Assembly (NCBI GenBank): GCA_019119895.1 | Contig: DWWD01000021.1 | Span: 11,789-75,788 of the forward strand | Source of the DNA: Candidatus Anaerostipes avistercoris | GTDB taxonomy: Bacteria > Bacillota > Clostridia > Lachnospirales > Lachnospiraceae | Length of the DNA: 64,000 bases | Direction of reading: 5' to 3' | Part shown: positions 1 to 64,000 of the stretch, one piece after another | How the letters are laid out: the number at the start of each line of letters is the position of its first letter | Numbering within the stretch: the stretch's first letter is position 1 | Notes under the pieces: generated by a model | Database searches by the model: none | What the model was told of the DNA's origin: nothing | Seen by the model: only the letters and a program-made list of their open reading frames with translations | Made by a program: the position numbers and the translations under genes

Positions 1-1
1 T

Positions 2-187
2 CCGCAGGTTGCTCTGGATGTTGATTATGAAAACGGTATGGGAATCTCTGTGGGCCGTCTGCGTGAGGACACGGTATATGATTATAAATTTGTCGGATTG
101 TCTCACAATACGCTCCGCGGTGCGGCAGGAGGTGCCGTTCTCTGTGCTGAGACCTTGAAAGCAAAAGGATATATTACAAAGAAATAG
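2..187 (+). CDS. asd: aspartate-semialdehyde dehydrogenase, C-terminal part (5'-truncated by window edge)
   Basis: Manual translation from nt 2 gives PQVALDVDYENGMGISVGRLREDTVYDYKFVGLSHNTLRGAAGGAVLCAE...KK*. LSHNTLRGAAG is the Asd C-terminal motif. Confidence 0.9.
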   Translation, partial: PQVALDVDYENGMGISVGRLREDTVYDYKFVGLSHNTLRGAAGGAVLCAETLKAKGYITKK

Positions 188-278
188 GCAGAGGAAGCCG
201 TATTATAAGGGAACATAACAAAAGAAACACGCGCGGGATGCGTGTTTCTTTTTCTAAAAAACATAAGAGGAGCATATA

Positions 279-1148
279 ATGTTAGGGAAAACAAATGTGG
301 ACTGGAATACCGTATTGAATAATTATCTTGACAGGATTCTGGAGATGGCCGGAAATATCGTCGTGGCGATTCTCATTATTGTAATTGGATTTAAACTGAT
401 CAAGATGTTGATTCGTTTTTTGAAAACCGCCCTGGAAAAAGGGGATATAGATTACGGTGTGATTTCCTTTTCCTGTTCTTTTGTAAAAATTGCTCTCAGG
501 GTGCTGGTGATTCTGGCGGCAGTAGATCATGTGGGGGTTAAGACCAGTTCTTTTATCGCTCTGCTGGGGTCTGCGGGCGTTGCTGTAGGTCTTGCTCTGC
601 AGGGCAGCCTTTCCAACATTGCGGGAGGAGTCCTTCTTCTGATTCTGAAGCCGTTTCAGGTAGGAGATTACATTGTTCTGGAAGGAACCATGTGTGAGGG
701 AGAAGTCGCAGCAATGGATATTTATTACACAAAATTAAAGACCATTGACAACCGGGTCATTGTCATACCAAACGGAACACTGACCAACAGCAATCTGATC
801 AACAATACAAAGCAGGACAAGAGACTCATTGATATTACAGTGGGAGTATCCTATGATGCGGATATCAAGAAGGTCAAAGAAATTCTTGGTGAAATCACTG
901 CAAAAGAAAAAAGCATTCTGGATCAGGAAGGAGTCAAGATTTTCGTAAGCAGCCTGGCGGACAGCGCGGTTATGATGGGAATCCGGTGCTGGGTTTCCAC
1001 AGACGAATATGTAGGCGCAAAATGGAGACTTAATGAAGATATCAAACTTTCCTTTGACCGGGAAGGAATTGAAATTCCATACCAGAAACTGGATGTCTGC
1101 ATCAAGTCGGAAGATGATACACCGGGTAAAATCGAAGCGGAAGCATAA
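279..1148 (+). CDS. mscS: small-conductance mechanosensitive channel (MscS family)
   Basis: 289 aa. TM3 motif GSAGVAVGLALQGSLSNIAGG, then KPFQVGDYI and IPNG. GAGGAG RBS. Confidence 0.92.
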   Translation: MLGKTNVDWNTVLNNYLDRILEMAGNIVVAILIIVIGFKLIKMLIRFLKTALEKGDIDYGVISFSCSFVKIALRVLVILAAVDHVGVKTSSFIALLGSAGVAVGLALQGSLSNIAGGVLLLILKPFQVGDYIVLEGTMCEGEVAAMDIYYTKLKTIDNRVIVIPNGTLTNSNLINNTKQDKRLIDITVGVSYDADIKKVKEILGEITAKEKSILDQEGVKIFVSSLADSAVMMGIRCWVSTDEYVGAKWRLNEDIKLSFDREGIEIPYQKLDVCIKSEDDTPGKIEAEA

Positions 1149-1152
1149 AAAT

Positions 1153-1190
1153 ACAGCCATGATCTGAGGAATCTCAGTATTCATGGCTGT
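1153..1190. terminator. bidirectional intrinsic terminator between convergent genes
   Basis: Stem ACAGCCATGA/TCATGGCTGT with inner CTGAG/CTCAG, flanked by A-run and T-run. Confidence 0.75.
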
Positions 1191-1212
1191 TTTCATTCCA
1201 CATAGAACTGTG

Positions 1213-2916
1213 TTACTTTTTGAAATTGGAAATCTTTTGTTCGATCCATTCTTTTAACCGGATCGCCTGGGAAGCAATCCACTGCCGGCGGATCAGAATA
1301 AAGAGCGCCAGGCAGAGGAAGAAAGCCACAGGAACCACAATGCCTGCGATGGAATACCAGTGGCTTGCGGTGGTATTTCCTTCGTAGGAAAGATCCAGAC
1401 TATCCCCGGACAAAGTGAACTGACTGAAATCATGGACAGTCTCATCTGACTTCAGCAGCCGGGACACTTCCCGGTTGGAAAGCGCCTGGGTTTTCGTATC
1501 GATTACCTTATCCTGCGGTTCCATTTGAACAGAGGCGGATTCCGATGAGTTTACAGATGCAAAGGTGTAGGTTCCTTTCACATCTTTGTTTCCTGACGTA
1601 AATTCAAACGTATCCTGAAAGGATGTGACGGATCCGCGAAATGGAGAGTTCGTTGTATCCGCGCTCAGAGACGCCTTTGGAAAGATTGCATTTAAATCAT
1701 TGGAGCAGTCTTCCACGGAGCCCTGCTGCCGGAATGTCAGGATGGTGGAATCGTTCTGTTTAGATAATTCCACATCAGAAATCGTACCGCCGGAAAAGGC
1801 TTTTTTCATGCAGGACAGCTGCTGACTGCTGCATCCGGAATCAAATGTAAAAGAGAATTTTCTTCGGATGTCAGAATCGTTATTCCATACAGTGATGATA
1901 TCATAAGTGGAAATCGGCTGCGCGTATTCGCCGGTAAATTCCAGGGATTTACTTTTTACCGCATCGTCCAGGACCTCTTTGCCGTCGAAGGTATAAGTGA
2001 CCGGAACAGTCCCCTTTTTTTGTATAAACTGAGAGAAATCCAGAGATTCCCGGTAATTCATCCTGAAACCGAAAGGATTGTCCTTTGCGGAGGAAACGCT
2101 GCAGGTGCCATAGGAAGAATCAGAGTGCAGAACCTCTCTTGTTTTGGCAGACAGATCCGTGAGACTGTCTGCCAAAACGGTAATGTTTAAGATTCTTCCA
2201 TTTTTCCAGCTGGACCAGGAAGGATCAGAGTCTTTAAAATAGGCCTCAATTTTTCCGGTATTCTGATCCAGAACTTTCTGCGGAATATAAAAAGAAATTT
2301 TCCGCTCCAGACTGCCGTCGTCCCGGGTTTCTGTTTCCATGGAGATGGATGACAATTCTGTGTAATTCATTTCATCAATGGAAATTTTATTATCGGTCGT
2401 ATAGGTTTTTCCCATGACAGTAATGGTCGTTTCTTTCAGATCCATGAATTGTTCCGCTGAATCCTGATCCACATATCCTTTTTCATATAATGCAGTGTAA
2501 AGCCAGGTCATAAGATCGGTGGAAGAGAAATTTTCTTTATAGATCAGACCGGATACAAAAGGAGAATCTCCGTACTGCCAGGTGACTTTCGGCGCGAAGT
2601 TAAGAATCTTTTCGACTTTTTCCTGATAGTCATCCAGTGATGAAAAAGACAGAGAAAACGTATAAATGTAATTGCCGCCGTCGGATGTTCTTTTGTAAGT
2701 AAGCTGGGACGGACAGGAATCCTCGATCGTCTGATCCAGATCTTTCTGTGTACCGTCAAAATAGCGCTGGAAGTCACGAGAAGAAAAGGTACAGGACATG
2801 GTCCGTGTACCCGAGAAATTCTCATCTAAATTTACTTTGCTGGTAAGTTCCACTCCGCATCCTGACAGCAGGAGAAGGAAAAGGAACATACATGCCATAA
2901 GAAATTTCTTCTTCAT
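1213..2916 (-). CDS. uncharacterised lipoprotein with three internal repeats and a C-terminal TM anchor
   Basis: 567 aa. Lipobox LLLSG|C at residue 20, C-terminal hydrophobic helix plus basic tail, three modules each with an (S/N)PF motif. RBS overlaps the argH stop. Confidence 0.8.
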   Translation of the reverse strand: MKKKFLMACMFLFLLLLSGCGVELTSKVNLDENFSGTRTMSCTFSSRDFQRYFDGTQKDLDQTIEDSCPSQLTYKRTSDGGNYIYTFSLSFSSLDDYQEKVEKILNFAPKVTWQYGDSPFVSGLIYKENFSSTDLMTWLYTALYEKGYVDQDSAEQFMDLKETTITVMGKTYTTDNKISIDEMNYTELSSISMETETRDDGSLERKISFYIPQKVLDQNTGKIEAYFKDSDPSWSSWKNGRILNITVLADSLTDLSAKTREVLHSDSSYGTCSVSSAKDNPFGFRMNYRESLDFSQFIQKKGTVPVTYTFDGKEVLDDAVKSKSLEFTGEYAQPISTYDIITVWNNDSDIRRKFSFTFDSGCSSQQLSCMKKAFSGGTISDVELSKQNDSTILTFRQQGSVEDCSNDLNAIFPKASLSADTTNSPFRGSVTSFQDTFEFTSGNKDVKGTYTFASVNSSESASVQMEPQDKVIDTKTQALSNREVSRLLKSDETVHDFSQFTLSGDSLDLSYEGNTTASHWYSIAGIVVPVAFFLCLALFILIRRQWIASQAIRLKEWIEQKISNFKK

Positions 2917-2928
2917 CGTAATATCCTC

Positions 2929-4311
2929 TTAGTTTAAATCGGTCAGATATGCTTCGTTGATTTCAATGACCTTTTCCATGGCGTCGTGTCCCGGCGCTCC
3001 GATGGTGTTTCTCTTTTCCACGCAGGTCTTCATGCTGATGGCTTCGTAAACATCTTCCTCGAATACAGGGCTGATGGCTTTGTATTCTTTCAGAGGGAGT
3101 TCATCCAGAGAAATATCTTTCTCAATGCACAGAAGCACAAGGCGTCCTACGATACCGTGGGCGTCGCGGAACGGAACACCATGGTTTACCAGGTAATCAG
3201 CCGCGTCAGTGGCGTTCGTGAATCCGTTTTTCGCACTGGCTTCCATCCGGTCATAGTTAAAAGTAATTGTTTTCATCATGCCGTTAAACAGGGAAATACA
3301 GCCTTTGACAGTGTCAATGGCGTCAAACGTCAGTTCCTTGTCTTCCTGCATGTCTTTGTTGTATGCCAGCGGAATTCCTTTCATTGTTGTCAGCAGAGAT
3401 ATCAGAGCACCGTATACACGGCCGGTCTTTCCGCGGACAAGTTCGGCAATGTCAGGATTTTTCTTCTGCGGCATGATGCTGCTTCCGGTGCTGAATCCGT
3501 CGTCGATTGTGACAAACTGATATTCGTTGGAATTCCAGAGAATGATTTCTTCGCAGAAACGGCTTAAATGCATCATGATCGTGGAAAGAGCGCTTAAAAG
3601 CTCGATCAGATAATCACGGTCGGATACGGAATCCATACTGTTTAAGGTCGGTCCGTAGAATCCGAGAAGTTCAGCCGTCTGTTCCCGGTCCAGAGGATAG
3701 GTCGTTCCCGCCAGAGCTCCGGCTCCCAGCGGACAGTAGTTCATTCTCTCATAAATATCGCATAACCGGCTGTAATCTCTCTTAAACATTTCCATATAAG
3801 CTCCCACGTGGTGAGCGAGAGTCACCGGCTGTGCCTTCTGTAGATGTGTAAAACCAGGCATAAAGGCGTCAATATTGTCTTTCATGATCTGATGGAGCGT
3901 TTCCATCAGTTCTTTTACAAGACTTTTGATTTCCGTGAGTTCATCTCTTGTATATAATTTCATATCCAGAGCCACCTGGTCGTTGCGGCTGCGCCCCGTG
4001 TGAAGTTTCTTGCCGGCATCGCCGATCCGGTCGATCAGATTCGCTTCCACAAAGCTGTGGATGTCTTCGTACTCACTGGTGATTTCAATTTTTCCATTTT
4101 CAATATCATCTAAAATGCCGTTCAGGCCGTCGATGATCTGATCACGTTCTTCTTCCGTCAGGACTCCTGTACTGGCGAGCATCGTCACATGGGCGATGCT
4201 TCCCTGAATATCCTGCTTGTAAAATTTCTGATCAAAAGAAATAGAAGCATTGAAATTGTATACTAACTGGTCTGTTTCCTTTGTGAAACGACCGCCCCAT
4301 AATTGTGCCAT
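2929..4311 (-). CDS. argH: argininosuccinate lyase
   Basis: LWGGRF, HTGRSRNDQVA and the fumarase-family signature GSSIMPQKKNPD. Confidence 0.98.
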   Translation of the reverse strand: MAQLWGGRFTKETDQLVYNFNASISFDQKFYKQDIQGSIAHVTMLASTGVLTEEERDQIIDGLNGILDDIENGKIEITSEYEDIHSFVEANLIDRIGDAGKKLHTGRSRNDQVALDMKLYTRDELTEIKSLVKELMETLHQIMKDNIDAFMPGFTHLQKAQPVTLAHHVGAYMEMFKRDYSRLCDIYERMNYCPLGAGALAGTTYPLDREQTAELLGFYGPTLNSMDSVSDRDYLIELLSALSTIMMHLSRFCEEIILWNSNEYQFVTIDDGFSTGSSIMPQKKNPDIAELVRGKTGRVYGALISLLTTMKGIPLAYNKDMQEDKELTFDAIDTVKGCISLFNGMMKTITFNYDRMEASAKNGFTNATDAADYLVNHGVPFRDAHGIVGRLVLLCIEKDISLDELPLKEYKAISPVFEEDVYEAISMKTCVEKRNTIGAPGHDAMEKVIEINEAYLTDLN

Positions 4312-4369
4312 AAATCAAATCCTCTTTTCTATTAGTTTCGCTCTTTGCGGTTGTCTGTATGCTTTCTAC

Positions 4370-4398
4370 ATTTTACACGATATGGGAGAAATTTGCCA
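4370..4398 (-). promoter_or_regulatory. sigma-A-type promoter of argH
   Basis: Minus strand TGGCAA-17 bp-TAAAAT. Confidence 0.6.
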
Positions 4399-4475
4399 TA
4401 TAATTTTGATTTTCTTAAGAATATATAAAAACAGAAAGGCGCACAATAAGGGAAGAAAAAAGCACAGGTGGGATT

Positions 4476-4901
4476 ATGGGAAAAAGATTACAGGTAGAAA
4501 AATATATCATATTGTTTGCAATAGGCGGAATGGCCTACTTTTTTTTGGAAGTGCTCGTCCGGGGATACTCCCATTACACGATGTTTTTGTGCGGAGGAGC
4601 CTGTTTTGTGTGCTGCGGGCTTTTGAATGAAAATAAAAAGGTGAAGATGAGCTTCCTCAGTCAGATGGTGCTTTCGTCTCTGATTATTACAGTGCTGGAA
4701 CTGATCACCGGACTGATTGTAAATATATGGCTGAAAATGGATATCTGGGATTATTCCAGTCTCCCGTACAATTTCAAAGGTCAGATTTGTCTGCTGTATT
4801 CCTTTTTCTGGTTTCTTGTTTCCAGCGTTGCCATTGTAATGGACGATCTTCTGCGGTACAAACTGTTTAATGAAGAAAAACCCCACTACAAATTTTTATA
4901 A
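4476..4901 (+). CDS. small membrane protein, putative ABC-transporter permease (CmpB/TMEM229-like)
   Basis: 141 aa, about 4 TM segments, ELITG...WDYS..PYNFKGQICL motif. Confidence 0.7.
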   Translation: MGKRLQVEKYIILFAIGGMAYFFLEVLVRGYSHYTMFLCGGACFVCCGLLNENKKVKMSFLSQMVLSSLIITVLELITGLIVNIWLKMDIWDYSSLPYNFKGQICLLYSFFWFLVSSVAIVMDDLLRYKLFNEEKPHYKFL

Positions 4902-4973
4902 ATATCATCTGCAGAGCTATCGACAGAAAACAGATTGTCTGTTATGGTAAAAGAAAAACTAAGGAGGAAAGTT

Positions 4974-5903
4974 ATGAAATATATTGCGGCCGGAGGACCG
5001 GATGTGAAGGCGTCCGCGGTGATTCAGGGGTGCATGAGGATTGACGCCCTTACTCAGAACGAACTGGACGCCCTGATCAAAAATGATCTTGAGCTGGGAA
5101 TTAATTTCTTTGACCATGCAGATATTTACGGCGACGGTATCTGTGAAGAAAAATTCGGACAGATTCTGAAGGTGGAACCATCTCTGAGAGATAAGATTAT
5201 TCTTCAGTCAAAATGCGGGATTGCAAAGGGCGAAAAGAACAATTATTTCGATTTTTCAAAAGAATATATCATTGGGGCGGCAGAGGCAAGCCTGAAACGG
5301 CTTGAGACGGATCATCTGGATTATCTGCTCCTGCATCGTCCGGATGCGCTTATGGAGCCGGAAGAAGTGGCGGAAGCATTTGATCAGCTGGAAAAACAGG
5401 GAAAAGTTCTTAAGTTTGGTGTCAGCAATCAGAATCCAATGCAGATCGAACTCTTAAAAACCTGTGTAAAGCAGCCGTTAAAAATCAATCAGATGCAGTT
5501 CAGTGTGGCTCATTCCTGCATGGTCAGCGAAGGTATGCAGGTAAACACCATGTTTGACGGAGGAATCTGTCGGGATGGAAGCATTCTTAATTATGCAAGG
5601 ATACATAAGATTACGATTCAGTGCTGGTCTCCGTTTCAGTATGGCGCCATCGAGGGTACTTTTATGGGGAATCCGGATTATCCGGAAGTCAATGAAGCGC
5701 TGCAGGTAATCGGAAAGAAATATGGAATTACGGACAGCGCGGCTGCAGTCGCATGGATCCTGAGGCATCCGGCGGATATGCAGGTAATCGCAGGAACCTG
5801 TAATCAGAAGAGGATGAGAGATATTGTAAAAGCCTGTGATGTAAAACTCAGCCGGGAGGACTGGTACTGGGTTTACAAAATGGCGGGAAATGTGATACCA
5901 TAG
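4974..5903 (+). CDS. aldo/keto reductase (YdhF/YcsN-like)
   Basis: FFDHADIYG, LQSKCGI, LLLHRPD, GVSN. Start reassigned to ATG 4974 behind AAGGAGG. Confidence 0.9.
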   Translation: MKYIAAGGPDVKASAVIQGCMRIDALTQNELDALIKNDLELGINFFDHADIYGDGICEEKFGQILKVEPSLRDKIILQSKCGIAKGEKNNYFDFSKEYIIGAAEASLKRLETDHLDYLLLHRPDALMEPEEVAEAFDQLEKQGKVLKFGVSNQNPMQIELLKTCVKQPLKINQMQFSVAHSCMVSEGMQVNTMFDGGICRDGSILNYARIHKITIQCWSPFQYGAIEGTFMGNPDYPEVNEALQVIGKKYGITDSAAAVAWILRHPADMQVIAGTCNQKRMRDIVKACDVKLSREDWYWVYKMAGNVIP

Positions 5904-5926
5904 ACAAATGAAAAGGGGCAGAAAAC

Positions 5927-6367
5927 ATGAAAATAAGCAAAAATTTAAAGAAAATCATCATTGCTCTCATCATCGTCGGCGTATGCGTGGTATTGTTTTA
6001 TCCGTTTACGTTTGAAAGATACATACGGAATAAGCAGAAGGTGCAGATTGCTGTCATGGATTCCATGTCTCAGACATCCGGAGACAAAGGAAACACTGTG
6101 ACATATGAAGCCGGAACGGAAGAATTTCAGAAAATCCGGGAAATCCTGGCAGATTATCAGTATCACCATACGATCAAAAGCTTTATCAATAATCCTCAGC
6201 TCAGCGGGGATCCAGATGAATTTATCATGCTGGTGATGGAAAATGACAGTCTGATCCTGACCAATGGAGGAGAAATCCTGATCAATGGGAGATTGTACCG
6301 GATCGGATATGGGGACGGTGCCAGGGCCCAGAAAATGATAGATGAGATCAAGGCAGTCATGGAATAA
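5927..6367 (+). CDS. hypothetical protein with N-terminal membrane anchor
   Basis: 146 aa, basic N-terminus plus hydrophobic helix, RBS present, lies in a run of co-oriented genes. No family recognised. Confidence 0.65.
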   Translation: MKISKNLKKIIIALIIVGVCVVLFYPFTFERYIRNKQKVQIAVMDSMSQTSGDKGNTVTYEAGTEEFQKIREILADYQYHHTIKSFINNPQLSGDPDEFIMLVMENDSLILTNGGEILINGRLYRIGYGDGARAQKMIDEIKAVME

Positions 6368-6409
6368 GGAGAACCTGTCCGGGTTCCATAGAATACAGGA
6401 GGAAAGAAC

Positions 6410-7501
6410 ATGGGAAAAGTAATATTAACAGGTGACCGGCCGACGGGACGCCTTCATGTGGGGCATTATGTAGGATCCCTGCGCAGAAGGGTGGAATTGC
6501 AGAATTCCGGCGAGTACAGTGATATTTATATTATGATCGCGGACGCCCAGGCGCTGACAGACAATGCGGAACACCCGGAGAAAGTCCGCCAGAATATCGT
6601 TGAGGTGGCGCTGGATTATTTATCTGCGGGAATGGATCCGGAGATAACGACGATTTTTATTCAGTCCATGATACCGGAACTTTTTGAAATGACAGCATAT
6701 TATATGAATCTGGTAACGGTGTCCAGACTCCAGAGAAATCCTACGGTAAAAAATGAGATTCAGATGAGAAACTTTGAGGCCAGCATTCCGGTGGGATTCT
6801 TCACATATCCGATCAGCCAGGCCGCCGATATTACGGCGTTCCAGGCCAATACGGTTCCGGTAGGAGAAGACCAGATGCCAATGATCGAACAGACCAGAGA
6901 GATTGTCCATAAATTTAATACGGTATATGGCGAGGATGTTCTTGTTATGCCGGAAATCCTTCTTCCGGACAACGATGCCTGCAGACGTCTGCCGGGCATC
7001 GATGGAAAAGCAAAGATGAGTAAATCATTGAATAACTGCATTTATCTGGCAGATACGGAAAAAGAGGTACAGCAGAAGGTAATGTCCATGTTTACGGATC
7101 CGAATCATATTAAGATCACAGATCCCGGAAAAGTAGAAGGCAATACGGTATTTACATATCTGGATGCGTTCTGCAAAGATGAGTATTTTGAAGAATACCT
7201 TCCGGATTATGCAAATCTGGAGGAACTCAAAGATCACTACCGCCGGGGAGGACTTGGTGATGTGAAGATCAAGAAGTTTTTAAATAAAGTTCTTCAGGAA
7301 GAATTAAGCCCGATCCGAGAGAGAAGAGCTTATTGGGAGAGCCGGATTCCGGAAGTCTATGAAATCTTAAAAAGCGGAAGTGAGAAAGCACAGAAAGTAG
7401 CGGCAGAGACATTGAAGAAAATGCGTGCGGCAATGAAAATCAATTATTTCGATGACAGTGCTTTGATTGCGGAACAGATCAAAAAATATCAGGAGTCATA
7501 A
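6410..7501 (+). CDS. trpS: tryptophanyl-tRNA synthetase
   Basis: [13 protein letters not shown] (HIGH), VPVGEDQ, AKMSKS. Confidence 0.97.
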
Positions 7502-7502
7502 A

Positions 7503-8282
7503 ATGCACAGAGAATTTGCAGAAGATGTCAGCCGGATTGCTGCTTTTCTTGCGAAGAGAGACGTCAGCCGTCTGACCAGAGAAGCATTGCAGGAAACATA
7601 TGGAATCGAACAGCCGGCTGTCCTGTTGGTATTTGGAAACGATCTTCCTTACGTGGCGGAGGCCGCGTCAAAGGCGTTTCAGACAGGAATCGCTGAAAAG
7701 ATGATCTTTTGCGGGGGAATCGGCCATTCCACGAAACGGCTCCGGGCGGCGGTGGCTGCTTCGCAGCGGTACCCATGGAGCCTGCAGGTCATTGACCAGT
7801 TATCAGAAGCAGAGATTTACCGGATGATCGCCTGTGACCTATATCAGATTCCGGCAGAGAAGATCCTGCTTGATACGCAGTCAGCCAACAGCGGAGAGAA
7901 TGCGCAGAACGGTCTTGCTGTTATGGAAGCACACGGACTGGAGGATTTTCCTGTCATTTTAATGCAGGATCCTCTGCTGCAGAGGAGAGCAGAGGCTTCG
8001 TTCCGATTCTATGCAGGAGACAGAACGATGATCAGCTATGCGCCCTTTCTTCCGGTTTTGAATGAAGACGGCAGGATGAAAGAGGAGATTCCCTGTTTAT
8101 GGGACAGAGACAGGATGCTGGAATTGCTGTTCGGAGAAGTGATAAGGCTCAGAGATGATGAAAACGGCTATGGACCAAGAGGAAAAGGATTTATTGTTCA
8201 TGTTGAGGTTCCGGAAGAAATAGAGACGGCATATGCCAGGCTGAAAAATACACATCCGGAGATTAGCAGAGACATGATTTAA
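7503..8282 (+). CDS. YdcF/ElyC (DUF218) family protein
   Basis: CGGIGHST, SEAE, SANSGENA, QDPLLQRRA. Start probably ATG 7503, right after the trpS stop. Confidence 0.8.
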   Translation: MHREFAEDVSRIAAFLAKRDVSRLTREALQETYGIEQPAVLLVFGNDLPYVAEAASKAFQTGIAEKMIFCGGIGHSTKRLRAAVAASQRYPWSLQVIDQLSEAEIYRMIACDLYQIPAEKILLDTQSANSGENAQNGLAVMEAHGLEDFPVILMQDPLLQRRAEASFRFYAGDRTMISYAPFLPVLNEDGRMKEEIPCLWDRDRMLELLFGEVIRLRDDENGYGPRGKGFIVHVEVPEEIETAYARLKNTHPEISRDMI

Positions 8283-8330
8283 AAATTACATAACCGGCGA
8301 ATGGATGGCTGGTCAGATTTGGATGAAAAA

Positions 8331-8360
8331 GCGGAGAATCCTGCAAAGCAGGATTCTTTC
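8331..8360. repeat. 30-bp palindromic repeat, identical to 54705-54734; likely also a terminator
   Basis: GCGGAGAATCCTGCAAAGCAGGATTCTTTC occurs at both positions. Stem GAATCCTGC/GCAGGATTC followed by a T-run. Confidence 0.85.
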
Positions 8361-8379
8361 TTTTTTGGCTAAAATATAC

Positions 8380-8410
8380 TTGACCTTGGACTTACTCCAG
8401 ACCTTATAGT
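8380..8410 (+). promoter_or_regulatory. MerR-type promoter (19-bp spacer with dyad)
   Basis: TTGACC-19 bp-TATAGT. The spacer contains TGGA-CTTAC-TCCA. Confidence 0.7.
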
Positions 8411-8440
8411 TAGAAAAAAGGAGAAAGAAGGGAGAAGAAT

Positions 8441-8540
8441 ATGTTTTATCCACAATTATTCAGGTCTGGTAAAATTGGAACGATGGAAGTTAAGAACCGG
8501 ATTGTTATGCCTGCTATGGAAGTTCTTGCTGCGGGATTTT
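8441..8540 (+). pseudogene. N-terminal fragment of NADH:flavin oxidoreductase (Old Yellow Enzyme family)
   Basis: MFYPQLFRSGKIGTMEVKNRIVMPAM is the typical OYE start and has a strong RBS. The frame then runs into unrelated sequence and stops at 8644. Confidence 0.75.
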
Positions 8541-8610
8541 CAGATGCTATTTTTGCCGGAAAGGTCGAGGAAATCTATGAGTACGAAAGAGAACAGAAGC
8601 ATTGGAAAGT

Positions 8611-8871
8611 GGGCCGCTTGGAGGATTCCTCTGCGATTATATAGGAATCTGCATTGGCTCTCTGGCCGCTTTTGGACTGGCAAAATATTACGGCAGACCG
8701 ATTCTCGGCAGATTGTTTTCGGAAAAGCAGATTCACAAATATGACCGATGGACCCGGGAAAACGGAAGATTTCTGAAAATGTTTGCGGCGGCGATTTTCT
8801 TTCCGGTGGCTCCGGATGATTTTTTGTGCTATCTCGCCGGAACAACAGAAATGACCTGGAAACAGTATGTC
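8611..8871 (+). pseudogene. internal fragment of a TVP38/TMEM64 (VTT/DedA) membrane protein
   Basis: GPLGGFLCDYIGICIGSLAAFGLAKYYG...FFPVAPDDFLCYLAGTTEM. Lacks both termini. Confidence 0.75.
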
Positions 8872-9380
8872 AGGTATTCAACGATATGCAGCATACGATT
8901 CTTGCAGATCAGGAGCAGCGCACCAAAAACGAGAAGGCAAGAACGGATATGGCGGCGGGAATTTCTCATGATCTCAGGACGCCGTTGACGTCGGTTCAGG
9001 GATATATCAAGGGTGTTCTGGACGGTGTGGCGGATACGCCGGACAGGAAAAATATGTATCTTAAGACTGCCTATGAATCTACGGAGGAAATGAATGTCCT
9101 TTTTCAGAAGCTGTTTGATTTTTCCAGAATGGAGAGCGGACAGATGCCGTTTCATATGGTATCTGTGGATCTCGGGGAATTTACGGTATCCTGTGTGGCG
9201 CAGAAAGAAGCGGTCATGGATCCTGAAAATGCAGAGTTTACAATGGAACAGGATCCCGCATGGATTCCGGAAGTCATGCTGGATGTGGATCAGGTAAGAC
9301 GCATTTTTGACAATCTTCTGGAAAACAGTTTAAAATATGCCATGGTCCGGCCGGTGAGAATCCAGATCCGTCTCAGCTGA
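8865..9380 (+). pseudogene. internal fragment of a sensor histidine kinase
   Basis: End of HAMP, H-box ISHDLRTPLTS, N-box RIFDNLLENSLKY. No TM or sensor region; stops before the G1/F/G2 boxes. Confidence 0.8.
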
Positions 9381-9754
9381 TCGCCAGAGTGCGTTCTCAT
9401 CTGAAACGGTACGCCCGTCTGACGGCTGACAGGGACAAAGGAGACGGAAACAGGAAGAACCCGGATCAGATTGTTGTGGGAGATTTGATCATCGAACCGA
9501 AAACATGGAAGGTGTGGAAAAAGGGAAAAGAGATCAGACTTCCCAACCGGGAGTTCAAGCTGCTTTGTTTTCTGGCGGAGAATCCCAATATTGTTTTTTC
9601 CAAGGAGCAGTTATTTGAAAAAATATGGGGATATGATTATATATCGGATGCGGCCACCGTATCGGTACATATTAACCGTCTGAGGGAAAAGATAGAAGAA
9701 GATGCGAGAAATCCTCAGATTATAGAAACTATCTGGGGAGCGGGATACCGCTGA
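9368..9754 (+). pseudogene. C-terminal fragment of an OmpR-family response regulator
   Basis: In frame from 9368: PSQLIARVRSHLKRY, then winged helix to ETIWGAGYR*. The receiver domain is missing. Confidence 0.8.
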
Positions 9755-9786
9755 ATCAGATGTAAAAAGAGGTCAGACAGGAAAGA

Positions 9787-9826
9787 AGAAACCGCTGCAG
9801 ACAGAATCTGTTTTGCAGCGGTTTCT
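9787..9826. terminator. bidirectional intrinsic terminator downstream of argG
   Basis: 13-bp stem AGAAACCGCTGCA/TGCAGCGGTTTCT. Confidence 0.8.
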
Positions 9827-9856
9827 TTCTATAACTATGTAGCTGTAGTGTGTTAG

Positions 9857-11080
9857 CTATTTCTGGTTTTCTTCTGCTTCTTTCATCTTCATAGCGCGGA
9901 CTTTCAATGGAAGACCGAACAGAGTGATGAATCCTTCTGCGTCATGGTGGTCATATAAGTCACCGGTTGTGAAGGACGCAAGAGATTCACTGTATAAAGA
10001 ATATGGAGAAGATGTTCCGGCTTTGATGATATTTCCTTTGTATAATTTGAATTTGACTTCTCCTGTTACATATTCCTGTGTGGATTCTACGAATGCCTGG
10101 ATGGCTTCACGGAGAGGAGTGAACCATTTTCCTTCGTATACAACCTGAGCCAGTTTGTTGCCCATATCTTTCTTTACTTCCATGGTAGCGCGGTCTAATA
10201 CCAGCTCTTCCAGCTGAGCGTGCGCTTCCATTAAAATTGTTCCGCCAGGAGTCTCATAAACGCCGCGGGATTTCATCCCTACCACACGATTTTCTACGAT
10301 ATCAACAATACCGATTCCATGCTTTCCTCCAAGTTCATTTAACTTGCGGATAATGTCGGATACTTTCATTTTTTCTCCGTTGATGGAAGTCGGGATACCT
10401 TTTTCGAATGTCATTGTTACATATTCTCCTTCGTCCGGAGCTTTTTCAGGAGAAACTCCGAGAACAAGAAGGTGGTCATAATCCGGTTCATTGGCCGGAT
10501 CTTCCAGTTCCAGACCTTCATGGCTGATATGCCATAAGTTACGGTCACGGCTGTAGCTCTGGTCAGCGGAGAATGGAAGGTCAATGCCGTGAGCTTTGCA
10601 GTATTCAATCTCAGATTCGCGGGAATCCATGTTCCATTTGTCATCTCTCCATGCGGCGATGATCTTCAGGTCTGGAGCCAGGGCTTTGATTCCAAGCTCA
10701 AAACGGATCTGGTCATTACCTTTTCCTGTTGCTCCGTGGCAGATCGCAGAGGCGCCTTCTTTTCTTGCTACATCAACCAGTGCTTTTGCGATTCCCGGAC
10801 GCGCCATGGAAGTACCGAGAAGGTATTTGTTCTCATATACAGCGCCTGCCTGTACGCAAGGCATGATATAGTCGTCACAGAATTCATCTGTGATATCTAC
10901 GATATATAATTTGGAAGCGCCTGAATATTTTGCTCTTTCTTCCAGTCCGTCTAATTCTTCTTCCTGTCCGCAGTCAACGCAGCAGCAGATGACTTCATAA
11001 TCATAGTTTTCTTTCAGCCAGGGAATGATCGCTGTGGTATCAAGTCCTCCGGAATAAGCTAAAACAACTTTTTCTTTCAT
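9857..11080 (-). CDS. argG: argininosuccinate synthase
   Basis: [38 protein letters not shown]. Start reassigned to 11080 behind AGGAG. Confidence 0.98.
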
Positions 11081-11122
11081 TTTATATGTCCTCCTAAGTA
11101 AATAAGTAATTGTCTGTCTAAT

Positions 11123-11151
11123 AATATACGTGATATGGGAAGGTTTTGCAA
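11123..11151 (-). promoter_or_regulatory. sigma-A-type promoter of argG
   Basis: Minus strand TTGCAA-17 bp-TATATT. Confidence 0.65.
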
Positions 11152-11170
11152 GGACTTTTTTCATTTTGAA

Positions 11171-11225
11171 TGAATATTTATAAAAAAAGAATGAATAAAA
11201 TGAAAAATAAGCGTATATTTATGCA
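11171..11225. promoter_or_regulatory. probable ArgR/AhrC ARG boxes in the argG-argC divergent region
   Basis: TGAATATTTATAAA (11171), TGAATAAAATGAA (11192) and CGTATATTTATGCA (11212) resemble TGnATAwwwATnCA. Confidence 0.55.
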
Positions 11226-11231
11226 AAAGTA

Positions 11232-11260
11232 TTGCATATTTTCGGTTTCGGTTGTATACT
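11232..11260 (+). promoter_or_regulatory. sigma-A promoter of argCJBD
   Basis: TTGCAT-17 bp-TATACT. Confidence 0.7.
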
Positions 11261-11300
11261 TAGGAACAATTGATGATAAAATTATAAAGAAAGCGCAGGG

Positions 11301-12350
11301 ATGAGAAATATGATAAAAGCAGGAATCATTGGATCAACCGGATATGCGGGTCAGGAACTGGTAAGACTGCTGATGCAGCACAAAGACGCGGAAATTGTCT
11401 GGTACGGTTCAAGAAGTTATATAGATCAGAAGTACTACGATGTCTTCCATAATATGTTTGAGATTGTGGAGGACAAGTGCCTGGATGATAATATGGAAGA
11501 ACTGGCAGAGAAAGCGGACGTTGTATTTACCGCAACCCCTCAGGGACTGTGCAGTTCCCTCGTATCAGAAGAGGTTCTTTCAAAGACAAAGATCATTGAC
11601 CTCAGTGCTGATTTCAGGATCAAAGATGTGAACCGCTATGAAGAATGGTATGGACTGAAACATCAGAGCCCGGAATTTATCGCAGAGGCAGTATACGGAT
11701 TGTGTGAGATCAACCGTGAGGATATTAAGAAAGCGAGACTGATCGCCAATCCGGGATGCTATCCGACATGCTCTGCATTATCCATTTATCCGATGGCAAA
11801 GGAAGGGCTGATCGACATGAACAGTATCATTATTGACGCCAAATCCGGCACTTCCGGAGCAGGACGGGGAGCGAAAGTCAACAACCTCTATTGTGAAGTC
11901 AATGAAAATATCAAGGCATACGGAGTAGCGACCCACCGTCATACACCGGAGATCGAAGATCAGTTAAGCTATGCGTCCGGGGAGAAAGTTGTACTGAATT
12001 TCACTCCGCATCTGGTGCCGATGAACCGGGGCATCCTGGTGACAGCATATGCTGATCTGAAAAAAGACGTATCTTATGAAGAAATCAGGGAAATTTATGA
12101 TTCTTATTATAAAGAAGAGAAGTTTGTGAGAGTTCTTGAGAAAGATGTATGTCCGGAAACCCGATGGGTGGAGGGCAGCAATTATGTGGACGTAAACTTC
12201 AAGATCGATCAGAGAACGGGACGCATCATTATGATGGGAGCCATGGATAATCTTGTGAAAGGCGCGGCAGGACAGGCGGTTCAGAATATGAATCTGATGT
12301 TTGGACTGGACGAAGCAGAAGGACTGGAATTAGTGCCGATGTTCCCGTAA
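11301..12350 (+). CDS. argC: N-acetyl-gamma-glutamyl-phosphate reductase
   Basis: GSTGYAG, DLSADFR, IANPGCYPT, DNLVKGAAGQAVQN. Start could be 11310. Confidence 0.98.
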   Translation: MRNMIKAGIIGSTGYAGQELVRLLMQHKDAEIVWYGSRSYIDQKYYDVFHNMFEIVEDKCLDDNMEELAEKADVVFTATPQGLCSSLVSEEVLSKTKIIDLSADFRIKDVNRYEEWYGLKHQSPEFIAEAVYGLCEINREDIKKARLIANPGCYPTCSALSIYPMAKEGLIDMNSIIIDAKSGTSGAGRGAKVNNLYCEVNENIKAYGVATHRHTPEIEDQLSYASGEKVVLNFTPHLVPMNRGILVTAYADLKKDVSYEEIREIYDSYYKEEKFVRVLEKDVCPETRWVEGSNYVDVNFKIDQRTGRIIMMGAMDNLVKGAAGQAVQNMNLMFGLDEAEGLELVPMFP

Positions 12351-12408
12351 TCGTTCCGGGCTGAAAGCCCACAGCATGAAAAGTATACATAGAAAGGAAT
12401 CACAGAAT

Positions 12409-13635
12409 ATGAAGATAATCGATGGGGGAGTGACTTCCCCGAAAGGCTTTCTGGCAGCGGGAATCCGCGCTGGAATCAAGCCGGGCAGTGAAAAGAAAGA
12501 CATGGCGGTGATCTACAGTGAGGAGCCGGCTGTTCTTGCGGGGACTTTTACGAGAAATATCGTAAAAGCGGCGCCGGTTAAATGGGATCAGAAGCTGGTA
12601 AAAGAACAGGGTGCCATTCGCGCGGTTGTTGTGAATACGGGAATCGCCAATGCCTGTACCGGAATAGAAGGATATGAAAATACAAAAAAGGAAGCGGCCC
12701 TGGCAGCAGAACTGTTTGGCATCCGGCAGGAAGAAGTAGCCGTCGGCTCCACAGGGGTCATTGGCCAGCAGCTGCCGATGGAGGTCATCGAAGAAGGAAT
12801 CCGCCGTCTGGTTTCGGCTATTTCCCATGACCGTCAGAGCAGCAGGGATGCGGCAGAAGCAATCCTTACCACAGATACCAAGTCCAAAGAAGCAGCGGTT
12901 TCAGTGGAAATCGGCGGAAAAGAAGTCATCATCGGAGGAATCTGCAAAGGTTCCGGCATGATTCACCCGAATATGGGAACCATGCTTGGATATATTGCTA
13001 CAGACGCAGCCATTGAGCAGGAAATCCTGCAGGAAATGCAGAAGGAAATCGTGGAAGATACTTTCAACATGATTTCCGTGGATGGAGACACCTCCACCAA
13101 TGATACGGTTCTCGTTATGGCAAATGCCATGGCAGGCAACGAAAAGATTCAGGAAAAAAATGAAGATTATGAAATCTTTAAAGAGGGACTTCTCTATGTA
13201 AACCGGGAACTGGCAAAACAGATTGCCGGGGACGGAGAAGGCTGCACCAAATTGTTTGAAGTCTGTGTGGAAGGCGCAGATACCAGAGAAAATGCGAAGA
13301 TCCTGAGCAAATCCGTAGTGACATCCAGTCTTACCAAGGCTGCGATTTACGGAAGAGACGCCAACTGGGGAAGAATTTTATGCGCCCTTGGATATTCCGG
13401 AGTGGATTTTGATCCGGAAAAAGTAGATATTGCGTTTGAGAGTGCGGCCGGGACGATCGATATTGTAAAAGACGGCATTGCCGCCGATTATTCAGAGGAT
13501 GAAGCGACAAACATCCTGTCCGAGGAGAAAGTGACCGCCCGGATCAATGTCCATAACGGTGAAGAAGAAGCAACTGCGTGGGGATGCGATCTGACCCATG
13601 ATTATGTGAGCATCAACGCAGATTACAGATCATAA
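12409..13635 (+). CDS. argJ: bifunctional ornithine acetyltransferase/N-acetylglutamate synthase
   Basis: KGSGMIHPNMGTML (autoprocessing Thr), DGDTSTND, DGEG. Start reassigned to ATG 12409. Confidence 0.97.
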   Translation: MKIIDGGVTSPKGFLAAGIRAGIKPGSEKKDMAVIYSEEPAVLAGTFTRNIVKAAPVKWDQKLVKEQGAIRAVVVNTGIANACTGIEGYENTKKEAALAAELFGIRQEEVAVGSTGVIGQQLPMEVIEEGIRRLVSAISHDRQSSRDAAEAILTTDTKSKEAAVSVEIGGKEVIIGGICKGSGMIHPNMGTMLGYIATDAAIEQEILQEMQKEIVEDTFNMISVDGDTSTNDTVLVMANAMAGNEKIQEKNEDYEIFKEGLLYVNRELAKQIAGDGEGCTKLFEVCVEGADTRENAKILSKSVVTSSLTKAAIYGRDANWGRILCALGYSGVDFDPEKVDIAFESAAGTIDIVKDGIAADYSEDEATNILSEEKVTARINVHNGEEEATAWGCDLTHDYVSINADYRS

Positions 13636-13668
13636 ATAACAGAGATTGAAGGAAGAAGGAGAAAAAAT

Positions 13669-14556
13669 ATGAATCAGGCAGAACAGATCGAACAGTCAAA
13701 ACAGAAGGCGGAGGTATTAACAGAAGCGCTTCCGTATATCCGCCGCTTTAATAACTGCTATGTTGTCGTAAAGTACGGCGGAAGCGCAATGAAAGATAAA
13801 GAACTGCAGAAAAGCGTGATCCGGGATGTGGCGCTGCTGAAGCTGATCGGAATGAAACCGATCATTGTTCACGGCGGCGGAAAAGAAATCAGCAAATGGG
13901 TCCGCATGTCCGGAAAAGAACCGGAGTTTTATCACGGACTGCGTGTTACGGACAAAGATACCATGGAAGTTGCGGAAATGGTATTGTTTAAAGTAAATCA
14001 GGAACTGGTTGCCATGATGGCGGAAGCCGGAGTCAAGGCTGTTGGACTGTCCGGAAAAGACGCGGAGATGATCCATGTAACGAAGAAGGAAGTGCCGGGA
14101 AAAGACCTTGGATATGTAGGAGAAGTCAAAAAGGTTGACACAGAACTTCTGGAGGCCCTGATTCAGGATGACTTTGTTCCGGTTATTTCACCGATCGGGC
14201 TGGGCGATGACTTTGAGCCGTATAATATCAATGCCGATGACACAGCCTGTGCGGTAGCATCCGCGCTGAATGCGGAGAAACTGGTATTCCTTACAGATAT
14301 TGAGGGTGTATTTGTAGATCCGGAGGACAAATCCACTCTGATCTCCGAGATGGATCTTGCCCAGGCAAGAGAATTTATTGCCCGCGGCGTTGTAGGAGGC
14401 GGAATGCTCCCGAAACTTCAGAATTGTATTGAAGCTATTGAAAACGGCGTTGCCAGAGTCCATGTACTGGACGGAAGAGTTCCGCACTGCCTGCTTCTTG
14501 AGTTCTTTACGGAAAAAGGTGTCGGAACAGCAATCTTAAAAGAACCATTATTCTAG
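13669..14556 (+). CDS. argB: acetylglutamate kinase
   Basis: [25 protein letters not shown]. Confidence 0.97.
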
Positions 14557-14566
14557 GAGGCGTTTT

Positions 14567-15763
14567 ATGAATCAGAAAGAATATATCCAGCAGGGAGAGG
14601 AATACATATTAAAAACATACAACCGGTATCCGGTGGTTTTGGAAAAAGGAGAAGGGGTTTTTCTATATGACGTGGAAGGCAAGAAATACCTTGACTTTGG
14701 AGCCGGAATCGCAGTATTCGCTCTTGGATATGGAAATAAGGATTATAATGATAAGCTGAAGGAGCAGATCGATAGGCTGATTCACACATCCAATCTTTTC
14801 TACAATGTTCCGGCGGTAGAAGCTGCCAAAAAAATCGTGGAAGCTTCCAAAATGAAAAAAGTATTTTTCACCAACAGCGGAACAGAAGCCATTGAGGGGG
14901 CGCTTAAAGTAGCCCGGAAATACGCGTACAACAAGGATGATTCCAAAGATTACGAATTTATTGCCATGGATCAGTCCTTCCATGGAAGAAGCCAGGGAGC
15001 CCTTGCGGTGACAGGAAATGCCCATTATCAGGACGGATTTATCCCGAAAGAATTCCGGGCAGTATTTGCCAGATTCAATGATCTGGATGACGTAAAGTCC
15101 AAGATTACAGATAAAACCTGTGGGATTATCTGCGAGGTTGTACAGGGTGAAGGAGGAATCTATCCGGCTGATCCTGATTTCCTGAAGGGATTAAGAGAAA
15201 TCTGTGATGAAAAAGATATTCTGCTGATTTTTGATGAAATCCAGTGCGGTATGGGAAGATGCGGTTCCCTGTTTGCTCACGATCTATATGGAGTAAAACC
15301 GGATGTTATGACGCTTGCCAAGGCGCTGGGATGCGGAGTGCCGGTAGGAGCCTTTGTAGTCAATGACAAAGCGGACGGAGCGCTGGTGCCGGGAGATCAT
15401 GGAACGACATACGGAGGCAATCCGTTTGCATGTGCGGCGATCAATGCGGTATTTGAGCAGTTTGAGAAAAAGAAACTGCCGGAACACGCGAAAACGGTCG
15501 GAGAATATCTCTGGGATCAGCTGGAACAGATTAAAAACCAGTACGATTTTATCACGGGACACCGCGGAATTGCCCTGATGCAGGGACTGGAGCTTGCGGC
15601 AGAAAAACAGGCGGGAAAAGTCGTAAGCGCGGCTCTGGAGAAGGGGCTGATTCTTATGACGGCAGGAAACAATGTTTTAAGATTTGTGCCGCCGCTGGTT
15701 ATCGAAGAACACGATGTGGATGAGATGATAAAGATTTTAAAAGAAGTGCTGGATGAGGCATAA
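14567..15763 (+). CDS. argD: acetylornithine aminotransferase
   Basis: FFTNSGTEA, SFHGRS, FDEIQCGMGR, TLAKALG, TTYGGNP; located in the arg operon. Confidence 0.95.
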   Translation: MNQKEYIQQGEEYILKTYNRYPVVLEKGEGVFLYDVEGKKYLDFGAGIAVFALGYGNKDYNDKLKEQIDRLIHTSNLFYNVPAVEAAKKIVEASKMKKVFFTNSGTEAIEGALKVARKYAYNKDDSKDYEFIAMDQSFHGRSQGALAVTGNAHYQDGFIPKEFRAVFARFNDLDDVKSKITDKTCGIICEVVQGEGGIYPADPDFLKGLREICDEKDILLIFDEIQCGMGRCGSLFAHDLYGVKPDVMTLAKALGCGVPVGAFVVNDKADGALVPGDHGTTYGGNPFACAAINAVFEQFEKKKLPEHAKTVGEYLWDQLEQIKNQYDFITGHRGIALMQGLELAAEKQAGKVVSAALEKGLILMTAGNNVLRFVPPLVIEEHDVDEMIKILKEVLDEA

Positions 15764-15834
15764 TAAGAGATGAATAGAAAAAGCTTTCATGGAAAAACTA
15801 AGGGTAATATAGTTTGGAAATGGAGGCTTTTTTT

Positions 15835-16272
15835 ATGTTTGGTTTTATCATTGCGCTGATCTCTGGGGCGCTGATGAGTATCCAGGGAGTGCTGAATACA
15901 GAAGTAACAAAGCAGAGCAGTACATGGACAACCAGTTCTTTCGTGCAGTTTACCGGATTTCTGGCCTGCATCCTCATATGGGCGGCAGCAGAACATGATA
16001 AAAGTTTTCTTATGCTTACAAAGGTTCATCCCAGGTATCTCCTTTTGGGAGGCGTCATTGGGGCGGCCATTACATTTACTGTGATCAAAAGTGTAAGTGC
16101 GCTGGGACCGGCACAGTCCGCCATGCTGATCGTGGCGTCACAGGTGGTCGTTTCCTATCTGATCGAGGTGTTCGGTTGGTTTGGAACAGAGAAAACAGGC
16201 TTTCAGTGGATCAGGCTGATCGGCGTGATTTTGTTTGTTGCAGGGCTTGTAATATTTAAATGGAAATCGTAA
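15835..16272 (+). CDS. DMT-superfamily transporter (YdcZ/DUF606-like)
   Basis: Hydrophobic, SIQG..N, LLGGVIG, Q.....LI..FG.FG. Start at ATG 15835 behind GGAGG. Confidence 0.8.
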   Translation: MFGFIIALISGALMSIQGVLNTEVTKQSSTWTTSSFVQFTGFLACILIWAAAEHDKSFLMLTKVHPRYLLLGGVIGAAITFTVIKSVSALGPAQSAMLIVASQVVVSYLIEVFGWFGTEKTGFQWIRLIGVILFVAGLVIFKWKS

Positions 16273-16279
16273 ATATCTC

Positions 16280-16308
16280 TTGTAAAGTATTATTATTTTC
16301 GATACAAT
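16280..16308 (+). promoter_or_regulatory. sigma-A promoter of the comEA-RR-HK-GerMN-comEC unit
   Basis: TTGTAA-17 bp-TACAAT. Confidence 0.65.
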
Positions 16309-16360
16309 AGTAAGAGATTTACATGTTCAAAGCTCTTTGCGGCGGCCGGGAGGTATAACG

Positions 16361-16933
16361 TTGTTTCAAAGAGTCCGAACCATATGTTTTATATTGATTT
16401 TGATGTTCACCGTACCAGTGGGATGTTCTTCTGATGCCAGTGTTGAAGTTCTGGAAGACAGAGAGACGAAGGAGGAAGCAGGCAGTACCGCTTCTTCCCG
16501 GGAGAAAATCTTTGTCTACATCTGCGGCCAGGTGAAGAAGCCGGGAGTCTATGAGTTTTCTTCCGGAGACAGAATCGTGGCCGCTGTGAAAGCGGCTGGA
16601 GGCTTTACTTCCGAAGCATCCCAGGAGAGTATCAACCAGGCAGAGAAGATGAAGGACGGACAGCAGATTTATGTTCCGTCCAGAAAGGAATCTCAGGAAG
16701 GAGGTTCCGGACACACCCGGGAGAGTGGCAAGGATTCTGCCGGAAAAGTCAATATCAATACGGCAGGCAGAGAGGAACTGATGACTCTCTCCGGAATTGG
16801 GGAATCGAAAGCGGATGATATTATTGCTTACAGAGAAGAGCATGGTCCTTTTTCAAAAACCGAGGATATTATGAAGATACAGGGAATCAAGGAAGGAATA
16901 TACAATAAGATCAAAGACAGCATTACAATATAA
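16361..16933 (+). CDS. comEA: competence DNA receptor ComEA
   Basis: SLBB-like VYICGQVKKPGVY plus helix-hairpin-helix KVNINTA..EELMTLSGIG. Likely TTG start at 16361 behind GGAGG. Confidence 0.9.
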   Translation: MFQRVRTICFILILMFTVPVGCSSDASVEVLEDRETKEEAGSTASSREKIFVYICGQVKKPGVYEFSSGDRIVAAVKAAGGFTSEASQESINQAEKMKDGQQIYVPSRKESQEGGSGHTRESGKDSAGKVNINTAGREELMTLSGIGESKADDIIAYREEHGPFSKTEDIMKIQGIKEGIYNKIKDSITI

Positions 16934-16950
16934 TAATAGAGGTGTAAGAA

Positions 16951-17640
16951 ATGAAAAAGGTATTAGTGGTTGATGATGAAAAGTTGATCGTCAAGGGAAT
17001 CAAGTTCAGCCTGGAACAGGATGAGATGCAGGTTGACTGTGCCTATGACGGGGAAGAAGCGCTGGAGAAAGCAAAAGCGAATGTATATGATATTATTCTC
17101 CTGGATGTCATGCTTCCCGGGCTGTCCGGATTTGAAGTGTGCCAGGCAATCCGCGAATTTTCGAATGTTCCGATCATCATGCTGACGGCAAAAGGTGAGG
17201 ATATGGACAAGATTCTCGGATTGGAATACGGGGCAGATGATTATATCACGAAGCCTTTTAATATTCTTGAAGTGAAAGCCAGGATCAAAGCGATCATGAG
17301 GAGAACTGCCCATCATGACGCGCCTGTGCAGGAAGAACCGAAAGTTGTGGAATACCGGGGATTGAAAGTTGACTGCGAAAGCCGCAGGGTTCACGTTCAC
17401 GGTAAGGAAGTGAATCTGACGGCAAAAGAGTTTGATTTGCTGGAGCTGCTGGTATTCCATCCGAATAAAGTATACAGCCGGGAGGATCTGCTGAATACCG
17501 TATGGGGGTATGATTATCCTGGAGATGCCAGAACCGTGGATGTACATATCAGAAGGCTCAGAGAAAAGATTGAGACTAATCCGGGAGTGCCGGATTATGT
17601 ACATACCAAGTGGGGGGTAGGTTATTATTTCCAGGGATAA
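16951..17640 (+). CDS. OmpR/WalR-family response regulator
   Basis: LVVDDE, LLDVMLP (phospho-Asp), DYITKPF, winged helix RTVDVHIRRLR. Confidence 0.95.
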   Translation: MKKVLVVDDEKLIVKGIKFSLEQDEMQVDCAYDGEEALEKAKANVYDIILLDVMLPGLSGFEVCQAIREFSNVPIIMLTAKGEDMDKILGLEYGADDYITKPFNILEVKARIKAIMRRTAHHDAPVQEEPKVVEYRGLKVDCESRRVHVHGKEVNLTAKEFDLLELLVFHPNKVYSREDLLNTVWGYDYPGDARTVDVHIRRLREKIETNPGVPDYVHTKWGVGYYFQG

Positions 17641-17677
17641 GCGCCAGAAGAAGAAACGGTTCGCTTTTCTGGGCAGT

Positions 17678-19078
17678 ATGAAGTTTACCATCTTCATATC
17701 TGTCTTTGCGCTGTCTGTGCTTATTTCTGTGCTGTTCAGCAAGTTTCTGAATGATGCTTACAATGAGAAAGCATTTAATCAGAAGGTGGACAGTGTGGAA
17801 GCGCAGTGCAGATGGCTGGCAAATCAGGTGGTCGGAGTAGATTTTATCCTCAATGACAGTTCGAATGCTCTGTCATCTCAGACCAATGAGCTGGCAGCCA
17901 GTATGAACGGGCGAATCATCATCATTAAGAAGAATTACAAGATCATCAAAGATACCCATACGGATTTTCAGGAAAAATATTTCCTGAACAACGATGTTCT
18001 GCGGATCATGGAAGGCAGAGAAGAGCGAATTGTGAATGAAGAAGGAGACTATATTGAGATTATGTGTCCGATTTATTCTGCCGGGTCAGAAGACGGGGAA
18101 GTTTTCGGAGCGGTGATCGCCACAGTGCCGAGGGACGATCTGATGGCAGCCGGTATAGAGATGGAGCAGCGGAGAAATATGCTTCTGGTGGCTTTCATCA
18201 TTGTCGGACTTACTTTTTCTGTGATTTTAAGCTATCTGCTGACCAGAGACTTGAAAAAGATACAGCATGATGTGAATTTTATTGCCATGGGACATGAAGA
18301 TGAAACCATCAGGGAAGTCGGATTCCTGGAGATACGTAGGATCGTATCCAGATTTAATGAGATTCTGGGCAGGATGCAGGTTCTGGAGGATTCCAGAAAG
18401 GAATTTGTATCCAATGTCTCCCATGAATTGAAAACGCCGATGACATCCATGAAAGTGCTGGCAGATTCTCTGCTGCAGCAGGGAGATCAGGTGCCGGCGG
18501 AATTGTACCGGGAATTCATGTCTGATATGGTCAAGGAGATTGACAGGGAGAATGTCATTATTTCCGACCTGCTTTCACTGGTAAAGATGGATAAGAAGGC
18601 ATCGAAACTGGAAATTTCCAATGTGGATATTAACGAACTGCTTCAGATTATCATGAAGAGACTGAAGCCGATCGCGGCTCAGAGAAATATAGAACTGATC
18701 TTCGAAAGTTTCCGTCCGGTGACGGCGGAAATCGATGAAGTGAAGCTGACCCTTGCCCTTTCCAACCTGATCGAAAATGGAATCAAGTATAATAAGGATA
18801 ATGGATATGTGCGGGTCAGCGTCAATGCAGATCACAAGTATTTTTATGTGAAGGTTGCCGATAACGGCGTCGGTATTCCGGAAGACTGTCAGGATCGTGT
18901 CTTCGACAGATTCTTCCGTGTGGATAAAGCACGATCCAGGGATACGGGCGGTACCGGGCTCGGTCTTTCCATTACACAGAATGCAGTGCTGATGCATAAG
19001 GGTGAAATCAAACTTTACAGCAGATTAGGGGAAGGAACGACGTTTACCGTGCGAATTCCGCTGAAATACAATGCGTAG
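17678..19078 (+). CDS. membrane sensor histidine kinase (HAMP-HisKA-HATPase)
   Basis: Two TM segments, VSHELKTP, NLIENGIKY, DNGVGI, FFRVDKARSR, GTGLGL. Confidence 0.95.
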   Translation: MKFTIFISVFALSVLISVLFSKFLNDAYNEKAFNQKVDSVEAQCRWLANQVVGVDFILNDSSNALSSQTNELAASMNGRIIIIKKNYKIIKDTHTDFQEKYFLNNDVLRIMEGREERIVNEEGDYIEIMCPIYSAGSEDGEVFGAVIATVPRDDLMAAGIEMEQRRNMLLVAFIIVGLTFSVILSYLLTRDLKKIQHDVNFIAMGHEDETIREVGFLEIRRIVSRFNEILGRMQVLEDSRKEFVSNVSHELKTPMTSMKVLADSLLQQGDQVPAELYREFMSDMVKEIDRENVIISDLLSLVKMDKKASKLEISNVDINELLQIIMKRLKPIAAQRNIELIFESFRPVTAEIDEVKLTLALSNLIENGIKYNKDNGYVRVSVNADHKYFYVKVADNGVGIPEDCQDRVFDRFFRVDKARSRDTGGTGLGLSITQNAVLMHKGEIKLYSRLGEGTTFTVRIPLKYNA

Positions 19079-19087
19079 GAGGGAGTC

Positions 19088-19603
19088 ATGAAGAAAAAAG
19101 CAGGAATCATCTTCTTGTGCTGTCTGTGTCTTGCGCTGTTATTTGGCGGGTGCTCCGGTCAGAAAAAGGAACAGACCGACAGCAGCGAAGAAGGAACGGC
19201 AGTTTACTACTCAAATGAAAGCTGTACCCGTCTGGTCTCTGTGTCCAGGAATATCGATCTGGCAGACGACCCGCAGGAGAATTTGGAGACTCTGCTGAGA
19301 GAGATGAAAAAAGTCAGCAGAGACAGCGAGTATAAATCTGCGATACCGGACGGCGTGATCATCAACAGCGCAGTGGTGACGAACAACATCGTCACGGTGG
19401 ATTTTTCGACCGGATATAATAAACTGGAAGAAAATGAGGATTTGATCTGCAGGGCAGGCATCGTATATACACTGACTCAGATAGATGGCATTAATTATGT
19501 ATCATTTTCTGTTTCGGGAAAAGCGATGCTTGATACAGACGGAAAAGCCGTCGGAGCATTGGGGCGCGACAGCTTTGTTTTCGGGGAACTGCCGATGGAT
19601 TAA
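19088..19603 (+). CDS. GerMN-domain lipoprotein
   Basis: Lipobox LFGG|C. VTVDFS...IVYTLTQIDGI..V.F.V.G is the GerMN pattern. Confidence 0.8.
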   Translation: MKKKAGIIFLCCLCLALLFGGCSGQKKEQTDSSEEGTAVYYSNESCTRLVSVSRNIDLADDPQENLETLLREMKKVSRDSEYKSAIPDGVIINSAVVTNNIVTVDFSTGYNKLEENEDLICRAGIVYTLTQIDGINYVSFSVSGKAMLDTDGKAVGALGRDSFVFGELPMD

Positions 19604-19606
19604 AAT

Positions 19607-21778
19607 ATGAAAAAAAGACCAATTGTATTATTTTTTGCCGGGTGTCTATCCGGTATGGCCGCTGTCTGGAATGATAACGTTCCGGCAGCGGTTTTTTACT
19701 GCCCTGCGGTTCTGGGATTCTGGATTTTTTGGATCCGGTCGCACCGGAGATACCTGATCGGGCTGGGAGGAATGCTGCTTGGGATTGTGCTGCTTTTCGC
19801 ACAGCGTCAGACAGCGGACCGGGAAATTCAGTTTGTCGAACAGAAGAAACCGGAGACGGTATCAGGAGAAGTTCTGCAGATATCAGAAACAGAAAAAAGC
19901 ATGGCGTACCGGATCCGGCAGCCGGGGCTGGATGGCGATGTTATGCTGTATGATACCAGCGGCGTCAGGATAAAGGCCGGAGATCAGATCACGGCGGAGG
20001 CAGAAATCAAAGTGCAGGAGGAAGCGGCAAATCCCGGGCAGTTTTCCGCAAAGAATTATTATTTTGCCAGGGGTATCTATTACAGGGCTTTTGCCCGGGA
20101 AATCGAAGTAACAGGCCACAGGAAACGGAAATTTTTGGAAATACTGGAGACGTCCAGACTGTGGGTCGGGAAACAGATCAGAAGACAGTACGAGGGGGAG
20201 GCTGCGGATTTCATTCAGGGCATGATCCTGGGTGATAAAAGCGGACTGGATGAGGAGCGCAAAGACGATTTCAGAGAAAGCGGGCTGATCCATCTGCTGG
20301 CGGTTTCCGGCCTTCATATTTCTCTGGCAGGGAGAAGCCTTTACCGCTTTCTGAGAAGAATAGGAATCGGTTTCTGCATCAGTTCTCTTCTGGGATTTGC
20401 CGCGGCCGTATATTACGGGATGCTGACGGGAGCATCGGTTTCTTCTGTGCGGGCGGTGCTGATGCTGGGCATTTATTTTATATCACAGATACTGGGAAAG
20501 AGTTATGATCTGTTGTCTTCCGCCGCCATGGCCGGCACAGGAATCCTGCTGAGTCAGCCGTTTTATTTTGGAGATACAGGATTTCTCCTGTCCTTTTGTG
20601 CGGTGATCATCATTGGCTGTATCGGACAGAAGCGGGGAAAGAAGAGCAGTATCGGAAAGAAAATATGGGAGAAAATCTGGTTTCCCCTGAAACTTCAGAC
20701 AGGGATGCTGCCCCTTACGATCTATATACAGTATGAGACGCCGGTTTTTTCTTTTCTGGCAAATGCCGCTGCAGTTCCGCTGGCATCTGCAGGGTTTTTC
20801 GCGGCTCTGGTTTCCATCTGGCTGCCGCCTTTCGTTCTGCATAAAGTGATCGGAGGAATATTCTGGCTGGTACTCCGGATCTCTGAGCTGGAATACGGAA
20901 TGATCACCGTCGGGGAAGTGCCTCTGTGGTGGATTGCGGCAGGATATGCGGTTCTCTATCTTTTTATGAAACAGCAGGTGAAGCTCCCGCTTCATGTCCG
21001 GATGGGAATGATTTATGCTGGCCTTTTGTGTATGGCGGCGGTGCCGCTGCTGCGTCAGAAGAATCTTGCTTTTCTCGATGTGGGACAGGGGGACTGTATG
21101 ATGGCAGATACGGCAGCGGGTATCATTGCCGTTGACGGAGGAAGCAGCAGTGTAAAAAAAACAGGCCGGTATCGGATGCTCCCATATCTTCGAAGCAGGG
21201 GAAAGCAGAAGATTACGATGGCAGTTGTTTCGCACATGGATGAAGACCATGTTTCAGGGATTCTGGAGCTTCTTGAGATGGGAAGGATCCGGTATCTGGG
21301 ACTTCCCGATATTTCGGAAGACAAGGCATATCAGGAAATGAGACAGACGGCAGAACAGGCAGGAACAGAAATATTTCTGCTGTCTAAAGGAAAGACGATC
21401 AGAGGCGCGGATTTCTGCCTGGAAGTTCTGCATCCGCCGGCAGGGAGCAGTCTGGAAAAGAATGCGGCAAGTCTTGTGCTGCAGGGAGAAATTAATGGAA
21501 AACAGATACTTCTGACGGGAGATGTAGAAAAAGAGGGAGAAGAAGAACTTCTGACAGCGGGGCTTCATCCTGTGGATATTTTGAAAGCAGCTCATCATGG
21601 ATCGAAAAATTCTACATTGGAAACATTTCTGGATCTGGTCAGACCAGAGACTACGGTGATTTCCTGCGGGGAAGATAATCGGTACGGGCATCCTCATAAA
21701 GAAGTGCTGGAACGGCTTTCAGAATATGGCACCAGAATATACAGGACAGACCGGGATGGTGCTGTGATTTTCCGGTGA
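19607..21778 (+). CDS. comEC: DNA internalization competence protein ComEC/Rec2
   Basis: HLLAVSGLH competence domain, C-terminal MBL domain (DVGQGD, SHMDEDH, AHHGS). Confidence 0.95.
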   Translation: MKKRPIVLFFAGCLSGMAAVWNDNVPAAVFYCPAVLGFWIFWIRSHRRYLIGLGGMLLGIVLLFAQRQTADREIQFVEQKKPETVSGEVLQISETEKSMAYRIRQPGLDGDVMLYDTSGVRIKAGDQITAEAEIKVQEEAANPGQFSAKNYYFARGIYYRAFAREIEVTGHRKRKFLEILETSRLWVGKQIRRQYEGEAADFIQGMILGDKSGLDEERKDDFRESGLIHLLAVSGLHISLAGRSLYRFLRRIGIGFCISSLLGFAAAVYYGMLTGASVSSVRAVLMLGIYFISQILGKSYDLLSSAAMAGTGILLSQPFYFGDTGFLLSFCAVIIIGCIGQKRGKKSSIGKKIWEKIWFPLKLQTGMLPLTIYIQYETPVFSFLANAAAVPLASAGFFAALVSIWLPPFVLHKVIGGIFWLVLRISELEYGMITVGEVPLWWIAAGYAVLYLFMKQQVKLPLHVRMGMIYAGLLCMAAVPLLRQKNLAFLDVGQGDCMMADTAAGIIAVDGGSSSVKKTGRYRMLPYLRSRGKQKITMAVVSHMDEDHVSGILELLEMGRIRYLGLPDISEDKAYQEMRQTAEQAGTEIFLLSKGKTIRGADFCLEVLHPPAGSSLEKNAASLVLQGEINGKQILLTGDVEKEGEEELLTAGLHPVDILKAAHHGSKNSTLETFLDLVRPETTVISCGEDNRYGHPHKEVLERLSEYGTRIYRTDRDGAVIFR

Positions 21779-21825
21779 TCATTATGAGAAACTGAAAAAG
21801 CATCAGAAAAATATCAGCGATCCTA

Positions 21826-21854
21826 TTGCGCTTTGCACAAAAGATGCCTATAAT
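21826..21854 (+). promoter_or_regulatory. sigma-A promoter of the VOC gene
   Basis: TTGCGC-17 bp-TATAAT. Confidence 0.6.
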
Positions 21855-21915
21855 AAAGAATATAATCTGTGTTTTAAAGATAAAATCTTTAAAAACAAAA
21901 AAGGAGGATATTTTT

Positions 21916-22311
21916 ATGTTTCATTTACCAATGGATCACATTGGACTGCACTGCAGTGATGTAGAACAGAATGCAAAATGGTATCAGGACGCCATGGGAT
22001 TTACAGTTGCTGGAAAATTCCCGGGAAAAGGCGGTCACAACGTTTATTTTCTTGAGAATCCTTCTGACGGAAAGATGTATGAAATTTCTCAGAGAGACCA
22101 GCTGCCTGGAGGGGCAACCACAAGAGTGGATCATATCGCTTACCGCTCTGAGGATCTGGATGCCGACTACGCCTACTGCAAAGAGAACGGATATAAAATT
22201 GTATCTGACGGTATTGAGCTGAGCCCGAATTTCTGGGAAAAAGGTTCCCGCTGCTTTAAGATTGAAAGTCCGTGCGGTGAAGTCATTGAAATTTGCCAGA
22301 AAGTGTCATAA
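21916..22311 (+). CDS. VOC (glyoxalase/bleomycin-resistance) family protein
   Basis: DHIGL..SD, YEI, DHIAY, EVIEI: the H/E/H/E metal ligand set. Start at ATG 21916 behind AAGGAGG. Confidence 0.85.
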   Translation: MFHLPMDHIGLHCSDVEQNAKWYQDAMGFTVAGKFPGKGGHNVYFLENPSDGKMYEISQRDQLPGGATTRVDHIAYRSEDLDADYAYCKENGYKIVSDGIELSPNFWEKGSRCFKIESPCGEVIEICQKVS

Positions 22312-22341
22312 ATGATACTTTCAAAATAAACACTCGTCCTG

Positions 22342-22367
22342 CCGGTCAGCAGATATCTGCTGACCGG
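22342..22367. terminator. perfect 26-bp palindrome, probable terminator
   Basis: CCGGTCAGCAGAT|ATCTGCTGACCGG, followed shortly by ATTTTT. Confidence 0.6.
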
Positions 22368-22481
22368 TCAATTTTTGGGCAGAAGACCGGACTGAAAAAT
22401 TATTTCTGCCTGCTGGACGTACCTTCTGTGATAGAGTATACTTAGGAGAGCAGAAATGAAGGAAAGCAGGCATACAAAACC

Positions 22482-23471
22482 ATGAAAAAGATATTAGAGC
22501 ATATTAAGACAAATACATATCCAAGATTTTATCTGTTTTACGGCAGTGAAAAATACATGATTGCTCAAATGAAGAATCAGCTGAAGAAAACGCTGGTTTC
22601 TCCGGACGACACGATGAATTATTCTTATTTTGAGGGGAAAAAAGCAGATGTGGAAGAAATTGCGGAGCTGGCAAAGACACTGCCGTTTTTCAATGACCAC
22701 CGTCTGATCATTCTGGAAGATACAGGCCTTGGAAAGAAAACCAATGAAGGCTTTCTGGAGCAGCTGAAAGAGTGTGCCGATTCCACGGTGATGATCTTTA
22801 TTGAAGATGACGTGGATAAGCGTTCCAAGGTTTATAAGTTTCTGAACAAAGAAGGACATGCGGTTTCTTTTGAGCCGGCCGGCGACAAGGAACTGATCCG
22901 GTGGCTGCAGTCCCTTCTGAAAAAAGAAGGAAAACAGATGTCGTCTCAGGTCATCCGCAGTTTTCTCCACCGCTGCGGATCGGATATGTTTACATTGAAA
23001 AATGAACTGGAAAAACTGATTTCCTATACGGGAGACCGTCAGGAAATCACGGTACGGGATCTGGATGAACTGACATCTTCACAGACCACCAATCAGATTT
23101 TTGTTATGCTGGAAGCCATTGCAAGAAAACAGAGAGATAAAGTTCTTACGCTGTACTATGATCTCATTGAGCTGAAGGAGTCACCTTTTGGGATCCTTGC
23201 CCTGCTGGTAAGGCAGTGCAACCAGCTGATCCAGGTGAAAGATCTGACGGATAAAAATCAGTCGAACGCAGCCATGGCCAAAGCAATGAAAGTACCGCCG
23301 TTTGTCGTGGGAAAACTGAAAGATCAGGCCAGACTGTTCCGCATGGAAACCCTTTACCGGATGACAGAGGCATGCGCAAAAACAGATGAGCAGATCAAAA
23401 GCGGACGGATCAGCGACCGGGTGGGAGTGGAGCTTTTGCTGATCGAATTCAGCGCAAAAGGAACCGAATAA
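22482..23471 (+). CDS. holA: DNA polymerase III delta subunit
   Basis: YLFYGSEKY, LPFFNDHRLII, NELEKL. Standard comEC-holA-rpsT synteny. Confidence 0.93.
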   Translation: MKKILEHIKTNTYPRFYLFYGSEKYMIAQMKNQLKKTLVSPDDTMNYSYFEGKKADVEEIAELAKTLPFFNDHRLIILEDTGLGKKTNEGFLEQLKECADSTVMIFIEDDVDKRSKVYKFLNKEGHAVSFEPAGDKELIRWLQSLLKKEGKQMSSQVIRSFLHRCGSDMFTLKNELEKLISYTGDRQEITVRDLDELTSSQTTNQIFVMLEAIARKQRDKVLTLYYDLIELKESPFGILALLVRQCNQLIQVKDLTDKNQSNAAMAKAMKVPPFVVGKLKDQARLFRMETLYRMTEACAKTDEQIKSGRISDRVGVELLLIEFSAKGTE

Positions 23472-23473
23472 AT

Positions 23474-23506
23474 AAAAAAGAAGCCTGACGGCTGGCTTCT
23501 TTTTTT
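23474..23506. terminator. bidirectional terminator between holA and rpsT
   Basis: AAAAAAGAAGCC-loop-GGCTTCTTTTTT. Confidence 0.85.
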
Positions 23507-23534
23507 ATGGGTTAATATGAAAATTTATTTATCA

Positions 23535-23798
23535 TTAAGCTACTTTATTTACAGCTTTTGTCAGACGAGAGATTTTTCTGGAAGCTGTGTTTTTGTGGTA
23601 GATTCCTTTGGATGCAGCTTTGTTGATCTCAGCGATACATGCTTTTAATGCTTCTTCAGCTGCTGCTTTGTCAGCTGCTGCGATTGCTGCTTCTACCTTT
23701 TTCACATAAGTCTTAACTTTAGATTTGATTGCTTTGTTTCTAGCAGTTTTTGTTTCGATTACTTTAATTCTCTTCTTTGCAGATTTAATGTTTGCCAA
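23535..23798 (-). CDS. rpsT: 30S ribosomal protein S20
   Basis: (M)ANIKSAKKR...GIYHKNTASRK.SRL. TTG start at 23798 behind GGAGG. Confidence 0.97.
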   Translation of the reverse strand: MANIKSAKKRIKVIETKTARNKAIKSKVKTYVKKVEAAIAAADKAAAEEALKACIAEINKAASKGIYHKNTASRKISRLTKAVNKVA

Positions 23799-23900
23799 TG
23801 TGGGCACCTCCAATATGATAACATTCTTTTTTTATTTGATTCGTTTCATGATTCATCTATAGCGAGACACGGTTTAAGCCATAGACAAACATACTGTTAT

Positions 23901-23929
23901 ATTTTATAGAATCCCATATTTTTTGTCAA
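23901..23929 (-). promoter_or_regulatory. sigma-A promoter of rpsT
   Basis: Minus strand TTGACA-17 bp-TAAAAT. Confidence 0.8.
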
Positions 23930-23949
23930 TAACTTCATGTAAAAAAATA

Positions 23950-23978
23950 CATAAATTTTTTGAAAAAATACAATACTA
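23950..23978 (+). promoter_or_regulatory. possible forespore (sigma-F/G) promoter of gpr
   Basis: CATAAA...CAATACTA resembles sigma-F/G -35/-10 elements; gpr is a forespore gene in Bacillus and Clostridium. Confidence 0.35.
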
Positions 23979-23999
23979 AATCAAAAAAAGGAGGCAGCC

Positions 24000-24860
24000 A
24001 TGCAGAATCGGACAGATTTGGCACTGGAATTAAAAGAAGATGCGGAAGACCGTTCCCTGTTATCCGGAATTGAAGTAAAAACAAGAATCGACCCTCTGCA
24101 TCATATCAAAGAAACGAAGATTATCATTAAAAATAAAAAAGGAGAGGAGGCTCTGGGAAAACCCAGAGGGCAGTATATTACCATTGAAACAGGTGATCTG
24201 TCCCGCAATGACATGGGATTTCACAGGGAAATGAGCGACGCCCTGTCTGCCAGCCTGCGGGAAATGATTTCCGGAGCTGACAAAATCCTGGTGGCTGGTC
24301 TGGGAAATGCGGAGGTCACGGCAGATTCCCTGGGACCGAAGGTTGTCGGCAATTTGTATATTACCCGGCATTTAAAGCGGGAAGGGCTGGTGGATGAGAC
24401 CATGGAGCTGAGTGCGATTGCTCCGGGCGTTATGGCGCAGACTGGGATGGAAACCAGTGAAATTTTGGAAGCGCTGGTGGAAAAAACGAAACCGGATGTT
24501 ATGATCGCAATCGATGCCCTGGCGGCGAGAAGTTCCCACCGGCTGAACCGGACCATCCAGTTAAGTGATACGGGAATCGCGCCGGGTTCCGGAGTCGGAA
24601 ATCACAGAAATGAGATCACAAGGCGCACTGTAGGGATTCCGGTGCTTGCCGTGGGAGTGCCGACTGTGATTTCAGTGCCGGCCATTTTAAATGATTTTCT
24701 GGAGGAAGAAGATCAGGAAGAGGCCTGCGGGAAACTGGATCAGGAGTTTATATCCATGCATGTGACCCCGAAAAATATTGACGAGTCTATGAAAAGGATC
24801 AGCTATACTATTTCAGAAGGAATTAATGAATTGCTGCATAATCATGGAAATCGTGAATAA
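24000..24860 (+). CDS. gpr: germination protease GPR
   Basis: RTDLALE, GLGN...DSLGP, IDALAAR, TIQLSDTGI.PGSGVGN.R. Confidence 0.95.
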   Translation: MQNRTDLALELKEDAEDRSLLSGIEVKTRIDPLHHIKETKIIIKNKKGEEALGKPRGQYITIETGDLSRNDMGFHREMSDALSASLREMISGADKILVAGLGNAEVTADSLGPKVVGNLYITRHLKREGLVDETMELSAIAPGVMAQTGMETSEILEALVEKTKPDVMIAIDALAARSSHRLNRTIQLSDTGIAPGSGVGNHRNEITRRTVGIPVLAVGVPTVISVPAILNDFLEEEDQEEACGKLDQEFISMHVTPKNIDESMKRISYTISEGINELLHNHGNRE

Positions 24861-24869
24861 AATGAAAAC

Positions 24870-25979
24870 ATGGGAAAAAAGAAAAAGCGAACCATCATCC
24901 TCTGCTTTTTTTTATTTCTACTTTTCGCGGTAATCCAGACAGCAGGCAGCCGGGAATTTGCCTCAGAGGCGGTTCTCGGATATTATGACGGTCTGATGGA
25001 AGGATTTTTTCCGGCTTACCGCAATAAAAGCCAGCCCGTTTATGGGACAGTCCTGTCAAGGATGATCCGGACTTACCGGGAGGAAGTGAACCCCCTGCTT
25101 CAGTACAGCAGTGATTACCGCAAAACCACGGGGGAGGATCTGGTGTCGGGGGAATATTACTATTTTGAAGACGATGAGGACAGCGACAAGAGTGTGGAAG
25201 AGATGGCAGAGGGAACGGAAACATTTAATCTGAAACAATGGGAAAATCCGTCCTATCTGAGAAAATATATTTACCAGATTGACAGTACGACTATGGTAAC
25301 CAACAGCGAGATTAACGGAAAAGAGCTGCTGAACATGGATTTAAGCCTGAAAAAAACAGATTCGCCGCAGGTTCTGATCTATCATACCCATGGAAGTGAG
25401 CAGTATAAAGACAGCCGGCAGGGAAAGAAAGAAGATACGGTCATCGGCGTGGGAGATGAGCTTGCCCGAAAATTGAAAGAAAAAGGTATCTCCGTCATTC
25501 ACGACCGGAATGTTTATGATATGAGAAATGGAAAGGAGGAACGGTCCAAGGCTTATGATTACGCCGCGGATGCCATAGAAAAAAAACTGAAGAAATATCC
25601 GGGCATTAAAGTGGTGATTGATCTGCACAGAGATGGGGTGAAAGAAAGCACGCATCTTGTCACAACACAGAATGGAGAGAAAATGGCGCAGATCATGTTT
25701 TTTAACGGAGTCAGCCGGACTGCCAGCAATGGCAATCTCTCTTATCTGAAAAACTCCAATAAAAAAATGAATCTGTCCTTCAGTCTCCAGCTTCAGGCAG
25801 AAGCCATGAAACAATATCCGGGGTTTACAAGGAAAATTTACATCAAGGGATACCGCTATAATCTTCATTACCGGGGGAGAAGTCTTCTGGTAGAAGTAGG
25901 CGCCCAGAATAATACGGTCAAAGAGGCAAAAGCGTCCATGAGTTTACTTGCTGAATTATTGAATAATGTGTTATACTGA
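24870..25979 (+). CDS. spoIIP: stage II sporulation protein P
   Basis: LIYHTHGSE, IDLHRDG, YNLH, LVEVG. Follows gpr. Confidence 0.92.
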   Translation: MGKKKKRTIILCFFLFLLFAVIQTAGSREFASEAVLGYYDGLMEGFFPAYRNKSQPVYGTVLSRMIRTYREEVNPLLQYSSDYRKTTGEDLVSGEYYYFEDDEDSDKSVEEMAEGTETFNLKQWENPSYLRKYIYQIDSTTMVTNSEINGKELLNMDLSLKKTDSPQVLIYHTHGSEQYKDSRQGKKEDTVIGVGDELARKLKEKGISVIHDRNVYDMRNGKEERSKAYDYAADAIEKKLKKYPGIKVVIDLHRDGVKESTHLVTTQNGEKMAQIMFFNGVSRTASNGNLSYLKNSNKKMNLSFSLQLQAEAMKQYPGFTRKIYIKGYRYNLHYRGRSLLVEVGAQNNTVKEAKASMSLLAELLNNVLY

Positions 25980-26028
25980 ACCGTGAGTTCTGAAAGAAGA
26001 ATGAGTAGACGTATTTAGGAGGAAACTT

Positions 26029-27840
26029 ATGGCAGCTGATCAAAGTAAAATTCGTAATTTTTGTATCATTGCCCATATCGATCATGGAAAATCAACGCTG
26101 GCAGACCGTATCATACAGATGACGGGAACTCTGACAGACAGGGAAATGCAGGAGCAGGTTCTGGATAATATGGATCTGGAAAGAGAGAGAGGAATTACCA
26201 TCAAATCTCAGGCAGTGAGGATCATATATAAGGCAAAAGACGGAGAGGAATATATTTTCAATCTGATTGACACACCGGGACACGTGGATTTTAACTATGA
26301 GGTATCCAGAAGCCTGGCGGCGTGCGAAGGCGCTATCCTCGTGGTAGACGCGGCTCAGGGAATTGAAGCCCAGACCCTGGCCAATGTATATCTGGCGCTG
26401 GATCATGATCTGGAAATTATGCCGGTAATCAATAAGATCGATCTGCCGAGCGCGGAGCCGGAGAGAGTAAAGGCGGAGATTGAGGATATCATCGGAATCG
26501 ACGCGGAGGATGCGCCGCTGATTTCCGCCAAAAGCGGTCTGAACGTAGACCAGGTGCTGGAACAGATCGTCGAGAAGATTCCGGCGCCTCAGGGAGACCC
26601 GGACGGCCCGCTGCAGGGACTGATTTTTGACAGCATGTACGACGCGTATAAAGGCGTTATTATTTTTACAAGAATCAAAGAAGGAACGATCAGAGTCGGC
26701 ACCAAAATGAAAATGATGGCGACGGGAGAATCCGCGGAAGTGGTGGAAGTCGGAACCTTCGGCGCAGGGCAGTTTCTGCCGTGTGACGAACTGACAGCCG
26801 GAATGGTAGGATATGTGACCGCAAGTCTTAAAAATGTCCAGGGGACCAGAGTGGGTGATACCATCACGGATATGGACCATCCGTGCAGTGAGCCACTGCC
26901 GGGATATAAAAAGGTAAATCCTATGGTTTACTGCGGCCTGTATCCGACGGACGGAGCCAAGTATCCGGATTTAAGGGATGCTCTGGAGAAACTGCAGCTG
27001 AATGACGCCGCGCTTCAGTTTGAGCCGGAAACTTCCGTTGCCCTGGGATTTGGATTCCGGTGCGGATTCCTGGGACTGCTTCATCTGGAAATTGTCCAGG
27101 AACGTCTGGAGAGAGAATATAATCTGGATCTTGTGACAACAGCGCCGGGCGTTATTTACCGGGTATACAAGACCGATGGAACCATGATGGAACTGACCAA
27201 TCCGTCGAATCTGCCGGATCCGTCAGAGATCGATCATATGGAGGAGCCGATCGTAACGGCAGAGATCATGGTAACCTCAGAATATGTGGGAGCCATTATG
27301 GGGCTGTGTCAGGAACGAAGAGGCGTATATCTCGGCATGGAATACATTGAGGAGACCCGCGCGGTGCTCCGCTATGAACTTCCGTTGAATGAGATCATTT
27401 ATGATTTCTTTGATGCTCTGAAGTCAAGATCCAGAGGGTATGCTTCTCTGGATTATGAAATGAAGGGATATGAAGAGGCACGTCTTGTGAAGCTGGATAT
27501 TCTGATCAATAAGGAAGAAGTGGACGCCCTGTCTTTCATCGTACACGAAGATACCGCCTACGAAAGGGGACGGAAAATGTGCGTGAAGCTGAAACAGGAA
27601 ATCCCGAGACATCTTTTTGAAATTCCGATCCAGGCGGCCATCGGAAGTAAGATCATCGCAAGAGAGACGGTGAAAGCGATGCGCAAAGACGTTCTTGCAA
27701 AATGTTACGGCGGTGATATTTCCAGAAAAAGAAAACTGCTGGAAAAACAGAAAAAAGGAAAGAAACGAATGCGTCAGGTGGGCAGCGTAGAAATCCCGCA
27801 GGAAGCATTTATGAGTGTGCTGAAGCTGGATGAAGACTAG
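26029..27840 (+). CDS. lepA: elongation factor 4
   Basis: [44 protein letters not shown]. Confidence 0.99.
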
Positions 27841-28972
27841 AAAGATGGAGCTGTATATTCATATTCCATTCTGTGTAAAGAAATGCAATTATTGTGATTT
27901 CTGTTCATTTCCTGCTTCTGCAGAGCAGAAGGAAGCTTATATGAGGCAGCTGGAAGCAGAGATCAAAGCATGGGGAGCAGAGAGAAATCATCAGGAAATA
28001 TCTACGGTATTCATTGGAGGCGGAACCCCTTCGTCTCTTGAGACAGAGCAGATCCGGCGTCTGATGGAAACCGTAAAAAGCGCATTTTCCGTCCTTCCGG
28101 AAGCCGAGATTACCATGGAGGCGAATCCGGGAACTGTCGATCCGGACAAGTTAAAGGGATGTCTGGAAGCAGGAATCAGCCGCATCAGTTTCGGGCTGCA
28201 GAGTATGCAGGAGGAAGAATTAAAAGACCTGGGGAGAATTCACAGCCGGGAAGATTTTCTGGCAGGATTCGAGACCGCCAGAGAAGCGGGATTTGAAAAT
28301 ATCAGTGTGGATCTTATGAGCGGGATTCCAAAACAGACCCTCTCTTCCTATGAAGATACCCTAAGGAAAACAGCGGAGCTGGAACCGGAACACATTTCGG
28401 CTTACAGCCTGATCATTGAGGAAGGGACGCCGTTTGCCCGGGACAAAGAATTGATACAGAGACTTCCATCAGAGGACGAGGATGTCAGAATGTATGAGAT
28501 GACGGAAGAAATATTAGAAGAATATGGATATCATAAATATGAGATTTCCAATTATTCCAGACCGGGATATGAGTGCCGTCATAATCTGGGATACTGGTCG
28601 CAGATTCCGTATCTGGGAGTCGGACTGAACGCATCGTCCTATCTGGACGGAAAAAGATTTCAGCAGACGGCTTCCATGAAAGAATATATGGCACTGAAAG
28701 ACTATATTCTTTCTTACAGAGAGACCAGACCGTTATCACAGGAAGAGAAAATGGAAGAATTTATGTTCCTGGGACTTCGAAAGACAGCCGGCGTGAAGGG
28801 AGAAGATTTCGTCCGCCAGTTTGGCAGAACCATGGATTCTGTTTACGGAGAAGTGATCGACACATCTGTAAAAGGCGGATGGATCGAAAGAGACCGGGAC
28901 AGCATCGCACTGACAAAAAAAGGCATCTTATTCAGCAACCATGTGCTGAGCGAGTTCCTTTTATCAGAATAA
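27830..28972 (+). CDS. hemW: radical SAM heme chaperone HemW (HemN-like)
   Basis: [33 protein letters not shown]. Follows lepA. Confidence 0.9.
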
Positions 28973-28980
28973 AAAATAAA

Positions 28981-29013
28981 AACAGGATCTGATTTTGTGA
29001 ATCGGATCCTGTT
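28981..29013. terminator. bidirectional terminator
   Basis: AACAGGATCTGATT/AATCGGATCCTGTT stem with A-run and T-run flanks. Confidence 0.8.
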
Positions 29014-29043
29014 TTTTGGTCATAATTGAAAATAAGAGGAGTA

Positions 29044-29946
29044 TTACGGAAGCTCCAGAAGTTTCTGGACATTGATCCGGCCCCATCCCTGATGGGATCT
29101 CGGAGTATTCAGCCGGTCACAGTTGAATTTTAATTTTTTCTTGGCGTCTTTATTGGTATAGTAAGGATATTTTTCCAGAAGCAGCGCCATTGTTCCGGAG
29201 ACTACCGGGGTTGCCATGGAAGTACCGCTTTTGACGGCGTACCGGTTATGGAGGCTGCAGGAGTAAATGTTGGTGCCGGGAGCCACCACGTCAGGTTTCA
29301 TGACACAGGAGCGGGTAGGTCCTCTGCCGGAATAGTGGCTGGAGAGACGGCGGCTGCCGAAGATCTTCAGGGAGTCGTCGCTGGAGCCTACGGTAATAAT
29401 CTTGCGGCTGTTTCCGGGAACGGAAATGCTCTGAGGCCGCGGTCCGTGATTTCCGCCGGCAATGCAGACGATCAGGCCATCGTCCCACAGCTGATTGACA
29501 TAATGAAGGATTCTGCGGCTCGTCTGATCTTCGGGAGTGTAAGGACTTCCAATGGATATGTTCACGATCCGGATGTGATAGGATCTGTGGTGGTCATGGA
29601 CCCATTGAAGTCCCCGGATCAATGCGTCAGGAACGCCGTTTCCGAGAGTATTGAGCACTTTCAGGGAAACAATATGGGCCTTTGGAGCGATGCCGATGAA
29701 ATAGCTTCCGGTTTTGCCTGAGGAACAGGCAATCCCTGTAATATGGGTGCCGTGTCCGTTATCGTCGTAGCATCCGTTTTTATGATGAACGAAGTCCACA
29801 AAGGCTTCGATGCGCTGGCCGGCAGGGGAAAAATCCCGGTGAGGAAAGAGACCGGTGTCCAGGAAGGCAATGCCGATCCCGTCGCCCAGGAAACCGTACT
29901 GATGAGCGAGATCCGCATGGATCTGCGCTGAAACAGATTTTATCAT
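29044..29946 (-). CDS. S8 (subtilisin-like) serine protease, cytoplasmic
   Basis: Catalytic triad FLDTG, NGHGTH, SGTSMATP. No signal peptide. Confidence 0.92.
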   Translation of the reverse strand: MIKSVSAQIHADLAHQYGFLGDGIGIAFLDTGLFPHRDFSPAGQRIEAFVDFVHHKNGCYDDNGHGTHITGIACSSGKTGSYFIGIAPKAHIVSLKVLNTLGNGVPDALIRGLQWVHDHHRSYHIRIVNISIGSPYTPEDQTSRRILHYVNQLWDDGLIVCIAGGNHGPRPQSISVPGNSRKIITVGSSDDSLKIFGSRRLSSHYSGRGPTRSCVMKPDVVAPGTNIYSCSLHNRYAVKSGTSMATPVVSGTMALLLEKYPYYTNKDAKKKLKFNCDRLNTPRSHQGWGRINVQKLLELP

Positions 29947-30012
29947 TTCTTTTCTCCTTTTTGTTCTATTATAGAATACGTAAAAAGTCGGAAAGGGTTT
30001 GCAGGAGAACGT

Positions 30013-30366
30013 ATGAAATATTTAAAACAGTGGCTGCTGATTCTGTGTTTTACAGCAGCGGGGGAAGTCCTTAAAAGTATATTTCCGTTTCGGATTCCGG
30101 CAGGCATCTATGGATTGATGCTGCTTTTCATGTGTCTTGAGACGGGGATTCTGAAAAAGAAACAGATACAGGAAACAGCGTATTTTCTGATTCGTGTCAT
30201 GCCGGTCATGTTTATCCCCGCTGCGGCGGGGATTACAGAGGCAGGAAAAGAGCTGGGTAATATATGGCTGCCTGCCCTGATCGCAGTCACAGCGGTTACA
30301 ATGGCAGTGACTGCGGTTTCCGCATTGGCAGCACAGAAAGCTTGCCGGAAAAGGAGAGCGGAATGA
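30013..30366 (+). CDS. CidA/LrgA family holin-like protein
   Basis: 117 aa, IPAGIYGL, MFIPA. Paired with lrgB. Confidence 0.88.
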   Translation: MKYLKQWLLILCFTAAGEVLKSIFPFRIPAGIYGLMLLFMCLETGILKKKQIQETAYFLIRVMPVMFIPAAAGITEAGKELGNIWLPALIAVTAVTMAVTAVSALAAQKACRKRRAE

Positions 30367-31055
30367 ATGAATTTTTTCAAAACTCCATATTTGCAGGGGC
30401 GGTGCTGACTCTGACAGCATGGGAAATCGGACAGGCCATTCAGAAAAGATATCAGTCGGTGCTTTTAAATCCTCTTTTTCTGGCAGTGATTCTGGCAGCG
30501 GGAGTGTTAAAAGTTTTTCACATCACATACGAAAATTATTATGAAAGTGCAAAATACATTTCGTATTTTCTGACACCGGCCACAGTCTGTCTTGCGATGC
30601 CTCTCTATGATCAGCTGAAACTTCTGAGACGAAATTTCAGGGCAGCGGCGGCAGGAATTGCGGCAGGAACTCTGACCAGTCTTTTTTCTGTGTTTTTGAT
30701 CGCGAAAGGATTTCACCTGACGTATCAGGAGTATGTGACGCTGCTTCCAAAATCTGTTACAACAGCGATTGGTATTGAAATGTCAGAGGAAATGAGAGGA
30801 ATGGTTTCTGTGACCGCGGCGGTCATCATCATGACGGGCATTTTTGGAAGCCTGACCGCTGAAATTGTGTTTAAAATATGCAGGATCAAAGAACCTGCAG
30901 CCCGTGGAACGGCTCTGGGAACGGCGGCTCATGCGGTGGGAACGGCGAAAGCAATGGAAAACGGAGGAGAAGAAGGCGCCATGAGCAGCTTTGCCCTTGT
31001 GGCATCGGGACTTGTCACTGTGGTATTTCTGCCTGCTTTTTCACTGCTGATTTGA
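30363..31055 (+). CDS. LrgB/CidB family membrane protein
   Basis: LTPATVCLAMPLY, PKSVTTAIG, GTAAHAVGTA. ATGA overlap with the lrgA-like gene. Confidence 0.9.
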   Translation: MNEFFQNSIFAGAVLTLTAWEIGQAIQKRYQSVLLNPLFLAVILAAGVLKVFHITYENYYESAKYISYFLTPATVCLAMPLYDQLKLLRRNFRAAAAGIAAGTLTSLFSVFLIAKGFHLTYQEYVTLLPKSVTTAIGIEMSEEMRGMVSVTAAVIIMTGIFGSLTAEIVFKICRIKEPAARGTALGTAAHAVGTAKAMENGGEEGAMSSFALVASGLVTVVFLPAFSLLI

Positions 31056-31061
31056 AAAAAA

Positions 31062-31084
31062 TGGACAGGAGCAACTCCTGTCCA
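31062..31084. terminator. bidirectional terminator
   Basis: TGGACAGGAG-CAA-CTCCTGTCCA. Confidence 0.8.
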
Positions 31085-31092
31085 CCATTGTT

Positions 31093-32109
31093 TTAGTTAA
31101 ATCCGATAAATTTCCGGGCAGCTTTGTAAATGCCGATGGTTGTTTTTCTTCCGCAATAGCCGGGAAGATTTACAGCAAACCCAACAATGCTGCGGCGGAT
31201 TTTGCGATAAAGGTATTTATCCTGATCATACAGATAGCGCCATAAATCCTTCTTCATCTTGAGATGTTCTTTCTTGCCGGATTTCAGGGCGATAATAGAA
31301 GAAATGCACATAATGATAGAAAGATAATGCCGCATATATCTTGCCAGAGGTTTGCTGTCCAGTTTAAAACCGGCAAGATAATCGATCATGACCTTTGTTA
31401 CATAAAACTGCTGATCGATTCTTTTGATCATATTTGCCTCATTGACAGACTGATCGTCCCTTCCGATGAAATACCGGTAGAAGTTCACATCCAGGTAATA
31501 CATGGTCTTCACATAAGGAAGAGGTTTGAATACGTAGATGTTGTCCACATAGAAGGTATGTTCCGGCAGTTTCAGACCGCATTCCCGGAGAAGCGCCGTC
31601 CGGTAAATAACAGAATGCATCAGAATATACTGGCCGATCGGGAAACGCTTCACATCACTCCAGCGGAAAATCTTTTCTTTTGGGATCGCATGACGGTAAT
31701 GAATGACGGTTTTGTGCTTGGCTCCCTGTTTTTCATAAACATAATTGGCAAGAAGCATGTCAAGGACCGTACCTTTTTCATGAAAACTGGAAAGAGTTTC
31801 CAGAATCTTTTCATAAGCGGCACGATTAACCCAGTCATCGCTGTCTACGACTTTCAGATAAATGCCGGACGCATTGGCGATGCCGGTATTTACCGCGCCG
31901 CCGTGGCCTTTGTTTTCCTGGTGCAGGGCACGGCAGATCGCAGGATATTTTTTTTCGTATTCATCGGCAATTTTTGCCGTATTGTCAGAAGAACCGTCAT
32001 TGACGATCAGAATTTCGACTTTTTCGCCGCCTGTAAGAAGCGTATCAATACAGTGGCGCATATATTCCTGAGAGTTGTAGCAGGGTACAACAAAGGATAA
32101 TAATTTCAT
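31093..32109 (-). CDS. GT2-family glycosyltransferase
   Basis: SFVVPCYNS, VNDGSSD, NKGHGGAVN, VVDSDD. Confidence 0.92.
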   Translation of the reverse strand: MKLLSFVVPCYNSQEYMRHCIDTLLTGGEKVEILIVNDGSSDNTAKIADEYEKKYPAICRALHQENKGHGGAVNTGIANASGIYLKVVDSDDWVNRAAYEKILETLSSFHEKGTVLDMLLANYVYEKQGAKHKTVIHYRHAIPKEKIFRWSDVKRFPIGQYILMHSVIYRTALLRECGLKLPEHTFYVDNIYVFKPLPYVKTMYYLDVNFYRYFIGRDDQSVNEANMIKRIDQQFYVTKVMIDYLAGFKLDSKPLARYMRHYLSIIMCISSIIALKSGKKEHLKMKKDLWRYLYDQDKYLYRKIRRSIVGFAVNLPGYCGRKTTIGIYKAARKFIGFN

Positions 32110-32174
32110 ATTCTACCTCCAAATTCTTAAAAATGATTTTGGTCATCTCCTTATTATAGATGTTTTTCAGAGAA

Positions 32175-34073
32175 TTAGCAAAGGTTTTCCCATTCTTCGT
32201 ACAATTGTTCCAGAGATTCCGTGATGGATGCCTGTTCTTCGCTCAGCTCCATCAGGCGGGAAACATCCGTTGCCACGTCCGGTGAAGCCATTTCTTCCTG
32301 GAGCTTTTCCTGACGTTCCTCCAGACGGGTAATCTCATCTTCCAGTTTCTTTATCCGGTTTTCTTTTTTGCGCTGTTGTGCCTGAAGCTCTTTTTGCTGC
32401 TGCCAGTCCAGTTTTGATTCGCTGGCGGTTGCCTCTTTGTGATCCTGTGTCTCGGAAGCAGCGGCTTCTTTTTCTTTCTGATGAAGATAATCCTGGTAAT
32501 TTCCGGGATAAGAAGTAAGGCCGTCCTTTGAAATTTCCAGAATCCTTGTGGCAGTCTTGTTAATAAAATAACGATCATGAGAGACATACAGGATTGTTCC
32601 GGTATAGGAATTCATCGCGGACTCCAGGATTTCCTTGGACTGGATGTCCAGGTGGTTGGTAGGCTCATCCAGAATCAGGAAATTGGCATGGGAAAGCATC
32701 AGTTTTGCCAGGGAAACCCGTCCTTTTTCTCCTCCGCTCAGGGAGGAAATCGGCCGGAACACATCTTCTCCATAAAAGAGAAATGCGGCCAGGGTATTGC
32801 GGATTTTTGTATTGTTTAAATCCGGATATGCATCGGATATTTCATCGAAAATGGTTTTTTCGCTGCTTAAGTTATCCTGTGCCTGGTCGTAATAGCCGAT
32901 GGATACGCCGGCGCCCAGCTGGATCGTCCCCCCGTTTTTGCTGATTTTTTTGCAGATAATCTTCAAAAGGGTTGTTTTTCCGGTTCCGTTGGGACCGATC
33001 AGGGCGACCCGCTCTCCGCGGAACAGTTCGCAGGACAGGCCGGCAAACAAAGGCCTGGCTCCAAAGGATTTGGAAACATCCTTCATGGTCAGGACATCAT
33101 TGCCGCTGATGACTTCCGGTTCAATGGAAAGACGCATTTCACCGCGGTATTCCTGAGGTTTTTCCAGAATTTCCATTTTGTTCAGGGCTTTTTCACGGCT
33201 TTCCGCGCGCCGGATGGATTTTTCACGGTTAAACTGGCGCAGTTTCCGGATCACATCCTGCTGGTGTTTGATTTCCTGCTGCTGATTTTCATATTCTTTT
33301 CTGCGGATGGCTTTTATCTGATCCCGTTTCCGGACAAATTCTGTATAATTTCCCTGAAACAGCATGGCTTTTCCCAGCTCGATTTCCATCACCTTGTTGA
33401 CAATCTTGTCGAGAAAATACCGGTCATGGGAAACGATAATCACAGCTCCCTTGTACCTGGAAAGATAGTTTTCAAGCCACTGGATCGATGCTACATCTAG
33501 ATGGTTGGTCGGCTCATCCAGGAGAAGAATATCCGGATTCCTGAGCAAAAGCTTTCCAAGGGCAACGCGGGTCATCTGCCCGCCGGACAGGGTATGGACC
33601 TGCTTCTGAAAATCTTCTTCCGTGAATCCGAGTCCTTTTAATATTCCCGTCACTTCGCTTTTGTATGCGAAACCATTCATCTGTTCAAACTGATGGGTGG
33701 CGTTGGTGTACTGGTTCATTTTCTGATTCAGGGCGTCGCCTTCCAGATGCTCCATTTCATGCTCATAGGCGCGCATCTGCTGATCCAGTTCTATGATCTC
33801 TTTTTTCACAGAGAGAAGCTCATCAAAAATCGTTCGGTGGAAATCGTGCTCCTGATGCTGAGCCAGATAGCCGATGGCAGCATCCTTTTTTGTGGAAATC
33901 TCTCCCTCATCCGGGCTTAATTCTCCCACGATGATCTTCAGCAGAGTGGATTTTCCGGCTCCGTTATATCCAATAATCGCCAGGCGGTCATTTTCATTCA
34001 AATGGAACGAAATATTTTGTAAAACAGGTTTGTCTACAAATGTTTTGCAAATGTTCTGGCATGATAAAATCAT
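32175..34073 (-). CDS. ABC-F family ATP-binding protein
   Basis: Two NBDs (GYNGAGKST/LSGGQ and GPNGTGKTT/LSGGEK), DEPTNHLD twice, no TM, C-terminal coiled coil. Start at 34073 behind AGAAGGAG. Confidence 0.95.
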   Translation of the reverse strand: MILSCQNICKTFVDKPVLQNISFHLNENDRLAIIGYNGAGKSTLLKIIVGELSPDEGEISTKKDAAIGYLAQHQEHDFHRTIFDELLSVKKEIIELDQQMRAYEHEMEHLEGDALNQKMNQYTNATHQFEQMNGFAYKSEVTGILKGLGFTEEDFQKQVHTLSGGQMTRVALGKLLLRNPDILLLDEPTNHLDVASIQWLENYLSRYKGAVIIVSHDRYFLDKIVNKVMEIELGKAMLFQGNYTEFVRKRDQIKAIRRKEYENQQQEIKHQQDVIRKLRQFNREKSIRRAESREKALNKMEILEKPQEYRGEMRLSIEPEVISGNDVLTMKDVSKSFGARPLFAGLSCELFRGERVALIGPNGTGKTTLLKIICKKISKNGGTIQLGAGVSIGYYDQAQDNLSSEKTIFDEISDAYPDLNNTKIRNTLAAFLFYGEDVFRPISSLSGGEKGRVSLAKLMLSHANFLILDEPTNHLDIQSKEILESAMNSYTGTILYVSHDRYFINKTATRILEISKDGLTSYPGNYQDYLHQKEKEAAASETQDHKEATASESKLDWQQQKELQAQQRKKENRIKKLEDEITRLEERQEKLQEEMASPDVATDVSRLMELSEEQASITESLEQLYEEWENLC

Positions 34074-34207
34074 AATTGACTCCTTCTTTTTGGATTGTTC
34101 CATCGAAAAGATGGCACTATGAATCAGAATATCATATTTTTGAAGAAAATGGAATATTTTCTGATAAAATGTACGGAACATATGGAAGAATACTGCCGGG
34201 ATTGAGA

Positions 34208-34236
34208 TTGACAGATATTAGACAATCTTATATAAT
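34208..34236 (+). promoter_or_regulatory. consensus sigma-A promoter of the rex operon
   Basis: TTGACA-17 bp-TATAAT. Confidence 0.85.
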
Positions 34237-34267
34237 AAAAGAAGAAAAATTATTTGGAGGAAATAAC

Positions 34268-34918
34268 ATGGGGAACTCACCAAAGAATATTTCATCGGCT
34301 GTCATTAAGCGTCTTCCAAGATATTTCCGTTACCTTGGCGTACTTAAGGCCAATAATATTACAAGGATTTCTTCGAAGGAGTTAAGTGAGCAGATGATGG
34401 TGACTGCGTCCCAGATCCGTCAGGATCTGAATAATTTTGGCGGTTTTGGACAGCAGGGATACGGGTATAACGTGGATAATCTTTATACAGAGATCGGCAA
34501 GATTCTCGGGCTGGACAAGCGCAATGATATGATCATTGTAGGAGCCGGTAATCTGGGACAGGCTTTGGCGAATTACCAGTCTTTTAATGAGGATTACGGA
34601 TACAAAGTCATGGCGCTGTTTGATGTGAATCCGAAATTGATCGGAATTTCTGTGCGCGGAGTGAAGGTACTGGATATCGACGAGATGGAGAAGTTTATTA
34701 AAGATCACGATATCAAGATCGCAGCGCTGACCCTGCCGAAGGATCAGGCGCCGGAGATGGCAAAACGCCTGGTGGAATGGGGGATCAAAGGTATCTGGAA
34801 TTTTGCTCCGATCGATCTGCATCTGCCGGAAGATGTGACGGTGGAGAATGTACATCTGGCGGAGAGCCTGATGACGCTGACCTATAATATCCATAACCGG
34901 GAAGAGAGTGGAGAATAA
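34268..34918 (+). CDS. rex: redox-sensing transcriptional repressor Rex
   Basis: RLPRY.RYL, SQIRQDL..FG.FGQQGYGY, VGAGNLG, WNFAP. Start at ATG 34268. Confidence 0.97.
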   Translation: MGNSPKNISSAVIKRLPRYFRYLGVLKANNITRISSKELSEQMMVTASQIRQDLNNFGGFGQQGYGYNVDNLYTEIGKILGLDKRNDMIIVGAGNLGQALANYQSFNEDYGYKVMALFDVNPKLIGISVRGVKVLDIDEMEKFIKDHDIKIAALTLPKDQAPEMAKRLVEWGIKGIWNFAPIDLHLPEDVTVENVHLAESLMTLTYNIHNREESGE

Positions 34919-34923
34919 GCCGT

Positions 34924-35286
34924 ATGATCGTAGGAATCGGAACAGACCTGGTGGAGATCCGGAGGATACGGGATATGATGGACCGCCACAGAGGGTTAGA
35001 ACGGATATTTACAAAAAATGAATTAGCGCATGCAAAGGACCGGGCTGCTGTTCTGGCCGGAACCTTTGCGGTGAAAGAGGCCGTTTCCAAAGCTTTTGGA
35101 ACCGGCTTTTTCGGTGTGGAACCGTATGAGATCGAGGTGCTGAGAAATGAAAAAGGCGCGCCGTATGTAAATTTATCAGGGCGGGCCGCGGAATCAGCCC
35201 GGAAACTTCACATGGATCAGATTCATGTGTCTATTACAGATACGGAAAAATATGCGCAGGCTTTTGTGATAGGAGAATGTCTATGA
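34924..35286 (+). CDS. acpS: holo-[acyl-carrier-protein] synthase
   Basis: GIGTDLVEI.R, FAVKEAVSKA.GTG. Confidence 0.95.
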   Translation: MIVGIGTDLVEIRRIRDMMDRHRGLERIFTKNELAHAKDRAAVLAGTFAVKEAVSKAFGTGFFGVEPYEIEVLRNEKGAPYVNLSGRAAESARKLHMDQIHVSITDTEKYAQAFVIGECL

Positions 35287-36776
35287 AATATGTATTAATG
35301 AATCAGGAAATGCAGGAGGTGGATCAGGAAACCATCCACCAGATCGGAATTCCGGGGCTGGTGCTCATGGAGCGGGCATCAGAAGCCGTGGCAGACTGCG
35401 CCAGGAGACGCACGGGGCGGAGCGGGAAAATTCTAGTGATCGCCGGAATCGGAAATAACGGCGGAGACGCGCTGGCAGCAGCCAGGATTCTCCTGGAAGA
35501 AGATTACCAGACAGACTATATGATTGTGGGAAAGACAGAGAAGGCCTCAGAAGACCTGAAAACACAGCTTCAGATTCTTAAGCGTCTGGGGTATGAACCG
35601 GTAAAAGAGCCGGATCTGACTGACTATGATCTTCTCATAGAAGGGATTTTCGGAGTTGGATTATCCCGGGAAGTCGGAGGCATTTACCGGGATATGATTG
35701 AAACAATCAATGCATCCGGGCGGGTGGTCATTGCCATTGATATTCCTTCCGGAATCAGCGGAAACACGGGAAAAGTCATGGGATGTGCTGTAAAGGCGGC
35801 AGAGACAGTGACATTTGGAGGATATAAGAGAGGCCATCTTTTATATCCGGGAAGGGAATACTGTGGAAAAGTAACCCTGGCAGGCATCGGTTTCCATAAA
35901 CAGACCATCGAAAAGCACGCATCAGGATTTACACTGGAAGATCCGGCGGGGCTGATGCCGCCGAGGTCCTCTTATTCCAATAAAGGAACCTACGGGAAAA
36001 TCCTGATGATCACAGGCAGCGAAACTATGTCCGGGGCAGCGGCGTTTGCAGGAGAAGCGGCTCTGCGCATGGGGGCAGGTCTGGTAAAGATTTTGTCTCA
36101 TTCATCCAATCGTCCGATTCTGCAGAGCCGTCTGCCGGAGATTTTGTTTGGAGAGCGCTCCGATCTGAAAGAGTCCCTGGAATGGTGCAGCTGTATTTTG
36201 TTTGGACCGGGAACCGGCGTAAATGAAGAAACAAAAGAAATGCTGGAATACATTCTGAACCATGGAACGAAGCCGCTGATCCTTGACGCGGACGGACTGA
36301 ATACGGTCAGCAGATATCATATGGAAATCCATTATCCTTACGGTGTTGTCATGACACCTCATCTCATGGAAGGAGCAAGGCTTCTTGGCAGGGACATCAG
36401 TGAAGTCAAAGACGATATCTGCGGCGCGGCCTGTGAGATTGCGGAGAAATATCATGCTGCCGCGGTTCTGAAAGATGCCGCCACAGTGGTTGCACAAAGT
36501 CAGGAGAAGTTGTATATTAATCAGAGCGGTAATCATGGAATGGCAGCCGGAGGAAGCGGCGATGTGCTTGCGGGAATGATCACCGGACTGGTGGGAACCG
36601 GCTGCAGACCGTACGATGCGGCTGTCCGCGGCGTATATCTTCATGGCCTGGCAGGAGATGCCGCCAGGGATGAAAAAGGGGCTTACAGCATGATTGCGTC
36701 AGATATTTTACATCATATACAAGACGTCACAGGAGGGAAACATGAATCAGTACTACCGGGTGCATGCAGTCATTGA
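35283..36776 (+). CDS. nnr: bifunctional NAD(P)HX epimerase/dehydratase
   Basis: YjeF-N GNNGGD and DIPSG; ribokinase-like NKGTYG, DADGL, TPH, GGSGDVLAG. Confidence 0.93.
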   Translation: MKYVLMNQEMQEVDQETIHQIGIPGLVLMERASEAVADCARRRTGRSGKILVIAGIGNNGGDALAAARILLEEDYQTDYMIVGKTEKASEDLKTQLQILKRLGYEPVKEPDLTDYDLLIEGIFGVGLSREVGGIYRDMIETINASGRVVIAIDIPSGISGNTGKVMGCAVKAAETVTFGGYKRGHLLYPGREYCGKVTLAGIGFHKQTIEKHASGFTLEDPAGLMPPRSSYSNKGTYGKILMITGSETMSGAAAFAGEAALRMGAGLVKILSHSSNRPILQSRLPEILFGERSDLKESLEWCSCILFGPGTGVNEETKEMLEYILNHGTKPLILDADGLNTVSRYHMEIHYPYGVVMTPHLMEGARLLGRDISEVKDDICGAACEIAEKYHAAAVLKDAATVVAQSQEKLYINQSGNHGMAAGGSGDVLAGMITGLVGTGCRPYDAAVRGVYLHGLAGDAARDEKGAYSMIASDILHHIQDVTGGKHESVLPGACSH

Positions 36777-37908
36777 TCTGGATGCGATCTGTCATAATAT
36801 AGAAGAAGTCAAAAGAGTCACAGGACCGGATGTAAAAGTAATGCCGGTCATCAAAGCAGACGGATACGGGCACGGAGCCGTGCCGATCGCGAAAGCGCTG
36901 AACGAAATCGGCGTGGACGCATTTGCCGTTGCCATCATCGAGGAAGGGATCACCCTCAGAAAGAATGGGATTACTCAGCCGATCGTGATTCTCGGATACA
37001 CATCAGAATATCAATACAGTTCCCTGATTCAGTATGAGATTCAGCCAACTGTTTTCTGCTATGAAATGGCGGAATCTCTCTCAAGGATCGCGTCAGCTCT
37101 CGGAAAGGACGCTAGGATCCATATTAAACTGGATACCGGCATGAACCGTATTGGATTCAAGCCGACCATAGAGTCGCTGGAAACCGTAAAGAAAATATCA
37201 AAACTCCCGCATATTATCATTGAGGGGATTTTTACTCATTTTGCCTGCGCGGATGAGGCGGACAAGACTTCCGCAAAGAAGCAGAAAGCAGAGTATGACA
37301 AATTCATTGGATGGCTGAAAGAAGAAGGAATCCACATACCATTAAAACACGTTTCCAACAGCGCGGCGATCATTGATATGAACGCCTGGAAAATGGATAT
37401 GGTGCGTTCCGGCATTATTACCTACGGACTTTATCCTTCCGAGGAAGTATCGAAAGAGGTGCTTAACCTGAAACCGGCCATGTCTTTAAAGACTCATATT
37501 GTATATATCAAGGAGGTCGGTCCGGGGGAGGGAGTCAGTTACAATCATACCTTTGTGACAGAGAGAAATACAAAAGTTGCCACTATACCGGTGGGATATG
37601 CGGACGGCTATCCGAGAAATCTTTCTTCCAAAGGAAGGGTGCTGATCCGGGGACAGTACGCACCGATCATCGGAAGAATCTGTATGGACCAGTTTATGGT
37701 AGATGTAACGGACATTGACGGCGTTCAGGTCATGGACGAAGTGACTCTTATAGGACAGGACGGAGATCACCGTATTTCTGTGGAGGAGGCGGCCAATGCC
37801 GCGGGTTCCTTCAATTACGAATTCGTCTGCGGTATCAGCAAAAGGGTGCCGAGAGTTTATATGCAGCATGGAAAGATGAAAAAAGCGGTGGAATATCTGG
37901 AAAAATAA
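36742..37908 (+). CDS. alr: alanine racemase
   Basis: VIKADGYGHGA (PLP Lys), KLDTGMNRIG, GYADG, GRICMDQ. Start at ATG 36742. Confidence 0.97.
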   Translation: MNQYYRVHAVIDLDAICHNIEEVKRVTGPDVKVMPVIKADGYGHGAVPIAKALNEIGVDAFAVAIIEEGITLRKNGITQPIVILGYTSEYQYSSLIQYEIQPTVFCYEMAESLSRIASALGKDARIHIKLDTGMNRIGFKPTIESLETVKKISKLPHIIIEGIFTHFACADEADKTSAKKQKAEYDKFIGWLKEEGIHIPLKHVSNSAAIIDMNAWKMDMVRSGIITYGLYPSEEVSKEVLNLKPAMSLKTHIVYIKEVGPGEGVSYNHTFVTERNTKVATIPVGYADGYPRNLSSKGRVLIRGQYAPIIGRICMDQFMVDVTDIDGVQVMDEVTLIGQDGDHRISVEEAANAAGSFNYEFVCGISKRVPRVYMQHGKMKKAVEYLEK

Positions 37909-37989
37909 AGGCCGTTTGTGAATACTTCTGAAACAATCGGAGATACTCTTCATAAAATAGAAAGAAAGAAATGGAGAGTGAGAAGGCTT

Positions 37990-38337
37990 ATGGTAATTAA
38001 GCGAGGAGATATATTCTATGCGGATTTGAGGCCTGTGATCGGATCAGAGCAGGGAGGGATACGTCCCGTTATTATTTTGCAGAACGACGCGGGCAACCGC
38101 TACAGCCCCACGGTCATCTGTGCGGCCATTACCAGTAAAATGAATAAAGCGAAACTTCCGACTCATGTGCCGCTGGACTGCAGAAAATGTGAGCTGGAAA
38201 GAGATTCCGTCATTTTGCTGGAACAGATACGGACCATAGATAAAAGCCGGCTGCGGGAAAAAGTATGTCACTTAAACTGTTCTTTTATCCAGCGGGTAGA
38301 CCGTGCTCTGCGGATCAGCTTAAGCCTTGATACATAG
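37990..38337 (+). CDS. mazF: MazF/PemK endoribonuclease (NdoA/EndoA-like)
   Basis: [46 protein letters not shown]: close to B. subtilis NdoA. Start at ATG 37990. Confidence 0.93.
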
Positions 38338-38353
38338 AAGAAGGACAGCAGCA

Positions 38354-38382
38354 TTGACCTTTGGCCTTGAAAATGGTATATT
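38354..38382 (+). promoter_or_regulatory. sigma-A promoter of yebC
   Basis: TTGACC-17 bp-TATATT with TGn extension. Confidence 0.65.
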
Positions 38383-38442
38383 TAATCCAGTTTGTGACAA
38401 AAAAATCAGAATTGAATCATAGAAACAGAAAGGAAGATAAAG

Positions 38443-39171
38443 ATGTCAGGACACAGTAAATTTGCGAATATCAAACATAAAAAAGAAAAGAATGACGCAA
38501 AGAAAGGAAAGATTTTTACCGTGATCGGACGTGAGATCGCGGTAGCGGTCAAAGAAGGAGGACCGGATCCGGACAATAACAGCAAATTAAGAGATGTGAT
38601 CGCAAAGGCGAAAGCAAACAATATGCCGAATGACACCATCGAAAGAGGAATCAAAAAGGCAGCCGGCGACGCGGATTCCGTAAACTATGAGCAGATCACA
38701 TATGAAGGATACGGACCAAGCGGCGTAGCGATCATCGTAGACACGCTGACAGATAATAAGAACCGTACAGCTTCCAACGTAAGAAGCGCCTTTACAAAGG
38801 GAAACGGAAATGTCGGAACTCCGGGATGCGTTTCTTATATGTTTGAGAAAAAAGGCCAGATTATCATTGACAAAGAAGAATGTGAGATGGATGCAGATGA
38901 CCTTATGATGATGGCTCTGGATGCCGGAGCGGAAGACTTTGTAGAAGAAGATGACAGTTTTGAAGTTCTCACAGCGCCGGAAGATTTCAGCCAGGTACGC
39001 GAAGCGCTGGAAAAAGAAGGAATCGCCATGGCAGACGCCAATGTGACCATGATTCCGGGAACAACCGTGCAGCTGACAAATCCGGATGATATTAAGAGCC
39101 TGCAGAAGACTTTGGATCTCCTGGATGATGATGACGATGTGCAGGAAGTATATCATAACTGGGAAGAGTAA
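38443..39171 (+). CDS. yebC: YebC/PmpR family protein
   Basis: [33 protein letters not shown]. Confidence 0.97.
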
Positions 39172-39220
39172 AGGAACCATTTTATAAAATAAAAATATGA
39201 GAAAATAAAGATACATACGA

Positions 39221-39250
39221 AAATCGCCGTTTGAGAACAGACGGCGATTT
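39221..39250. terminator. bidirectional terminator
   Basis: AAATCGCCGTTTG/CAGACGGCGATTT stem. Confidence 0.8.
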
Positions 39251-39265
39251 CTGCATGTTATGAAA

Positions 39266-39880
39266 TTATTTCAGAATGTAGGATTTTATAATTCCTCCCA
39301 CCGGATTATAAGACAATGTCTTGTCATAAAACCGGATCAGTTCATCCAGTTTGGAAGCCGCGAATTTCTGAAGAATATCCACAGAAGTAATATGAGCGAT
39401 GATATCCATTTTGGAAAAAACCATCTGATACAGTTCTTCTCCGGCGGTAAAGAAAAGATCCGTATCAAGGCCAATGCGCTCTGCGTAGTAATGATAGCCA
39501 ATCTGATGACGTTCCAGAATATATTCGCCGGCACGGATTTTGCGGCCAATCAGGAAATGAATCGGTTCCTGATTGGAAGGGTCAGAACTCATTTTGACCA
39601 GAAGTCTTTGGAAAAATTCAGTATCCAGGGTTTGTTTTGACTGCAGATAGCCGTAGACGAAATCTTCAATGTTTACTTTTTGAGGAAACAGGCGGTTGGG
39701 ATTCTGCATCATAATCTGGTTGGCTCCGCAGGTAACAGCAACGCCGTTGGAAAACGGAAAAAGTTTCTGGGGCTGCCGGCCTGGATCTTCGACATATTTT
39801 CCATTTTCTCTGATAGATCCTTTTGAATCTGCAACGGCGGCAAGTCCGTCTTTGGCTTTGAAAATACCGATAAATGACAT
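39266..39880 (-). CDS. hypothetical protein with proteasome-beta/Ntn-hydrolase-like motif layout
   Basis: 204 aa from ATG 39880 (GAGGAA RBS). Starts MSFIGIFKAKDGLAAVADSK; contains QKLF and CGA; ends NPVGGIIKSYIL. The ORF is solid; the fold call is inferred. Confidence 0.6.
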   Translation of the reverse strand: MSFIGIFKAKDGLAAVADSKGSIRENGKYVEDPGRQPQKLFPFSNGVAVTCGANQIMMQNPNRLFPQKVNIEDFVYGYLQSKQTLDTEFFQRLLVKMSSDPSNQEPIHFLIGRKIRAGEYILERHQIGYHYYAERIGLDTDLFFTAGEELYQMVFSKMDIIAHITSVDILQKFAASKLDELIRFYDKTLSYNPVGGIIKSYILK

Positions 39881-40100
39881 TTCAGATTCCTCATTTCTTT
39901 TATATTCTATGAAATTATACAATGAGAATATTTTTGGCGCAAGTTTTCGCTGCCAGTATATAGCTTCTGTTTTTTTGTCTGGCTATATCGCAGGGAACAT
40001 AGGCGCAAATGATGATGAAACTTAAAAAAGTGAAAGGAAGCGATGATAATTTGCGTATTTTCTGAAAAATGTATAAAATAACCAAAAAAATCCAAAAATA

Positions 40101-40129
40101 TTGAAAAAATATGTAAAAAATGTTACAAT
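40101..40129 (+). promoter_or_regulatory. sigma-A promoter of the crotonase-family/CoA-transferase operon
   Basis: TTGAAA-17 bp-TACAAT with TGn extension, AT-rich upstream region. Confidence 0.75.
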
Positions 40130-40214
40130 AAAAGCACATAAATTGTTCGACATAAAACAAAAAAGGAATGAGTCTGCGCAGCGGACTGGAAATCTGTGTT
40201 AAAGGAGGAAAAGT

Positions 40215-41009
40215 ATGGAGCTTCAAAAATTGCAGTATACCGTAGAAGACGGTGTCGGAATTATTGCGATGTACTATCCCCAAAATTTGAATGCAATTGA
40301 TGAACAAATGGCGGATGAATTGTTGTATGTGGTAGATGCCTGTGAAAACGATCCAGAGGTAAAAGTCGTCGTGATGAAAGGAATGCCGAAGGCTTTTTCT
40401 GCAGGAGGTGATATTGGATATTTTTATGATATCATCCAGCAGGGCGGTGAAGTCAACATGGATTCATTATTTGACAAGGTCGGCAATGTAACAAATGGGT
40501 TAAAGCGTATGAGTAAACTTGTTATTGCACAGGTAAGCGGAGCGGCGGCCGGAGCAGGGGTCAGCCTTGCCTTTTCTGCGGATTTTGTCGTATGCGCGGA
40601 CAATGCAAAGTTTATCATGGCATTTGTTAATCTTGGACTGGTGCCGGATACAGGGGGTACATATTTGCTTGTGAAGAGTCTTGGCGCCCAACGGGCGATG
40701 GAACTATGCGCGACAGGACGCCCGCTGAAAGCTCAGGAGGCGAAAGATGCAGGAATTGTCTATGATGTGGTGGCTGCGGACGAACTGGATGAGACAGTTA
40801 TGAAACTGGCGAAAAAATTTGCGGCAGGACCTCTTCTTTCTTACAAAAATATCAAGAAGCAGATTTATCAGGCAAGCTTCTATGATTATAAAAAATATCT
40901 GGATGAATGTGAGATTCCGACACAAAGCGAATGCGCCGCGTCAAAAGACTTTATCGAAGGCGTCAAGGCATTTATGGAAAAACGAAGGGCAGAATTTAAA
41001 GGTGAATGA
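40215..41009 (+). CDS. crotonase-superfamily enzyme, PaaG-like enoyl-CoA isomerase
   Basis: FSAGGD, AAGAG, AKFIMAFVNLGLVPDTGGTYLL, EGVKAFMEKR. Confidence 0.88.
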   Translation: MELQKLQYTVEDGVGIIAMYYPQNLNAIDEQMADELLYVVDACENDPEVKVVVMKGMPKAFSAGGDIGYFYDIIQQGGEVNMDSLFDKVGNVTNGLKRMSKLVIAQVSGAAAGAGVSLAFSADFVVCADNAKFIMAFVNLGLVPDTGGTYLLVKSLGAQRAMELCATGRPLKAQEAKDAGIVYDVVAADELDETVMKLAKKFAAGPLLSYKNIKKQIYQASFYDYKKYLDECEIPTQSECAASKDFIEGVKAFMEKRRAEFKGE

Positions 41010-41062
41010 TACAATGTTGAAAGAATTTCAGGTTCCTTCAAGGTGAAGGAATGTGAGGAGGG

Positions 41063-41788
41063 ATGTCATTGAAATCAAAGGTAGTAACAAGAGAGGAAGC
41101 TCTTGAGAAGATCCACAGCGGTCAGACCATTATGTTTGGAGACTGGCATGGAGAATTTTCCGCGGAAGAAATTATCAGCGGTATGCTGGAAAAAGGCGTA
41201 ACAGATATCGACGCGATCGCAGTGTCTGCCGGTATGCCGGACCAGGGTCTCGGACGCCTGATCAATGAAAGAAGGGTGAAGAGCCTGATCACAACCCATA
41301 TTGGTTTGAATCCGGTAGCGCGGGATCAGATGTTTGCAGGAGAACTGGAAATAGAATTCAGTCCGCAGGGTACATTTGCAGAAAGGATTCGATGCGGAGG
41401 CGCGGGACTCGGAGGATGTCTGACACCAACCGGCATCGGGACGGACGTGGAAAAAGGCAAAGAGAAGCTCACGATCAATGGAAAAGAATATCTGCTGGAA
41501 CTGCCGCTTCGTGCTGATGTGGCGCTGATCAAGGCGACGAAAGCTGATACGGCAGGAAATATTTCTTTCAGAATGAACTCAAGGGCCACGAACAGTACGA
41601 TGGCGATGGCGGCTGACTGGGTTATAGCAGAAGTAGAAGAGATCGTAGAAGTTGGAGAATTGGGACCGGAAGAGATTGATGTTCCGGCACCTGTAATCGA
41701 CATGGTCTATGAGAGGACCGGAGAGAAGAGGTATCTGTGTCCGATGTGGCAGAAGTTAAAGGCAAAAGCGGAAGGGGGCAAGGCATAA
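41063..41788 (+). CDS. class I CoA-transferase subunit A (AtoD/ScoA-like, divergent)
   Basis: ITTHIG.NP, PQGTFAERIRCGGAGLGG.LTPTG.GT, ADVALIKA. Start may be TTG 41069. Confidence 0.88.
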   Translation: MSLKSKVVTREEALEKIHSGQTIMFGDWHGEFSAEEIISGMLEKGVTDIDAIAVSAGMPDQGLGRLINERRVKSLITTHIGLNPVARDQMFAGELEIEFSPQGTFAERIRCGGAGLGGCLTPTGIGTDVEKGKEKLTINGKEYLLELPLRADVALIKATKADTAGNISFRMNSRATNSTMAMAADWVIAEVEEIVEVGELGPEEIDVPAPVIDMVYERTGEKRYLCPMWQKLKAKAEGGKA

Positions 41789-42447
41789 TGGCGGAATTGA
41801 AAGGACGTAAATTAATTGCATCTCGCTGCGCAAAGTTTTTCAAAGATGGAGATTTTGTCAATCTTGGGATTGGTCTTCCACTGATGTGTGTAAATTATCT
41901 GCCGGAAGGCGTAGATCTCTGGCTGGAAGCGGAGATTGGGACTGTAGGCAGTGGAGCGACTCCGAAATGGGGAGAAGAAGATATTGATGTCATTGATGCG
42001 GGAGGACAGCCAGCTTCTGTGATTAAGGGCGGCAGTGTATGTGACCATGAGACTTCTTTTGCCTATATCAGAGGCGGACATATCGATGCGGCAGTGCTGG
42101 GAACTTTACAGGTAGACGAAGAAGGAAATATCGCTAATTGGACCATTCCTGGGAAACTGGTTCCTGGAATGGGTGGAGCGATGGATTTGTGTGCGGGAGT
42201 CAAGCGTATCATCGTTGCTACAGATCACTGTGAAAAAAGTGGAAGATCTAAAATATTAAAAAAATGTACGCTGCCGCTGACCGGTGTCAAATGTGTGACG
42301 GATATCGTGACGGAGAAATGTTATTTCCAGGTAGGTTCGGACGGACTGATTCTCAGGGAACTGGCGCCTGGATATACTGTGGAAGATGTTCTGGCAAGCA
42401 CGGAAGCAAAGGTAATTATACCGGACGAGATTGGCGTAATGGAATAA
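41788..42447 (+). CDS. class I CoA-transferase subunit B (AtoA/ScoB-like)
   Basis: VNLGIGLP, AEIG (catalytic Glu position), RGGHID...LG..QVD..G.IANW, GMGGAMDL. TAATG coupling to subunit A. Confidence 0.9.
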   Translation: MAELKGRKLIASRCAKFFKDGDFVNLGIGLPLMCVNYLPEGVDLWLEAEIGTVGSGATPKWGEEDIDVIDAGGQPASVIKGGSVCDHETSFAYIRGGHIDAAVLGTLQVDEEGNIANWTIPGKLVPGMGGAMDLCAGVKRIIVATDHCEKSGRSKILKKCTLPLTGVKCVTDIVTEKCYFQVGSDGLILRELAPGYTVEDVLASTEAKVIIPDEIGVME

Positions 42448-42467
42448 GCAAAATCATAAAAAGCCTG

Positions 42468-42502
42468 AAAACCTGTGGGAGAAAATTTTCCTGCAGGTTT
42501 TT
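42468..42502 (+). terminator. intrinsic terminator
   Basis: AAAACCTGTGGGA...TCCTGCAGGTTTT followed by a T-run. Confidence 0.65.
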
Positions 42503-42622
42503 TAAGAATTCGGTCTGGGAGAGAATGGTATTTTCTGTAAAAGATTCGCTTTACGAAGCCGCAGCTTGATGTTATACTAAAATCCGTCGAAATAATTGAA
42601 AAAATAAGAATGGGAGATAAGA

Positions 42623-43609
42623 ATGAGAATAAGAATTGGAATTTTAGGATATGGAAATTTAGGACGGGGAGTAGAGTGTGCGGTAAAACAGAATCCTGAC
42701 ATGGAAGTAGCGGCCGTTTTTACAAGGAGAGATCCGAAAGACGTGACAATTCTGACAGAATCAGCGCAGGTGTGTCATGTGTCAGAAGCAGAGAAATGGA
42801 CGGATAAGATTGACGTCATGATCTTGTGTGGAGGAAGCGCAACCGACCTTCCGGAACAAACGCCGAAATATGCATCTATGTTCCATGTGGTGGACAGCTT
42901 TGATACTCACGCAAGAATTCCGGAACATTTTGCTAATGTAGACGCTGCTGCAAAAGAAGGCGGGAAAGTCGGTGTTATTTCTGTGGGCTGGGATCCGGGA
43001 ATGTTTTCATTAAACCGTATGTATGCCAATGCGATTCTTCCGGAAGGAAAAGACTATACATTCTGGGGCAAAGGTGTAAGCCAGGGACACTCTGACGCGA
43101 TCCGACGGGTAAAAGGAGTAAAAGACGGAAAGCAGTATACGATTCCTGTGGACGCGGCTCTGGAAGCAGTGAGAAATGGAGAAGATCCGGATCTGACCAC
43201 AAGAGAAAAACATACAAGAGAGTGCTTTGTTGTACTGGAAGACGGCGCCGACGCGGCGGCAGTAGAAGAAGAAATCAAAAACATGCCGAATTATTTTGTG
43301 GATTATGATACAACTGTACATTTTATCAGTGAGGAAGAATTAAAAAGAGACCACAGCGGAATCCCTCACGGAGGCTTTGTTCTCCGAAGCGGAAGAACCG
43401 GATGGGAAGGAGAAAATCATCACCTGATTGAATACAGCCTGAAATTAGACTCCAATCCGGAATTTACTTCCAGTGTGATCGCAGCTTACGCAAGAGCGGC
43501 TTATAAACTTGCCGAAGAAGGACAGACCGGCTGCAAGACTGTATTTGATATCGCGCCGGCTTATTTAAGTCCGAAAACAGGAGAGGAACTTCGTGCATCT
43601 TTATTATAG
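42623..43609 (+). CDS. ddh: meso-diaminopimelate D-dehydrogenase
   Basis: GYGNLGRG, CGGSATD, DSFDTH, GWDPGMFS, FWG.GVSQGHSDA, NPEFT. Confidence 0.96.
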   Translation: MRIRIGILGYGNLGRGVECAVKQNPDMEVAAVFTRRDPKDVTILTESAQVCHVSEAEKWTDKIDVMILCGGSATDLPEQTPKYASMFHVVDSFDTHARIPEHFANVDAAAKEGGKVGVISVGWDPGMFSLNRMYANAILPEGKDYTFWGKGVSQGHSDAIRRVKGVKDGKQYTIPVDAALEAVRNGEDPDLTTREKHTRECFVVLEDGADAAAVEEEIKNMPNYFVDYDTTVHFISEEELKRDHSGIPHGGFVLRSGRTGWEGENHHLIEYSLKLDSNPEFTSSVIAAYARAAYKLAEEGQTGCKTVFDIAPAYLSPKTGEELRASLL

Positions 43610-44279
43610 GCAGGAAGGAACCGGAGAACCCCTGATTCTTCTTCATGGAAATGGAGAGGATGGAAGTTATTTTGCGAAAGTCATGGAGTATTTTTCCGTT
43701 CAGTATAAGGTGACTGCAGTCGACACCAGAGGGCATGGAAAATCTCCCAGAGGAGATGCTCCATTTACAATCCGCCAGTTTGCGGAGGATCTGAAAGAAT
43801 TTATGGATCAGCAGAACATTGAGCGGGCGAACCTTCTCGGTTTTTCAGACGGAGGTAATATCGCGCTAATCTTCGCCCTTCGTTATCCTGAACGGGTGAA
43901 AAAGCTTATTTTAAACGGTGCGAATCTGGATTCCGGCGGGGTCCGGCCGCTGACGCAGATTCCCATTGAAATCGGGTACCGGTTTGCGGCGGCGTTCGGG
44001 AAATTCAGCCGGAAGGCAAAAGCCAGTGCGGAAATGCTGGGGCTTATGGTAAATGATCCCAATATTGAGAAAGACCGGCTTCGCGAACTTACAATGCCGG
44101 TTCTGGTCATTGCGGGAAAGAATGATATGATAAAACAGGCTCATACAGAAATGATTGCCAGAAGCATTCCAAACGCCTGGCTTTCGATTCTTCCCGGGGA
44201 TCATTTTATCGCTTACAAAGAGTCGAAAATGTTCTGCAAAGAGGTGGAAGGCTTCCTGAAAGAGGGAGAAAATCTGTAA
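43593..44279 (+). CDS. alpha/beta-fold hydrolase
   Basis: LLHGNG, DTRGHG.S, GFSDGG nucleophile elbow, GDHF. GTG start overlapping the ddh end. Confidence 0.88.
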   Translation: MHLYYRQEGTGEPLILLHGNGEDGSYFAKVMEYFSVQYKVTAVDTRGHGKSPRGDAPFTIRQFAEDLKEFMDQQNIERANLLGFSDGGNIALIFALRYPERVKKLILNGANLDSGGVRPLTQIPIEIGYRFAAAFGKFSRKAKASAEMLGLMVNDPNIEKDRLRELTMPVLVIAGKNDMIKQAHTEMIARSIPNAWLSILPGDHFIAYKESKMFCKEVEGFLKEGENL

Positions 44280-44429
44280 ATGATCAGACAAAAAATGGGA
44301 AAATGAGAAAAAAACCGACAAATCATGCCAGGGAATGAAATGATTCTAAAATAAGTATAAAGTCTCTTGATTTCGTTATATACTAAAGGTATAATGCTTA
44401 TCAAGCAGAGAAGAAAGAAGGGAGCATTT

Positions 44430-45137
44430 ATGTTTTACCCATATGGATTTTATTTTGATCGTACCTATATTCTAATTATTATCGGAGCGATCATCACAAT
44501 GGTTGCGTCTTCAAAAATGAATTCCACATTCCGAAGGTATTCCAGAGTGCGGTGTCACAGCGGACTGACGGGATCTCAGGCGGCAGAAAGGATTCTTAAC
44601 ATGGCAGGGATTTATGATGTCTCTGTACAGCGGGTAAGAGGAAACTTAACGGATCATTATGATCCGAGGAATAAAGTACTGCGTCTGTCTGATTCCACTT
44701 ATGGGTCAGATTCCATTGCGGCGATCGGTGTAGCGGCCCATGAGTGCGGTCATGCGATTCAGCATCAGAAGGGATATGTGCCTCTGACGATCCGGGGAGC
44801 ACTGGTGCCGATTGTCAATATTGGATCCAATTTATCATGGGTGTTTATCATTGCGGGAATTTTTTTGGGCATGAATCAGTCACTGATTCATTTTGGAATT
44901 ATACTATTTTCCCTGGCGGTTATTTTCCAGCTGGTGACGCTGCCGGTTGAATTTAACGCTTCTGCCAGAGCGCTGAAAATCCTCGGCAATACCGGAATCA
45001 TGTATGGCGATGAGGTGGAACAGACGAGGAAAGTGCTGTCAGCCGCTGCCCTGACTTATGTTGCAGGCGCCGCTGCCGCATTGCTGAGTCTGCTTCGATT
45101 GATTCTCTTATTTGGAGGAAATGACAGAGATAATTAA
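44430..45137 (+). CDS. membrane zinc metallopeptidase (YugP family)
   Basis: LTDHYDP, AAHECGHAIQ (HExxH), TLPVEFNAS.RA, AAALTYVA. Start at ATG 44430; promoter TTGATT-17-TATAAT at 44367-44395. Confidence 0.92.
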   Translation: MFYPYGFYFDRTYILIIIGAIITMVASSKMNSTFRRYSRVRCHSGLTGSQAAERILNMAGIYDVSVQRVRGNLTDHYDPRNKVLRLSDSTYGSDSIAAIGVAAHECGHAIQHQKGYVPLTIRGALVPIVNIGSNLSWVFIIAGIFLGMNQSLIHFGIILFSLAVIFQLVTLPVEFNASARALKILGNTGIMYGDEVEQTRKVLSAAALTYVAGAAAALLSLLRLILLFGGNDRDN

Positions 45138-45180
45138 TAGAATACAGCCTTTAGCGCTGAAACAAAACAGAAAGAATCAA

Positions 45181-45219
45181 AAAATCCCTTCGGATCATTG
45201 TAAAGTCCGGAGGGATTTT
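45181..45219. terminator. bidirectional terminator
   Basis: AAAATCCCTTCGGA/TCCGGAGGGATTTT. Confidence 0.8.
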
Positions 45220-45223
45220 CAGT

Positions 45224-45643
45224 TTAAGAAAGCGGGCGTTCCCGCCTTTCTTTATCCGGCAGAGATTCATGGATTTTGGTGGTGCCGGCTTTCATCGCTG
45301 TTTCATAGTACCAGCATTTATAGTCGATCATTTCCAGAGTCTCTTTTAATTCATTGATCTTACGCAGGGTTTCTTCCCTGCATTCCTGAAACATTTCATA
45401 GCGCAGCTGAATGGTGGAGTCGCCTTCGGAGCACCAGTCAATGAACTGTTTGATTTTTTTGATGGAAAGACCGGTCTTTTTTAAGCATTCAATGATGGAA
45501 AGCCGGTCCAGATCATCGTCGTCAAATTTGCGGATTCCCGAATCTGTACGGCTGACAGAAGGCAGCAGGCCTTCCTTTTCATAATACCGCAGAGTAGACG
45601 GCGGAATGTTTGTTTTTTTGGAAACTTCACCTATTGTATACAT
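45224..45643 (-). CDS. MerR-family regulator, AdhR/YyaN-like
   Basis: YTIGEVSK...STLRYYEKEGL, IIECLKKTGLSI (conserved Cys), KCWYYE. Confidence 0.9.
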   Translation of the reverse strand: MYTIGEVSKKTNIPPSTLRYYEKEGLLPSVSRTDSGIRKFDDDDLDRLSIIECLKKTGLSIKKIKQFIDWCSEGDSTIQLRYEMFQECREETLRKINELKETLEMIDYKCWYYETAMKAGTTKIHESLPDKERRERPLS

Positions 45644-45659
45644 AACAATCCTTTCTTTC

Positions 45660-45690
45660 TTGACTTCAAGTGAACTTTAAGTGCTAAGAT
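45660..45690 (+). promoter_or_regulatory. MerR-type promoter with AdhR-like box
   Basis: TTGACT-19 bp-TAAGAT overlapping CTTCAAG-N4-CTTTAAG (45664-45681). Confidence 0.8.
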
Positions 45691-45729
45691 GATTGTACAT
45701 CGAAAAAGAGAAGACTGCAAGAATGAATC

Positions 45730-45758
45730 TTGAGATGGAGAGAGATTCGAAGTACAAT
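45730..45758 (+). promoter_or_regulatory. second, standard sigma-A promoter upstream of larB
   Basis: TTGAGA-17 bp-TACAAT. Confidence 0.65.
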
Positions 45759-45792
45759 AGATAAGAATAAAACGGAGGTATAGGACTTACTG

Positions 45793-46542
45793 ATGGAAGT
45801 ACATGAAATATTGGAAAAAGTGAAAGAAGGGGCCATGTCTGTGGAGGAAGCACAGCGGTATCTCCAGAGGCAGCCTTTTGAGGAATTAGGATATGCAAAA
45901 CTGGACACCCAGAGAAAAATCCGCTCCGGATTTGCGGAGGTGATTTTCTGCAGCGGGAAAGCAGATGAGCATCTAAAGCAGATTGTCGGACGGCTGTATG
46001 AGGAAGAAGGAGAGGTGTTCGGAACAAGAGCCACAAAAGCGCAGTATGAAATGCTGAAAAAAGCATATCCGAAAATTGAGTATGATGAGATTTCCCATAT
46101 TATAAAAATAGAGAAAAAAGATAAGGAAAAAATCGGGGAAATTGCCGTGTGCACCGCCGGCACCGCGGATATTTCTGTGGCGGAAGAAGCGGCGCAGACC
46201 GCGGAATATTTCGGCTCCCGGGTGGAGCGGATCTATGATGTGGGAGTCAGCGGCCTGCACCGTCTGCTGGCCAGACTGGATACGATTCAGAGTGCTAACT
46301 GCGTCATTGCAATCGCCGGTATGGAAGGTGCTCTGGCAAGCGTTATCGGCGGACTGGTGGACAAGCCGGTGATCGCAGTGCCTACTTCCGTGGGATACGG
46401 TGCCAACATGAATGGACTGTCAGCACTCCTAACTATGATCAACTCCTGTGCCAACGGCATTGCGGTGGTCAATATTGACAATGGTTACGGAGCGGGTTAC
46501 ATAGCGACACAGATTAATAGATTGGGGGTAAGACATGAATAA
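45793..46542 (+). CDS. larB: nickel-pincer cofactor biosynthesis carboxylase/hydrolase LarB
   Basis: AKLDTQR..R.GFAEVIF..GK, AGTADI.VAEEA, DVGVSGLHRL, AGMEGAL, PTSVGYG, VNIDNGYGA. Confidence 0.95.
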   Translation: MEVHEILEKVKEGAMSVEEAQRYLQRQPFEELGYAKLDTQRKIRSGFAEVIFCSGKADEHLKQIVGRLYEEEGEVFGTRATKAQYEMLKKAYPKIEYDEISHIIKIEKKDKEKIGEIAVCTAGTADISVAEEAAQTAEYFGSRVERIYDVGVSGLHRLLARLDTIQSANCVIAIAGMEGALASVIGGLVDKPVIAVPTSVGYGANMNGLSALLTMINSCANGIAVVNIDNGYGAGYIATQINRLGVRHE

Positions 46543-47878
46543 AACATTGTATCTGGAATGCTGCAGCGGAATCAGCGGCGATATGTTTGTCGGCGCAATG
46601 CTGGATCTCGGCGCAGACCAGGAGGGATTGAAAGAAGTCCTCAAAAGTCTTCCTGCAGACGGATTTGAGATCAAAATAACGAAGAAAAAGAAAGCAGGGC
46701 TTGTGGGATGTGATTTTGATGTGGTTCTGGATCAGGAACATGAAAATCACGATCATGATATGGAGTATCTTCACGGTCATGACCCTGAATTCCAAAAATC
46801 CCATCATCATGAACATGGAGAGGAGAGCCATCATCACAGCCACGGACATGACCATCATGATCATGAGCATCACGGGCATCATCACCATCATCACGGGGAA
46901 CATTCCCACGAACACAGAGGACTGGCAGATGTGCTGGAAATCATAAATCAGTCCGGATTAAATGAACACGCAAAGAAAACCGCTTCTGATATATTTCATA
47001 TTATCGCGGAAGCGGAGGCAAAGGCTCACGGTGAACCGATAGATCAGGTGCATTTTCACGAGGTGGGCGCCGTTGATTCCATTGCAGATATCTGTGCGGC
47101 GGCATACTGCCTGGACAATCTGGAGATTGAGGAAGTCATTGTTCCGGAGTTATATGAAGGAAGCGGCACGGTCCGCTGTCAGCACGGAGTGATTCCGGTT
47201 CCGGTTCCTGCCGTGACGCATATTGCGGCGGATCATCATCTGTCACTTCGCATGACAGGAGTCAGAGGAGAATTGGTGACGCCGACCGGAGCGGCCATTG
47301 CGGCTGCCATCCGTACGTCCGAACATCTTCCTGAGAAGTTCAGGATCATAAAAACGGGAATCGGTACGGGAAAACGGGATTATGAATGTCCTGGAATTTT
47401 AAGAGCCATGCTGATTAAGCCGGAGACCGGGAAACAGGATGAAATCTGGAAACTGGAAAGCAACATGGATGACTGCAGCGGAGAGGTGTTTGGAAACCTT
47501 ATGGAAACATTGTTCCGGGCGGGAGCCAGAGATGTCCACTATTTCCCTGTTTATATGAAGAAAAACCGTCCGGCGTATCAGTTAAACGTCATTTGCGATG
47601 AAGAAAAAATACCGAAACTGGAAGAGGTGATTTTCCGGGAGACAACGACCATAGGAATCCGCCGTGTCAGAATGAAACGAACCGTACTGAAACGAAGAGA
47701 AGAGGAAATCAGAGGTTGGTTTGGCACAGCGAAGGTAAAGGTATGCAGTCTTCCGGCAGGCGAGCGGGCTTATCCGGAATATGAGAGTGTAAAGACCATA
47801 AGTCAGGAACAGGGGATCTCTTACATGGATGCTTATTATGAGGTTGTGGAAGCCTGGAAAGAGCAGAAAAAGTCATGA
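46535..47878 (+). CDS. larC: nickel insertase LarC
   Basis: SGISGDM..GA, His-rich insert, VHFHEVGAVDSIAD, ELVTPTGAAI, ESNMDD, MKKNRP, RETTTIGIR, PEYES. Confidence 0.95.
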   Translation: MNKTLYLECCSGISGDMFVGAMLDLGADQEGLKEVLKSLPADGFEIKITKKKKAGLVGCDFDVVLDQEHENHDHDMEYLHGHDPEFQKSHHHEHGEESHHHSHGHDHHDHEHHGHHHHHHGEHSHEHRGLADVLEIINQSGLNEHAKKTASDIFHIIAEAEAKAHGEPIDQVHFHEVGAVDSIADICAAAYCLDNLEIEEVIVPELYEGSGTVRCQHGVIPVPVPAVTHIAADHHLSLRMTGVRGELVTPTGAAIAAAIRTSEHLPEKFRIIKTGIGTGKRDYECPGILRAMLIKPETGKQDEIWKLESNMDDCSGEVFGNLMETLFRAGARDVHYFPVYMKKNRPAYQLNVICDEEKIPKLEEVIFRETTTIGIRRVRMKRTVLKRREEEIRGWFGTAKVKVCSLPAGERAYPEYESVKTISQEQGISYMDAYYEVVEAWKEQKKS

Positions 47879-48702
47879 ATAAATATATAAAACTCAGAGA
47901 ACAGATGGAACAGTTTGCGGCCGCTGATGTTGTGGTGGCATTTTCCGGCGGCGTGGACAGCAGTCTCCTGCTGAAAATGGCCTGTGAGGCGGCAGAAAAG
48001 ACCGGGAAAAAGGTTTACGCCGCCGTCGTTCATACTATGCTCCATCCGGCAGGAGAACTGGAGGCGGCAAAAGAAGCGGCAGCCAAAATGGGGGCGGAGC
48101 CATGTGCTCTGTACATCGATGAATTAAAAGAAGCCGGTATTGAAAACAATCCGGAAGACCGCTGCTACCGCTGTAAAAAACATCTGTTTCAGAAAATCAG
48201 AGAACTGGCGTCCGAAAAAGGGACTTCTGTTATACTGGAAGGGACCAATGAGGATGATCTTCATGTTTACCGTCCGGGAATCCGGGCAGTCCGGGAACTG
48301 AAAATTTATAGTCCCCTGGCGGATGCGGGCTTTTCAAAAGAGGAAGTCCGTGCCCTGGCGGGAGAATACGGTCTGGAAGCTTCTTCCAAGCCGTCCATGC
48401 CGTGTCTGGCCACCAGATTTCCATATGGAGCCAGACTGACTTATGACAAACTGCATCAGGCAGACCAGGGGGAAATTTTTTTAAGAAATCTCGGATTTAA
48501 AAATGTCAGGATCCGGGTCTATGGCGACCTGGTCCGGCTGGAAATAGATAAAGAAGAGATGGGAGGTCTGATTGCTCAGAAAGAGAAAATTATTGAATAT
48601 TTAAAGAAATTAGGATATTCCTATATTACACTGGACCTGGAAGGATTCCGGTCCGGCAGCATGGATATCCATATTAATCAGGAAAAAGAAGGGAGAAAGT
48701 AA
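47875..48702 (+). CDS. larE: ATP-dependent sulfur transferase LarE
   Basis: PP-loop FSGGVDS, RCYRCK, RPG..A, SPL, PCLATRFPYG, GFRSGSM. Confidence 0.95.
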   Translation: MNKYIKLREQMEQFAAADVVVAFSGGVDSSLLLKMACEAAEKTGKKVYAAVVHTMLHPAGELEAAKEAAAKMGAEPCALYIDELKEAGIENNPEDRCYRCKKHLFQKIRELASEKGTSVILEGTNEDDLHVYRPGIRAVRELKIYSPLADAGFSKEEVRALAGEYGLEASSKPSMPCLATRFPYGARLTYDKLHQADQGEIFLRNLGFKNVRIRVYGDLVRLEIDKEEMGGLIAQKEKIIEYLKKLGYSYITLDLEGFRSGSMDIHINQEKEGRK

Positions 48703-48704
48703 TT

Positions 48705-49691
48705 ATGCATATGGCAGATGCGCTGGTAGCGCCGGCAGTTGCAGGCACGATGTATGTATGCTCTGCGGCGGCAATGACGTATTCAATCAAAAAAGTACAT
48801 CTGGAGACAGATACAAAAAAAATTCCGGTCATGGGAGTCATGGGAGCCTTTGTTTTCGCGGCACAGATGATCAACTTTACCATTCCGGGCACAGGTTCCT
48901 CAGGACATTTGTGCGGCGGTATGATGCTGTCTGCGATTCTTGGGCCTTATGCGGGATTCCTGACGATGGTCGGCGTCCTGCTGGTACAATGTCTGCTTTT
49001 TGCGGACGGAGGACTTCTGGCTCTGGGAGCCAATGTATGGAACATGGCGTTTTACGGATGCTTTATTGGAGGACTGGTCCTGTGGAAAATGATCATGAGG
49101 AATGGAATGTCAAAAAAGAAAATCACGGCGGCATCGATTATCGGATGTATTCTGACGCTGCAGCTGGGGGCTTTTTCTGTCACACTGGAAACTCTGGCGT
49201 CCGGGATCACGGAACTTCCGTTTGCTGTTTTTGTGGGGACCATGCAACCAATCCATCTTGCGATCGGATTAGTTGAAGGCATGATCACAGCGGCAGTACT
49301 CTGTTTTATTTATGATGCCAGACCGGAACTGCTGTGGATGCATCAGGAAACAGAAGAAGGACGGCTCTCTTACAAGGGAACTGTAGGTGCCCTGGCATGT
49401 GCCACTGCAGTGATCGGAGGATTATTGTCTCTGGCCGCTTCTTCAAATCCGGACGGGCTGGAATGGTCCATGGAAAGGGTAGCAGGAACAGCAGAACTGC
49501 CGGCATCCGGAGCGGTGCAGCAGGCAGCGCAGAGAATACAGGAATTTACGGCGCTTCTTCCTGATTATGCACTGAAAGGATCAGACAGCGCCGCAGGAAC
49601 ATCCATTTCAGGAATTGTCGGAGCTCTGATTGTTGCGGCATTATGTATTTTGGCCTGCGCCTTTGTAAGGAAAAGGAAGAAAGTGAAGTAG
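48705..49691 (+). CDS. Ni/Co ECF transporter substrate component, CbiM/NikM fused to PDGLE (NikN) domain
   Basis: N-terminal MHMADA metal-binding motif, GSSGHL.GG, ALGAN, C-terminal ASSNPDGLEW. Confidence 0.9.
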   Translation: MHMADALVAPAVAGTMYVCSAAAMTYSIKKVHLETDTKKIPVMGVMGAFVFAAQMINFTIPGTGSSGHLCGGMMLSAILGPYAGFLTMVGVLLVQCLLFADGGLLALGANVWNMAFYGCFIGGLVLWKMIMRNGMSKKKITAASIIGCILTLQLGAFSVTLETLASGITELPFAVFVGTMQPIHLAIGLVEGMITAAVLCFIYDARPELLWMHQETEEGRLSYKGTVGALACATAVIGGLLSLAASSNPDGLEWSMERVAGTAELPASGAVQQAAQRIQEFTALLPDYALKGSDSAAGTSISGIVGALIVAALCILACAFVRKRKKVK

Positions 49692-49693
49692 GC

Positions 49694-50497
49694 GTGGGAA
49701 AAATCAGAGAAGCAATATACGGAATTCATCATATGGACGAGACCGCTTCCAGGGATCAGTGGATTCAGAGACTTCACCCTCTGGCGAAGCTGCTGGTGAC
49801 TTTTGCATACATTTTCATCACCGTATCTTTTGACCGGTACAATCTTCCCGGACTTGCCGGTATGGGAATCTATTTACTTGCCCTGTTCATTCTGGGGAAA
49901 ATTCCATTTTTTCAGGCGGTCCGGCAGCTAAAGGTTATTCTGGCAGTTTCGGCCGCAGTTGGAATCGCAAATCCGTTTCTGGACCACAGCGCAGTGGGAA
50001 GTATTGGAGGATTTGTTGTGACCGGAGGAATGATTTCCATGATCACACTGATGCTGAAAGGAATTTATTCTGTTCTGGCTTCCTATCTCCTGATCGCATC
50101 CACTTCAATAGAAGAAATCTGTTACGCCCTTCAGTGCCTGAAAATTCCCAGGACATTTATAACGGTTATATTGCTGATTTACCGTTATATGATTGTTCTC
50201 CTGAAAGAAGCAGAACGGATTACTCTGGCCTATGAAATGCGGGCTCCCGGACAGAAGGGAATCCACTGGAAGGCATGGGGGTCCCTGGCGGGACAGCTGC
50301 TACTTCGAAGCATTGACAGGGCGCAGGTGGTTTACGAAAGTATGATGCTGAGAGGATATGACGGAACATTCCGCCTGATTCGAAAGGAAGCATCTGCCGT
50401 TTCCAGTATTTTATATGGAGCCGGATTGACTTTACTGTTTGTGCTGTACCGGTATGTGCCGGTATTTGAAATTGCAGGGCGGATATTTGGATTTTGA
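49694..50497 (+). CDS. Ni/Co ECF transporter T component (CbiQ/NikQ)
   Basis: LHPLAKLLV, LIYRY, A.EMRA, LLLRS..RA..VY.SM.LRGY. GTG start at 49694. Confidence 0.9.
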   Translation: MGKIREAIYGIHHMDETASRDQWIQRLHPLAKLLVTFAYIFITVSFDRYNLPGLAGMGIYLLALFILGKIPFFQAVRQLKVILAVSAAVGIANPFLDHSAVGSIGGFVVTGGMISMITLMLKGIYSVLASYLLIASTSIEEICYALQCLKIPRTFITVILLIYRYMIVLLKEAERITLAYEMRAPGQKGIHWKAWGSLAGQLLLRSIDRAQVVYESMMLRGYDGTFRLIRKEASAVSSILYGAGLTLLFVLYRYVPVFEIAGRIFGF

Positions 50498-50517
50498 CAG
50501 TAGGAGGAAATAATACC

Positions 50518-51258
50518 ATGCAGACAATAGAAATCGACCATCTTTCGTTTGCCTATGGAGATGAGCCGGTGCTTTCAGATATCTGCTTTCTGGCAGAAGG
50601 AGAAGAAACCATAGGAATCATTGGAGCCAATGGCGTAGGAAAGTCCACTCTTCTGAAAATCATGGTGGGAATTCTGCCGGAGTATCAGGGCAGCCTCAGG
50701 ATCTGCGGCATGGATGTGGAAAAAAAGAATCTGGCGAAAATCCGGGAGAAAACAGGATATGTATTCCAGGATTCAGAAAGTCAGCTTTTTATGTCCAATG
50801 TATATGAGGACGTGGCGTTTGCGCCGAGAAACTATGGTTATTCCGAAGAGGAAGTAAAAAAAAGAACAGAAAAAGCACTGGAAATGGTGCATATTCAGGA
50901 TATCAAAGAGAAACAGATTTACCGGCTGTCCGGAGGACAGAAAAAACTGGCATCCATCGCCACCATTTTGTCGACTAATCCGGAAATTATCCTTCTGGAC
51001 GAGCCTTCGGTTGCTCTGGATCCGAGAAACCGGAGAAATCTGATCCATATTTTAAGGGAACTTCCGGGAATGAAGGTAATCGCTTCTCATGATATGGATT
51101 TGATATGGGATACCTGCAGCCGGATCATCCTTATGTCAGGAGGCAGAATCATCGCGGACGGAGACACGAAGAAAATTCTTACGAACAGAGAACTGCTGGA
51201 AGAACATGGGCTGGAACTTCCGATGTTTGTGGCGGGACAGCAGAGCATGGAAAAATAG
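50518..51258 (+). CDS. Ni/Co ECF transporter ATPase (CbiO/NikO)
   Basis: GANGVGKST, VFQDSESQLF, LSGGQKK, LLDEP. Start at ATG 50518 behind AGGAGG. Confidence 0.9.
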   Translation: MQTIEIDHLSFAYGDEPVLSDICFLAEGEETIGIIGANGVGKSTLLKIMVGILPEYQGSLRICGMDVEKKNLAKIREKTGYVFQDSESQLFMSNVYEDVAFAPRNYGYSEEEVKKRTEKALEMVHIQDIKEKQIYRLSGGQKKLASIATILSTNPEIILLDEPSVALDPRNRRNLIHILRELPGMKVIASHDMDLIWDTCSRIILMSGGRIIADGDTKKILTNRELLEEHGLELPMFVAGQQSMEK

Positions 51259-51273
51259 AAGGAGGAAGGCAAG

Positions 51274-52299
51274 ATGAAGCAGGTTACATTAGGGAAAACA
51301 GGAATTACGGTACCGCAGAATGCTTTTGGGGCACTGCCGGTTCAGCGGGTTGGTATGGACGAAGCGGTCCGCATCCTGCGCCGGGCATATGAAGGAGGCA
51401 TGCGCTTCTTTGATACGGCCCGTGCTTACAGCGACAGCGAAGAAAAACTTGGAAATGCTTTTGAAGGAATGCGCGGCAAAGTTTACATTGCAACAAAAAC
51501 CATGGCAAAAACGCCGGAAGAGTTCTGGAGCCAGCTGGAAACATCTCTTAAGCTTTTAAAAACAGACTATATCGATCTGTACCAGTTCCATTGTGTGGAT
51601 GTCTGTTACCGGGAAGGAGATGGATCCGGCATGTATGAATGTATGCTGGAAGCAAAAAAGCAGGGGAAAATCCGCCATATCGGCGTCACGGCGCACAAAC
51701 TGAACGTCGCCAGAGAATGTATCGAATCTGATCTTTATGAAACGCTCCAGTATCCGTTCAGTTATCTTTCATCAGAAAAAGAAATCGAACTTGTAAAAAT
51801 GTGCGGGGAGCATCATATGGGATTTATTGCCATGAAAGGTCTTGCCGGCGGACTCCTGAACCATTCCAGAGCAGTCTTTGCTTACATGTCCCAATTTGAC
51901 AATGTTCTCCCAATCTGGGGAATACAGAAAATGGAAGAACTGGAAGAATGGCTTTCTTATATGGAAAATCCTCCGGTTATGGATCAGGAAACAGAAGCAT
52001 TTATTGAAAAAGAACGAAAGGAACTCACCGGGGAATTCTGCAGGGGATGCGGATACTGTATGCCATGTCCGGCGGGCATTAAGATCAATAACTGTGCCAG
52101 AATGTCGCTGATGCTCAGGAGAGCGCCGTCAGCCAGCTGGCTGAGCCAGGAATGGCAGGAAAATATGAAGAAAATCGAAGATTGTCTTCACTGCGGGCAG
52201 TGCATGGCAAAATGTCCGTATGAATTAAATACACCGGAACTGCTCCGAAAGAATTATGAGGATTATAAAAATGTATTATCCGGAAAAACTGTAGTCTGA
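51274..52299 (+). CDS. aldo/keto reductase with C-terminal 4Fe-4S dicluster
   Basis: FFDTARAY, IATKT, YQFH (intact D/Y/K/H tetrad); CRGCGYCMPCP and CLHCGQCMAKCP. Confidence 0.9.
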   Translation: MKQVTLGKTGITVPQNAFGALPVQRVGMDEAVRILRRAYEGGMRFFDTARAYSDSEEKLGNAFEGMRGKVYIATKTMAKTPEEFWSQLETSLKLLKTDYIDLYQFHCVDVCYREGDGSGMYECMLEAKKQGKIRHIGVTAHKLNVARECIESDLYETLQYPFSYLSSEKEIELVKMCGEHHMGFIAMKGLAGGLLNHSRAVFAYMSQFDNVLPIWGIQKMEELEEWLSYMENPPVMDQETEAFIEKERKELTGEFCRGCGYCMPCPAGIKINNCARMSLMLRRAPSASWLSQEWQENMKKIEDCLHCGQCMAKCPYELNTPELLRKNYEDYKNVLSGKTVV

Positions 52300-52324
52300 T
52301 AACATTGTGTGGAAAGGAGAGTAT

Positions 52325-53434
52325 ATGACGGAAGCCTATCTGTTATTGCCGGCGCTGATCTGGGTGCCTTTCGGCATTTATCTTTATCACATCATCGTCC
52401 GGTTTCTTAGTTTATTCCATACCTGGGAGAAAACGGCAGTTTCCAGAATCCTGTCTCTGGCGGTTACACTGTTTTGCGTCTCCAGAGGATGGATGCTTTA
52501 CGGGCTGGGAGCTGTTGTACTCTTTCATTTTCTGGCATTTTCCGCGGGAATGGAAATCGTGTGGCAGATCGGACGCAGGAAGATTCAGAAGGAAAAAACA
52601 AAAAGGAGGCTGCAGTTTGTATGCAAAAGCAGTATCGTAAGCCTTCTTCTGCTTGCCATTGTTTTTGCCTATGGCTTTTACAATATCAAAGACGTAAGAA
52701 GAACCCACTATAGTGTGGAAGCGGGGGAAAAGGAGGCGGATGGTTTCAGAATTGTACAGATTTCAGATCTCCATATGGGAACTACCATGGGGACAGAGGA
52801 ATTGAAGACATACTGCAGGCAGATAGAAAAAGAAAAGCCGGATCTTCTTGCGCTGACAGGAGATATTTTTGACGAGAGCACCACCAGGAGCGAAATGCAG
52901 GAAGCGGCCCGTCTGCTGGGCGGCATCCAAACCACATATGGAACCTATTATATTTTCGGCAACCACGATTATAATCTCTATACGCAGACGCCGTATTATA
53001 CCCGGGATGAGTTAAAAGATACGCTGGAAAAGGAGGGAATCCGCGTGCTGGAAGATGAAGTGACAAAGGCCGCGGACTGGCTGACTGTGATCGGACGGAC
53101 CGATGCGTCTCTGGACCGGGCGGAAATCAGCAGTCTGATGGATCAGGCGGATTCGGATTCTTTTATTCTTCTTCTGGATCATCAGCCGGAAGACCTGGAT
53201 GAAAATAAGGCGGCAGGAGTCAATCTGCAGCTGTCCGGTCATACCCATGCGGGACAAATCTGGCCGACAGGACAGCTTGGCAGCCTTTTCGGCGTAACAG
53301 AGCTGAACTATGGATACCGGGAAGATGGGGCTTATCATGTGATTGTCTCATCCGGAATCGGAGGGTGGGGTTACGCAATCCGCACCGGAGGACATTCTGA
53401 ATATGTTGTGATCGATGTAAATTCGGAAACTTAA
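52325..53434 (+). CDS. membrane-bound metallophosphoesterase (YkuE-like)
   Basis: N-terminal TM helices; SDLH, TGDIFD, GNHD, LLDHQP, SGHTHAGQ. Confidence 0.9.
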   Translation: MTEAYLLLPALIWVPFGIYLYHIIVRFLSLFHTWEKTAVSRILSLAVTLFCVSRGWMLYGLGAVVLFHFLAFSAGMEIVWQIGRRKIQKEKTKRRLQFVCKSSIVSLLLLAIVFAYGFYNIKDVRRTHYSVEAGEKEADGFRIVQISDLHMGTTMGTEELKTYCRQIEKEKPDLLALTGDIFDESTTRSEMQEAARLLGGIQTTYGTYYIFGNHDYNLYTQTPYYTRDELKDTLEKEGIRVLEDEVTKAADWLTVIGRTDASLDRAEISSLMDQADSDSFILLLDHQPEDLDENKAAGVNLQLSGHTHAGQIWPTGQLGSLFGVTELNYGYREDGAYHVIVSSGIGGWGYAIRTGGHSEYVVIDVNSET

Positions 53435-53510
53435 TGTTTCACTTGTAGTTTTTCCATGTTTCCAGTAGAATAAGGAGCGGAATCAAAGGAAATAAAACAG
53501 TGGAGGAACC

Positions 53511-54161
53511 ATGATGGGAAATAAGTATTATGCGGTAAAAAAAGGAAGAAAGCCAGGGATTTACGATACCTGGGATGAATGCAGGAAACAAACCCTTGGC
53601 TTTTCCGGTGCCGTCTACAAAAGCTTTAAAACCAGACCGGAGGCAGAGGCTTTTCTGACGCCTGGCGGGCATGAGACTATGACAGTGGATGAAGAGACGC
53701 TGACTGCCTATGTGGATGGAAGTTTTCAAAAAGATGACAAGGCATTTTCCTATGGCATGGTGATCATCCGGCCTGAACAGGAGGAGCTTTATTTTGCGGA
53801 GAAATATGAAGATGAGGATCTGGCCTCCATGCGAAATGTGGCGGGAGAAATCAAAGGGTCTGAAGCAGCCATGAAATTTGCGCTGGACCATGGCTATAAA
53901 AAGCTTGCCATTTATTATGATTATGAGGGAATCCGGAAATGGTGCACCGGAGAGTGGAAAACCAATAAAGAAGGAACCAGAGCATACAAAGCATTTTATG
54001 ATCAGAAGAAAAAAGATCTTAAAGTCAAATTTGTAAAGGTAAAGGGACATTCCAACGATAAATATAATGATATGGCGGATATGCTGGCAAAATCGGCTCT
54101 GGGAATCGGTGACGGAAGTTTTGCAAAAACAAGTGAAACCCAGTGGCATAAAGTAAAATAA
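53511..54161 (+). CDS. rnhA: ribonuclease HI with N-terminal hybrid-binding (viroplasmin/Cauli_VI) domain
   Basis: KYYAVKKGRKPGIY..WDEC...F.GA..K.F; then YVDGS, GEI, VKVKGHS, N..AD.LAK. Confidence 0.9.
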   Translation: MMGNKYYAVKKGRKPGIYDTWDECRKQTLGFSGAVYKSFKTRPEAEAFLTPGGHETMTVDEETLTAYVDGSFQKDDKAFSYGMVIIRPEQEELYFAEKYEDEDLASMRNVAGEIKGSEAAMKFALDHGYKKLAIYYDYEGIRKWCTGEWKTNKEGTRAYKAFYDQKKKDLKVKFVKVKGHSNDKYNDMADMLAKSALGIGDGSFAKTSETQWHKVK

Positions 54162-54183
54162 TAGCTGGAAGAAATGGGAACGG

Positions 54184-54211
54184 TTGACAGAAAAAACAGG
54201 AGTGCTATACT
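54184..54211 (+). promoter_or_regulatory. strong sigma-A promoter with no downstream ORF (drives candidate ncRNA)
   Basis: TTGACA-16 bp-TATACT with TGn extension. Confidence 0.75.
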
Positions 54212-54216
54212 TAAAT

Positions 54217-54317
54217 TGCCGCATCAGTTCCGGAAGGAGTGCAGGCCGCAGCCTGTATCGGAGGTGTCTAAGCTCACTTAAAGATTATTCTTAGAAACAC
54301 GCTCCGGCTGATGGGCA
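54217..54317 (+). ncRNA. candidate structured non-coding RNA, four-way junction, family not identified
   Basis: Manual fold: P1 TGCC-G-CATCAG/CTGATG-GGCA; P2 TTCC-GGAA-GGAG; P3 TGCAGGC-CGCA-GCCTGTA; P4 TCGGAG-GTGT-CTAAG/CTTAG-AA-ACAC-G-CTCCGG. Begins about 6 nt after the -10 box. Confidence 0.6.
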
Positions 54318-54353
54318 TTTCTTAAGTTTCAGACAAGTTTATGAAAAAAACAC

Positions 54354-54382
54354 TTGCAAAATGTTTTGTCTTATTATATTAT
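54354..54382 (+). promoter_or_regulatory. sigma-A promoter of the tRNA gene
   Basis: TTGCAA-17 bp-TATTAT. Confidence 0.6.
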
Positions 54383-54393
54383 AATATAGCTGT

Positions 54394-54466
54394 GTACCAG
54401 TAACTCAGTGGATAGAGTGGCAGCCTCCGAAGCTGTTGGTCGCGGGTTCAACTCCCGCCTGGTGCA
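54394..54466 (+). tRNA. tRNA-Arg (anticodon CCG)
   Basis: Cloverleaf: acceptor GTACCAG/CTGGTGC, D arm ACTC/GAGT, anticodon arm GCAGC-CTCCGAA-GCTGT, T arm GCGGG-TTCAACT-CCCGC. CCA not encoded. Confidence 0.97.
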
Positions 54467-54470
54467 TTTC

Positions 54471-54496
54471 AAAACCCGCGTACTTACGTGGGTTTT
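54471..54496 (+). terminator. tRNA terminator
   Basis: AAAACCCGCG-TACTTA-CGTGGGTTTT. Confidence 0.75.
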
Positions 54497-54558
54497 GTAT
54501 GAAAAAATATCATACATAAGAAATAAATCGAGTACAACAAAATAGGATTGTCAAGTAG

Positions 54559-54792
54559 GACTATAGATTTTTCTGTTTCTGACTATAAACAGAGATCTGT
54601 AGTCTTTTTATTTCACAGGAACATAGCTTCCTGTGAAATAAAAACGCTCCGCGAGGATCACACTGCGGCGGAGCGGATAGTGCCGCTTATGCGGCCCGCC
54701 GCAGGCGGAGAATCCTGCAAAGCAGGATTCTTTCCCGGTTCACAGGAACACCAGCTTCCTGTGAACCAGAAAACTGTGTTTCTATAAAACAC
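54559..54792. repeat. array of tandem palindromes (REP/BIME-like) upstream of the MATE gene
   Basis: At least 7 adjacent hairpins. TTCACAGGAAC..AGCTTCCTGTGAA occurs twice (54605-54644, 54737-54767); 54705-54734 is identical to 8331-8360. Confidence 0.75.
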
Positions 54793-54814
54793 GAAACTTG
54801 AAAGGAGACAAAAT

Positions 54815-56188
54815 ATGGATCAGACGTATATGAAAAAGAAACCGATCCTGCCTCTGCTCATGTCAATGGCTCTGCCGATGATCATTTCCATGTGTGTGAA
54901 TTCGCTGTATAACATTGTAGACAGTATTTTCGTGGCAAAGATCAGTGAGGACGCCATGACCGCGCTGTCACTGGTCTATCCGGTGCAGAATCTGGTGACA
55001 TCGATCAGTGTTGGATTTGGAGTTGGAATCAACGCAATGATTGCCATGTATCTTGGCAGCGGAAACGAGGAGAGAGCCGGAGCCGCCGCCACTCAGGGAA
55101 CACTGCTGAATGGAATTCACGGCGTTCTGCTGAATGTTCTGGGGCTTTTGTTTATGCCGGCATTTCTCAGAATGTTTACATCAGACCCGGAATTGATCGA
55201 TCTGGGACTTCGATATTCCACGATTGTATTGTGTTTTTCCATTGTCATTACCATAGGAATTTCATTTGAGAAAATCTTCCAGGCAGTTGGAAAGATGATG
55301 GTGACAATGATCAGTCTTTTGTGTGGATGTGTATTAAACATCATTCTGGATCCGGTTCTTATTTTCGGAATCGGACCATTTCCGGAAATGGGGATTGAAG
55401 GCGCGGCTCTTGCGACAGGAATCGGACAGCTGTCAACCCTTGTGATTTATCTTGTGGTTTATTTCCGGAAGCCGATCAACGTGAAACTTTCTTTCCGGTA
55501 TCTGAAACCGGAGGCAGAACTCTGCCTCAGACTTTATTCCATCGGGATACCGGCGACGCTGAACATGGCTCTGCCGTCTGTTCTGATTTCTGCTCTGAAC
55601 GGAATGTTCGCGGTATACTCTCAGACCTATGTCGTGGTCCTTGGAATTTATTATAAACTGCAGACGTTTCTATATCTTACGGCCAACGGTGTCGTGCAGG
55701 GCATGCGTCCGCTGATCAGTTATAATTACGGAGCGGGAGAACTGACGAGAGTAAGAAAGATATACAAAATATCTTTGACGATCATCGCTGCGATGATGGT
55801 GGTCGGAGTTATCATATGCTTTGCGGTTCCGGAAATGCTGATGAAAATGTTTACATCCAATCCGGATACAATCCGAATCGGTGTGACAGCCCTGAGAATC
55901 ATCTGTATCGGCTTTATTGCCTCCGCTGTATCGGTTACTTCCGCCGGAGCTTTTGAAGCGCTGGGTAAGGGAATTCAGTCATTTATGATATCCTTCCTCA
56001 GGTATGTGGCAGTGATCCTTCCGGCAGCGTTCATTCTGAGCCGGACCTTCGGTGCCGACAGCATCTGGAATGCTTTCTGGATCGCGGAATTTGTGACGGC
56101 AGCGGCAGCCTGGCTTCTGTACAGGAACATCTTAAAACCCCGGAAAGGCACAGAAGGAGAAGAGGTTTTGACAGAGAAATCAGAATAG
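54815..56188 (+). CDS. MATE family efflux transporter
   Basis: 457 aa, about 12 TM. LYNIVDSIFV, NIILDPVLIFG...MGIEGAALAT, SYNYGAG. Confidence 0.95.
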   Translation: MDQTYMKKKPILPLLMSMALPMIISMCVNSLYNIVDSIFVAKISEDAMTALSLVYPVQNLVTSISVGFGVGINAMIAMYLGSGNEERAGAAATQGTLLNGIHGVLLNVLGLLFMPAFLRMFTSDPELIDLGLRYSTIVLCFSIVITIGISFEKIFQAVGKMMVTMISLLCGCVLNIILDPVLIFGIGPFPEMGIEGAALATGIGQLSTLVIYLVVYFRKPINVKLSFRYLKPEAELCLRLYSIGIPATLNMALPSVLISALNGMFAVYSQTYVVVLGIYYKLQTFLYLTANGVVQGMRPLISYNYGAGELTRVRKIYKISLTIIAAMMVVGVIICFAVPEMLMKMFTSNPDTIRIGVTALRIICIGFIASAVSVTSAGAFEALGKGIQSFMISFLRYVAVILPAAFILSRTFGADSIWNAFWIAEFVTAAAAWLLYRNILKPRKGTEGEEVLTEKSE

Positions 56189-56196
56189 ATTACAAT
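56168..56196 (+). promoter_or_regulatory. sigma-A promoter of the thioesterase gene, overlapping the MATE 3' end
   Basis: TTGACA-17 bp-TACAAT. Confidence 0.7.
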
Positions 56197-56217
56197 ATGG
56201 GGACAGGAGGAAAGATT

Positions 56218-56631
56218 ATGGAACATATTTCAAAAATCGTAGTCAGATATGCAGAAACGGATCAGATGGGAATCGCTCATCACAGCTGCTACGCGGTATG
56301 GTTTGAAGTCGCAAGGACAGAATTTATCAAATCAGCAGGCATTTCCTATACGGAAGTAGAAGATATGGGAATCATCCTGCCTCTGACGTTCCTGGAGTGC
56401 AGGTACAAGACAGCGGCGCTGTATGAAGATGAACTGGAAATTCACGCAAAACTTACGAAACTTACGCCGGTAAGGCTGGAATTCTCTTATGAAGTCAAGA
56501 GAGATGGAGAAGTGATCGCCACAGGAAAGACCGGACACGGCATGGTCAGCAAAGATCTGAAGCCGATGAATGTAAAAAAAGAACACCCGGATCTGTACCG
56601 GATGTTTGAATCAGCCCTGGAGACGGCTTAA
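56218..56631 (+). CDS. acyl-CoA thioesterase (YbgC/FadM hot-dog family)
   Basis: VRYAETDQMGIAHH..Y..WFE.ART. Start at ATG 56218 behind AGGAGG. Confidence 0.92.
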   Translation: MEHISKIVVRYAETDQMGIAHHSCYAVWFEVARTEFIKSAGISYTEVEDMGIILPLTFLECRYKTAALYEDELEIHAKLTKLTPVRLEFSYEVKRDGEVIATGKTGHGMVSKDLKPMNVKKEHPDLYRMFESALETA

Positions 56632-57063
56632 TTGTTCCACAAGGATCAGCCGCATAAGCTGATGAGGGAACGTAAGTCTCCCAAAACTTAATTTCATACG
56701 GCCTTTTGATACTGCGGCCGGGGACAGTCCCAGCGAGCCTCCGATGAGAAAGGAGACACAGGATACGGAATCCTGCTTCAGCTGATTCCATTTTTCCTGA
56801 AATTCTTCGGTGGAAAGGGGAGTCCCTTCAATACACAAAGGAATGACAAAACTGTGAGAAGGAATCCGGGATATGATACGGGCTCCTTCTTTTTCTTTGA
56901 TTCTTTCCTCTTCTTTCTGACTTGCGCCGTCAGGAGTTTTCTCGTCCGGCAGTTCTATGATTTCAAATTCATATCGCTTTCGGATTTCTTTTGCATAGCG
57001 GTTGATCAGCTTTTTTAAATAATCTTCTTTTATTTTTCCCACGCAGATGATTTGTATTTTCAT
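56611..57063 (-). CDS. rlmH: RlmH paralogue A: SAM-binding knot intact, C-terminal tail missing
   Basis: VGKIKE.Y, ELPDEK, IGGSLGLS, LSFGRLTFPHQLMRLILVEQ, then LSRLQG* instead of IYRAF.I...PYHK. Confidence 0.85.
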   Translation of the reverse strand: MKIQIICVGKIKEDYLKKLINRYAKEIRKRYEFEIIELPDEKTPDGASQKEEERIKEKEGARIISRIPSHSFVIPLCIEGTPLSTEEFQEKWNQLKQDSVSCVSFLIGGSLGLSPAAVSKGRMKLSFGRLTFPHQLMRLILVEQLSRLQG

Positions 57064-57274
57064 AAAAAATCCTTTCTTTCCGGGTCATGATCTGTTCTGA
57101 TTTTACAGCATTGACAGCAGGAAAGCAACCGGCGCCGGGAAACAAAAGAGAATCATCCGGGTTTTTGCAAATTGAGAATGTTTCCCGCTTCGGACTGGAC
57201 GGGCTTTCCGGGATGGGGTATAATATAATGAAATCTGAGGGAATATCAGAACAATGAAAACTGGAGGAACATAT

Positions 57275-57895
57275 TTGAAAATAAAAAAATCGACAATTAT
57301 TATTTTGGTGATAAGCTGGATTTTATTTTTGGGGGCGTGTCTCGTCGCTTTTTATCAATTGGAACAGATGAAGGAAGCCAGGATTACAAATGAAAAGATA
57401 TTTAAGGATAAATCGACCGAACAGATTTCGGATGAACCTGAAGAATACGCAGAAGTGCGAGAGTTTATGGCTGATTATTACAGCTGTATCCAGAATAATG
57501 ATCAGCAGAAGCTGAAATCCATGGTGGAAGACAGTCAGGAGATGAAAAAGCAGCAGGACAGCCTGAAACAGTATATCGAAGAGTATCAGAGCCTTATTTA
57601 CAAAGTGGAAAGTGTGGAAGATACGAAAGATTATATTGTATATGTCTCCTATCAGTTAAAGATCAAAGGAATCAAGACACCTGCGCCGGGGATGACCCCT
57701 TATTATCTGAAGAGACAGGGAGATTCTTTTGTGATCCGGAATAATGAGGATCATGATACCGATGCCATCAGAGCCGCGAAACAGAAAAGTCTTGCCCGTA
57801 AGGAAAATCAGGATCTCATTCAGAAAGTAAATGAAGATTATGAGGAAGCGGTGAAATCCGATGATCAGTTAAAAGATTTTTTGAAGGACGAATAG
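57275..57895 (+). CDS. hypothetical membrane-anchored protein (possible NTF2-like extracellular domain)
   Basis: N-terminal TM; VREFMADYY, YIVYVSYQLKIKGI.TPAPG...YYL. Likely TTG start at 57275 behind GGAGG. Confidence 0.7.
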   Translation: MKIKKSTIIILVISWILFLGACLVAFYQLEQMKEARITNEKIFKDKSTEQISDEPEEYAEVREFMADYYSCIQNNDQQKLKSMVEDSQEMKKQQDSLKQYIEEYQSLIYKVESVEDTKDYIVYVSYQLKIKGIKTPAPGMTPYYLKRQGDSFVIRNNEDHDTDAIRAAKQKSLARKENQDLIQKVNEDYEEAVKSDDQLKDFLKDE

Positions 57896-57899
57896 AACG

Positions 57900-58304
57900 A
57901 TGATGAGAATTCAGGTATTTATACAGCAGAAAAAGGCAGATTCTTTGTATACAGCGGCAATGGATGAATATTTAAAGCGGCTCAGAGCCTATGCGGCCGT
58001 TTCCGTAACGTATCTTAAAAGTGAAAAGCAGATGGAAAAAGCTGTGGCAAAGAGCAGAAAGAAGTTTTTTGTCACCAGCGGAAAGAAAACGATGACAAGC
58101 CCGGAACTGGCGGAAAAGATAGAGGATTTTTCTGTCAGAGGAGAATCATCCATTGATTTTTTTATCGGAGAAGAACCGGGAGAAAGAATGGAAACTTTCA
58201 GGATTTCTTCCTTTACGATGAATTCATTTCTGACCGCGACTGTGCTTCTGGAACAAATCTACCGGGCGTACCGGATCATTCATCATCAGGCATATCATAA
58301 GTAA
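57900..58304 (+). CDS. rlmH: RlmH paralogue B: C-terminal tail intact, SAM-binding motifs degenerate
   Basis: EYLKRL..YA, S.ELAE.I, IDFFIG, LLEQIYRAYRII....YHK. GGSxGL is replaced by GEEPGE and TFPH by TMNS. Confidence 0.8.
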   Translation: MMRIQVFIQQKKADSLYTAAMDEYLKRLRAYAAVSVTYLKSEKQMEKAVAKSRKKFFVTSGKKTMTSPELAEKIEDFSVRGESSIDFFIGEEPGERMETFRISSFTMNSFLTATVLLEQIYRAYRIIHHQAYHK

Positions 58305-58340
58305 GATGGGAATCAAAAAAATATCAGCAAGGAGTATATC

Positions 58341-59252
58341 ATGGAGTTTAAGACACCGACGTTAGAAGACAAAGAACGGATCGATTCTTTTTTTGAGGAA
58401 GAGTCGACGAGAAGCTGTGATTTTAACACGGCAAATATTATTTTGTGGAATCAGTTTTACAAATGTCAGTATGCAGTTGTCCACGATACTTTTATTATGA
58501 GGACAGACGAGGAAGGAGAGTCGTTTTCTTTCCCGATGGGAAAAGGAGATAAGAAAAAAGCGATTGAAGAAATCATGGAATACTGCCGGGAAAAGGGGAT
58601 TCCATTTGTAATGAACGGGATTACCCATGAAATGGAAGAGCAGATGAAAGAGATGTTCGGGGATATCTTTCAGGTAGAATATGACAGAGACGCTGCAGAT
58701 TATGTTTATGAAAGGGAGAAGCTGGCGGCGCTGAGCGGAAAGAAGCTTCACGGCAAACGCAATCATATCAACCGATTCAAAGATAACCACCAGTGGTCTT
58801 ATGAGGAATTGAACGATGAAAATCAGCTGGAAGCTCTGGCAATGCTTATGGAATGGAAAATGCAGAACTGCGCGCCGGAGGATCTGGAGAAGCATGAGGA
58901 AATCTGTGTTTCCAAGAACAGCCTGATTTATTATAAAGAGCTGGGACTGGTGGGAGGAATCCTGCGGGCAGACGGTAAGATCGTCGGCCTGTCCCTGGGA
59001 GAGCCGGCTGTAAATCCTGATACATTTGTGGTGCATATTGAGAAAGCCTTTCCAGATGTCCAGGGCGCATATCCGATGATCAATCAGCAGTTTGTACTCC
59101 ATGAAATGGAAGGTTTCACTTATGTGAACCGGGAAGAAGATATGGGAGAAGAAGGATTAAGGAAAGCAAAAATGTCATACCGTCCCGCATTTATGCTGGA
59201 AAAAGGATTTTTGCGGTTCCGTCCGGCAGATACTGCGGCGGAAATAAAATAA
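58341..59252 (+). CDS. stand-alone DUF2156 (aminoacyl-phosphatidylglycerol synthase C-terminal-like) protein
   Basis: DYVY..E.L..L.GKK.H.KRNH.NRF, HIEKA, Y..INQ.F, YVNREEDMG..GLRKAK.SY.P. No TM domain. Confidence 0.85.
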   Translation: MEFKTPTLEDKERIDSFFEEESTRSCDFNTANIILWNQFYKCQYAVVHDTFIMRTDEEGESFSFPMGKGDKKKAIEEIMEYCREKGIPFVMNGITHEMEEQMKEMFGDIFQVEYDRDAADYVYEREKLAALSGKKLHGKRNHINRFKDNHQWSYEELNDENQLEALAMLMEWKMQNCAPEDLEKHEEICVSKNSLIYYKELGLVGGILRADGKIVGLSLGEPAVNPDTFVVHIEKAFPDVQGAYPMINQQFVLHEMEGFTYVNREEDMGEEGLRKAKMSYRPAFMLEKGFLRFRPADTAAEIK

Positions 59253-59262
59253 AGTAAATGAA

Positions 59263-59291
59263 TTGACACTAAGAGTCTAAAAATGTAGAAT
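59263..59291 (+). promoter_or_regulatory. sigma-A promoter of pyrBI
   Basis: TTGACA-17 bp-TAGAAT. Confidence 0.75.
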
Positions 59292-59347
59292 GAAATTATA
59301 CCGAGTCTTGAATCTTGGAGTAATGTATGATTTAGGAGGAAATTACG

Positions 59348-60274
59348 ATGAGACACTTGATTGATCCAATGGATCTGAGCGTGGAGGATATTGACCGGCT
59401 GCTGAATCTGGCAGATAACATTTCCGGCAATCCGGAGAAATACCGGGAGGTATGCCGGTATAAGAAGCTGGCTACATTATTTTTCGAGCCGAGCACAAGG
59501 ACCAGATTGAGTTTTGAGGCAGCAATGCTTGAATTGGGCGGCAGTGTACTTGGTTTTTCTTCCGCTGATTCTTCTTCTGCAGCGAAGGGGGAGAGTATTG
59601 CGGATACAGCAAGGACAGTTGCCTGCTATGCGGATATTATCGCCATGCGCCACCCGAAGGAAGGTGCCCCTTATGTCGCATCGCAGTTTGTGGACATTCC
59701 GATCATCAACGCCGGAGACGGCGGACATAATCATCCGACGCAGACCCTGACAGACCTTCTGACCATTCGGAGAGAGAAGGGAAGACTTAATGACTTCACA
59801 ATCGGATTCTGCGGAGATCTTAAATTCGGCAGGACGGTGCATTCTCTGATCAAAGCGCTGTCCCGGTATGAGGGAATCAATTACATTATGATTTCGCCGG
59901 AAGAACTGCAGATTCCGGAGTATCTGAAAAAGGATGTATTTGAGCGCAAGGGAATCCCGTTCCGGGAAGTAGAAAAAATGGAAGAAGTTATGCCGGAATT
60001 GGATATCATATATATGACCAGAGTCCAGAGAGAGAGGTTTTTCAACGAGGCGGATTATGTACGCCTCAAAGACAGCTATATTCTGGATCCGGGAAAACTT
60101 AAGAATGCAAAAGAAGACCTGTCCATCCTTCATCCGCTTCCGCGTGTCAATGAGATTTCCGTGAAAGTGGATCAAGATCCGAGAGCATGCTATTTCAGGC
60201 AGGCTCTTAACGGGAAACATGTCAGGATGGCTTTGATTATGGATTTGCTGGGGGTAAGCGCAGATGAAGATTGA
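59348..60274 (+). CDS. pyrB: aspartate carbamoyltransferase catalytic subunit
   Basis: [37 protein letters not shown]. Confidence 0.98.
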
Positions 60275-60686
60275 TAGTATCAAGAATGGAATTGTACTGG
60301 ATCACATTACAGCAGGAAGAGGAATGGAAATATACAAAAGTCTTGGACTCGACAAGCTGGATTGTAGTGTGGCGATCATAAAAAATGTAAAGAGCAATAA
60401 GATGGGAAAGAAGGATATTATTAAAATCTCAGATAATTTCGAAGTGAACTTTGACGTGCTGGGATATATTGATCCGGATGCGACCGTCTGTGTGATTGAA
60501 AACGGCAGGGTAAAATCCAAACATAAGGTAGAACTTCCGCAGAAGATCACGAATATTGCCAGATGCAGGAATCCTCGGTGCATTACATCCATTGAGCAGG
60601 AAATCGATCACGTGTTTAAATTAGTAGACAGGGAGAAACAGATTTACCGGTGTATTTACTGTGAATCCAAGTTAAAGAAAAACTAA
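60264..60686 (+). CDS. pyrI: aspartate carbamoyltransferase regulatory subunit
   Basis: I.NG.VLDHI, KKDIIKI, Zn ligands C.NPRCIT and RC.YC. Confidence 0.95.
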
Positions 60687-60705
60687 GAAGAACAAAGAGG
60701 TACTC

Positions 60706-62994
60706 ATGGAACAGGAAAAGAAAACAGCTATCAATCGTGTGAAAAAAGATATCAGCAGGCCGGAGAGTTTCACTCCTCCTGAGGAGCTTAGGAAACAGCT
60801 GCTGGATACGATGGAGAAGATATACGATAAAGAAGACATTGAATGTGTCAAGAGAGCCTATGATGTGGCTTATAAGGCTCACGACGGGCAAAAGAGGAAA
60901 TCAGGAGAACCGTATATCATCCATCCTATTTGTGTTGCCATCATTCTGGCAGAACTGGAGCTGGATAAAGAGACGATTATGGCGGGACTGCTCCATGATG
61001 TAGTAGAAGATACCGAAGTGACCCATGAAGACATTGTGGAACAGTTCGGAGAAGAAGTTGCGGCGCTGGTAGACGGCGTTACCAAACTGGGACAGTTGAG
61101 TTATTCCAAGGATAAGATTGAAGTTCAGGCGGAGAACTTAAGAAAAATGTTTCTTGCCATGGCAAAGGATATCAGGGTCATACTGATCAAACTGGCAGAC
61201 CGTCTCCACAATATGCGGACCATGCAGTTTATGCGTCCGGAGAAACAGAAAGAAAAATCCAGAGAGACGATGGATATTTACGCACCGATCGCCCACCGTC
61301 TCGGAATTTCCAAGATTAAGGTGGAACTGGATGATCTGTCTCTGAAATATCTGAAGCCGGATGTGTATGAAGATCTGGAAAAATCCTTAAATTCCAGGAA
61401 AGAGGAGCGGGAAGCGTTCATCAAGGAAATCGTGGAGGAAGTCGGAGGTCATATCAAGCGCGCCGGCATCAAGGCAGAGATTGACGGAAGGGTAAAGCAT
61501 TTTTTCAGCATATATAAGAAGATGGTGAATCAGAATAAAACCATCGATCAGATTTATGATCTGTTTGCGGTGCGGATCAAAGTAGATACAGTAAAGGACT
61601 GTTACGCGGCTCTTGGCATTATCCATGAAATGTATAAACCGATTCCGGGCCGTTTCAAAGATTATATCGCAATGCCGAAACAGAACATGTATCAGTCACT
61701 TCATACCACGCTGATCGGACCGGAAGGACATCCGTTTGAGATACAGATCCGAACCTTCGAGATGCATAAGGTAGCGGAATATGGAATCGCGGCCCATTGG
61801 AAATACAAAGAAAATAATAATACTCCGGGTCTTAACAAGGAAGAAGAAAAATTAAGCTGGCTTCGTGAAATCCTTGAATGGCAGCGGGATATGGACGATA
61901 ACAAAGAATTTTTGAGTCTTCTGAAAACAAATCTGGATTTGTTTGCGGAACAGGTGTACTGCTTTACACCGAATGGAGATGTGAAGAATCTTGCCAACGG
62001 ATCCACACCGATCGATTTCGCTTATTCCATCCACAGTGCGGTGGGAAACAAAATGGTGGGAGCCAGAGTCAACGGCAGACAGGTGCCGTTTGACTACAAA
62101 CTGCAGAATGGAGACCGTGTGGAGATCATTACATCACAGAATTCAAAGGGACCGAGCAGAGACTGGCTGAATCTGGTGAAGACGACCCAGGCAAGGAGCA
62201 AGATCAATCAGTGGTTCAAGCATCAGTTCAAAGAAGAGAATATCGTAAAGGGAAAAGAACTTCTTGAAAAATACTGCAAGAGTAAGAATATTGATCTTCC
62301 GAAGCTTATGAAGCCGGAATATATCAAGAAAGTGGAATTGAAATACGGATTCAAAGACTGGGATTCTGTCTGTGCGGCAGTGGGCCATGGGGGACTGAAA
62401 GAAGGCCAGGTCATCAATAAGATGCTTTCCGAGGACCGTAAGCGCCAGAAAAAAGAAATTACAGATGAACAGATTCTGTCCAAGACACAAGGAGCGGCGC
62501 CGGCTGCGGATAACAAAGGAAAGGAAGAGAAATCCAAAGGCGGAATCGTCGTCCAGGGAGCCGATGATGTATCTGTGCGTTTTTCAAAGTGCTGCAATCC
62601 GGTGCCCGGAGATGAAATTGTCGGATTTATCACAAGAGGACGAGGAATCTCTATCCACAGAACGGACTGTTCCAATGTACTGAATATGTCAGAGGAAGAC
62701 AGAGCCCGTCTGATCGAGGCAGAGTGGCAGGTCAGCGAGGAAGAAACCAATCAGACCTACACAACGGAAATCAATATTTATGCAGATAACCGCAAGGGGC
62801 TGCTGGCAGATGTGTCCAGGATTTTCCTGGAACTGGATATTGATATCATAACCATCAATGTGTCAAATAATAAGAAAGGAAGAGCGACTCTCAGTATGTC
62901 TTTTGACATTACCGGCGTCAGCCAGCTGAATCGGATCATTTCCAAGATCCGCAGTGTTGAGGGCGTTATTGATATAGAAAGAACAGCAGGATAG
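60706..62994 (+). CDS. rel: bifunctional (p)ppGpp synthetase/hydrolase (long RSH)
   Basis: HD motif LLHDVVED, RKSGEPY, DLFAVRI, YQSLH, EIQIRT, TGS and ACT domains. Confidence 0.98.
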   Translation: MEQEKKTAINRVKKDISRPESFTPPEELRKQLLDTMEKIYDKEDIECVKRAYDVAYKAHDGQKRKSGEPYIIHPICVAIILAELELDKETIMAGLLHDVVEDTEVTHEDIVEQFGEEVAALVDGVTKLGQLSYSKDKIEVQAENLRKMFLAMAKDIRVILIKLADRLHNMRTMQFMRPEKQKEKSRETMDIYAPIAHRLGISKIKVELDDLSLKYLKPDVYEDLEKSLNSRKEEREAFIKEIVEEVGGHIKRAGIKAEIDGRVKHFFSIYKKMVNQNKTIDQIYDLFAVRIKVDTVKDCYAALGIIHEMYKPIPGRFKDYIAMPKQNMYQSLHTTLIGPEGHPFEIQIRTFEMHKVAEYGIAAHWKYKENNNTPGLNKEEEKLSWLREILEWQRDMDDNKEFLSLLKTNLDLFAEQVYCFTPNGDVKNLANGSTPIDFAYSIHSAVGNKMVGARVNGRQVPFDYKLQNGDRVEIITSQNSKGPSRDWLNLVKTTQARSKINQWFKHQFKEENIVKGKELLEKYCKSKNIDLPKLMKPEYIKKVELKYGFKDWDSVCAAVGHGGLKEGQVINKMLSEDRKRQKKEITDEQILSKTQGAAPAADNKGKEEKSKGGIVVQGADDVSVRFSKCCNPVPGDEIVGFITRGRGISIHRTDCSNVLNMSEEDRARLIEAEWQVSEEETNQTYTTEINIYADNRKGLLADVSRIFLELDIDIITINVSNNKKGRATLSMSFDITGVSQLNRIISKIRSVEGVIDIERTAG

Positions 62995-63003
62995 GTGAGA
63001 ATT

Positions 63004-63642
63004 ATGGAAAAACCATTAGAGTTACACTGTATTGCCCTGGGGCAGATGCAGACCAATTGTTATATCGTAATCAATCGTGATACAAAAGAGGCCGTTGTTT
63101 TTGATCCGGGAGACCAGGGAGACAAAATCATGGATACTCTTAAAAAGGAGGGAGTCAGTCTGGCAGCGGTCTGCCTGACCCATGCTCATTTTGACCATAT
63201 TATGGGACTCCCTTATTTGATGGAGGTCAACGACAAACTTCCGGTTTATCTTCATGAAGCCGAGCAGGATGTTTTACTGAATCCTCAGTTAAATCTTTCC
63301 AATATGGTGGGACTTACCATATCCCTTCAGGCTGACCGCATTGTGAAGGACGGAGATGAAATAGAGCTTCTCGGAGCAAAGGTAACATGTATCCATGTGC
63401 CGGGCCATACAAAAGGCGGAGTCTGCTATTATTTCTCAGAGTATGGATGGCTTATTTCCGGGGATACTCTGTTCCAGCAGAGCATAGGAAGAACGGATTT
63501 TCCGACAGGAGATCTGAACGCGCTTCTGACAGGAATCCGCTCCAAACTTTTTGTGCTGCCGCCTGAGACGAAAGTATTTTCAGGTCATACCCCGCCGACA
63601 ACCATTGGAGAAGAGATACGGAGCAATCCGTTTTTGATGTAA
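63004..63642 (+). CDS. MBL-fold metallohydrolase (glyoxalase II-like)
   Basis: TNCY, THAHFDH, PGHT.G, GDTLF, GH. Confidence 0.92.
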   Translation: MEKPLELHCIALGQMQTNCYIVINRDTKEAVVFDPGDQGDKIMDTLKKEGVSLAAVCLTHAHFDHIMGLPYLMEVNDKLPVYLHEAEQDVLLNPQLNLSNMVGLTISLQADRIVKDGDEIELLGAKVTCIHVPGHTKGGVCYYFSEYGWLISGDTLFQQSIGRTDFPTGDLNALLTGIRSKLFVLPPETKVFSGHTPPTTIGEEIRSNPFLM

Positions 63643-63645
63643 ATT

Positions 63646-64000
63646 ATGATTGGATTAATTCAGAACGATACGGTATATGAGTACGATATACGAAGTTTAA
63701 TATTGGCATTTATGATTGGAGAGAAGATAGAATTGACAGACCATGTCGATTCTATCTATGATTTTGTACTGGATGTTTCTTATAAGGAGGAACAGATGCG
63801 TCTGACTCTTTATAAGAAAGGAGCTTTTCTGAAGGAAGAAGTTCTGTCCGGAAACTACAGAGATAAGAAAGCATTTAAAAATCCTGTGAAAAAGGCCGTA
63901 TACCGGCTGTTTTCTTATGCTCTGGATAAAGAGCTGCCCTGGGGCACACTGACCGGCGTGCGCCCTACGAAGATTGTATTCGACGGGCTGGCGGAAGGAA
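63646..64000 (+). CDS. hemZ: HemZ radical SAM protein, N-terminal part (3'-truncated by window edge)
   Basis: Manual translation from ATG 63646 is open to the window end and contains LPWGTLTGVRPTK. Fits rel-MBL-hemZ synteny. Confidence 0.88.
   Translation, partial: MIGLIQNDTVYEYDIRSLILAFMIGEKIELTDHVDSIYDFVLDVSYKEEQMRLTLYKKGAFLKEEVLSGNYRDKKAFKNPVKKAVYRLFSYALDKELPWGTLTGVRPTKIVFDGLAEG

Follow-up and report, generated by a model that had tools for sequence, protein, structure and literature searches.

Between yebC and a CoA-transferase operon of Candidatus Anaerostipes avistercoris lies a single open reading frame, within a stretch of 64,000 nucleotides that was analysed as a whole (the window, to whose numbering all coordinates refer). 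The question raised by this locus is whether the frame encodes an active member of the proteasome family, and how such an enzyme might work with no partner encoded beside it. Our analysis indicates that the product is probably a stand-alone, catalytically competent Ntn hydrolase with the fold of a proteasome beta subunit, and that the gene is possibly a domesticated mobile-element gene. The gene and the signals around it are:

39266..39880, minus strand: coding sequence, stop codon included, of the predicted 204-aa proteasome-like Ser1 Ntn hydrolase (open reading frame and translation, homologues, AF2 models, Foldseek, dN/dS)
39875..39880, minus strand: ATG and Ser codon (TCA); all members of the close family begin Met-Ser, and Ser is invariant throughout the superfamily
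39887..39892, minus strand: Shine-Dalgarno sequence GAGGAA, read from the sequence; a GGAG/GAGGA box is found at the same place in 19/19 orthologous loci
39914..39942, minus strand: sigma-A-type promoter-like site, TTGCGC (39937-39942), 17 nt spacer and TATAAT (39914-39919), with TG directly before TATAAT
39213..39258, no strand assigned: hairpin where the convergent yebC and hydrolase genes meet, probably an intrinsic terminator acting in both directions

The translation, MSFIGIFKAKDGLAAVADSKGS...QKLFPFSNGVAVTCGANQ...FTAGEELY...SYNPVGGIIKSYILK followed by the stop codon, comprises 204 aa. The gene is the only one on its strand at the locus, convergent with yebC (38443-39171, plus strand) and divergent from an enoyl-CoA hydratase / CoA-transferase A/B operon (40215-42447, plus strand). 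A sequence-only reading of the window had described a 204-aa frame with its own ribosome-binding site, alone between these neighbours, and both the sequence and the homologues bear this out. The true start is the ATG at 39880. The GAGGA core of the Shine-Dalgarno sequence ends at 39888, 7 nt 5′ of this ATG. The upstream TTG at 39922 was excluded as a start, since in 11 of 19 orthologous loci the region upstream of the ATG contains an in-frame stop and no alternative start, and a Shine-Dalgarno sequence precedes the ATG in all 19. This TTG adjoins the -10 box of the likely promoter. The sequence TGTATAAT is kept at roughly equal distance in three orthologous loci (L001, L006 and L007), and TATAAT-like boxes are present in most of the others. 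An automatic promoter scan did not report the site because its -35 box matches at only three of six positions. The boxes upstream of the orthologues are sigma-A-like, and no sporulation-type promoter was seen there. The hairpin at 39213..39258 has a folding energy of -24.6 kcal/mol (z-score -7.6; 0/200 shuffles folded equally well), with U-rich tracts 3′ of it on both strands. An Rfam search of the flanks of the gene gave no match. The gene thus likely has its own putative promoter, ribosome-binding site and terminator.

Thirty close homologues were found, nearly all of 204 aa, and 18 GTDB species genomes carry the gene intact, at 203-205 aa. Outside Anaerostipes, members of the close family occur only in a few Lachnospiraceae assemblies; the A. 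hadrus-type cluster alone accounts for 2,144 sequences of the protein collection. The superfamily was found in only one of 399 scored Clostridia species genomes, that of the window itself. Pairwise dN/dS, for pairs with unsaturated dS, had a median of 0.13 and ranged from 0.03 to 0.23. The hydrolase gene is genuine, not a chance open reading frame; it is monocistronic and has evolved under purifying selection. Residues M1, S2, D18, S19, K20, K39-L40-F41, Y191, N192, V194, G195 and S200 are invariant in 23 close homologues. When the set was extended to 34 sequences, down to 23% identity, S2, G12, D18, K39 and Y191 remained invariant, and M1, K20, G52, N54, N192, V194 and G195 were at least 90% conserved.

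The conserved positions include those expected of a proteasome-type active site. With mature numbering beginning at the serine that follows Met1, they are:

39827..39829, minus strand: Asp18 codon (mature Asp17, counterpart of proteasome Asp/Glu17), invariant in 34 sequences
39764..39766, minus strand: Lys39 codon (mature Lys38, counterpart of proteasome Lys33) in a K-L-F motif, invariant in 34 sequences
39725..39727, minus strand: Gly52 codon (mature Gly51, candidate oxyanion-hole glycine, proteasome Gly47), at least 90% conserved
39293..39310, minus strand: Y191-N-P-V-G-G196 loop before the last strand; Y191 invariant, N192, V194 and G195 at least 90% conserved

In a non-significant hhalign register of 166 columns, Asp17 is aligned to Glu17 and Lys38-L-F to K33-L-F of the Thermoplasma acidophilum beta subunit (reference verified against 3c91_H). 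Lys39 stands at the start of a predicted strand (40-43) and Gly52 at the end of another (46-52). The sequence-only reading had picked out Ser1, D17 and K38-L-F, and Ser1, Asp17 and Lys38 are indeed invariant without exception in the homologues. It had also proposed a C-terminal D/N-x-x-S-G-G motif; here the position of the loop held and the motif did not, as the actual sequence is Y-N-P-V-G-G, with Val/Gly in place of Ser169. From its position, followed by strand 199-203 in the better AF2 model, the loop is probably the counterpart of the proteasome D166-x-x-S169-G-G loop. The counterparts of Ser129 and Ser169 are thus not serines (GG-x and V-G, respectively), and with Val/Gly at the Ser169 position the hydrogen-bond network around the N-terminus should be unlike that of the 20S proteasome.

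Neither the hydrolase nor its relatives appear to have a propeptide. In relatives annotated with N-terminal extensions the residue at position -1 is only Met or Val, except in one sequence that is probably misaligned (P0091). Among eight genes examined at the DNA level, the codon at this position is ATG in seven and GTG in one, and all eight have a purine-rich, Shine-Dalgarno-like stretch no more than 12 nt 5′ of it, with a clear GGAGG or AGGAG core in four. That the start codon always lies directly before Ser makes no sense unless the protein requires a free N-terminal Ser. The small side chain of Ser at position 2 predicts that the initiator Met is removed, exposing Ser1.

Two AF2 models of the protein were made, one from the close alignment (pLDDT 85.6, pTM 0.84) and one from the diverse alignment (pLDDT 95.8, pTM 0.90). 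The predicted elements follow the proteasome order, S1-S2-(hairpin)-S3-S4...H1-H2-S-S-S-S-H3-H4-S, with H1 (71-81), H2 (87-98) and the helix pair H3/H4 all present. An extra beta-hairpin, at about residues 20-33, is predicted between Asp17 and Lys38 (S2/S3), beside the active site; in the better model it spans residues 22-31. When the models were compared with the PDB using Foldseek, the first gave 14 matches and the second 75 at E <= 0.001, and the best 50 matches listed for both models were all proteasome-family chains with probability 1.00. Anbu ranked first, followed by 20S beta, BPH and HslV. The top entries were the Anbu structures 5nyg, 5nyj and 5nyw (E 8e-6, TM 0.47-0.52, 15-17% identity), and BPH 5ovs and HslV 3ty6 and 1yyf were also among the matches listed, which contained no penicillin-acylase, Ntn-amidase or bile-salt-hydrolase fold. 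TM to the solved structures is only about 0.5, with an rmsd of 5-6 Å. In the viral structure library BFVD, the best match (TM 0.59) was a phage protein that carries the name 'Proteasome beta type-2 subunit'. The predicted fold is therefore a proteasome-type alpha-beta-beta-alpha sandwich closest to Anbu and 20S beta, and this, with the proteasome-family identity of the best 50 matches listed, supports the diverged, proteasome-like Ntn hydrolase that had been proposed. None of the contrary outcomes named beforehand (another fold, unconserved residues, a start at 39922) was observed.

Sequence comparison gave no comparable signal. The window protein had no match in Pfam, NCBIfam, PHROGs or PADLOC, and PF00227 was matched by one of 34 relatives only, at E 0.031; this and the other isolated weak matches of relatives (phrog_3646, HamA) were taken as chance. 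When PDB sequences were searched with the protein itself and with the close and broad profiles, the output was noise, with no significant match; the profile search yielded one proteasome beta chain at E 0.25 amid calmodulin noise. In hhalign, P was 0.079 (non-significant) against a 121-sequence archaeal beta profile, and 0.02 over 12 columns, with no meaningful alignment, against a 16-sequence HslV profile from Firmicute genomes. These comparisons are a weak test: P ranged from 0.02 to 0.45, and the reference profiles lacked depth (Neff about 2.2) and were used without a secondary-structure term. Alignments in global mode were nonsense. The argument for homology to the proteasome family is thus carried by the predicted structure and the motif register, the sequence tests all being non-significant.

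Eighteen related loci were inspected for possible partners. As had been noted for the window, no ATPase, alpha subunit or ubiquitin/Pup-like gene is nearby in any of them. The neighbours vary, and there is usually no co-directional gene immediately adjacent. The hydrolase gene diverges from the meso-diaminopimelate dehydrogenase gene (ddh) in 9 of the 18 loci; at eight others the adjacent genes are unrelated, for example ldh, leuS or genes for a purine permease or a topoisomerase. A conserved operon or partner was rejected on account of this variation, the ddh adjacency being genus-level synteny. The window's genome yielded no PF00227 gene, whether for HslV or for a 20S subunit, and a canonical PF00227-type gene, HslV included, was found in 0/61 sampled genomes of its family, the Lachnospiraceae. 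Compensation for a loss of HslV was also rejected, as HslV is missing in 61/61 sampled Lachnospiraceae, with or without the hydrolase gene.

These features can be combined into a possible reaction scheme. Translation would begin at the ATG at 39880, and methionine aminopeptidase would take off Met1, because Ser is at position 2, freeing the alpha-amino group of Ser1; a propeptide and autoprocessing would then be unnecessary. Ser1 O-gamma would attack a peptide or amide bond, with Lys38, held by Asp17, and the Ser1 amine serving as proton shuttle and the backbone NH of Gly51 stabilising the oxyanion. The N-terminus may be held by a GG(x) turn (146-148) and the YNPVGG loop, in the manner of Ser129, Asp166 and Ser169 in the 20S proteasome. 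The hairpin at about 20-33 is a likely specificity element, and the enzyme would act on its own, needing no AAA+ unfoldase, alpha subunit or tag system dedicated to it.

The same chemistry could serve other ends. A connectase-like, sequence-specific protein ligase or transpeptidase would join one specific target protein to Ser1 as an acyl-enzyme and then transfer it to an amine acceptor. Connectase, an archaeal protein ligase (6zvz), is a proteasome homologue that acts as a monomer without partners and relies on the same nucleophile chemistry (PMC7980362; described in PMC8665760), and the hydrolase resembles it in having no unfoldase partner and an insertion near the active site. However, connectase lacks H1/H2, has a two-helix lid between S3 and S4 and is found only in methanogens (PMC8665760), whereas the hydrolase keeps H1/H2 (71-98) and has a beta-hairpin inserted between S2 and S3. 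Moreover, no connectase structure is in the best 50 Foldseek matches listed, and the neighbours include no conserved candidate substrate. We regard a ligase as improbable.

A small-molecule or peptidoglycan-fragment amidase, acting for example on diaminopimelate-containing peptides, is suggested by the ddh gene in half of the loci and by the Mur ligase and DAP epimerase near the gene in Anaerostipes sp. MSJ-23; many Ntn hydrolases are amidases (general knowledge; PMC8665760). But the neighbours are on the opposite strand, synteny within one genus explains the adjacency, eight other loci have unrelated neighbours and the structure matches listed are all proteasome-family proteases, so that an Ntn amidohydrolase that is not a protease appears less probable again than a ligase. 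The protein might also be an inactive scaffold or regulatory subunit that has kept the fold and lost the chemistry, as have proteasome alpha and inactive beta subunits, and the absence of serines equivalent to Ser129 and Ser169 would agree with this. Inactive proteasome subunits lose Thr1, Asp17 or Lys33. Here, across sequences otherwise 23% identical, Ser1, Asp17 and Lys38 never vary and Gly51 is kept in at least 90%, and the start codon always directly precedes Ser; loss of activity is very improbable indeed. A stand-alone active hydrolase is accordingly the reading that we prefer.

Known proteasome homologues were compared with the hydrolase. The T. acidophilum 20S beta subunit (PsmB, 3c91/1pma) shares with it the element order and, in the same register, Ser1/Thr1, Asp17/Glu17, K-L-F at Lys33, an oxyanion-position Gly and a G-G loop ahead of the final strand. 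The hydrolase differs in having no alpha subunit, Gly-1 propeptide, autoprocessing or S11/H5, and its segment between Asp17 and the Lys is five residues longer, owing to the extra hairpin; sequence similarity between the two is not statistically detectable. HslV (ClpQ), a two-ring protease partnered with HslU, has a similar fold and size (about 175-200 aa). It starts with Thr1, is encoded next to hslU and matches PF00227 strongly (e.g. at locus L024), whereas the hydrolase has Ser1, no AAA+ gene nearby and no PF00227 match. Anbu (5nyg, 5nyj, 5nyw, 5loy), the best structural match, is likewise bacterial and lacks a long propeptide, its nucleophile following directly on Met. The Anbu chain ends in a long helix, H5, through which coiled-coil contacts are made (PMC8665760), whereas the hydrolase stops right after the last core strand (199-203), without H5. 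The hydrolase has variable neighbours (yebC, ech-ctfAB, ddh and others), no conserved partner gene and no PF00227 match. By contrast, the Anbu gene normally shares a conserved operon with genes of the ATP-grasp and transglutaminase-like types.

The hydrolase fits best, by description, among the orphan Firmicute proteasome homologues of Fuchs, Alva and Lupas (2021, Bioinformatics 37:4694), who catalogued 22 orphan proteasome-like families, none with a known function, substrate or quaternary structure (PMC8665760). Like their 'group II' Firmicute orphans FC1-FC5, it comes from a Firmicute, combines a proteasome-like fold with Thr1/Ser1-Asp17-Lys33-Gly47, lacks a propeptide, an AAA+ partner, an informative gene context and any characterised member, and is nearer to the Anbu/WPH type than to the HslV type. 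Its hosts, Anaerostipes and other Lachnospiraceae, lie within the Firmicutes, to which FC1-FC5 are restricted. Compared by accession, its family (WP_216435380.1, WP_412231346.1, WP_443770333.1 and MEE1312479.1, with the non-RefSeq entries MFR2775148.1 and MBU5460295.1) matches none of the five FC1-FC5 representatives, WP_075525441.1, WP_000217171.1, WP_098409529.1, WP_076223917.1 and WP_106036939.1 (PMC8665760). Most relatives found are metagenome-only and would be missing from the 2021 nr database, so the family may be an additional cluster. A full-text literature search from 2022 onward, with Anbu, HslV and proteasome together, found no paper. A Ser1 nucleophile and missing partners are not exceptional among the 22 families (PMC8665760). 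Thus, of the earlier description of an uncharacterised family with an unusual Ser1, the Ser1 and 'uncharacterised' hold; Ser1 is not unusual, and the family is no new kind, as orphan families were already catalogued in 2021.

The hydrolase gene is single-copy, well conserved, chromosomal and present in cultivable Anaerostipes species. As no canonical PF00227-type gene was found in the window's genome or in the 61 sampled Lachnospiraceae, a knock-out or an activity probe would report on this enzyme alone, and the short gene, the lack of propeptide processing and the very confident AlphaFold model should make expression, S1A controls and structural work straightforward.

The distant relatives are metagenomic and lie in arrays of the kind typical for conjugative elements, in some cases as pairs of tandem paralogues. 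The genes around them encode TopoIII-DUF3945, SpaA/TQ adhesins, primase, NlpC/P60, methylase/HNH and SNF2 helicase proteins. In the superfamily tree the Anaerostipes clade is monophyletic (support 100/99), with a stem of 1.2 substitutions/site, among mobile-type relatives. Because the other members are accessory genes of conjugative-like arrays and the Anaerostipes genes form a single long-stemmed clade among them, the chromosomal gene is possibly a domesticated mobile-element gene, passed on vertically within the genus since then. The tree is midpoint-rooted only, which makes the direction of transfer, from mobile element to chromosome, provisional. When sequenced plasmids and phages were searched by tblastn with the window protein and a mobile-type relative, no match was obtained. 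A topoisomerase III gene, conceivably left over from a conjugative element, lies beside the hydrolase gene in loci of the A. hadrus type and beside relatives in two mobile contexts, though not in the window; Anaerostipes topB and the element TopoIII are only about 31% identical.

A fuller version of this history, which we put forward as speculative and rather unlikely, is that the superfamily, for which Pfam and NCBIfam have no model and which is perhaps outside the 22 clusters of 2021, is native to Firmicute conjugative elements. There, two deeply diverged tandem paralogues, often found and both with Ser1/Asp/Lys, would form a two-subunit, partner-free 'mini-proteasome' for element-host conflicts. 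Anaerostipes would have captured one copy and stripped it to a single propeptide-less subunit, which under a housekeeping promoter took on a new cellular role. A long stem and then strong purifying selection would fit such a history. The link to conjugative-element cargo may be a first hint at a role for the wider family. If the domestication history is true, the hydrolase would be a rare, genetically tractable, domesticated mobile-element protease in an abundant butyrate producer of the human gut.

Among 5.8 billion clustered proteins searched, the product of the hydrolase gene had 30 close homologues of 41-100% identity; 21 of these are exactly 204 amino acids long and four more 205, and every named one is labelled 'hypothetical protein'. 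The gene is present in 18 GTDB species genomes, including Anaerostipes butyraticus, A. faecalis, A. hadrus, A. amylophilus, Anaerostipes sp. MSJ-23, Anaerostipes sp. 992a, Candidatus A. excrementavium and a few Lachnospiraceae MAGs. The window's genome is that of an Anaerostipes relative; the proteins encoded around the gene share 88-98% identity with their A. butyraticus counterparts. Among 201 genomes sampled evenly from the family, the gene was found only in the window's genome and in one congener. The median pairwise dN/dS was 0.13. The gene is real and under selection. At 0.42-0.43, its G+C content resembles that of the neighbouring genes (0.43-0.47), and the gene is thus not compositionally foreign. 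The gene, its signals and its flanks are as follows.

37990-38337, plus strand: PemK/MazF gene (Pfam)
38443-39171: YebC gene (Pfam)
39213-39258, both strands: hairpin between the hydrolase gene and the convergent yebC (folding)
39266-39880, minus strand: hydrolase ORF, 204 codons (ORF and translation)
39887-39892, minus strand: GAGGAA box (Shine-Dalgarno), GAGGA core ending 7 nt before the ATG at 39880
39937-39942 and 39914-39919, minus strand: sigma-A-like site, TTGCGC, 17 nt spacer and TATAAT, with TG directly ahead of TATAAT
40215-41009: enoyl-CoA hydratase gene (Pfam)
41063-42447: CoA-transferase A and B genes (Pfam)
42623-43609: meso-diaminopimelate dehydrogenase gene, ddh (Pfam)
following ddh: alpha/beta hydrolase gene (Pfam)

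The strong hairpin had a folding energy of -24.6 kcal/mol and a z-score of -7.6, with U-rich tracts downstream on both strands.

The start codon was examined by comparing 19 orthologous loci. All 19 have an ATG-TCN (Met-Ser) start with a GGAG or GAGGA box upstream, and 11 have an in-frame stop 2-14 codons upstream with no alternative start between. Most orthologues also carry TGTATAAT or a TATAAT-like box at a similar distance. The sequence-only reading had named an upstream start at TTG 39922 as a possible refutation. This codon lies immediately upstream of the -10 hexamer in the window and would therefore fall upstream of the transcript; its position, together with the upstream stops in 11 of the 19 loci, rules it out. 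These results indicate that the product starts Met-Ser-Phe. As serine is a favoured residue after the initiator methionine for methionine aminopeptidase, Met1 is presumably cleaved off, leaving Ser1 at the N-terminus.

The fold was predicted with AlphaFold2, using a close alignment of 23 sequences (run 1) or a diverse alignment of 34 (run 2). Run 1 gave a model with pLDDT 85.6 and pTM 0.84 and a poorly defined C-terminus, and run 2 a model with pLDDT 95.8 and pTM 0.90 in which every element was defined. The run 2 model contains strands 3-9 and 12-17, an extra hairpin (22-25/28-31), strands 40-43, 46-52, 55-58 and 67-70, helices 71-81 and 87-98, four strands within 107-147, helices 149-163 and 167-188, and a last strand at 199-203. 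In this predicted structure the order of elements is that of a proteasome beta subunit. Foldseek searches of the PDB at E <= 0.001 gave 14 matches for the run 1 model and 75 for the run 2 model, and all 50 of the best listed matches were proteasome-family chains. Anbu structures (5nyg, 5nyj and 5nyw) were on top, with E 8e-6 and TM-scores of 0.47-0.52, followed by many 20S beta subunits and then BPH (5ovs) and HslV (3ty6, 1yyf). TM-scores near 0.5 make the protein a distant relative of the solved structures. The best match among predicted viral structures was a gut siphovirus protein named 'Proteasome beta type-2 subunit' (TM 0.59). The proteasome-like Ntn fold proposed from sequence is thus borne out by the predicted model and its structural matches.

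No family for the window protein was found in Pfam, NCBIfam, PHROGs or PADLOC, and PF00227 matched only one of 34 relatives (E 0.031). Sequence and profile searches of the PDB gave noise, and hhalign comparisons with HslV and with single or shallow beta profiles were not significant. As none of the sequence-only methods run gave a significant link to the proteasome family, the homology claim rests on predicted structure together with catalytic residues in the right places; so tied to AlphaFold, the case for homology is nevertheless strong.

HMMER, run over all 1.84 billion representatives, detected 53 proteins; 34 of these, down to 23% identity, were aligned to assess conservation. Ser2, Gly12, Asp18, Lys39 and Tyr191 are invariant, and Met1, Lys20, Gly52, Asn54, Glu72, Phe109, Gly112, Asn192, Val194 and Gly195 are at least 90% conserved. 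In mature numbering, with Met1 removed, the catalytic-type positions are Ser1, Asp17, Lys38 and Gly51; the expected conservation of the first three in relatives was therefore observed without exception. The mature Thermoplasma acidophilum beta subunit (identical to PDB 3c91_H) served as reference. Aligned by hhalign over 166 columns with a 121-sequence archaeal beta profile, at a non-significant P of 0.079, the hydrolase profile places KDGLAAVAD17 over KDAVIMATE17, QK38LF over KK33LF and FLIGRK over LLVGGI. The additional hairpin accounts for five extra residues between Asp17 and the lysine. By position, the C-terminal Y-N-P-V-G-G loop, which precedes the last strand, would correspond to D166-S-A-S169-G-G in the proteasome; Asn replaces Asp there and Val/Gly replaces Ser. 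The motif is thus Y-N-P-V-G-G and not the D/N-x-x-S-G-G proposed earlier.

Many distant relatives are given 10-124 extra N-terminal residues by gene callers (P0046-P0103; L056:7001-7243, L060:7001-7321 and L062:7001-7234). The residue before the serine is Met or Val in 51 of 52 extended proteins, the exception, P0091, probably having a shifted alignment. At the DNA level the preceding codon is ATG in seven of eight genes and GTG in the other; all eight have a purine-rich Shine-Dalgarno-like stretch within 12 nt upstream, with a clear GGAGG or AGGAG core in four. These features point to translation beginning right before the serine across the superfamily, by internal initiation within the called extensions, in agreement with the statement that propeptides occur only in proteasome beta and HslV (Fuchs et al. 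2021, PMC8665760). Internal initiation does not account for upstream frames that stay open for more than 100 codons (up to 124) in AT-rich DNA, or for the Y-G-x-T-N-like motifs shared by several extensions, which may reflect either dual initiation or a real pro-region.

At most of 18 related loci, neither gene immediately beside the hydrolase gene is co-directional with it (exceptions L010, L012 and L013). In nine of the 18, ddh is the divergent gene upstream; at other loci the neighbours are lactate/malate dehydrogenase, permease, leuS, topoisomerase III, spoIVA and aroE. The placement of the ech-ctfAB operon (window 40215-42447) varies: the window and L006 have it on one side of the gene, L011 and L014 on the opposite side, and L007 and L008 lack it. 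In A. butyraticus it is missing from this locus. The operon is locally mobile or rearranged among Anaerostipes species. The 18 loci contained no gene for an AAA+ ATPase, alpha subunit or tag, as the sequence-only reading had noted for the window. A scan for PF00227 (HslV/proteasome) genes found none in the window's genome and none in the 61 genomes sampled from its family; of 61 genomes sampled across the phylum, 54 carry HslV. Lack of HslV is therefore a family trait, not connected to the hydrolase gene.

The distant relatives (23-30% identity) come almost entirely from metagenome assemblies, and a broad profile detected the superfamily in one of 399 scored Clostridia species genomes, the window's own. 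The six distant-relative contexts examined are all long runs of genes in one direction that carry features typical of Firmicute conjugative elements: topoisomerase III with DUF3945, SpaA/TQ surface adhesins, DnaG-type primase, DUF5688, NlpC/P60 hydrolase with PcsB coiled coil, SNF2-type helicase, N6 and EcoRI-type methylases, and GmrSD/HNH. Sequenced plasmid and phage records gave no match to the window protein or to one mobile-type relative. Directly after the hydrolase-type gene, two of the six contexts carry another, deeply diverged paralog that retains Ser1, Asp and Lys. Tandem pairs (L054:1036-2360 and L057:7001-8661, also L058 and L059) combine different deep subclades, both with Ser1/Asp/Lys, an arrangement suggestive of a hetero-oligomer or of two specificities. 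In a maximum-likelihood tree of 80 sequences, with a midpoint root only, 26 Anaerostipes-type proteins form one clade (support 100/99) with a stem of 1.2 substitutions per site and short internal branches, amid long-branched mobile-type lineages. The likely history is that an Anaerostipes ancestor once captured the gene from a mobile element and that vertical descent under purifying selection followed, a direction of transfer that depends on the midpoint root.

The gene most likely encodes a propeptide-less, partner-less Ser1 Ntn hydrolase of proteasome fold that is predicted to be active, which upholds both the original observation and its interpretation as a diverged member. Fuchs, Alva and Lupas (2021, PMC8665760) described 22 uncharacterised proteasome-like families, all with Thr1/Ser1-Asp17-Lys33-Gly47; no AAA+ partner could be recognised for any of them, and their gene contexts were uninformative. 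Five of these families, the 'Firmicute clusters' FC1-FC5, belong to 'group II' near Anbu and WPH. Judged by the published description, the hydrolase matches FC1-FC5 in every feature compared; its family's NCBI accessions differ from the published FC representatives. A full-text search of papers from 2022 onward found none treating Anbu, HslV and proteasome together. The suggestion of an uncharacterised family thus stands for function, but the kind was already catalogued in 2021. Added to that catalogue here are a close family restricted to one genus, a likely origin from conjugative-element cargo, and the tandem-paralog arrangement of mobile relatives.

Topoisomerase III adjoins or lies near the hydrolase gene in A. 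hadrus-type chromosomes (L019-L022, L010) and in two conjugative-element-like contexts (L056:4531-6978 and L054:8104-8698); the chromosomal and element enzymes are only ~31% identical, and the adjacency may be coincidence. P0041, a large metagenomic repeat protein of 1226 aa, gave eleven matches to query residues 9-40 (motif GTFVAKDIDANDSVTYSV); the repeat resembles the cadherin/VCBS type, and the protein is probably a spurious low-complexity match and no relative. The PemK/MazF-type toxin gene (37990-38337, plus strand) lies directly downstream of alanine racemase (36739-37908), and its longest ORF starts at GTG 37918.

Follow-up and report, generated by a model that had tools for sequence, protein, structure and literature searches.

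Fermenting anaerobes contain enoate-reduction modules of the acrylate, crotonate, cinnamate and isocaprenoate types, in which a CoA-transferase is combined with an acyl-CoA dehydrogenase and ETF, and the single-Asp motif of certain crotonase-fold isomerases is also found in crotonases with hydrolase or dehalogenase chemistry. In streptococcal FabM, a trans-2-decenoyl-ACP isomerase, this Asp lies in the motif G(L/V)xPDxGG of a protein with a GGD oxyanion loop. PaaG (E. coli b1394; T. thermophilus 3HRX/6SL9) has no Glu pair and carries the Asp as D136 (T. thermophilus), which acts as a proton shuttle between C2 and C4 (PMC7497051), and PaaG also performs delta3-delta2 isomerisation. Family I CoA-transferases are promiscuous; those of the AtoDA/CtfAB type form their acetate pocket from the PS01723 signature and N50, and position 25 of CtfA varies with the substrate (PMC12400318). 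Within Anaerostipes, the OxcT-EcdH-AcaD inositol-to-propionate cluster contains a CoA-transferase and a crotonase; OxcT is encoded by one gene and clusters with propionate CoA-transferases (PMC8355322). In Fusobacterium nucleatum, FN0271 has been named FnFabM on 31% identity together with correlative qPCR and cerulenin data (PMC11753016), and a review describes FN0272/FN0273 as an acetoacetate:butyryl-CoA transferase (PMC12288474), in the portions of these two sources considered here.

We analysed a window of 64,000 nucleotides from Candidatus Anaerostipes avistercoris (contig DWWD01000021.1, positions 11,789 to 75,788), in which a crotonase gene is followed by the two subunit genes of a CoA-transferase. 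A preliminary description had presented these genes as an operon for a PaaG-like isomerase and a divergent CoA-transferase, with a promoter and a terminator of its own. The features, in positions of the window, are:

40101-40129, + strand: candidate sigma-70-type promoter, TTGAAA-17-TACAAT with an extended -10 TG, consensus match 10/12
40215-41009, + strand: crotonase gene, 264 aa, PF00378, single Asp D145, probable delta3,delta2-enoyl-CoA isomerase
41027-41057, + strand: intergenic RNA hairpin adjoining the subunit A ribosome-binding site, -15.9 kcal/mol, z -3.73, 0/200 shuffles
41063-41788, + strand: gene for family I CoA-transferase subunit A, 241 aa, acid pocket D27, W28, H29, V54
41788-42447, + strand: gene for family I CoA-transferase subunit B, 219 aa, catalytic E49
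about 42467-42503, + strand: intrinsic-terminator-like hairpin with a U-run at its end, -20.5 kcal/mol, z -4.26, 0/200 shuffles

The ATG of subunit B overlaps the stop codon of subunit A, and the GC content of the operon (0.47, against 0.44 for the genome) is unremarkable. The hairpin with its U-run agrees with the terminator that had been claimed; it was missed by a simple scanner and recovered by folding against shuffles. The claimed promoter stands as a good consensus match of modest weight, as 15 promoter-like sites were found where 8.4 were expected from shuffles. Across 72 upstream regions, neither a Rex-like nor another common operator was in excess over shuffles.

A single-Asp crotonase in a clade of its own

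Both hydratase glutamates (GGGxE and PE) are missing from the alignment of the crotonase, as had been claimed, and Ser and Phe occupy those positions as they do in PaaG and FabM. The predicted PaaG-type Asp was also found: D145 aligns with T. thermophilus PaaG D136 and is invariant across the cassette family. The E. coli PaaG motif had been given correctly; the resemblance, however, is not specific to PaaG, since the single-Asp motif is common to FabM and about 25 unnamed relatives. Special closeness to PaaG was not borne out. The crotonase is 34% identical to E. coli PaaG and 34-35% identical to FabM, and the best NCBIfam matches all fall below their cut-offs (FabM NF050134, 226/400 bits, where true FabM members score 415-467; PRK07260, 217/335; PaaG TIGR02280, 182/345). 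In a maximum-likelihood tree the cassette crotonases form one clade (100/98), which joins FabM and unnamed proteins at 95/90 and lies apart from PaaG, in a topology with several long branches. Given that the protein fails the cut-offs of both PaaG and FabM and falls in its own clade, the label 'PaaG-like' was an overstatement.

FabM is the nearest named clade and shares the crotonase fold, the GGD oxyanion loop and the position of the single Asp. Unlike FabM, the cassette crotonase lies outside a fab cluster, is paired with a CoA-transferase and has a GYFY lid region that is invariant in its family. Unlike PaaG, it has Gly for Gln61 and no Tyr aligned near the Tyr80 lid, and its host has no paa genes: the source genome, which is 100% complete, gave 0 matches to the PaaA/C family (PF05138), in line with the reported lack of paa epoxidase genes. 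The predicted structure is a crotonase fold (pLDDT 93), and a fold search returned generic crotonases only, at 28-35% identity, with no solved structure of a cassette-family member among them. A relative at 44% identity, from the sister clade, is located in a complete beta-oxidation operon with a CoA-transferase, a fused hydroxyacyl-CoA dehydrogenase, a thiolase and an acyl-CoA dehydrogenase, a setting in which, by analogy, an auxiliary isomerase would be expected. Judged by its residues, the crotonase is probably a delta3,delta2-enoyl-CoA isomerase.

A CoA-transferase with a remodelled acid pocket

Both CoA-transferase subunits passed their general models (subunit A, TIGR02429, 184 bits against a cut-off of 128.5; subunit B, TIGR02428, 304 against 243.6) and show 46-50% identity to AtoD/AtoA, while subunit A stayed under the cut-off of the AtoD equivalog NF007394 (238 vs 315 bits). 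The two-subunit layout is that of AtoDA/CtfAB, and the machinery is kept. E49 of subunit B, the catalytic Glu that had been described as retained, aligns with AtoA/CtfB E46, and in comparison with T. melanesiensis CtfAB the equivalents of Q98, N22 and H75 are preserved as Q102 (subunit A), N25 (subunit B) and H79, along with the CoA-site motifs. What separates the enzyme from AtoDA/CtfAB is the replacement of the acetate-contact residues in subunit A (F24 by W28, L25 by H29 and N50 by V54), a new D27, a family-specific C-terminal extension of 20 residues on the same subunit and a long stem branch of the family in the tree.

In an alignment of 67 members, D27, H29 and V54 are each present in 67/67 and W28 in 65/67; the first three residues are absent, or almost so, from 19 outgroup sequences. 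Practically every member thus departs from the PS01723 signature, G-G-F-x3-G-x-P, at the positions that contact acetate. The divergence that the preliminary description had read from GDWHGEFS is therefore a property of the family: the motif is present, its GD-W-H-G change is nearly invariant, and the acid pocket is remodelled family-wide. The second motif named there, RMNSRATNS, is likewise present in subunit A; it is not conserved in the family, whose members have just the loss of the Asn in common here (A175 in 66/67). Given a remodelled pocket and intact machinery, CoA transfer would be expected, with a preferred acid different from that of AtoDA/CtfAB.

Linkage, distribution and a probable tie to enoyl-CoA reduction

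Wherever a genome locus leaves room for it (69/69), the crotonase gene immediately precedes subunit A, and subunit B follows subunit A in 65/65 genome loci where sequence exists; among metagenome crotonase loci, mostly near-copies, subunit A is downstream in 76/76. The genes flanking the cassette differ almost everywhere, and no conserved amino-acid transporter, deaminase or amine genes recur among its neighbours. The phylogeny and neighbourhood analysis proposed in the preliminary description thus yielded a distinct crotonase clade, unbroken linkage and variable flanks. By the tests run, the cassette is a conserved orthologous module of known enzyme classes and is not PaaG, FabM or AtoDA proper.

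The cassette is present in 13/20 Anaerostipes genomes (missing from 7/19 congeners of the source) and was not found in 399 other sampled Clostridia. Its other hosts include Megasphaera (M. elsdenii), Anaeroglobus, Coprococcus catus, Intestinimonas, Frisingicoccus, Eubacterium barkeri, Sporolactobacillus and Fusobacterium, and it recurs in many human gut metagenome assemblies. F. nucleatum FN0271-FN0273 is an orthologous cassette (70/74/83% identity) in the same gene order; the crotonase ortholog AAL94477 (264 aa) matches FN0271, and FN0272/FN0273 carry the remodelled acid pocket. Against 1.8 billion representatives the family is sharply bounded: its full-length members have at least 56% identity, and the proteins that come next reach at most 50%. 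No plasmid copy above 60% was found. The cassette tree does not follow taxonomy, which suggests horizontal transfer. Since the backbone support of the rooted concatenated tree is 31-71%, neither the ancestry of the long form described below nor the directions of transfer are established.

In several Oscillospiraceae-type genomes the cassette is part of a long form, dehydrogenase-(EtfB-EtfA)-crotonase-SatP-type permease-A-B-coaD, near which, usually in divergent orientation, a gene for a GntR-DRTGG-CBS regulator and a second dehydrogenase-like gene are found. Among the in-operon dehydrogenases, which make up a separate group (70-78% mutual identity, about 40% with Bcd), the catalytic Glu is retained, and the Tyr that precedes it in Bcd is replaced by Met, Ala or Gly. 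Such a replacement has precedent in branched-chain dehydrogenases and may here point to a branched acyl group, one on which Bcd might act poorly. A 64% relative of the dedicated dehydrogenase lies in a dehydrogenase-ETF-family III CoA-transferase operon without a crotonase, which by analogy is the layout of a minimal enoate-reduction unit. The long form shares with the enoate-reduction modules the arrangement activate, ETF-reduce, CoA-recycle; it differs from them in having a single-Asp crotonase and not a dehydratase, and the short form lacks a reductase gene.

The butyrate marker Hbd was found in 41/50 non-Anaerostipes hosts vs 37/199 background Clostridia, counts that overstate significance and would inflate any p-value, because the hosts are related and many are incomplete MAGs. 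The dedicated dehydrogenase (at least 70% identity) was present in only three of the 50 hosts, all of them without Hbd or an enzyme more than 46% identical to Bcd, and of the six remaining hosts without Hbd, five have Bcd-like enzymes (50-64%). This complementarity is the pattern expected if the product of the cassette needs an enoyl-CoA reductase. The downstream reduction proposed earlier thus gains support, both from the dehydrogenase and ETF of the long form and from the way in which the distribution complements that of the butyrate pathway.

The source genome itself has thl-crt-hbd-bcd-etfB-etfA and only one other acyl-CoA dehydrogenase, with two ordinary hydratases, a But transferase and an OxcT-type gene elsewhere. 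The inositol-to-propionate cluster (PMC8355322) was considered as an identity for the cassette and set aside, as its genes are different ones; its likely counterpart lies apart from the cassette, on contig C49, where a 515-aa transferase is encoded together with a two-Glu hydratase. The genome also has flavin enoate reductases, within a cluster of the shikimate/quinate type. The fab cluster is on a different contig from the cassette, and fatty acid synthesis is complete without it, FabH and FabV being present. A role as gap filler in this synthesis was rejected: FabK is missing in 20/20 Anaerostipes, but FabV/Ter and FabH occur in all, and seven of the 20 genomes, all without FabK, also lack the cassette. 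A cationic (amino or betaine) substrate had been raised by the acidic pocket residues and was downgraded on account of the SatP-type permease and the lack of recurring amine genes.

Candidate pathways and their meaning

Our preferred reading, to which we assign a probability of about 0.55, is that the cassette is an isomerase-plus-CoA-transferase feeder into enoyl-CoA reduction, in which a short 3-enoic acid is activated with CoA, isomerised by D145 and reduced via Bcd/Etf, the CoA being recycled by the transferase. The substrate would be a beta,gamma-unsaturated monocarboxylate of about C4-C6, such as 3-butenoate, 3-pentenoate, 3-hexenoate or a methyl-branched analogue. The A/B transferase would use E49 to load the acid with CoA taken from an acyl-CoA, by a chemistry well known for the family, and D145, as the single Asp suggests, would then shuttle a proton between C2 and C4 to give the 2-enoyl-CoA. 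PaaG and FabM, both named relatives, shift double bonds between C2/C3 positions, an observation on the side of the isomerase reading. From comparative genomics, an acyl-CoA dehydrogenase with ETF would reduce the 2-enoyl-CoA, namely the housekeeping Bcd/EtfAB of the butyrate operon in the source genome and the dedicated dehydrogenase of the same operon in hosts without a butyrate pathway. The saturated acyl-CoA would then donate its CoA to the next acid, which would serve as an electron sink or be disproportionated through crt/hbd/thl. The activate-isomerise-reduce logic first suggested for this locus is thus supported, as a prediction, by the long form, the distribution and the residues. The cyclic or aromatic substrate suggested with it gains no support, as the SatP-type permease and the reliance on Bcd point to a small acid. 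We know of no established abundant gut source of a 3-enoate. The invariant Asp27/His29 pair of the pocket, which a purely hydrocarbon tail does not need, speaks against a 3-enoate; it may mean that the substrate is polar or that further chemistry is involved. The Met, Ala or Gly of the dedicated dehydrogenases and the hydrolase or dehalogenase chemistry of other single-Asp crotonases count against the preferred reading as well.

This pair, with the loss of N50 and with D70/H87 of subunit B, is what recommends a polar or 3-substituted short acid, for which D145 would be the base for elimination, tautomerisation or hydrolysis to crotonyl- or acryloyl-CoA, to be passed to Bcd/Etf. Examples would be a 3-thio, 3-nitro or 3-amino acid, a 4-oxo/4-hydroxy acid or a damage adduct of crotonyl/acryloyl-CoA. 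The link to dehydrogenase and ETF fits such a substrate equally well, and detoxification or repair would be a fitting task for a cassette that stands alone, looks constitutive and has no conserved operator. We nevertheless consider it unlikely, as the nearest named relatives are isomerases, the sister-clade relative belongs to a beta-oxidation operon, the cassette has no conserved amino-acid transporter or deaminase as a neighbour, and SatP-type permeases carry small anions. His29 could also bind a distal carboxylate, which would suit a crotonase that isomerised a dicarboxylic or cyclic ester, either itaconyl- to mesaconyl-CoA or cyclohex-2-ene- to cyclohex-1-enecarboxyl-CoA in quinate/shikimate reduction, the latter a ChcB-like reaction. 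A self-contained two-enzyme itaconyl/mesaconyl cycle would explain a stand-alone cassette, and the small residue at the Tyr position of the dedicated dehydrogenase and the shikimate/quinate-type cluster of the genome are compatible with this proposal. We regard it as quite improbable, since the substrate helix of the dedicated dehydrogenase shows no evident conserved basic residue, scores are far under the cyclohexanecarboxyl-CoA and glutaryl-CoA dehydrogenase cut-offs, and a strong tie to Hbd/Bcd hosts would not follow from it.

The two readings taken from existing annotation fare worse. Ordinary metabolism, with an acetoacetate/butyrate CoA-transferase and an enoyl-CoA hydratase, draws on the identity to AtoD/AtoA, the passed TIGR models and the role that the review, in the part considered, gives to FN0272/FN0273 (PMC12288474), and family I promiscuity makes some acetate/butyrate activity likely (PMC12400318). 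It is very unlikely as the main function: the hydratase glutamates are absent, PS01723 is broken, the AtoD equivalog is not reached, Crt, But and OxcT-type genes lie elsewhere in the genome, and one genome (G003) has the cassette plus a canonical AtoD. That the crotonase acts like FabM in making unsaturated fatty acids (trans-2 to cis-3-decenoyl-ACP), the function proposed for FN0271, appears hardly probable at all. The best NCBIfam match is to FabM, the tree groups the two, and acid induction of FN0271 correlated with C22:1 (PMC11753016, in the part considered here). Yet the score and identity are far from those of a true FabM (226 bits against 400; 34-35%), the cassette is always tied to a CoA-transferase, and it is missing from 7/19 congeners in a genus whose representative here completes fatty acid synthesis without it. 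No fab genes adjoin the loci examined whereas one true FabM adjoins fabT-fabH, a feature that is itself variable, with fab neighbours at 1/3 true FabM loci. For FN0271, that part of the source offers 31% homology, qPCR data and the use of cerulenin, which inhibits FabF; neither a mutant nor an enzyme assay is among the evidence there (PMC11753016).

No biochemical study of any cassette member was found in the open-access literature, a scope that leaves out most subscription papers, and nothing relevant was found there on vinylacetate, ChcB or a gut enoyl-CoA isomerase. The F. nucleatum labels 'FnFabM' and acetoacetate:butyrate transferase look wrong to us, resting, in the portions of the sources considered, on homology or correlation. 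This calls into question whether FN0271 makes the unsaturated fatty acids to which acid resistance is ascribed, and whether FN0272/FN0273 catalyse the terminal transferase step to butyrate; annotation-based butyrate surveys may miscount the cassette transferase clade as Ato. The chemistry most likely lies within known classes, which limits the surprise. As a tentative minority view, a polar acid of dietary, host-derived or self-generated origin might pass through the Asp-His-pocket transferase and a crotonase reaction new to the clade (an elimination, or a dicarboxylate isomerisation, e.g., of itaconate) to a Bcd/Etf substrate, an undescribed gut route in Anaerostipes, Megasphaera and F. nucleatum. 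The cassette predicts an unrecognised acid that butyrate producers would use as an electron acceptor, or detoxify.

Surroundings of the cassette in the window

The three-gene cassette (window 40215-42447, forward strand; a single-Asp crotonase followed by the A and B subunits of a family I CoA-transferase) lies among the following elements:

39266-39922, reverse strand: uncharacterised protein of about 204-218 aa, adjoining the cassette upstream
41027-41057: stable intergenic hairpin, reaching the ribosome-binding site of subunit A
45793-49691, forward strand: larB-, larC-, larE- and cbiM-like genes, recognised by eye only

Searches of the uncharacterised protein against Pfam and NCBIfam returned no matches, and its look-alikes in the atlas were hypothetical proteins, some of them viral and a few carrying weak proteasome-fold labels. 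The gene lies upstream of the cassette in the window and downstream of it in three loci (L031, L032, L275). The lar/cbiM-like set would serve nickel-pincer cofactor synthesis and metal uptake.

Neighbours of the long-form operon

In the long form, found in certain other genomes, the crotonase and CoA-transferase genes are accompanied by dehydrogenase, SatP-type permease and coaD genes. A GntR-DRTGG-CBS (SpxR-like) regulator gene adjoins or overlaps a second, dehydrogenase-like gene at L284 (pair at 7176-9648), L279 (15003-17429), L081, L085 and L090. Since Asn occupies the catalytic Glu position in the L085 copy, this dehydrogenase-like protein may not be an enzyme but a partner in sensing. 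A coaD-like gene repeatedly adjoins the operon (L078, L090, L279, L284).

Fatty acid and acid metabolism in the host genome

Further loci lie on other contigs of the host Anaerostipes genome:

C24, 14352-29639: cluster of shikimate/quinate dehydrogenase and dehydroquinate dehydratase genes, along with transporters and two genes of the flavin enoate-reductase type
C49, 80699-91012: OxcT-type cluster of dehydrogenase, hydratase, 515-aa CoA-transferase, ETF and two alcohol dehydrogenases
C49, 99607-106814, and C36, 15453-16151: FabK/FabV/fabH observation
C43, 29585-32361: 4-hydroxybutyryl-CoA dehydratase (AbfD-type) and 4Hbt-type CoA-transferase

In the 41-genome comparison FabK and FabV were mutually exclusive, never occurring together in the genomes searched, and FabV/Ter was carried and FabK missing in all 20 Anaerostipes genomes searched; the fab cluster is without fabH, which is located elsewhere. 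The OxcT-type cluster is neighboured by an MFS transporter and a phosphonatase-like HAD hydrolase, and the C24 cluster possibly has a role in hydroaromatic acid reduction. Given the AbfD-type gene, a cassette limited to C4 would be partly redundant in this genome, since interconversion of vinylacetyl-CoA is an activity of AbfD itself.

Follow-up and report, generated by a model that had tools for sequence, protein, structure and literature searches.

A predicted AdhR/NmlR-type MerR regulator and its operator at a nickel-pincer cofactor and nickel-uptake operon in Candidatus Anaerostipes avistercoris

In the 64,000-nucleotide stretch of Candidatus Anaerostipes avistercoris DNA analysed here (the window), the gene for a MerR-family regulator lies divergent from an operon for synthesis of the nickel-pincer cofactor, and the promoter facing that operon encloses an operator of the kind found beside homologous regulators of alcohol dehydrogenase and aldo/keto reductase (AKR) genes. 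We propose that a MerR activator of the AdhR/NmlR type drives this lar-nickel-AKR operon, together with two unlinked operons, in response to an electrophile signal, and we give this mechanism as a whole a probability of about 0.6. The nickel-pincer cofactor was long tied to LarA racemases alone, until in 2026 the NphT-type AKRs were shown to be a second enzyme family that uses it, and the locus points to the detoxification of reactive aldehydes as a natural job for nickel-pincer reductases.

The regulator gene (45224-45643, minus strand) encodes 139 amino acids with cysteines at positions 53, 71 and 110 (Pfam MerR_1/MerR), and on the plus strand the series larB-larC-larE-cbiMN-cbiQ-cbiO-AKR-phosphoesterase reads away from it. 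LarB (45793-46542) scores 295.9 bits against an NCBIfam cut-off of 175, LarE (47875-48702) scores 286.9 bits against a cut-off of 150, and larC (46535-47878) joins LarC1 and LarC2, both recognised by NCBIfam, in a single reading frame with a His-rich insert that matches Pfam Ni_insertion at 455.8 bits. These genes are followed by an ECF-type Ni/Co transporter (48705-51258, plus strand) made up of a cbiM-cbiN fusion with a PDGLE domain, cbiQ and cbiO (Pfam CbiM, PDGLE, CbiQ and ABC_tran; NCBIfam CbiQ above its cut-off). Only 15 bp separate cbiO from AKR341 (51274-52299, plus strand), an AKR with a C-terminal 4Fe-4S dicluster domain (Pfam) that shares its operon with larB, larC and larE, and the final gene of the unit is a membrane-anchored metallophosphoesterase (52307-53434, plus strand; Pfam Metallophos) with paralogues, 39-40% identical, at the lar operons of the genomes G018, G009 and G003. 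Counts of terminators and promoters in the operon interior were no higher than in shuffled controls, and comparison of the lar 5' region with Rfam gave no match to a riboswitch or leader RNA. LarA is encoded away from the lar operon, under a GntR/LldR-like lactate operator.

The divergent MerR gene, the cysteine in IIECLKKTG, the repeat and two promoters ahead of larB had all been described in a first-pass annotation of this DNA, and all were recovered in place. The predicted promoter P1 (45660-45690, plus strand) has the hexamers TTGACT (45660-45665) and TAAGAT (45685-45690) separated by 19 nucleotides, and its spacer, over-long as is typical of promoters served by the MerR family, holds a predicted operator dyad, ACTTCAAGT-GA-ACTTTAAGT (45663-45682), with the repeat CTTCAAG-TGAA-CTTTAAG at 45664-45681. 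Since the half-site ACTTCAAGT begins at the fourth base of TTGACT, the -35 element is embedded in the left half of the operator. Both P1 hexamers and their spacing are kept in the four congener loci L030-L033. Seventy bp downstream lies P2 (45730-45758, plus strand), an ordinary sigma-70-type predicted promoter (TTGAGA-17-TACAAT, 10 of 12 consensus matches) that is kept as TTG[AT]GA-17-TA[CA]AAT in L030-L032. The equivalent promoter in the genomes G010 and G018 bears an LldR/PdhR-like box, AATTGGTAGAACCAATT, which is not present at P2 of the window; the genome studied here has operators of this GntR/LldR-like type at lctP-larA and etfBA-lctD, and they are also found at the lar promoters of G010, of G018 and of a second clade of AdhR-like regulators described below.

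A further predicted promoter, absent from the first-pass annotation, would serve merR itself (45692-45720, minus strand; -35 TTGCAG at 45720-45715, a 17-nucleotide spacer and -10 TACAAT at 45697-45692), and it overlaps P1 as the two promoters do in classical mer operons. A consensus scan missed it, its -35 hexamer matching at only 3 of 6 positions; equivalent hexamers are kept in L030-L033. A transcript from it would begin near 45685 and read through the operator, a geometry suited to autorepression.

The regulator has an N-terminal winged helix-turn-helix followed by the long dimerisation helix of the MerR family, and scores 79 bits with PF13411, 63.4 bits with PF00376 and 29.9 bits with PF09278, all above the cut-offs. 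Its C-terminus holds neither an effector domain nor a Cys/His cluster, and consists of a short polar tail after the coiled coil. The best NCBIfam match is NmlR (NF041849), whose equivalog cut-off of 175 bits the protein misses with a score of 96.6, and by this measure it belongs to a clade related to NmlR and is not an NmlR equivalog. Among solved structures the best match is NmlR of Haemophilus influenzae (HI0186; 5D8C, 5D90 and 5E01), with an E value of 2e-27 and no gap over 123 residues. We took as the mark of the AdhR/NmlR subfamily the sensor cysteine, Cys54 in H. influenzae NmlR and Cys52 in Bacillus subtilis AdhR; Cys53 of the window protein aligns with NmlR Cys54, the cysteine of llqCLKNTGMS in 5D8C, and is invariant in an alignment of 11 sequences. 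Cys110, in the motif YKCWYYETA, is absent from H. influenzae NmlR. Both AdhR and NmlR respond to formaldehyde and methylglyoxal via the sensor cysteine (PMC4776306; PMC5001606), S-alkylation of either protein by formaldehyde has not been reported (PMC4776306), and NmlR-type proteins have also been linked to nitrosative stress.

The wider family gives the regulator its likely context. At about 50 of 80 homologous loci the box has the same register and half-sites, with its promoter facing the divergent target gene, and the consensus from the 80 loci, TTGACTTAAAGTTAACTTTAAGT, equals CTTAAAG-N4-CTTTAAG. Divergent targets at these loci include Zn-dependent and Fe-dependent alcohol dehydrogenases (Zn-ADH, Fe-ADH), CMD, Fe-S AKR, flavodoxin and DXS-like genes. 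The control predicted for the Firmicutes homologues, over Zn-ADH, Fe-ADH, CMD and Fe-S AKR genes, is that of a classic AdhR-type regulon. In Bacillaceae and Paenibacillus, homologues with 54-59% identity lie divergent from Zn-ADH genes and use TTGACTTAAAGTTAACTTTAAGT, and this bears out the first-pass view of an AdhR-like regulator with its cognate box directed at larB.

The window protein shares with B. subtilis AdhR (YraB) its short length, the lack of an effector domain and the invariant cysteine in an I(I/K)xC(L/M)(K/R) helix; Cys53, Cys71 and Cys110 are all common to it and the AdhR-type homologues of Bacillaceae. AdhR reportedly answers to aldehydes through a CTTAAAG-N4-CTTTAAG repeat, and the two systems have in common a 7-4-7 (or 9-2-9) dyad of this type within a 19-bp spacer, overlapping the -35 element, a likeness that refers to the motif as given in the first-pass annotation and matched to the consensus of the 80 loci only. 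Aldehyde and alcohol oxidoreductases are a common type of target. The systems differ in that the adjacent target in the window is a nickel-pincer cofactor and nickel-uptake operon, and in that Fe-S AKR and DUF362/flavodoxin operons take the place of adhA-yraA/yraC among the other predicted targets. H. influenzae NmlR likewise has no sensor region, and has overlapping divergent promoters and a -35 element embedded in its operator (PMC5001606), but it controls adhC-estD, for glutathione-dependent formaldehyde detoxification, its Cys71 aligns one residue off, and the first of its DNA contacts Tyr17, Arg20, Phe21 and Lys24 is Ser in the window protein.

Taken alone, the box motif is weak evidence. 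CTTNAAG-N4-CTTNAAG occurs once in the window, where shuffles gave a mean of 0.18 occurrences and at least one match in 14 of 100, and once in the 2.83-Mb genome, where base shuffles gave 0-1 exact sites; it is the sole such site beside a MerR gene in that genome. The box exceeds chance because it lies inside a -35/-10 pair with 19-bp spacing beside a MerR gene, is conserved in four other species and, among 20 genomes of the genus, appears only in the five with the regulator. Four congeners have at this locus a regulator that is 63-88% identical, and in them the box core is kept as the surrounding spacer diverges, with left half-sites (ACTTCGAGT, ACTTAGAGT) that are less symmetric than that of the window. 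In G010 a 450-bp spacer with no other resemblance holds the box some 270 bp from merR, still directed at larB.

A search of 20 genus genomes with the pattern TTGACYTNNAGTNAANTTNANGTG found it in all five genomes with the regulator and in none of the 15 without it, and a reversed control pattern gave no matches across the genus genomes. Sites of this pattern precede the lar operon, the orthologous Fe-S reductase AKR380 and orthologous DUF362 genes; in the genome studied here the two further operons with a box encode an Fe-S AKR with a DUF4405 protein and a DUF362 protein with a flavodoxin. The AKR380 and DUF362 promoters have an architecture identical to that of P1, with no merR nearby. In G010 the search returned the lar site alone. 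The predicted regulon in this genome is rich in Fe-S and flavin proteins, and contains neither a class-III ADH nor an adhA-type gene.

What the lar genes would contribute to such a regulon is suggested by AKR341 itself. NphT, a nickel-pincer-dependent AKR described in 2026 (Nat Chem; PMC13524815; PDB 9YEB), needs no NAD(P)H to reduce linear aldehydes (PMC13524815), and the text of that paper contains no occurrence of regulators, MerR or Fe-S. The best PDB match of AKR341 is 9YEB, at 82 bits compared with at most 53 bits for canonical AKRs, and equivalents of NphT His144, Lys200, Asp47, His106 and Thr142 are all kept. The histidine motif GVTAH aligns directly to GITGH of 9YEB, whereas IAMKG, with the lysine, aligns to TIKAI only via AKR380 and that assignment is indirect. 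AKR341 differs from NphT in its extra C-terminal 4Fe-4S dicluster domain. To judge by its sequence, AKR341 appears to be an NphT-family AKR that depends on the nickel-pincer cofactor, in which case the cofactor genes and the AKR would form a single functional unit and no accidental juxtaposition. Dependence on the cofactor is less certain for AKR380 and AKR303, which have Glu in place of the Lys that tethers the cofactor in NphT. Of the 12 LarB-positive genomes in the genus, 11 encode His-type Fe-S AKRs, compared with none of the 8 LarB-negative ones, and in an independent sample of 112 Clostridia all ten AKRs detected inside lar operons carry the histidine.

On the mechanism that we favour, a dimer of the thiol-based activator would occupy ACTTCAAGT-GA-ACTTTAAGT within the over-long P1 spacer, and in its resting state would hold P1 off and block its own divergent, overlapping promoter. 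Once a reactive electrophile (an aldehyde or dicarbonyl being the likeliest) had modified Cys53, perhaps together with Cys110 or Cys71, the regulator would untwist the spacer and turn P1 on, giving expression of larB-larC-larE for cofactor synthesis, cbiMN-Q-O for nickel uptake, the NphT-like Fe-S AKR and the phosphoesterase. The unlinked Fe-S AKR/DUF4405 and DUF362/flavodoxin operons would be activated by the same protein, and P2 may provide signal-independent expression and so supply cofactor for LarA. The cofactor genes are probably in the regulon because its reductases need the nickel-pincer cofactor, a view that merges the two options of the first-pass annotation, which had offered either that carbonyl stress induces cofactor synthesis and nickel uptake, or that a lar-nickel cassette with its own promoter was inserted between the regulator and its usual type of target, the AKR. 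The former is the better supported of the two, and we infer the signal itself. The latter was right on the AKR as a usual type of target, Fe-S AKRs being the commonest divergent partners of the regulator clade in Clostridia; the insertion it supposed is not supported, as G010 has no AKR in the unit and G018 has neither the MerR gene nor the box.

The likeliest alternative retains the regulator and regulon and supposes a non-carbonyl cue, such as a pathway-specific metabolite (possibly a substrate of the Fe-S AKRs), reactive sulfur species, or stress of the nitrosative or disulfide kind. NmlR-type regulators have been tied to defence against S-nitrosoglutathione, with a single cysteine that can be S-nitrosylated in vitro (PMC5001606; PMC3499171), Cys110, which H. 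influenzae NmlR lacks, could form a disulfide switch, and the abundance of Fe-S and flavin proteins in the regulon would suit such a signal; we consider it unlikely, however, as the regulon of the close homologues consists mainly of Zn-ADH, Fe-ADH, AKR and CMD genes, as with the formaldehyde- and methylglyoxal-responsive AdhR of B. subtilis (PMC4776306). Alternatively the AKR might be the real target, with the lar and nickel-transport genes as accidental co-transcribed passengers. The prevalence of Fe-S AKRs as partners of the clade, the independent promoter P2 before larB and the absence of both AKR and phosphoesterase from G010, which makes the operon end evolutionarily mobile, would all agree with this. 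Yet G010 keeps regulator, box and lar operon with no AKR to regulate in the unit, a different AdhR-like clade has independently joined lar operons elsewhere, the His/Lys motif of AKR341 and the co-occurrence of Fe-S AKRs with larB in the genus argue for functional coupling, and the same locus in G018, without MerR and box, indicates that the regulator was gained or lost, and not that lar was inserted. If anything, G010 and G018 would suggest that a lar operon was already in place when the regulator joined it. On balance this reading appears quite unlikely.

It could also be argued that the dyad only autorepresses merR, with lar transcribed solely from P2 and P1 a non-functional look-alike. Numbered from the start of the predicted merR transcript, the operator would span roughly +3 to +22, P2 is a good and conserved 17-bp promoter, and one with a 19-bp spacer is weak unless activated. 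Nonetheless the -35 and -10 elements of P1 are kept, oriented towards larB, in each of the five species, G010 included, the boxes before AKR380 and DUF362 can act only on the downstream gene, there being no merR nearby, and the box promoter faces the divergent target in the roughly 50 homologous loci mentioned above, which makes this account very unlikely. A Ni(II)-sensing regulator, which would tune nickel import and cofactor synthesis to the metal supply, has a precedent in H. influenzae NimR, a MerR-family nickel sensor also divergent from an ECF-type nickel importer, nikKLMQO (PMC7055735). The operon does include cbiMNQO and the nickel insertase LarC, and in three separate lineages of Anaerostipes a 19-bp promoter of the MerR type stands before the lar-cbi operon. 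Against this, NimR binds Ni(II), whereas metal sensing is suggested neither by the window protein nor by its regulon: the regulator has no Cys/His-rich C-terminal metal loop, its closest structure is the non-metal sensor H. influenzae NmlR, and the other two box operons show no evident connection with nickel homeostasis. A search for ligand residues peculiar to the lar-linked orthologues found none; Cys53, Cys110 and His125 are kept equally in homologues that control ADH or AKR genes far from lar and nickel genes, and Cys71 is missing from the lar-linked protein of G010. We regard nickel sensing as highly improbable.

In the AdhR/NmlR-type reading preferred here, one operator, that of a regulator class known to sense formaldehyde and methylglyoxal, is common to the AKRs, the cofactor pathway and the nickel importer, which leads to the hypothesis of an NAD(P)H-independent detoxification of aldehydes. 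We advance more tentatively, at somewhat less than even odds, the broader proposal that AdhR/NmlR-type sensors define a nickel-pincer carbonyl-stress regulon, in which aldehydes would switch on nickel import, cofactor synthesis, Fe-S nickel-pincer AKRs and perhaps DUF362 proteins as a unit. If so, enzymes of such a regulon would dismutate or reduce aldehydes at no NAD(P)H cost, the NphT family, described in 2026 with no known native role, would gain a physiological function and an inducing condition, and the lar genes would be stress genes beyond their part as lactate-racemase accessories. Two independent AdhR-like clades would then have been recruited to lar operons for carbonyl stress. Our literature search returned no relevant paper joining larB, larC, larE or the nickel-pincer cofactor with MerR.

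The link between AdhR-like regulators and lar genes is recurrent but rare. Regulators of the second clade (type-2), which show the motif LMKCMRKAG and score 144-146 bits against the NmlR model, form part of lar operons in G326 and in four further Anaerostipes species, where they have a 19-bp promoter of their own; a type-2 gene that would explain the C21 larB2 promoter was sought in the genome studied here, and none was found. G009 and G003 have a different 19-bp lar promoter (ACCTTGACCAAGGT), from which the own box of their MerR homologue differs. Outside the genus, an AdhR-like MerR gene adjoins larB in one of the 112 sampled Clostridia species with LarB (L195), the AdhR-type pattern is absent from the 112 LarB loci save for one chance-like match, and related boxes stand ahead of the lar genes of Clostridium frigoriphilum and Acetobacterium fimetarium.

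A different logic of control operates in Lactiplantibacillus plantarum, where LarR, a Crp/Fnr-type activator that responds to lactate enantiomers, also acts on lar genes from a site beside the operon; it is, to our knowledge, the only lar regulator to have been described. Unlike that system, the window has no Crp/Fnr-type gene beside lar, and the lactate input in the genus is the GntR/LldR-like operator. Anaerostipes is a lactate-consuming butyrate producer, so that the way its cofactor supply is controlled matters for gut lactate turnover. Within the genus, lar promoters carry the lactate operator, the MerR box or both, tracking the client enzymes that are encoded: G018, which has LarA and no Fe-S AKR, carries the lactate-type operator only, and G001, in which AKRs are present and LarA was not detected, carries the MerR box.

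Eight plus-strand genes, which overlap or are separated by gaps of at most 15 bp, run from position 45793 in the order larB, larC, larE, a cbiM-cbiN fusion, cbiQ, cbiO, the gene of an aldo/keto reductase that carries a 4Fe-4S dicluster domain (AKR341) and one for a membrane metallophosphoesterase. Within this lar operon neither terminator-like nor promoter-like signals rose above shuffled controls, and an Rfam search of its leader matched no family. Divergent from it on the minus strand is a MerR-family ORF of 139 aa (45224–45643; start MYTIGEVSKKTNIPPSTLRYYEKEGLL, containing SIIECLKKTGLSIKK), and the 149 bp between merR and larB hold three predicted promoters. Two face larB on the plus strand, P1 (TTGACT at 45660, a 19-bp spacer, TAAGAT ending at 45690) and, from a promoter scan, P2 (TTGAGA-17-TACAAT, 45730–45758); the third, missing from the first-pass annotation, is the regulator's own minus-strand promoter (TTGCAG-17-TACAAT, -10 at 45697–45692). 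The spacer of P1 is filled by a dyad, ACTTCAAGT-GA-ACTTTAAGT (45663–45682), which overlaps the -35 hexamer and has as its core the CTTCAAG-N4-CTTTAAG repeat previously reported in this promoter. The predicted merR transcript starts beside the P1 -10 and then passes through the operator, an arrangement known from classical mer divergons. The similarity of the two -10 regions accounts for a 13-nt inverted repeat in the same region (45692–45704 and 45746–45758).

The regulator matches the Pfam MerR HTH models, and its closest NCBIfam model is NmlR, at 96.6 bits, under the equivalog cut-off of 175. Its top match among solved structures is Haemophilus influenzae NmlR (E 2e-27, 123 residues without a gap), in an alignment that places Cys53 of the window protein on NmlR Cys54, a position absolutely conserved across the NmlR clade and essential in Bacillus subtilis AdhR (PMC5001606; PMC4776306). 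A scan with one genome per species returned at least 591 relatives, of which the best 80, 49–63% identical to the window protein, were retained. In about 50 of these best 80 a consensus promoter, TTGACTTAAAGTTAACTTTAAGTTGTAGAAT, points away from the regulator gene, and it is identical to the AdhR box given in the first-pass annotation. Also among the best 80, the first gene behind this promoter in Bacillaceae and Paenibacillus encodes a Zn-dependent alcohol dehydrogenase, and in Clostridia an Fe-S AKR, an Fe-ADH, a carboxymuconolactone-decarboxylase/cupin protein, a flavodoxin, an alpha/beta hydrolase or a DXS-like enzyme. Cys53, Cys71 and Cys110 are common to the window protein and the Bacillaceae homologues. 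Judged from these sequences, the targets of the relatives and their consensus box follow AdhR logic, and the window protein is best filed in an AdhR-like clade rather than as an NmlR equivalog.

The bare motif CTTNAAG-N4-CTTNAAG is too common to make a case by itself, with a match in 14 of 100 shuffles of the window. The box nonetheless stands above chance because its exact form occurs once in the 2.83-Mb genome, at the lar site, because it is conserved in four congeners and because it is restricted to regulator-bearing genomes. The divergon is shared by the four congeners, whose regulators are 88, 86, 76 and 63% identical to the window protein (alignment A1) and which retain TTGACTT[CA][GA]AGT[GT]AACTTTAAGTG-N-TA..AT while the remaining spacer drifts. 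In the most distant of them, G010, the merR-larB spacer is enlarged to 450 bp of unrelated sequence, yet about 190 bp before larB it still has an intact box together with the partner promoter on the minus strand. A pattern derived from three similar sites in the window's own genome, TTGACYTNNAGTNAANTTNANGTG, was found in all five genus genomes that have this regulator and in none of the other 15; a reversed control pattern gave no match in the same 20 genomes.

The two further sites of the pattern precede unlinked operons, one on contig C29 encoding a 380-aa Fe-S AKR (AKR380) and then a DUF4405 membrane protein, the other on contig C7 with genes for a DUF362 protein and a flavodoxin and then a MATE-like gene. 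In three congeners (G006, G001 and G017) the AKR380 and DUF362 orthologues are preceded by the same pattern. AKR-superfamily proteins encoded beside larBCE have been found to bind the nickel-pincer mononucleotide; in the prototype, NphT (PDB 9YEB), which catalyses hydride transfer from one sugar to another and is able to reduce butanal, Lys200 tethers the cofactor and His144 ligates nickel, and that study does not mention regulators (PMC13524815, 2026). The top PDB match of AKR341 is 9YEB, at 82 bits, with canonical AKRs at 53 bits or less; its GVTAH lies at the place of NphT GITGH, and its IAMKG at that of TIKAI, the latter by an alignment through AKR380 that makes the Lys assignment indirect. 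AKR380 and the adjoining AKR303 have the His and a Glu at the Lys position, a class frequent among lar-linked AKRs (PMC13524815). Among 112 independently sampled Clostridia with LarB, the His was present in all 10 AKRs detected within lar operons; in its place, the canonical AKRs of these loci read GVSNF or GASAM. Within the genus, Fe-S AKRs of the AKR341 kind occur in 11 of 12 LarB-positive versus 0 of 8 LarB-negative genomes (exact test, about 7e-5), and DUF362 in 6 of 12 versus 0 of 8. The three boxed operons are most simply read as one module that would combine cofactor synthesis, nickel supply and cofactor-using enzymes.

The first-pass annotation had offered two explanations, induction of NPN synthesis and nickel uptake by carbonyl stress, or insertion of a lar cassette between the regulator and an AKR target. 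Against the insertion speak G010, which has the regulator and box without the terminal AKR and phosphoesterase, and G018, whose lar operon sits at the same locus and has no regulator. A dyad serving autoregulation only would leave unexplained why operons that lie away from any merR gene have this promoter too. The genome encodes 11 MerR paralogues, and apart from the window regulator none adjoins a box of this type, those on C23 and C7 having a distinct ACCGNTTGTAACAACCGGT-type box and a variant, TAAAGT..TTTAAAGTT, respectively. A fair rival is that the regulator senses nickel, as NimR does, but AKR and DUF362 targets, the lack of a metal loop in the window protein and the finding that no residue sets the lar-linked orthologues apart argue against it. 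The weakest link in the AdhR-like reading is the signal, which is inferred from the protein's family and from the genes in its regulon.

Seen from the regulator side, lar genes lie within 10 kb in 3 of the best 80 loci of at least 591 relatives, where a rough estimate puts the chance expectation at about 0.2. Seen from the larB side, the association is rare, with an AdhR-like link in 1 of 112 species. It recurs in other forms. In four other Anaerostipes species (G005, G012, G013 and G016) the promoter before the lar-cbi operon also has a 19-bp spacer but a different sequence, TTGACTT[AG]GAGTGAGCTCCAGGTGATATAGT, and its dyad keeps the register. These operons end at the 3' side with an AdhR-like gene of a second kind, type 2 (LMKCMRKAG, scoring 144 bits against the NmlR model), and two of them begin with a His-type AKR. 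A regulator of this second type opens a merR-larB-larC-larE operon with a related box upstream in G326, which lies outside the genus. Clostridium frigoriphilum has two such boxes upstream of cbiMNQO-larC-larE-larB-AKR, and Acetobacterium fimetarium one before a decayed larB between a MerR gene and an Fe-S AKR gene. The latter larB (L115, 10419–11216) is in two fragments 69–84% identical to Anaerostipes LarB behind a related MerR-type promoter, and resembles a promoter-gene unit that was acquired horizontally and has decayed. A third 19-bp-spacer promoter type, TTGACCTTGACCAAGGTTGAGGAGATACAAT, with a perfect ACCTTG-AC-CAAGGT palindrome, lies upstream of a phosphoesterase-larBCE-cbiQO operon in G009 and G003 (L245 2866, L246 3108).

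LarA is encoded outside the operon, on contig C8 after a lactate permease gene. The genome has only three exact ATTGGTNNNACCAAT boxes, which we take to be GntR operators of the PdhR/LldR type, one in the lctP-larA promoter and two before etfB-etfA-D-lactate dehydrogenase, beside a GntR gene; perfect operators of this type (AATTGGTAGAACCAATT and similar; C8:480–640, C3:87340–87520) mark a lactate regulon. The box is not present in this genome's lar promoter, and occurs at that of G010 (in P2; L033), G018 (L244) and the type-2 clade (L240–L243). G018 has LarA and neither an Fe-S AKR nor MerR, and its lar operon has only a 17-bp promoter with the lactate-type box; G001 has the AKRs and the MerR box, with LarA not detected in a genome 97% complete. 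Regulatory input to the cofactor operon thus appears to track the enzymes that depend on the cofactor, and in the window's own genome P2, without a lactate box, would give a basal supply for LarA.

Another short Cys-bearing MerR paralogue (SLSCLKNCGMS) has a box family of its own, TTGACC-GATTGTAACAACCGG, found upstream of the His-type AKR303 as well (loci C23:35084–35530, C29:136733, C48:27438 and C48:33174). The genome thus appears to place putative nickel-pincer AKRs under a pair of AdhR-like regulons that run in parallel. DUF362 genes (for example C7:9201–10214) recur beside lar genes (L201–L203, L222) and under AdhR-like boxes, and a paralogue with one internal stop codon (C48:19898–20773) weakly matches the LarA N-terminal domain model (PF09861, E 4.6e-4); DUF362 may be a further nickel-pincer-related protein. 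A second larB, 64% identical to that of the window, with a larC cut to its N-terminal 277 aa (C21:25132–26767), is found within the genus in this genome only. Its promoter, TTGACCTGGAGTACACTCCTGCCTTTATAAT, has a 19-bp spacer and a GGAGT-AC-ACTCC dyad in the register of the window box, and a search of the genome for a type-2 AdhR-like gene as its candidate regulator found none. The membrane-anchored metallophosphoesterase (52307–53434) is repeatedly joined to lar operons in the genus, last in the window and G018 (L244), first in G009 and G003 (L245, L246) and absent from G010, a pattern that may point to a so far unrecognised part in the metabolism of the nickel-pincer cofactor. In G010 (L033 on its contig C8, 11188–15320) larC and larE are fused in one 697-aa ORF, and cbiMN is duplicated in tandem, the two copies being almost identical.

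Follow-up and report, generated by a model that had tools for sequence, protein, structure and literature searches.

Between a type 1 RNase H gene and a tRNA-Arg gene of Candidatus Anaerostipes avistercoris lies a strong promoter that is followed by no protein-coding gene, and the question raised by this locus is what the promoter expresses and what its product might do. The analysis covered a window of 64,000 nucleotides (GCA_019119895.1 DWWD01000021.1:11789-75788), the whole stretch of DNA under study, in which positions are counted from the first nucleotide (Table 1). The first-pass annotation had described a TTGACA-16-TGnTATACT promoter with no ORF after it, an RNA folding into a linker-free four-way junction, and a TTTCTT sequence followed by a separate promoter for the tRNA, and all of these were recovered. 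The promoter is the top-scoring promoter-like site within 53400-55000. ORFs across the element were limited to chance frames of 35-36 amino acids, and neither a start codon nor a reading frame was kept among homologues. Starting five nucleotides 3' of the promoter end, the plus strand yielded a minimum free energy (MFE) structure identical to the centroid (-43.3 kcal/mol; z = -3.5 relative to 200 shuffles), in which four helices, P1 to P4, abut without linker nucleotides and have limits at most 1 nucleotide from those first assigned. The U-rich tail, together with P1, is likely to be the 3' end or terminator tail, and a simple terminator scan made no call at 54318-54330. As judged from these sequence signals, from which the transcript, its ends and its abundance are predicted, the segment 54184-54330 is a complete small gene consisting of a strong sigma-70 promoter, an RNA of about 100 nucleotides and a U-rich tail.

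Table 1. Position of the RNA gene, its parts and its neighbours in the window
Feature	Position	Strand	Basis or remark
Type 1 RNase H gene (rnhA)	53511-54161	+	Upstream neighbour
Interval with about 190 bp (promoter, RNA, tail) absent in sister species G103	54124-54344	.	Limits approximate
Sigma-70-type promoter of the RNA gene	54184-54211	+	TTGACA, 16-nt spacer, TG, TATACT; 11 of 12 consensus positions
Structured RNA, about 101 nt, perfect four-way junction	54217-54317	+	MFE/centroid fold, covariance model, covariation
P1, 5' strand	54217-54228	+	Pairs with 54307-54317
P2: 3-bp stem UCC/GGA, GNRA tetraloop (GGAA in the window copy)	54229-54238	+	
P3	54239-54258	+	Base conserved; upper stem and loop differ in length and sequence
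P4, 17-nt apical loop in the window copy	54259-54306	+	
P1, 3' strand	54307-54317	+	MFE fold and covariation
U-rich tail TTTCTTAAGTTTC	54318-54330	+	Directly after P1; begins TTTCTT
tRNA-Arg promoter TTGCAA-17-TATTAT	54354-54382		Upstream of tRNA-Arg
tRNA-Arg(CCG)	54393-54467	+	ARAGORN, RF00005

The first-pass annotation had also suggested that the fold be examined for covariation in homologues. BLAST searches of 201 genomes of the same bacterial family returned 12 homologues from different genera, with 73-80% identity, and RNAalifold applied to these 12 sequences gave the same four helices, with compensatory double changes in 16 of 33 pairs. A covariance model built from this alignment (R1), which matches the window at 54216-54320 with 93.1 bits, was used to collect further copies, giving a final alignment of 100 distinct homologous sequences. 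Standard pairs occupied 95.0% of the pair cells in this alignment compared with 81% after shuffling, and sliding the partners by 1-3 columns reduced the paired cells to 33-52%. Both sides had changed in 19 of the 33 pairs, and the covariation score was reached by none of 500 shuffles. These comparisons indicate a conserved secondary structure that is kept by compensatory changes.

Covariation and invariance are distributed unevenly over the structure. In P1, the outer pairs are free to vary and 8 of 11 pairs have changed on both sides, while the inner C-G, A-U, G-C and U.G pairs are nearly invariant, the U.G wobble that closes the helix being kept in all 100 sequences. Two of the P2 pairs are invariant and the third covaries, and most homologues carry a GGGA loop. 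The conserved base of P3 reads G.U, U-A, G.U, C-G, G-C, G-C, the first G.U being kept in 92 of the 100 sequences and the second, at the third pair, in 90. P4 consists of a covarying 5-bp base, a 1-nucleotide bulge, a GUGU/ACAC segment found in every sequence, an A-rich bulge, a covarying distal stem and an apical loop; 8 of its 13 pairs change on both sides. The loop is 15-17 nucleotides long across the family, with a conserved YUCA at its 5' end, and varies by subtype, about 4-5 fixed bases being held in common and UCUCAC being the commonest form. Conservation peaks at the paired nucleotides that flank the junction and at GUGU/ACAC of P4, covariation is free in outer P1, the top of P3 and the base and distal stem of P4, and unpaired conserved nucleotides are almost absent. 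A linker nucleotide has been gained at the junction in no sequence of the family.

Mutual information over the 100 sequences revealed no covarying column pairs beyond the four helices, apart from alignment artefacts in distal P4. A pseudoknot or loop-loop contact was considered and discarded, as the P2 loop shows no covariation with the P4 loop and the lack of additional covarying pairs leaves no evidence for a pseudoknot. Read from the opposite strand, the invariant G.U wobbles would turn into C-A mismatches, so the plus strand is the functional one, in agreement with the strand of the promoter. In copies from two congeners (L176 and L177, from genomes G799 and G805, at about 1501-1609), the P2 loop is no longer GNRA (GUUCCUGACAGAGU) and P3 has become a long AU-rich hairpin, while P4 and the 3' strand of P1 match the window copy at up to 96% identity; either the P2 tetraloop is not strictly required, or these copies constitute a functional subtype.

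The first-pass annotation had held that the RNA fits none of the tRNA, 6S, SRP, yybP-ykoY and NiCo patterns and had proposed a search of Rfam. When Rfam 15 (4227 covariance models) was searched, the element matched no family at the gathering score, nor at E<=10 when 401 nucleotides were submitted. Eleven homologous loci gave no match at E<=1, and 121-nucleotide slices of two further variants gave none at E<=10. Individual candidates were discarded on more specific grounds. Both ARAGORN and RF00005 see only tRNA-Arg in this region, and the RNA has a variable P3 loop and no junction linkers. The SRP RNA models RF00169 and RF01854 match only contig C30 of the window's genome (G000) at 64923-65185, with 182.8 and 76.4 bits. 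The UCC-GGAA-GGA hairpin recalls the tip of SRP helix 8 (CAGUUCC-GGAA-GGAG compared with CAGGUCG-GGAA-CGAAGCAGC in the organism's own SRP RNA), but it has neither the symmetric nor the asymmetric loop of the Ffh-binding site, and a normal large SRP RNA is encoded elsewhere. P4 of the window copy contains three short words that we take to be shared with the L11-stalk region of 23S rRNA; they occur in reversed order and are missing from the commonest variant, and the resemblance was treated as coincidence. A small ORF or type I toxin was rejected, there being no kept start codon or frame and the stems covarying without a codon pattern. The conserved words of the RNA were not found in the literature searched, and the motif was found neither in three Breaker-lab surveys nor in the first 200 of the 408 supplementary files of a gut-microbiome structured-RNA survey; the main text of a virus structured-RNA survey does not mention it. 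The evidence supports well an undescribed family of a familiar kind, namely a stand-alone structured sRNA in a moron-like cassette.

Whether the RNA is a gene in its own right or the leader of a downstream gene was addressed by comparing the surroundings of its homologues. A -10 box matching at least 5 of 6 positions was present in 107 of 109 homologous loci, 90 of which had a perfect TATAAT. In 93 of the 109 loci, this box ended 13-15 nucleotides 5' of the conserved GUUC, that is, 3-5 nucleotides ahead of the first P1 pair, and the commonest -35 spacing was 17 nucleotides. In 64 of 107 loci, about 60%, P1 was followed by a T-run with at least five T among six positions. Among the 109 loci, the downstream gene shared the strand of the RNA in 41 and was encoded opposite to it in 55, and all-against-all clustering of 621 flanking ORFs revealed no family at a fixed position. 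The clusters obtained were generic ones, such as ABC ATPases, MATE transporters and histidine kinases, and a conserved neighbour or partner gene was discarded as a candidate. At the sequence level, the locus has the two attributes of a stand-alone sRNA gene, a promoter at a fixed distance and a 3' stem with a U-run. The fixed promoter, the T-run and the lack of a conserved neighbour or reading frame argue that the RNA is independently transcribed, and it most probably acts in trans.

These data bear directly on the possibility of a cis-acting leader or riboswitch that governs read-through into tRNA-Arg or another downstream gene. The window copy does sit 76 nucleotides 5' of tRNA-Arg on the same strand, and P1 with its U-run resembles a terminator. 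However, in 55 of 96 loci the downstream gene is encoded on the other strand, downstream genes are unrelated between loci, and phage copies are antisense to their neighbours. Furthermore, the tRNA-Arg promoter is intact in a sister species without the RNA (G103), so the tRNA has a promoter of its own. Strand-indifferent, unrelated downstream genes exclude a cis-regulatory leader, to which we attach next to no probability, and the first-pass reading of a stand-alone non-coding RNA rather than a riboswitch, with no recurring neighbour, held up. An independently transcribed RNA is the reading retained below.

Proximity to tRNA genes is not confined to the window. A tRNA gene was located within 260 nucleotides of the RNA in 22 of 109 loci, accounting for 24 tRNA genes, 19 of them on the same strand, while positions within that distance of a tRNA gene make up just 0.54% of the window's genome; the excess is several-fold even when scaled to intergenic DNA. 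At least nine tRNA identities are represented, on either side of the RNA. The association may reflect neighbourhoods shared by stable RNAs, transfer near tRNA integration sites, or a tie to tRNA metabolism. At one locus (L011 1492-1701, genome G117), the RNA promoter is missing and P1 begins about 4 nucleotides after the 3' end of tRNA-Ser(CGA), which leaves no room for a promoter and implies that the RNA is released from a tRNA co-transcript by tRNA 3' processing. P3 of the L011 copy carries a long insertion.

It is possible that the RNA is a tRNA-derived or tRNA-mimicking decoy that engages a tRNA-handling enzyme or a tRNA-targeting defence system or toxin. The four-armed shape, the mostly same-strand tRNA neighbours and the tRNA 3' processing implied at L011 point in this direction, as do phage positions where tRNA genes often sit and P4 loops that in some copies begin GGUUCAA and are T-loop-like. 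The RNA is, however, recognized by neither ARAGORN nor RF00005; it has no linkers, no 7-nucleotide anticodon-like loop and no CCA or discriminator, its P4 far exceeds a T arm, and the commonest P4 loop, UCUCAC, is unlike a T-loop. The varied tRNA identities on either side fit shared stable-RNA neighbourhoods equally well. We consider a tRNA decoy improbable.

The surroundings of the window copy offered some further observations. The product of the upstream gene (53511-54161) is of the RNase H1 type and has a double-stranded RNA/hybrid-binding motif at its N-terminus (MGNKYYAVKKGRKPGIY...). A hairpin and U-run after tRNA-Arg (54468-54499) gave weak partial Rfam matches (Leu_leader, 24.9 bits compared with a gathering score of 50), which reflect a plain intrinsic terminator. 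Between this terminator and a MATE-family gene (54815-56188), a series of GC-rich hairpins occupies 54540-54792; GCAAAGCAGGATTCTTTC from this series recurs at or near the ends of contigs C28, C31 and C42, which suggests a repeated, possibly mobile, element.

How widely the RNA gene occurs was determined with model R1, which identified one copy each in 48 of 400 genera of the family (12%). In these whole-genome searches the best 10 first-look candidates per genome were scored under strict filters, which may have passed over very divergent relatives. About 385 genomes from other families of the same class gave no matches, and the RNA family appears to be confined to Lachnospiraceae. Exact-word matches were obtained in Enterocloster citroniae, E. 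hominis, Hungatella hathewayi, Blautia celeris, B. hominis, Eisenbergiella porci, Waltera hominis, Marvinbryantia and Acetatifactor. Every holder genome carries a single copy, and the sharp limits of the family are evident from scores that do not trail off toward the threshold.

Within the window's own genus the RNA was present in 7 of 20 species and absent from three closed genomes. A direct view of an empty site was provided by sister species G103, in which the same rnhA/tRNA-Arg site lacks the RNA: the alignment ends at window position 54123 and restarts at 54345, with about 30 nucleotides between in G103, and rnhA is followed directly by the tRNA-Arg promoter. In G103 the 3' end of the rnhA coding sequence runs into the -35 box of that promoter (L169 1950-2190). 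The RNA occupies the window's site in two congeners and a rearranged form of that site in a third. In three other congeners it is located elsewhere, in DNA that is missing from the window's genome or represented there only by multi-copy genes, and homology there is restricted to the RNA and 10 nucleotides on either side. The unit that is gained, lost and moved is the gene itself, about 170-190 bp with its promoter. The RNA is, beyond what the first-pass annotation had described, a patchy accessory cassette, enriched beside tRNA genes and present in temperate phages.

Phage copies were sought in IMG/VR by word scans followed by the covariance model. Seven full-scoring copies (72-96 bits) were obtained, together with one that is cut off by the contig end (L180) and one that is truncated (L178). 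The L198 copy has a DNA helicase on one side and a late regulator, the small and large terminase subunits and the portal on the other; the L167 copy lies between an AAA ATPase and the small terminase, and the L179 copy adjoins tape-measure and endolysin genes. Among clear phage genes, the RNA was antisense to its flanking genes in five of six loci, the arrangement to be expected if a prophage expresses it as a moron. Four contigs have a 164-178-bp unit in common, extending from about 60 nucleotides 5' of the RNA to about 10 nucleotides 3' of it, with 93-95% identity; two of the four overlap identically, and the adjoining DNA does not align. A cassette of 168-176 bp is likewise common to phage contigs, with 94-95% identity, where the immediate flanks cannot be aligned. 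An autonomous unit between phage genes, present or absent by site, is what characterizes a moron-like cassette, and these copies, together with the empty chromosomal site in G103, agree with that description. Only a few chromosomal loci have genes in common with these phages, and most copies are chromosomal and outside recognizable prophages. Three different variants found no match in the GenBank phage and plasmid collections. On this evidence, phages are a demonstrated but minor vehicle.

HicB/HicA-like toxin-antitoxin genes, recognized by sequence motifs, were found near the RNA in the viral contig L168 (330-1364) and in three chromosomal loci, mostly just 3' of the RNA and on the same strand; their proximity probably reflects a shared accessory-island context and not a functional link. 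The truncated L178 copy (9192-9268, IMG/VR contig 3300006131_000053) is intact from the promoter through P1-P3 and as far as the 5' half of P4, and gives way to unrelated sequence inside the P4 loop. Its neighbours are parA/parB-like genes and an ORF resembling a DNA methyltransferase, and the copy may either have decayed or mark a junction formed by recombination or integration.

Alternatively, the element might act as DNA, for example as an integration site, a MITE or a cruciform, or the fold might have arisen by chance. The cassette does move as DNA, promoter included, several viral contigs end at or near the RNA, the L178 copy is truncated within the P4 loop, and the reverse strand of the element also folds well. 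Against this, the other strand would carry C-A mismatches in place of the invariant G.U pairs, the promoter lies at a fixed distance and on one side only, each genome has a single copy, and the loci have no neighbouring integrase or transposase in common. Nor would chance be expected to produce compensatory changes in 19 of 33 pairs. We regard a DNA-level element or chance fold as very improbable, and return to an RNA that functions in trans.

What, then, might such an RNA do? The explanation that we find best as a whole, and whose chances we judge to be about evenly balanced, is a single-copy mobile RNA gene whose product acts in trans, most likely by binding a protein. The RNA would be a stable folded particle with both ends shielded, the 5' end by base-pairing and the 3' end by the P1 stem and U-tail. 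Its invariant core would comprise the U.G pair closing P1, the UCC-GNRA-GGA hairpin, the G.U/U-A/G.U base of P3 and GUGU/ACAC of P4. As the invariant nucleotides are mostly paired and gathered around the junction, while the outer stems covary, this core may be the recognition surface for a partner. The partner would most likely be a protein, which the RNA could bind, sequester or deceive by mimicking a substrate. Protein binding is argued from the conservation pattern: the conserved nucleotides are paired, no linked gene is needed, and no extended antisense target turned up in the genomes searched, all of which favour a protein partner. Since the cassette appears to work in many genera and in phages without a linked gene, this partner would be a widely conserved host or phage protein, and, as prophages carry the cassette, a part in phage-host conflict or in the fitness of lysogens is plausible.

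It is also possible, however, that the RNA regulates by base-pairing, the P4 loop (5' YUCAC ... AUUAUCC 3') serving as seed and the junction as a stabilizing scaffold. Prophage-borne sRNAs are a known kind, and the gene stands alone with a promoter and U-tail as classical sRNA genes do. The P4 loop is the largest single-stranded stretch of the RNA and is partly conserved, and this semi-conserved loop could be a short seed. The strongest conservation is nevertheless in the paired junction nucleotides and not in the loop, which differs by subtype around its few fixed bases. No extended antisense target was found by BLAST in the window's genome, nor with the loop complement among the matches listed for 18 holder genomes. 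At 0-1 mismatch to the 15-nucleotide complement, the RNA gene was the only one of these listed matches; matches with 2-3 mismatches were equally frequent on both strands. BLAST against the organism's own genome yielded only codon-driven coincidences, an excess of 12-13-mers being traced to the coding word GTTCCGGAAGGA (Val-Pro-Glu-Gly), and this antisense target was discarded. Short seeds of 6-8 nucleotides are compatible with these searches. We consider a base-pairing sRNA unlikely, though a contender, and continue to prefer a protein-binding RNA.

A third possibility is a catalytic or ligand- or metal-binding RNA, either a new small ribozyme or a trans-acting aptamer, with a pocket formed by the junction, the three G.U pairs and a docked GNRA loop. 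Junctions of this four-way type occur in the hairpin ribozyme and in twister-sister, NiCo and yybP-ykoY RNAs. The compact multi-helix junction with invariant wobbles at helix ends agrees with this possibility, such junction G.U wobbles being also typical of metal-binding or catalytic RNA cores, and the size, patchiness and phage association of the family are like those of small self-cleaving ribozymes. Yet none of the ribozyme and riboswitch families of Rfam matches at E<=10, there are almost no unpaired conserved nucleotides from which to build a pocket, and no gene association points to a ligand. In addition, the promoter and U-tail bracket the fold exactly and so leave no flanking transcript to process. 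The catalytic or ligand-binding alternative is accordingly a doubtful one.

Comparison with known systems places the RNA among familiar kinds without assigning it to any of them. Like the lineage-specific orphan structured non-coding RNAs known from comparative genomics (the raiA-motif RNA, and Bacillaceae-1, which is found near rRNA and tRNA genes), it combines independent transcription, a complex covarying fold and strongly conserved nucleotides with the lack of a consistent gene association; unlike them, it has no match in Rfam 15, is much patchier (12% of genera, 7 of 20 congeners) and is carried by phages. With NiCo (czcD) and yybP-ykoY (Mn2+) RNAs it shares a length of about 100 nucleotides, four helices and conserved nucleotides near the junction, but it differs in having no Rfam match, no consistent downstream gene such as a transporter, and a U-tail right after P1. 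tRNA and tRNA-like RNAs (the tRNA-like domain of tmRNA, YrlA) likewise have four arms, and the proximity to tRNA genes and one co-transcribed case add to the likeness; the junction linkers, anticodon loop and CCA end of these RNAs are missing here. With regard to the Y RNA (YrlA) context, no Rsr/Ro-like or other conserved neighbour was found in the 109 loci.

Phage morons and prophage-encoded small RNAs, such as DicF and IpeX, offer a further comparison. As in these systems, the unit is self-contained, with promoter, gene and terminator, is mostly antisense to phage genes (L198, L167, L179 and L181) and is patchy in its hosts. In contrast, the cargo here is a conserved four-way-junction RNA spread over at least 48 genera, and not a protein or a lineage-specific antisense RNA. 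A bolder version of the protein-binding explanation, which we offer as a long shot, is that the cassette is an RNA-only 'moron' circulating between phage and chromosome, whose junction mimics tRNA or a Holliday-junction-like nucleic acid and thereby blocks or diverts a conserved protein of the host or of a rival phage; alternatively, it would represent a new class of small ribozyme. If true, an RNA-only moron would be a protein-free device for defence or counter-defence.

The combination of properties is unusual: a linker-free four-way junction with invariant wobbles, a near-universal strong promoter and strict single copy, together with a presence that differs between species of one genus and carriage by phages without a linked protein gene. 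At the least, there is good support for proposing the RNA as a new Rfam family, for which the alignment of 100 sequences is ready. Its holders include abundant, culturable bacteria of the human and animal gut (Enterocloster, Hungatella, Blautia and Eisenbergiella), so its function is directly testable. Should the RNA prove to bind a conserved protein or to take part in phage-host conflict, it would offer a rare case of an RNA-only accessory function that is traded horizontally.
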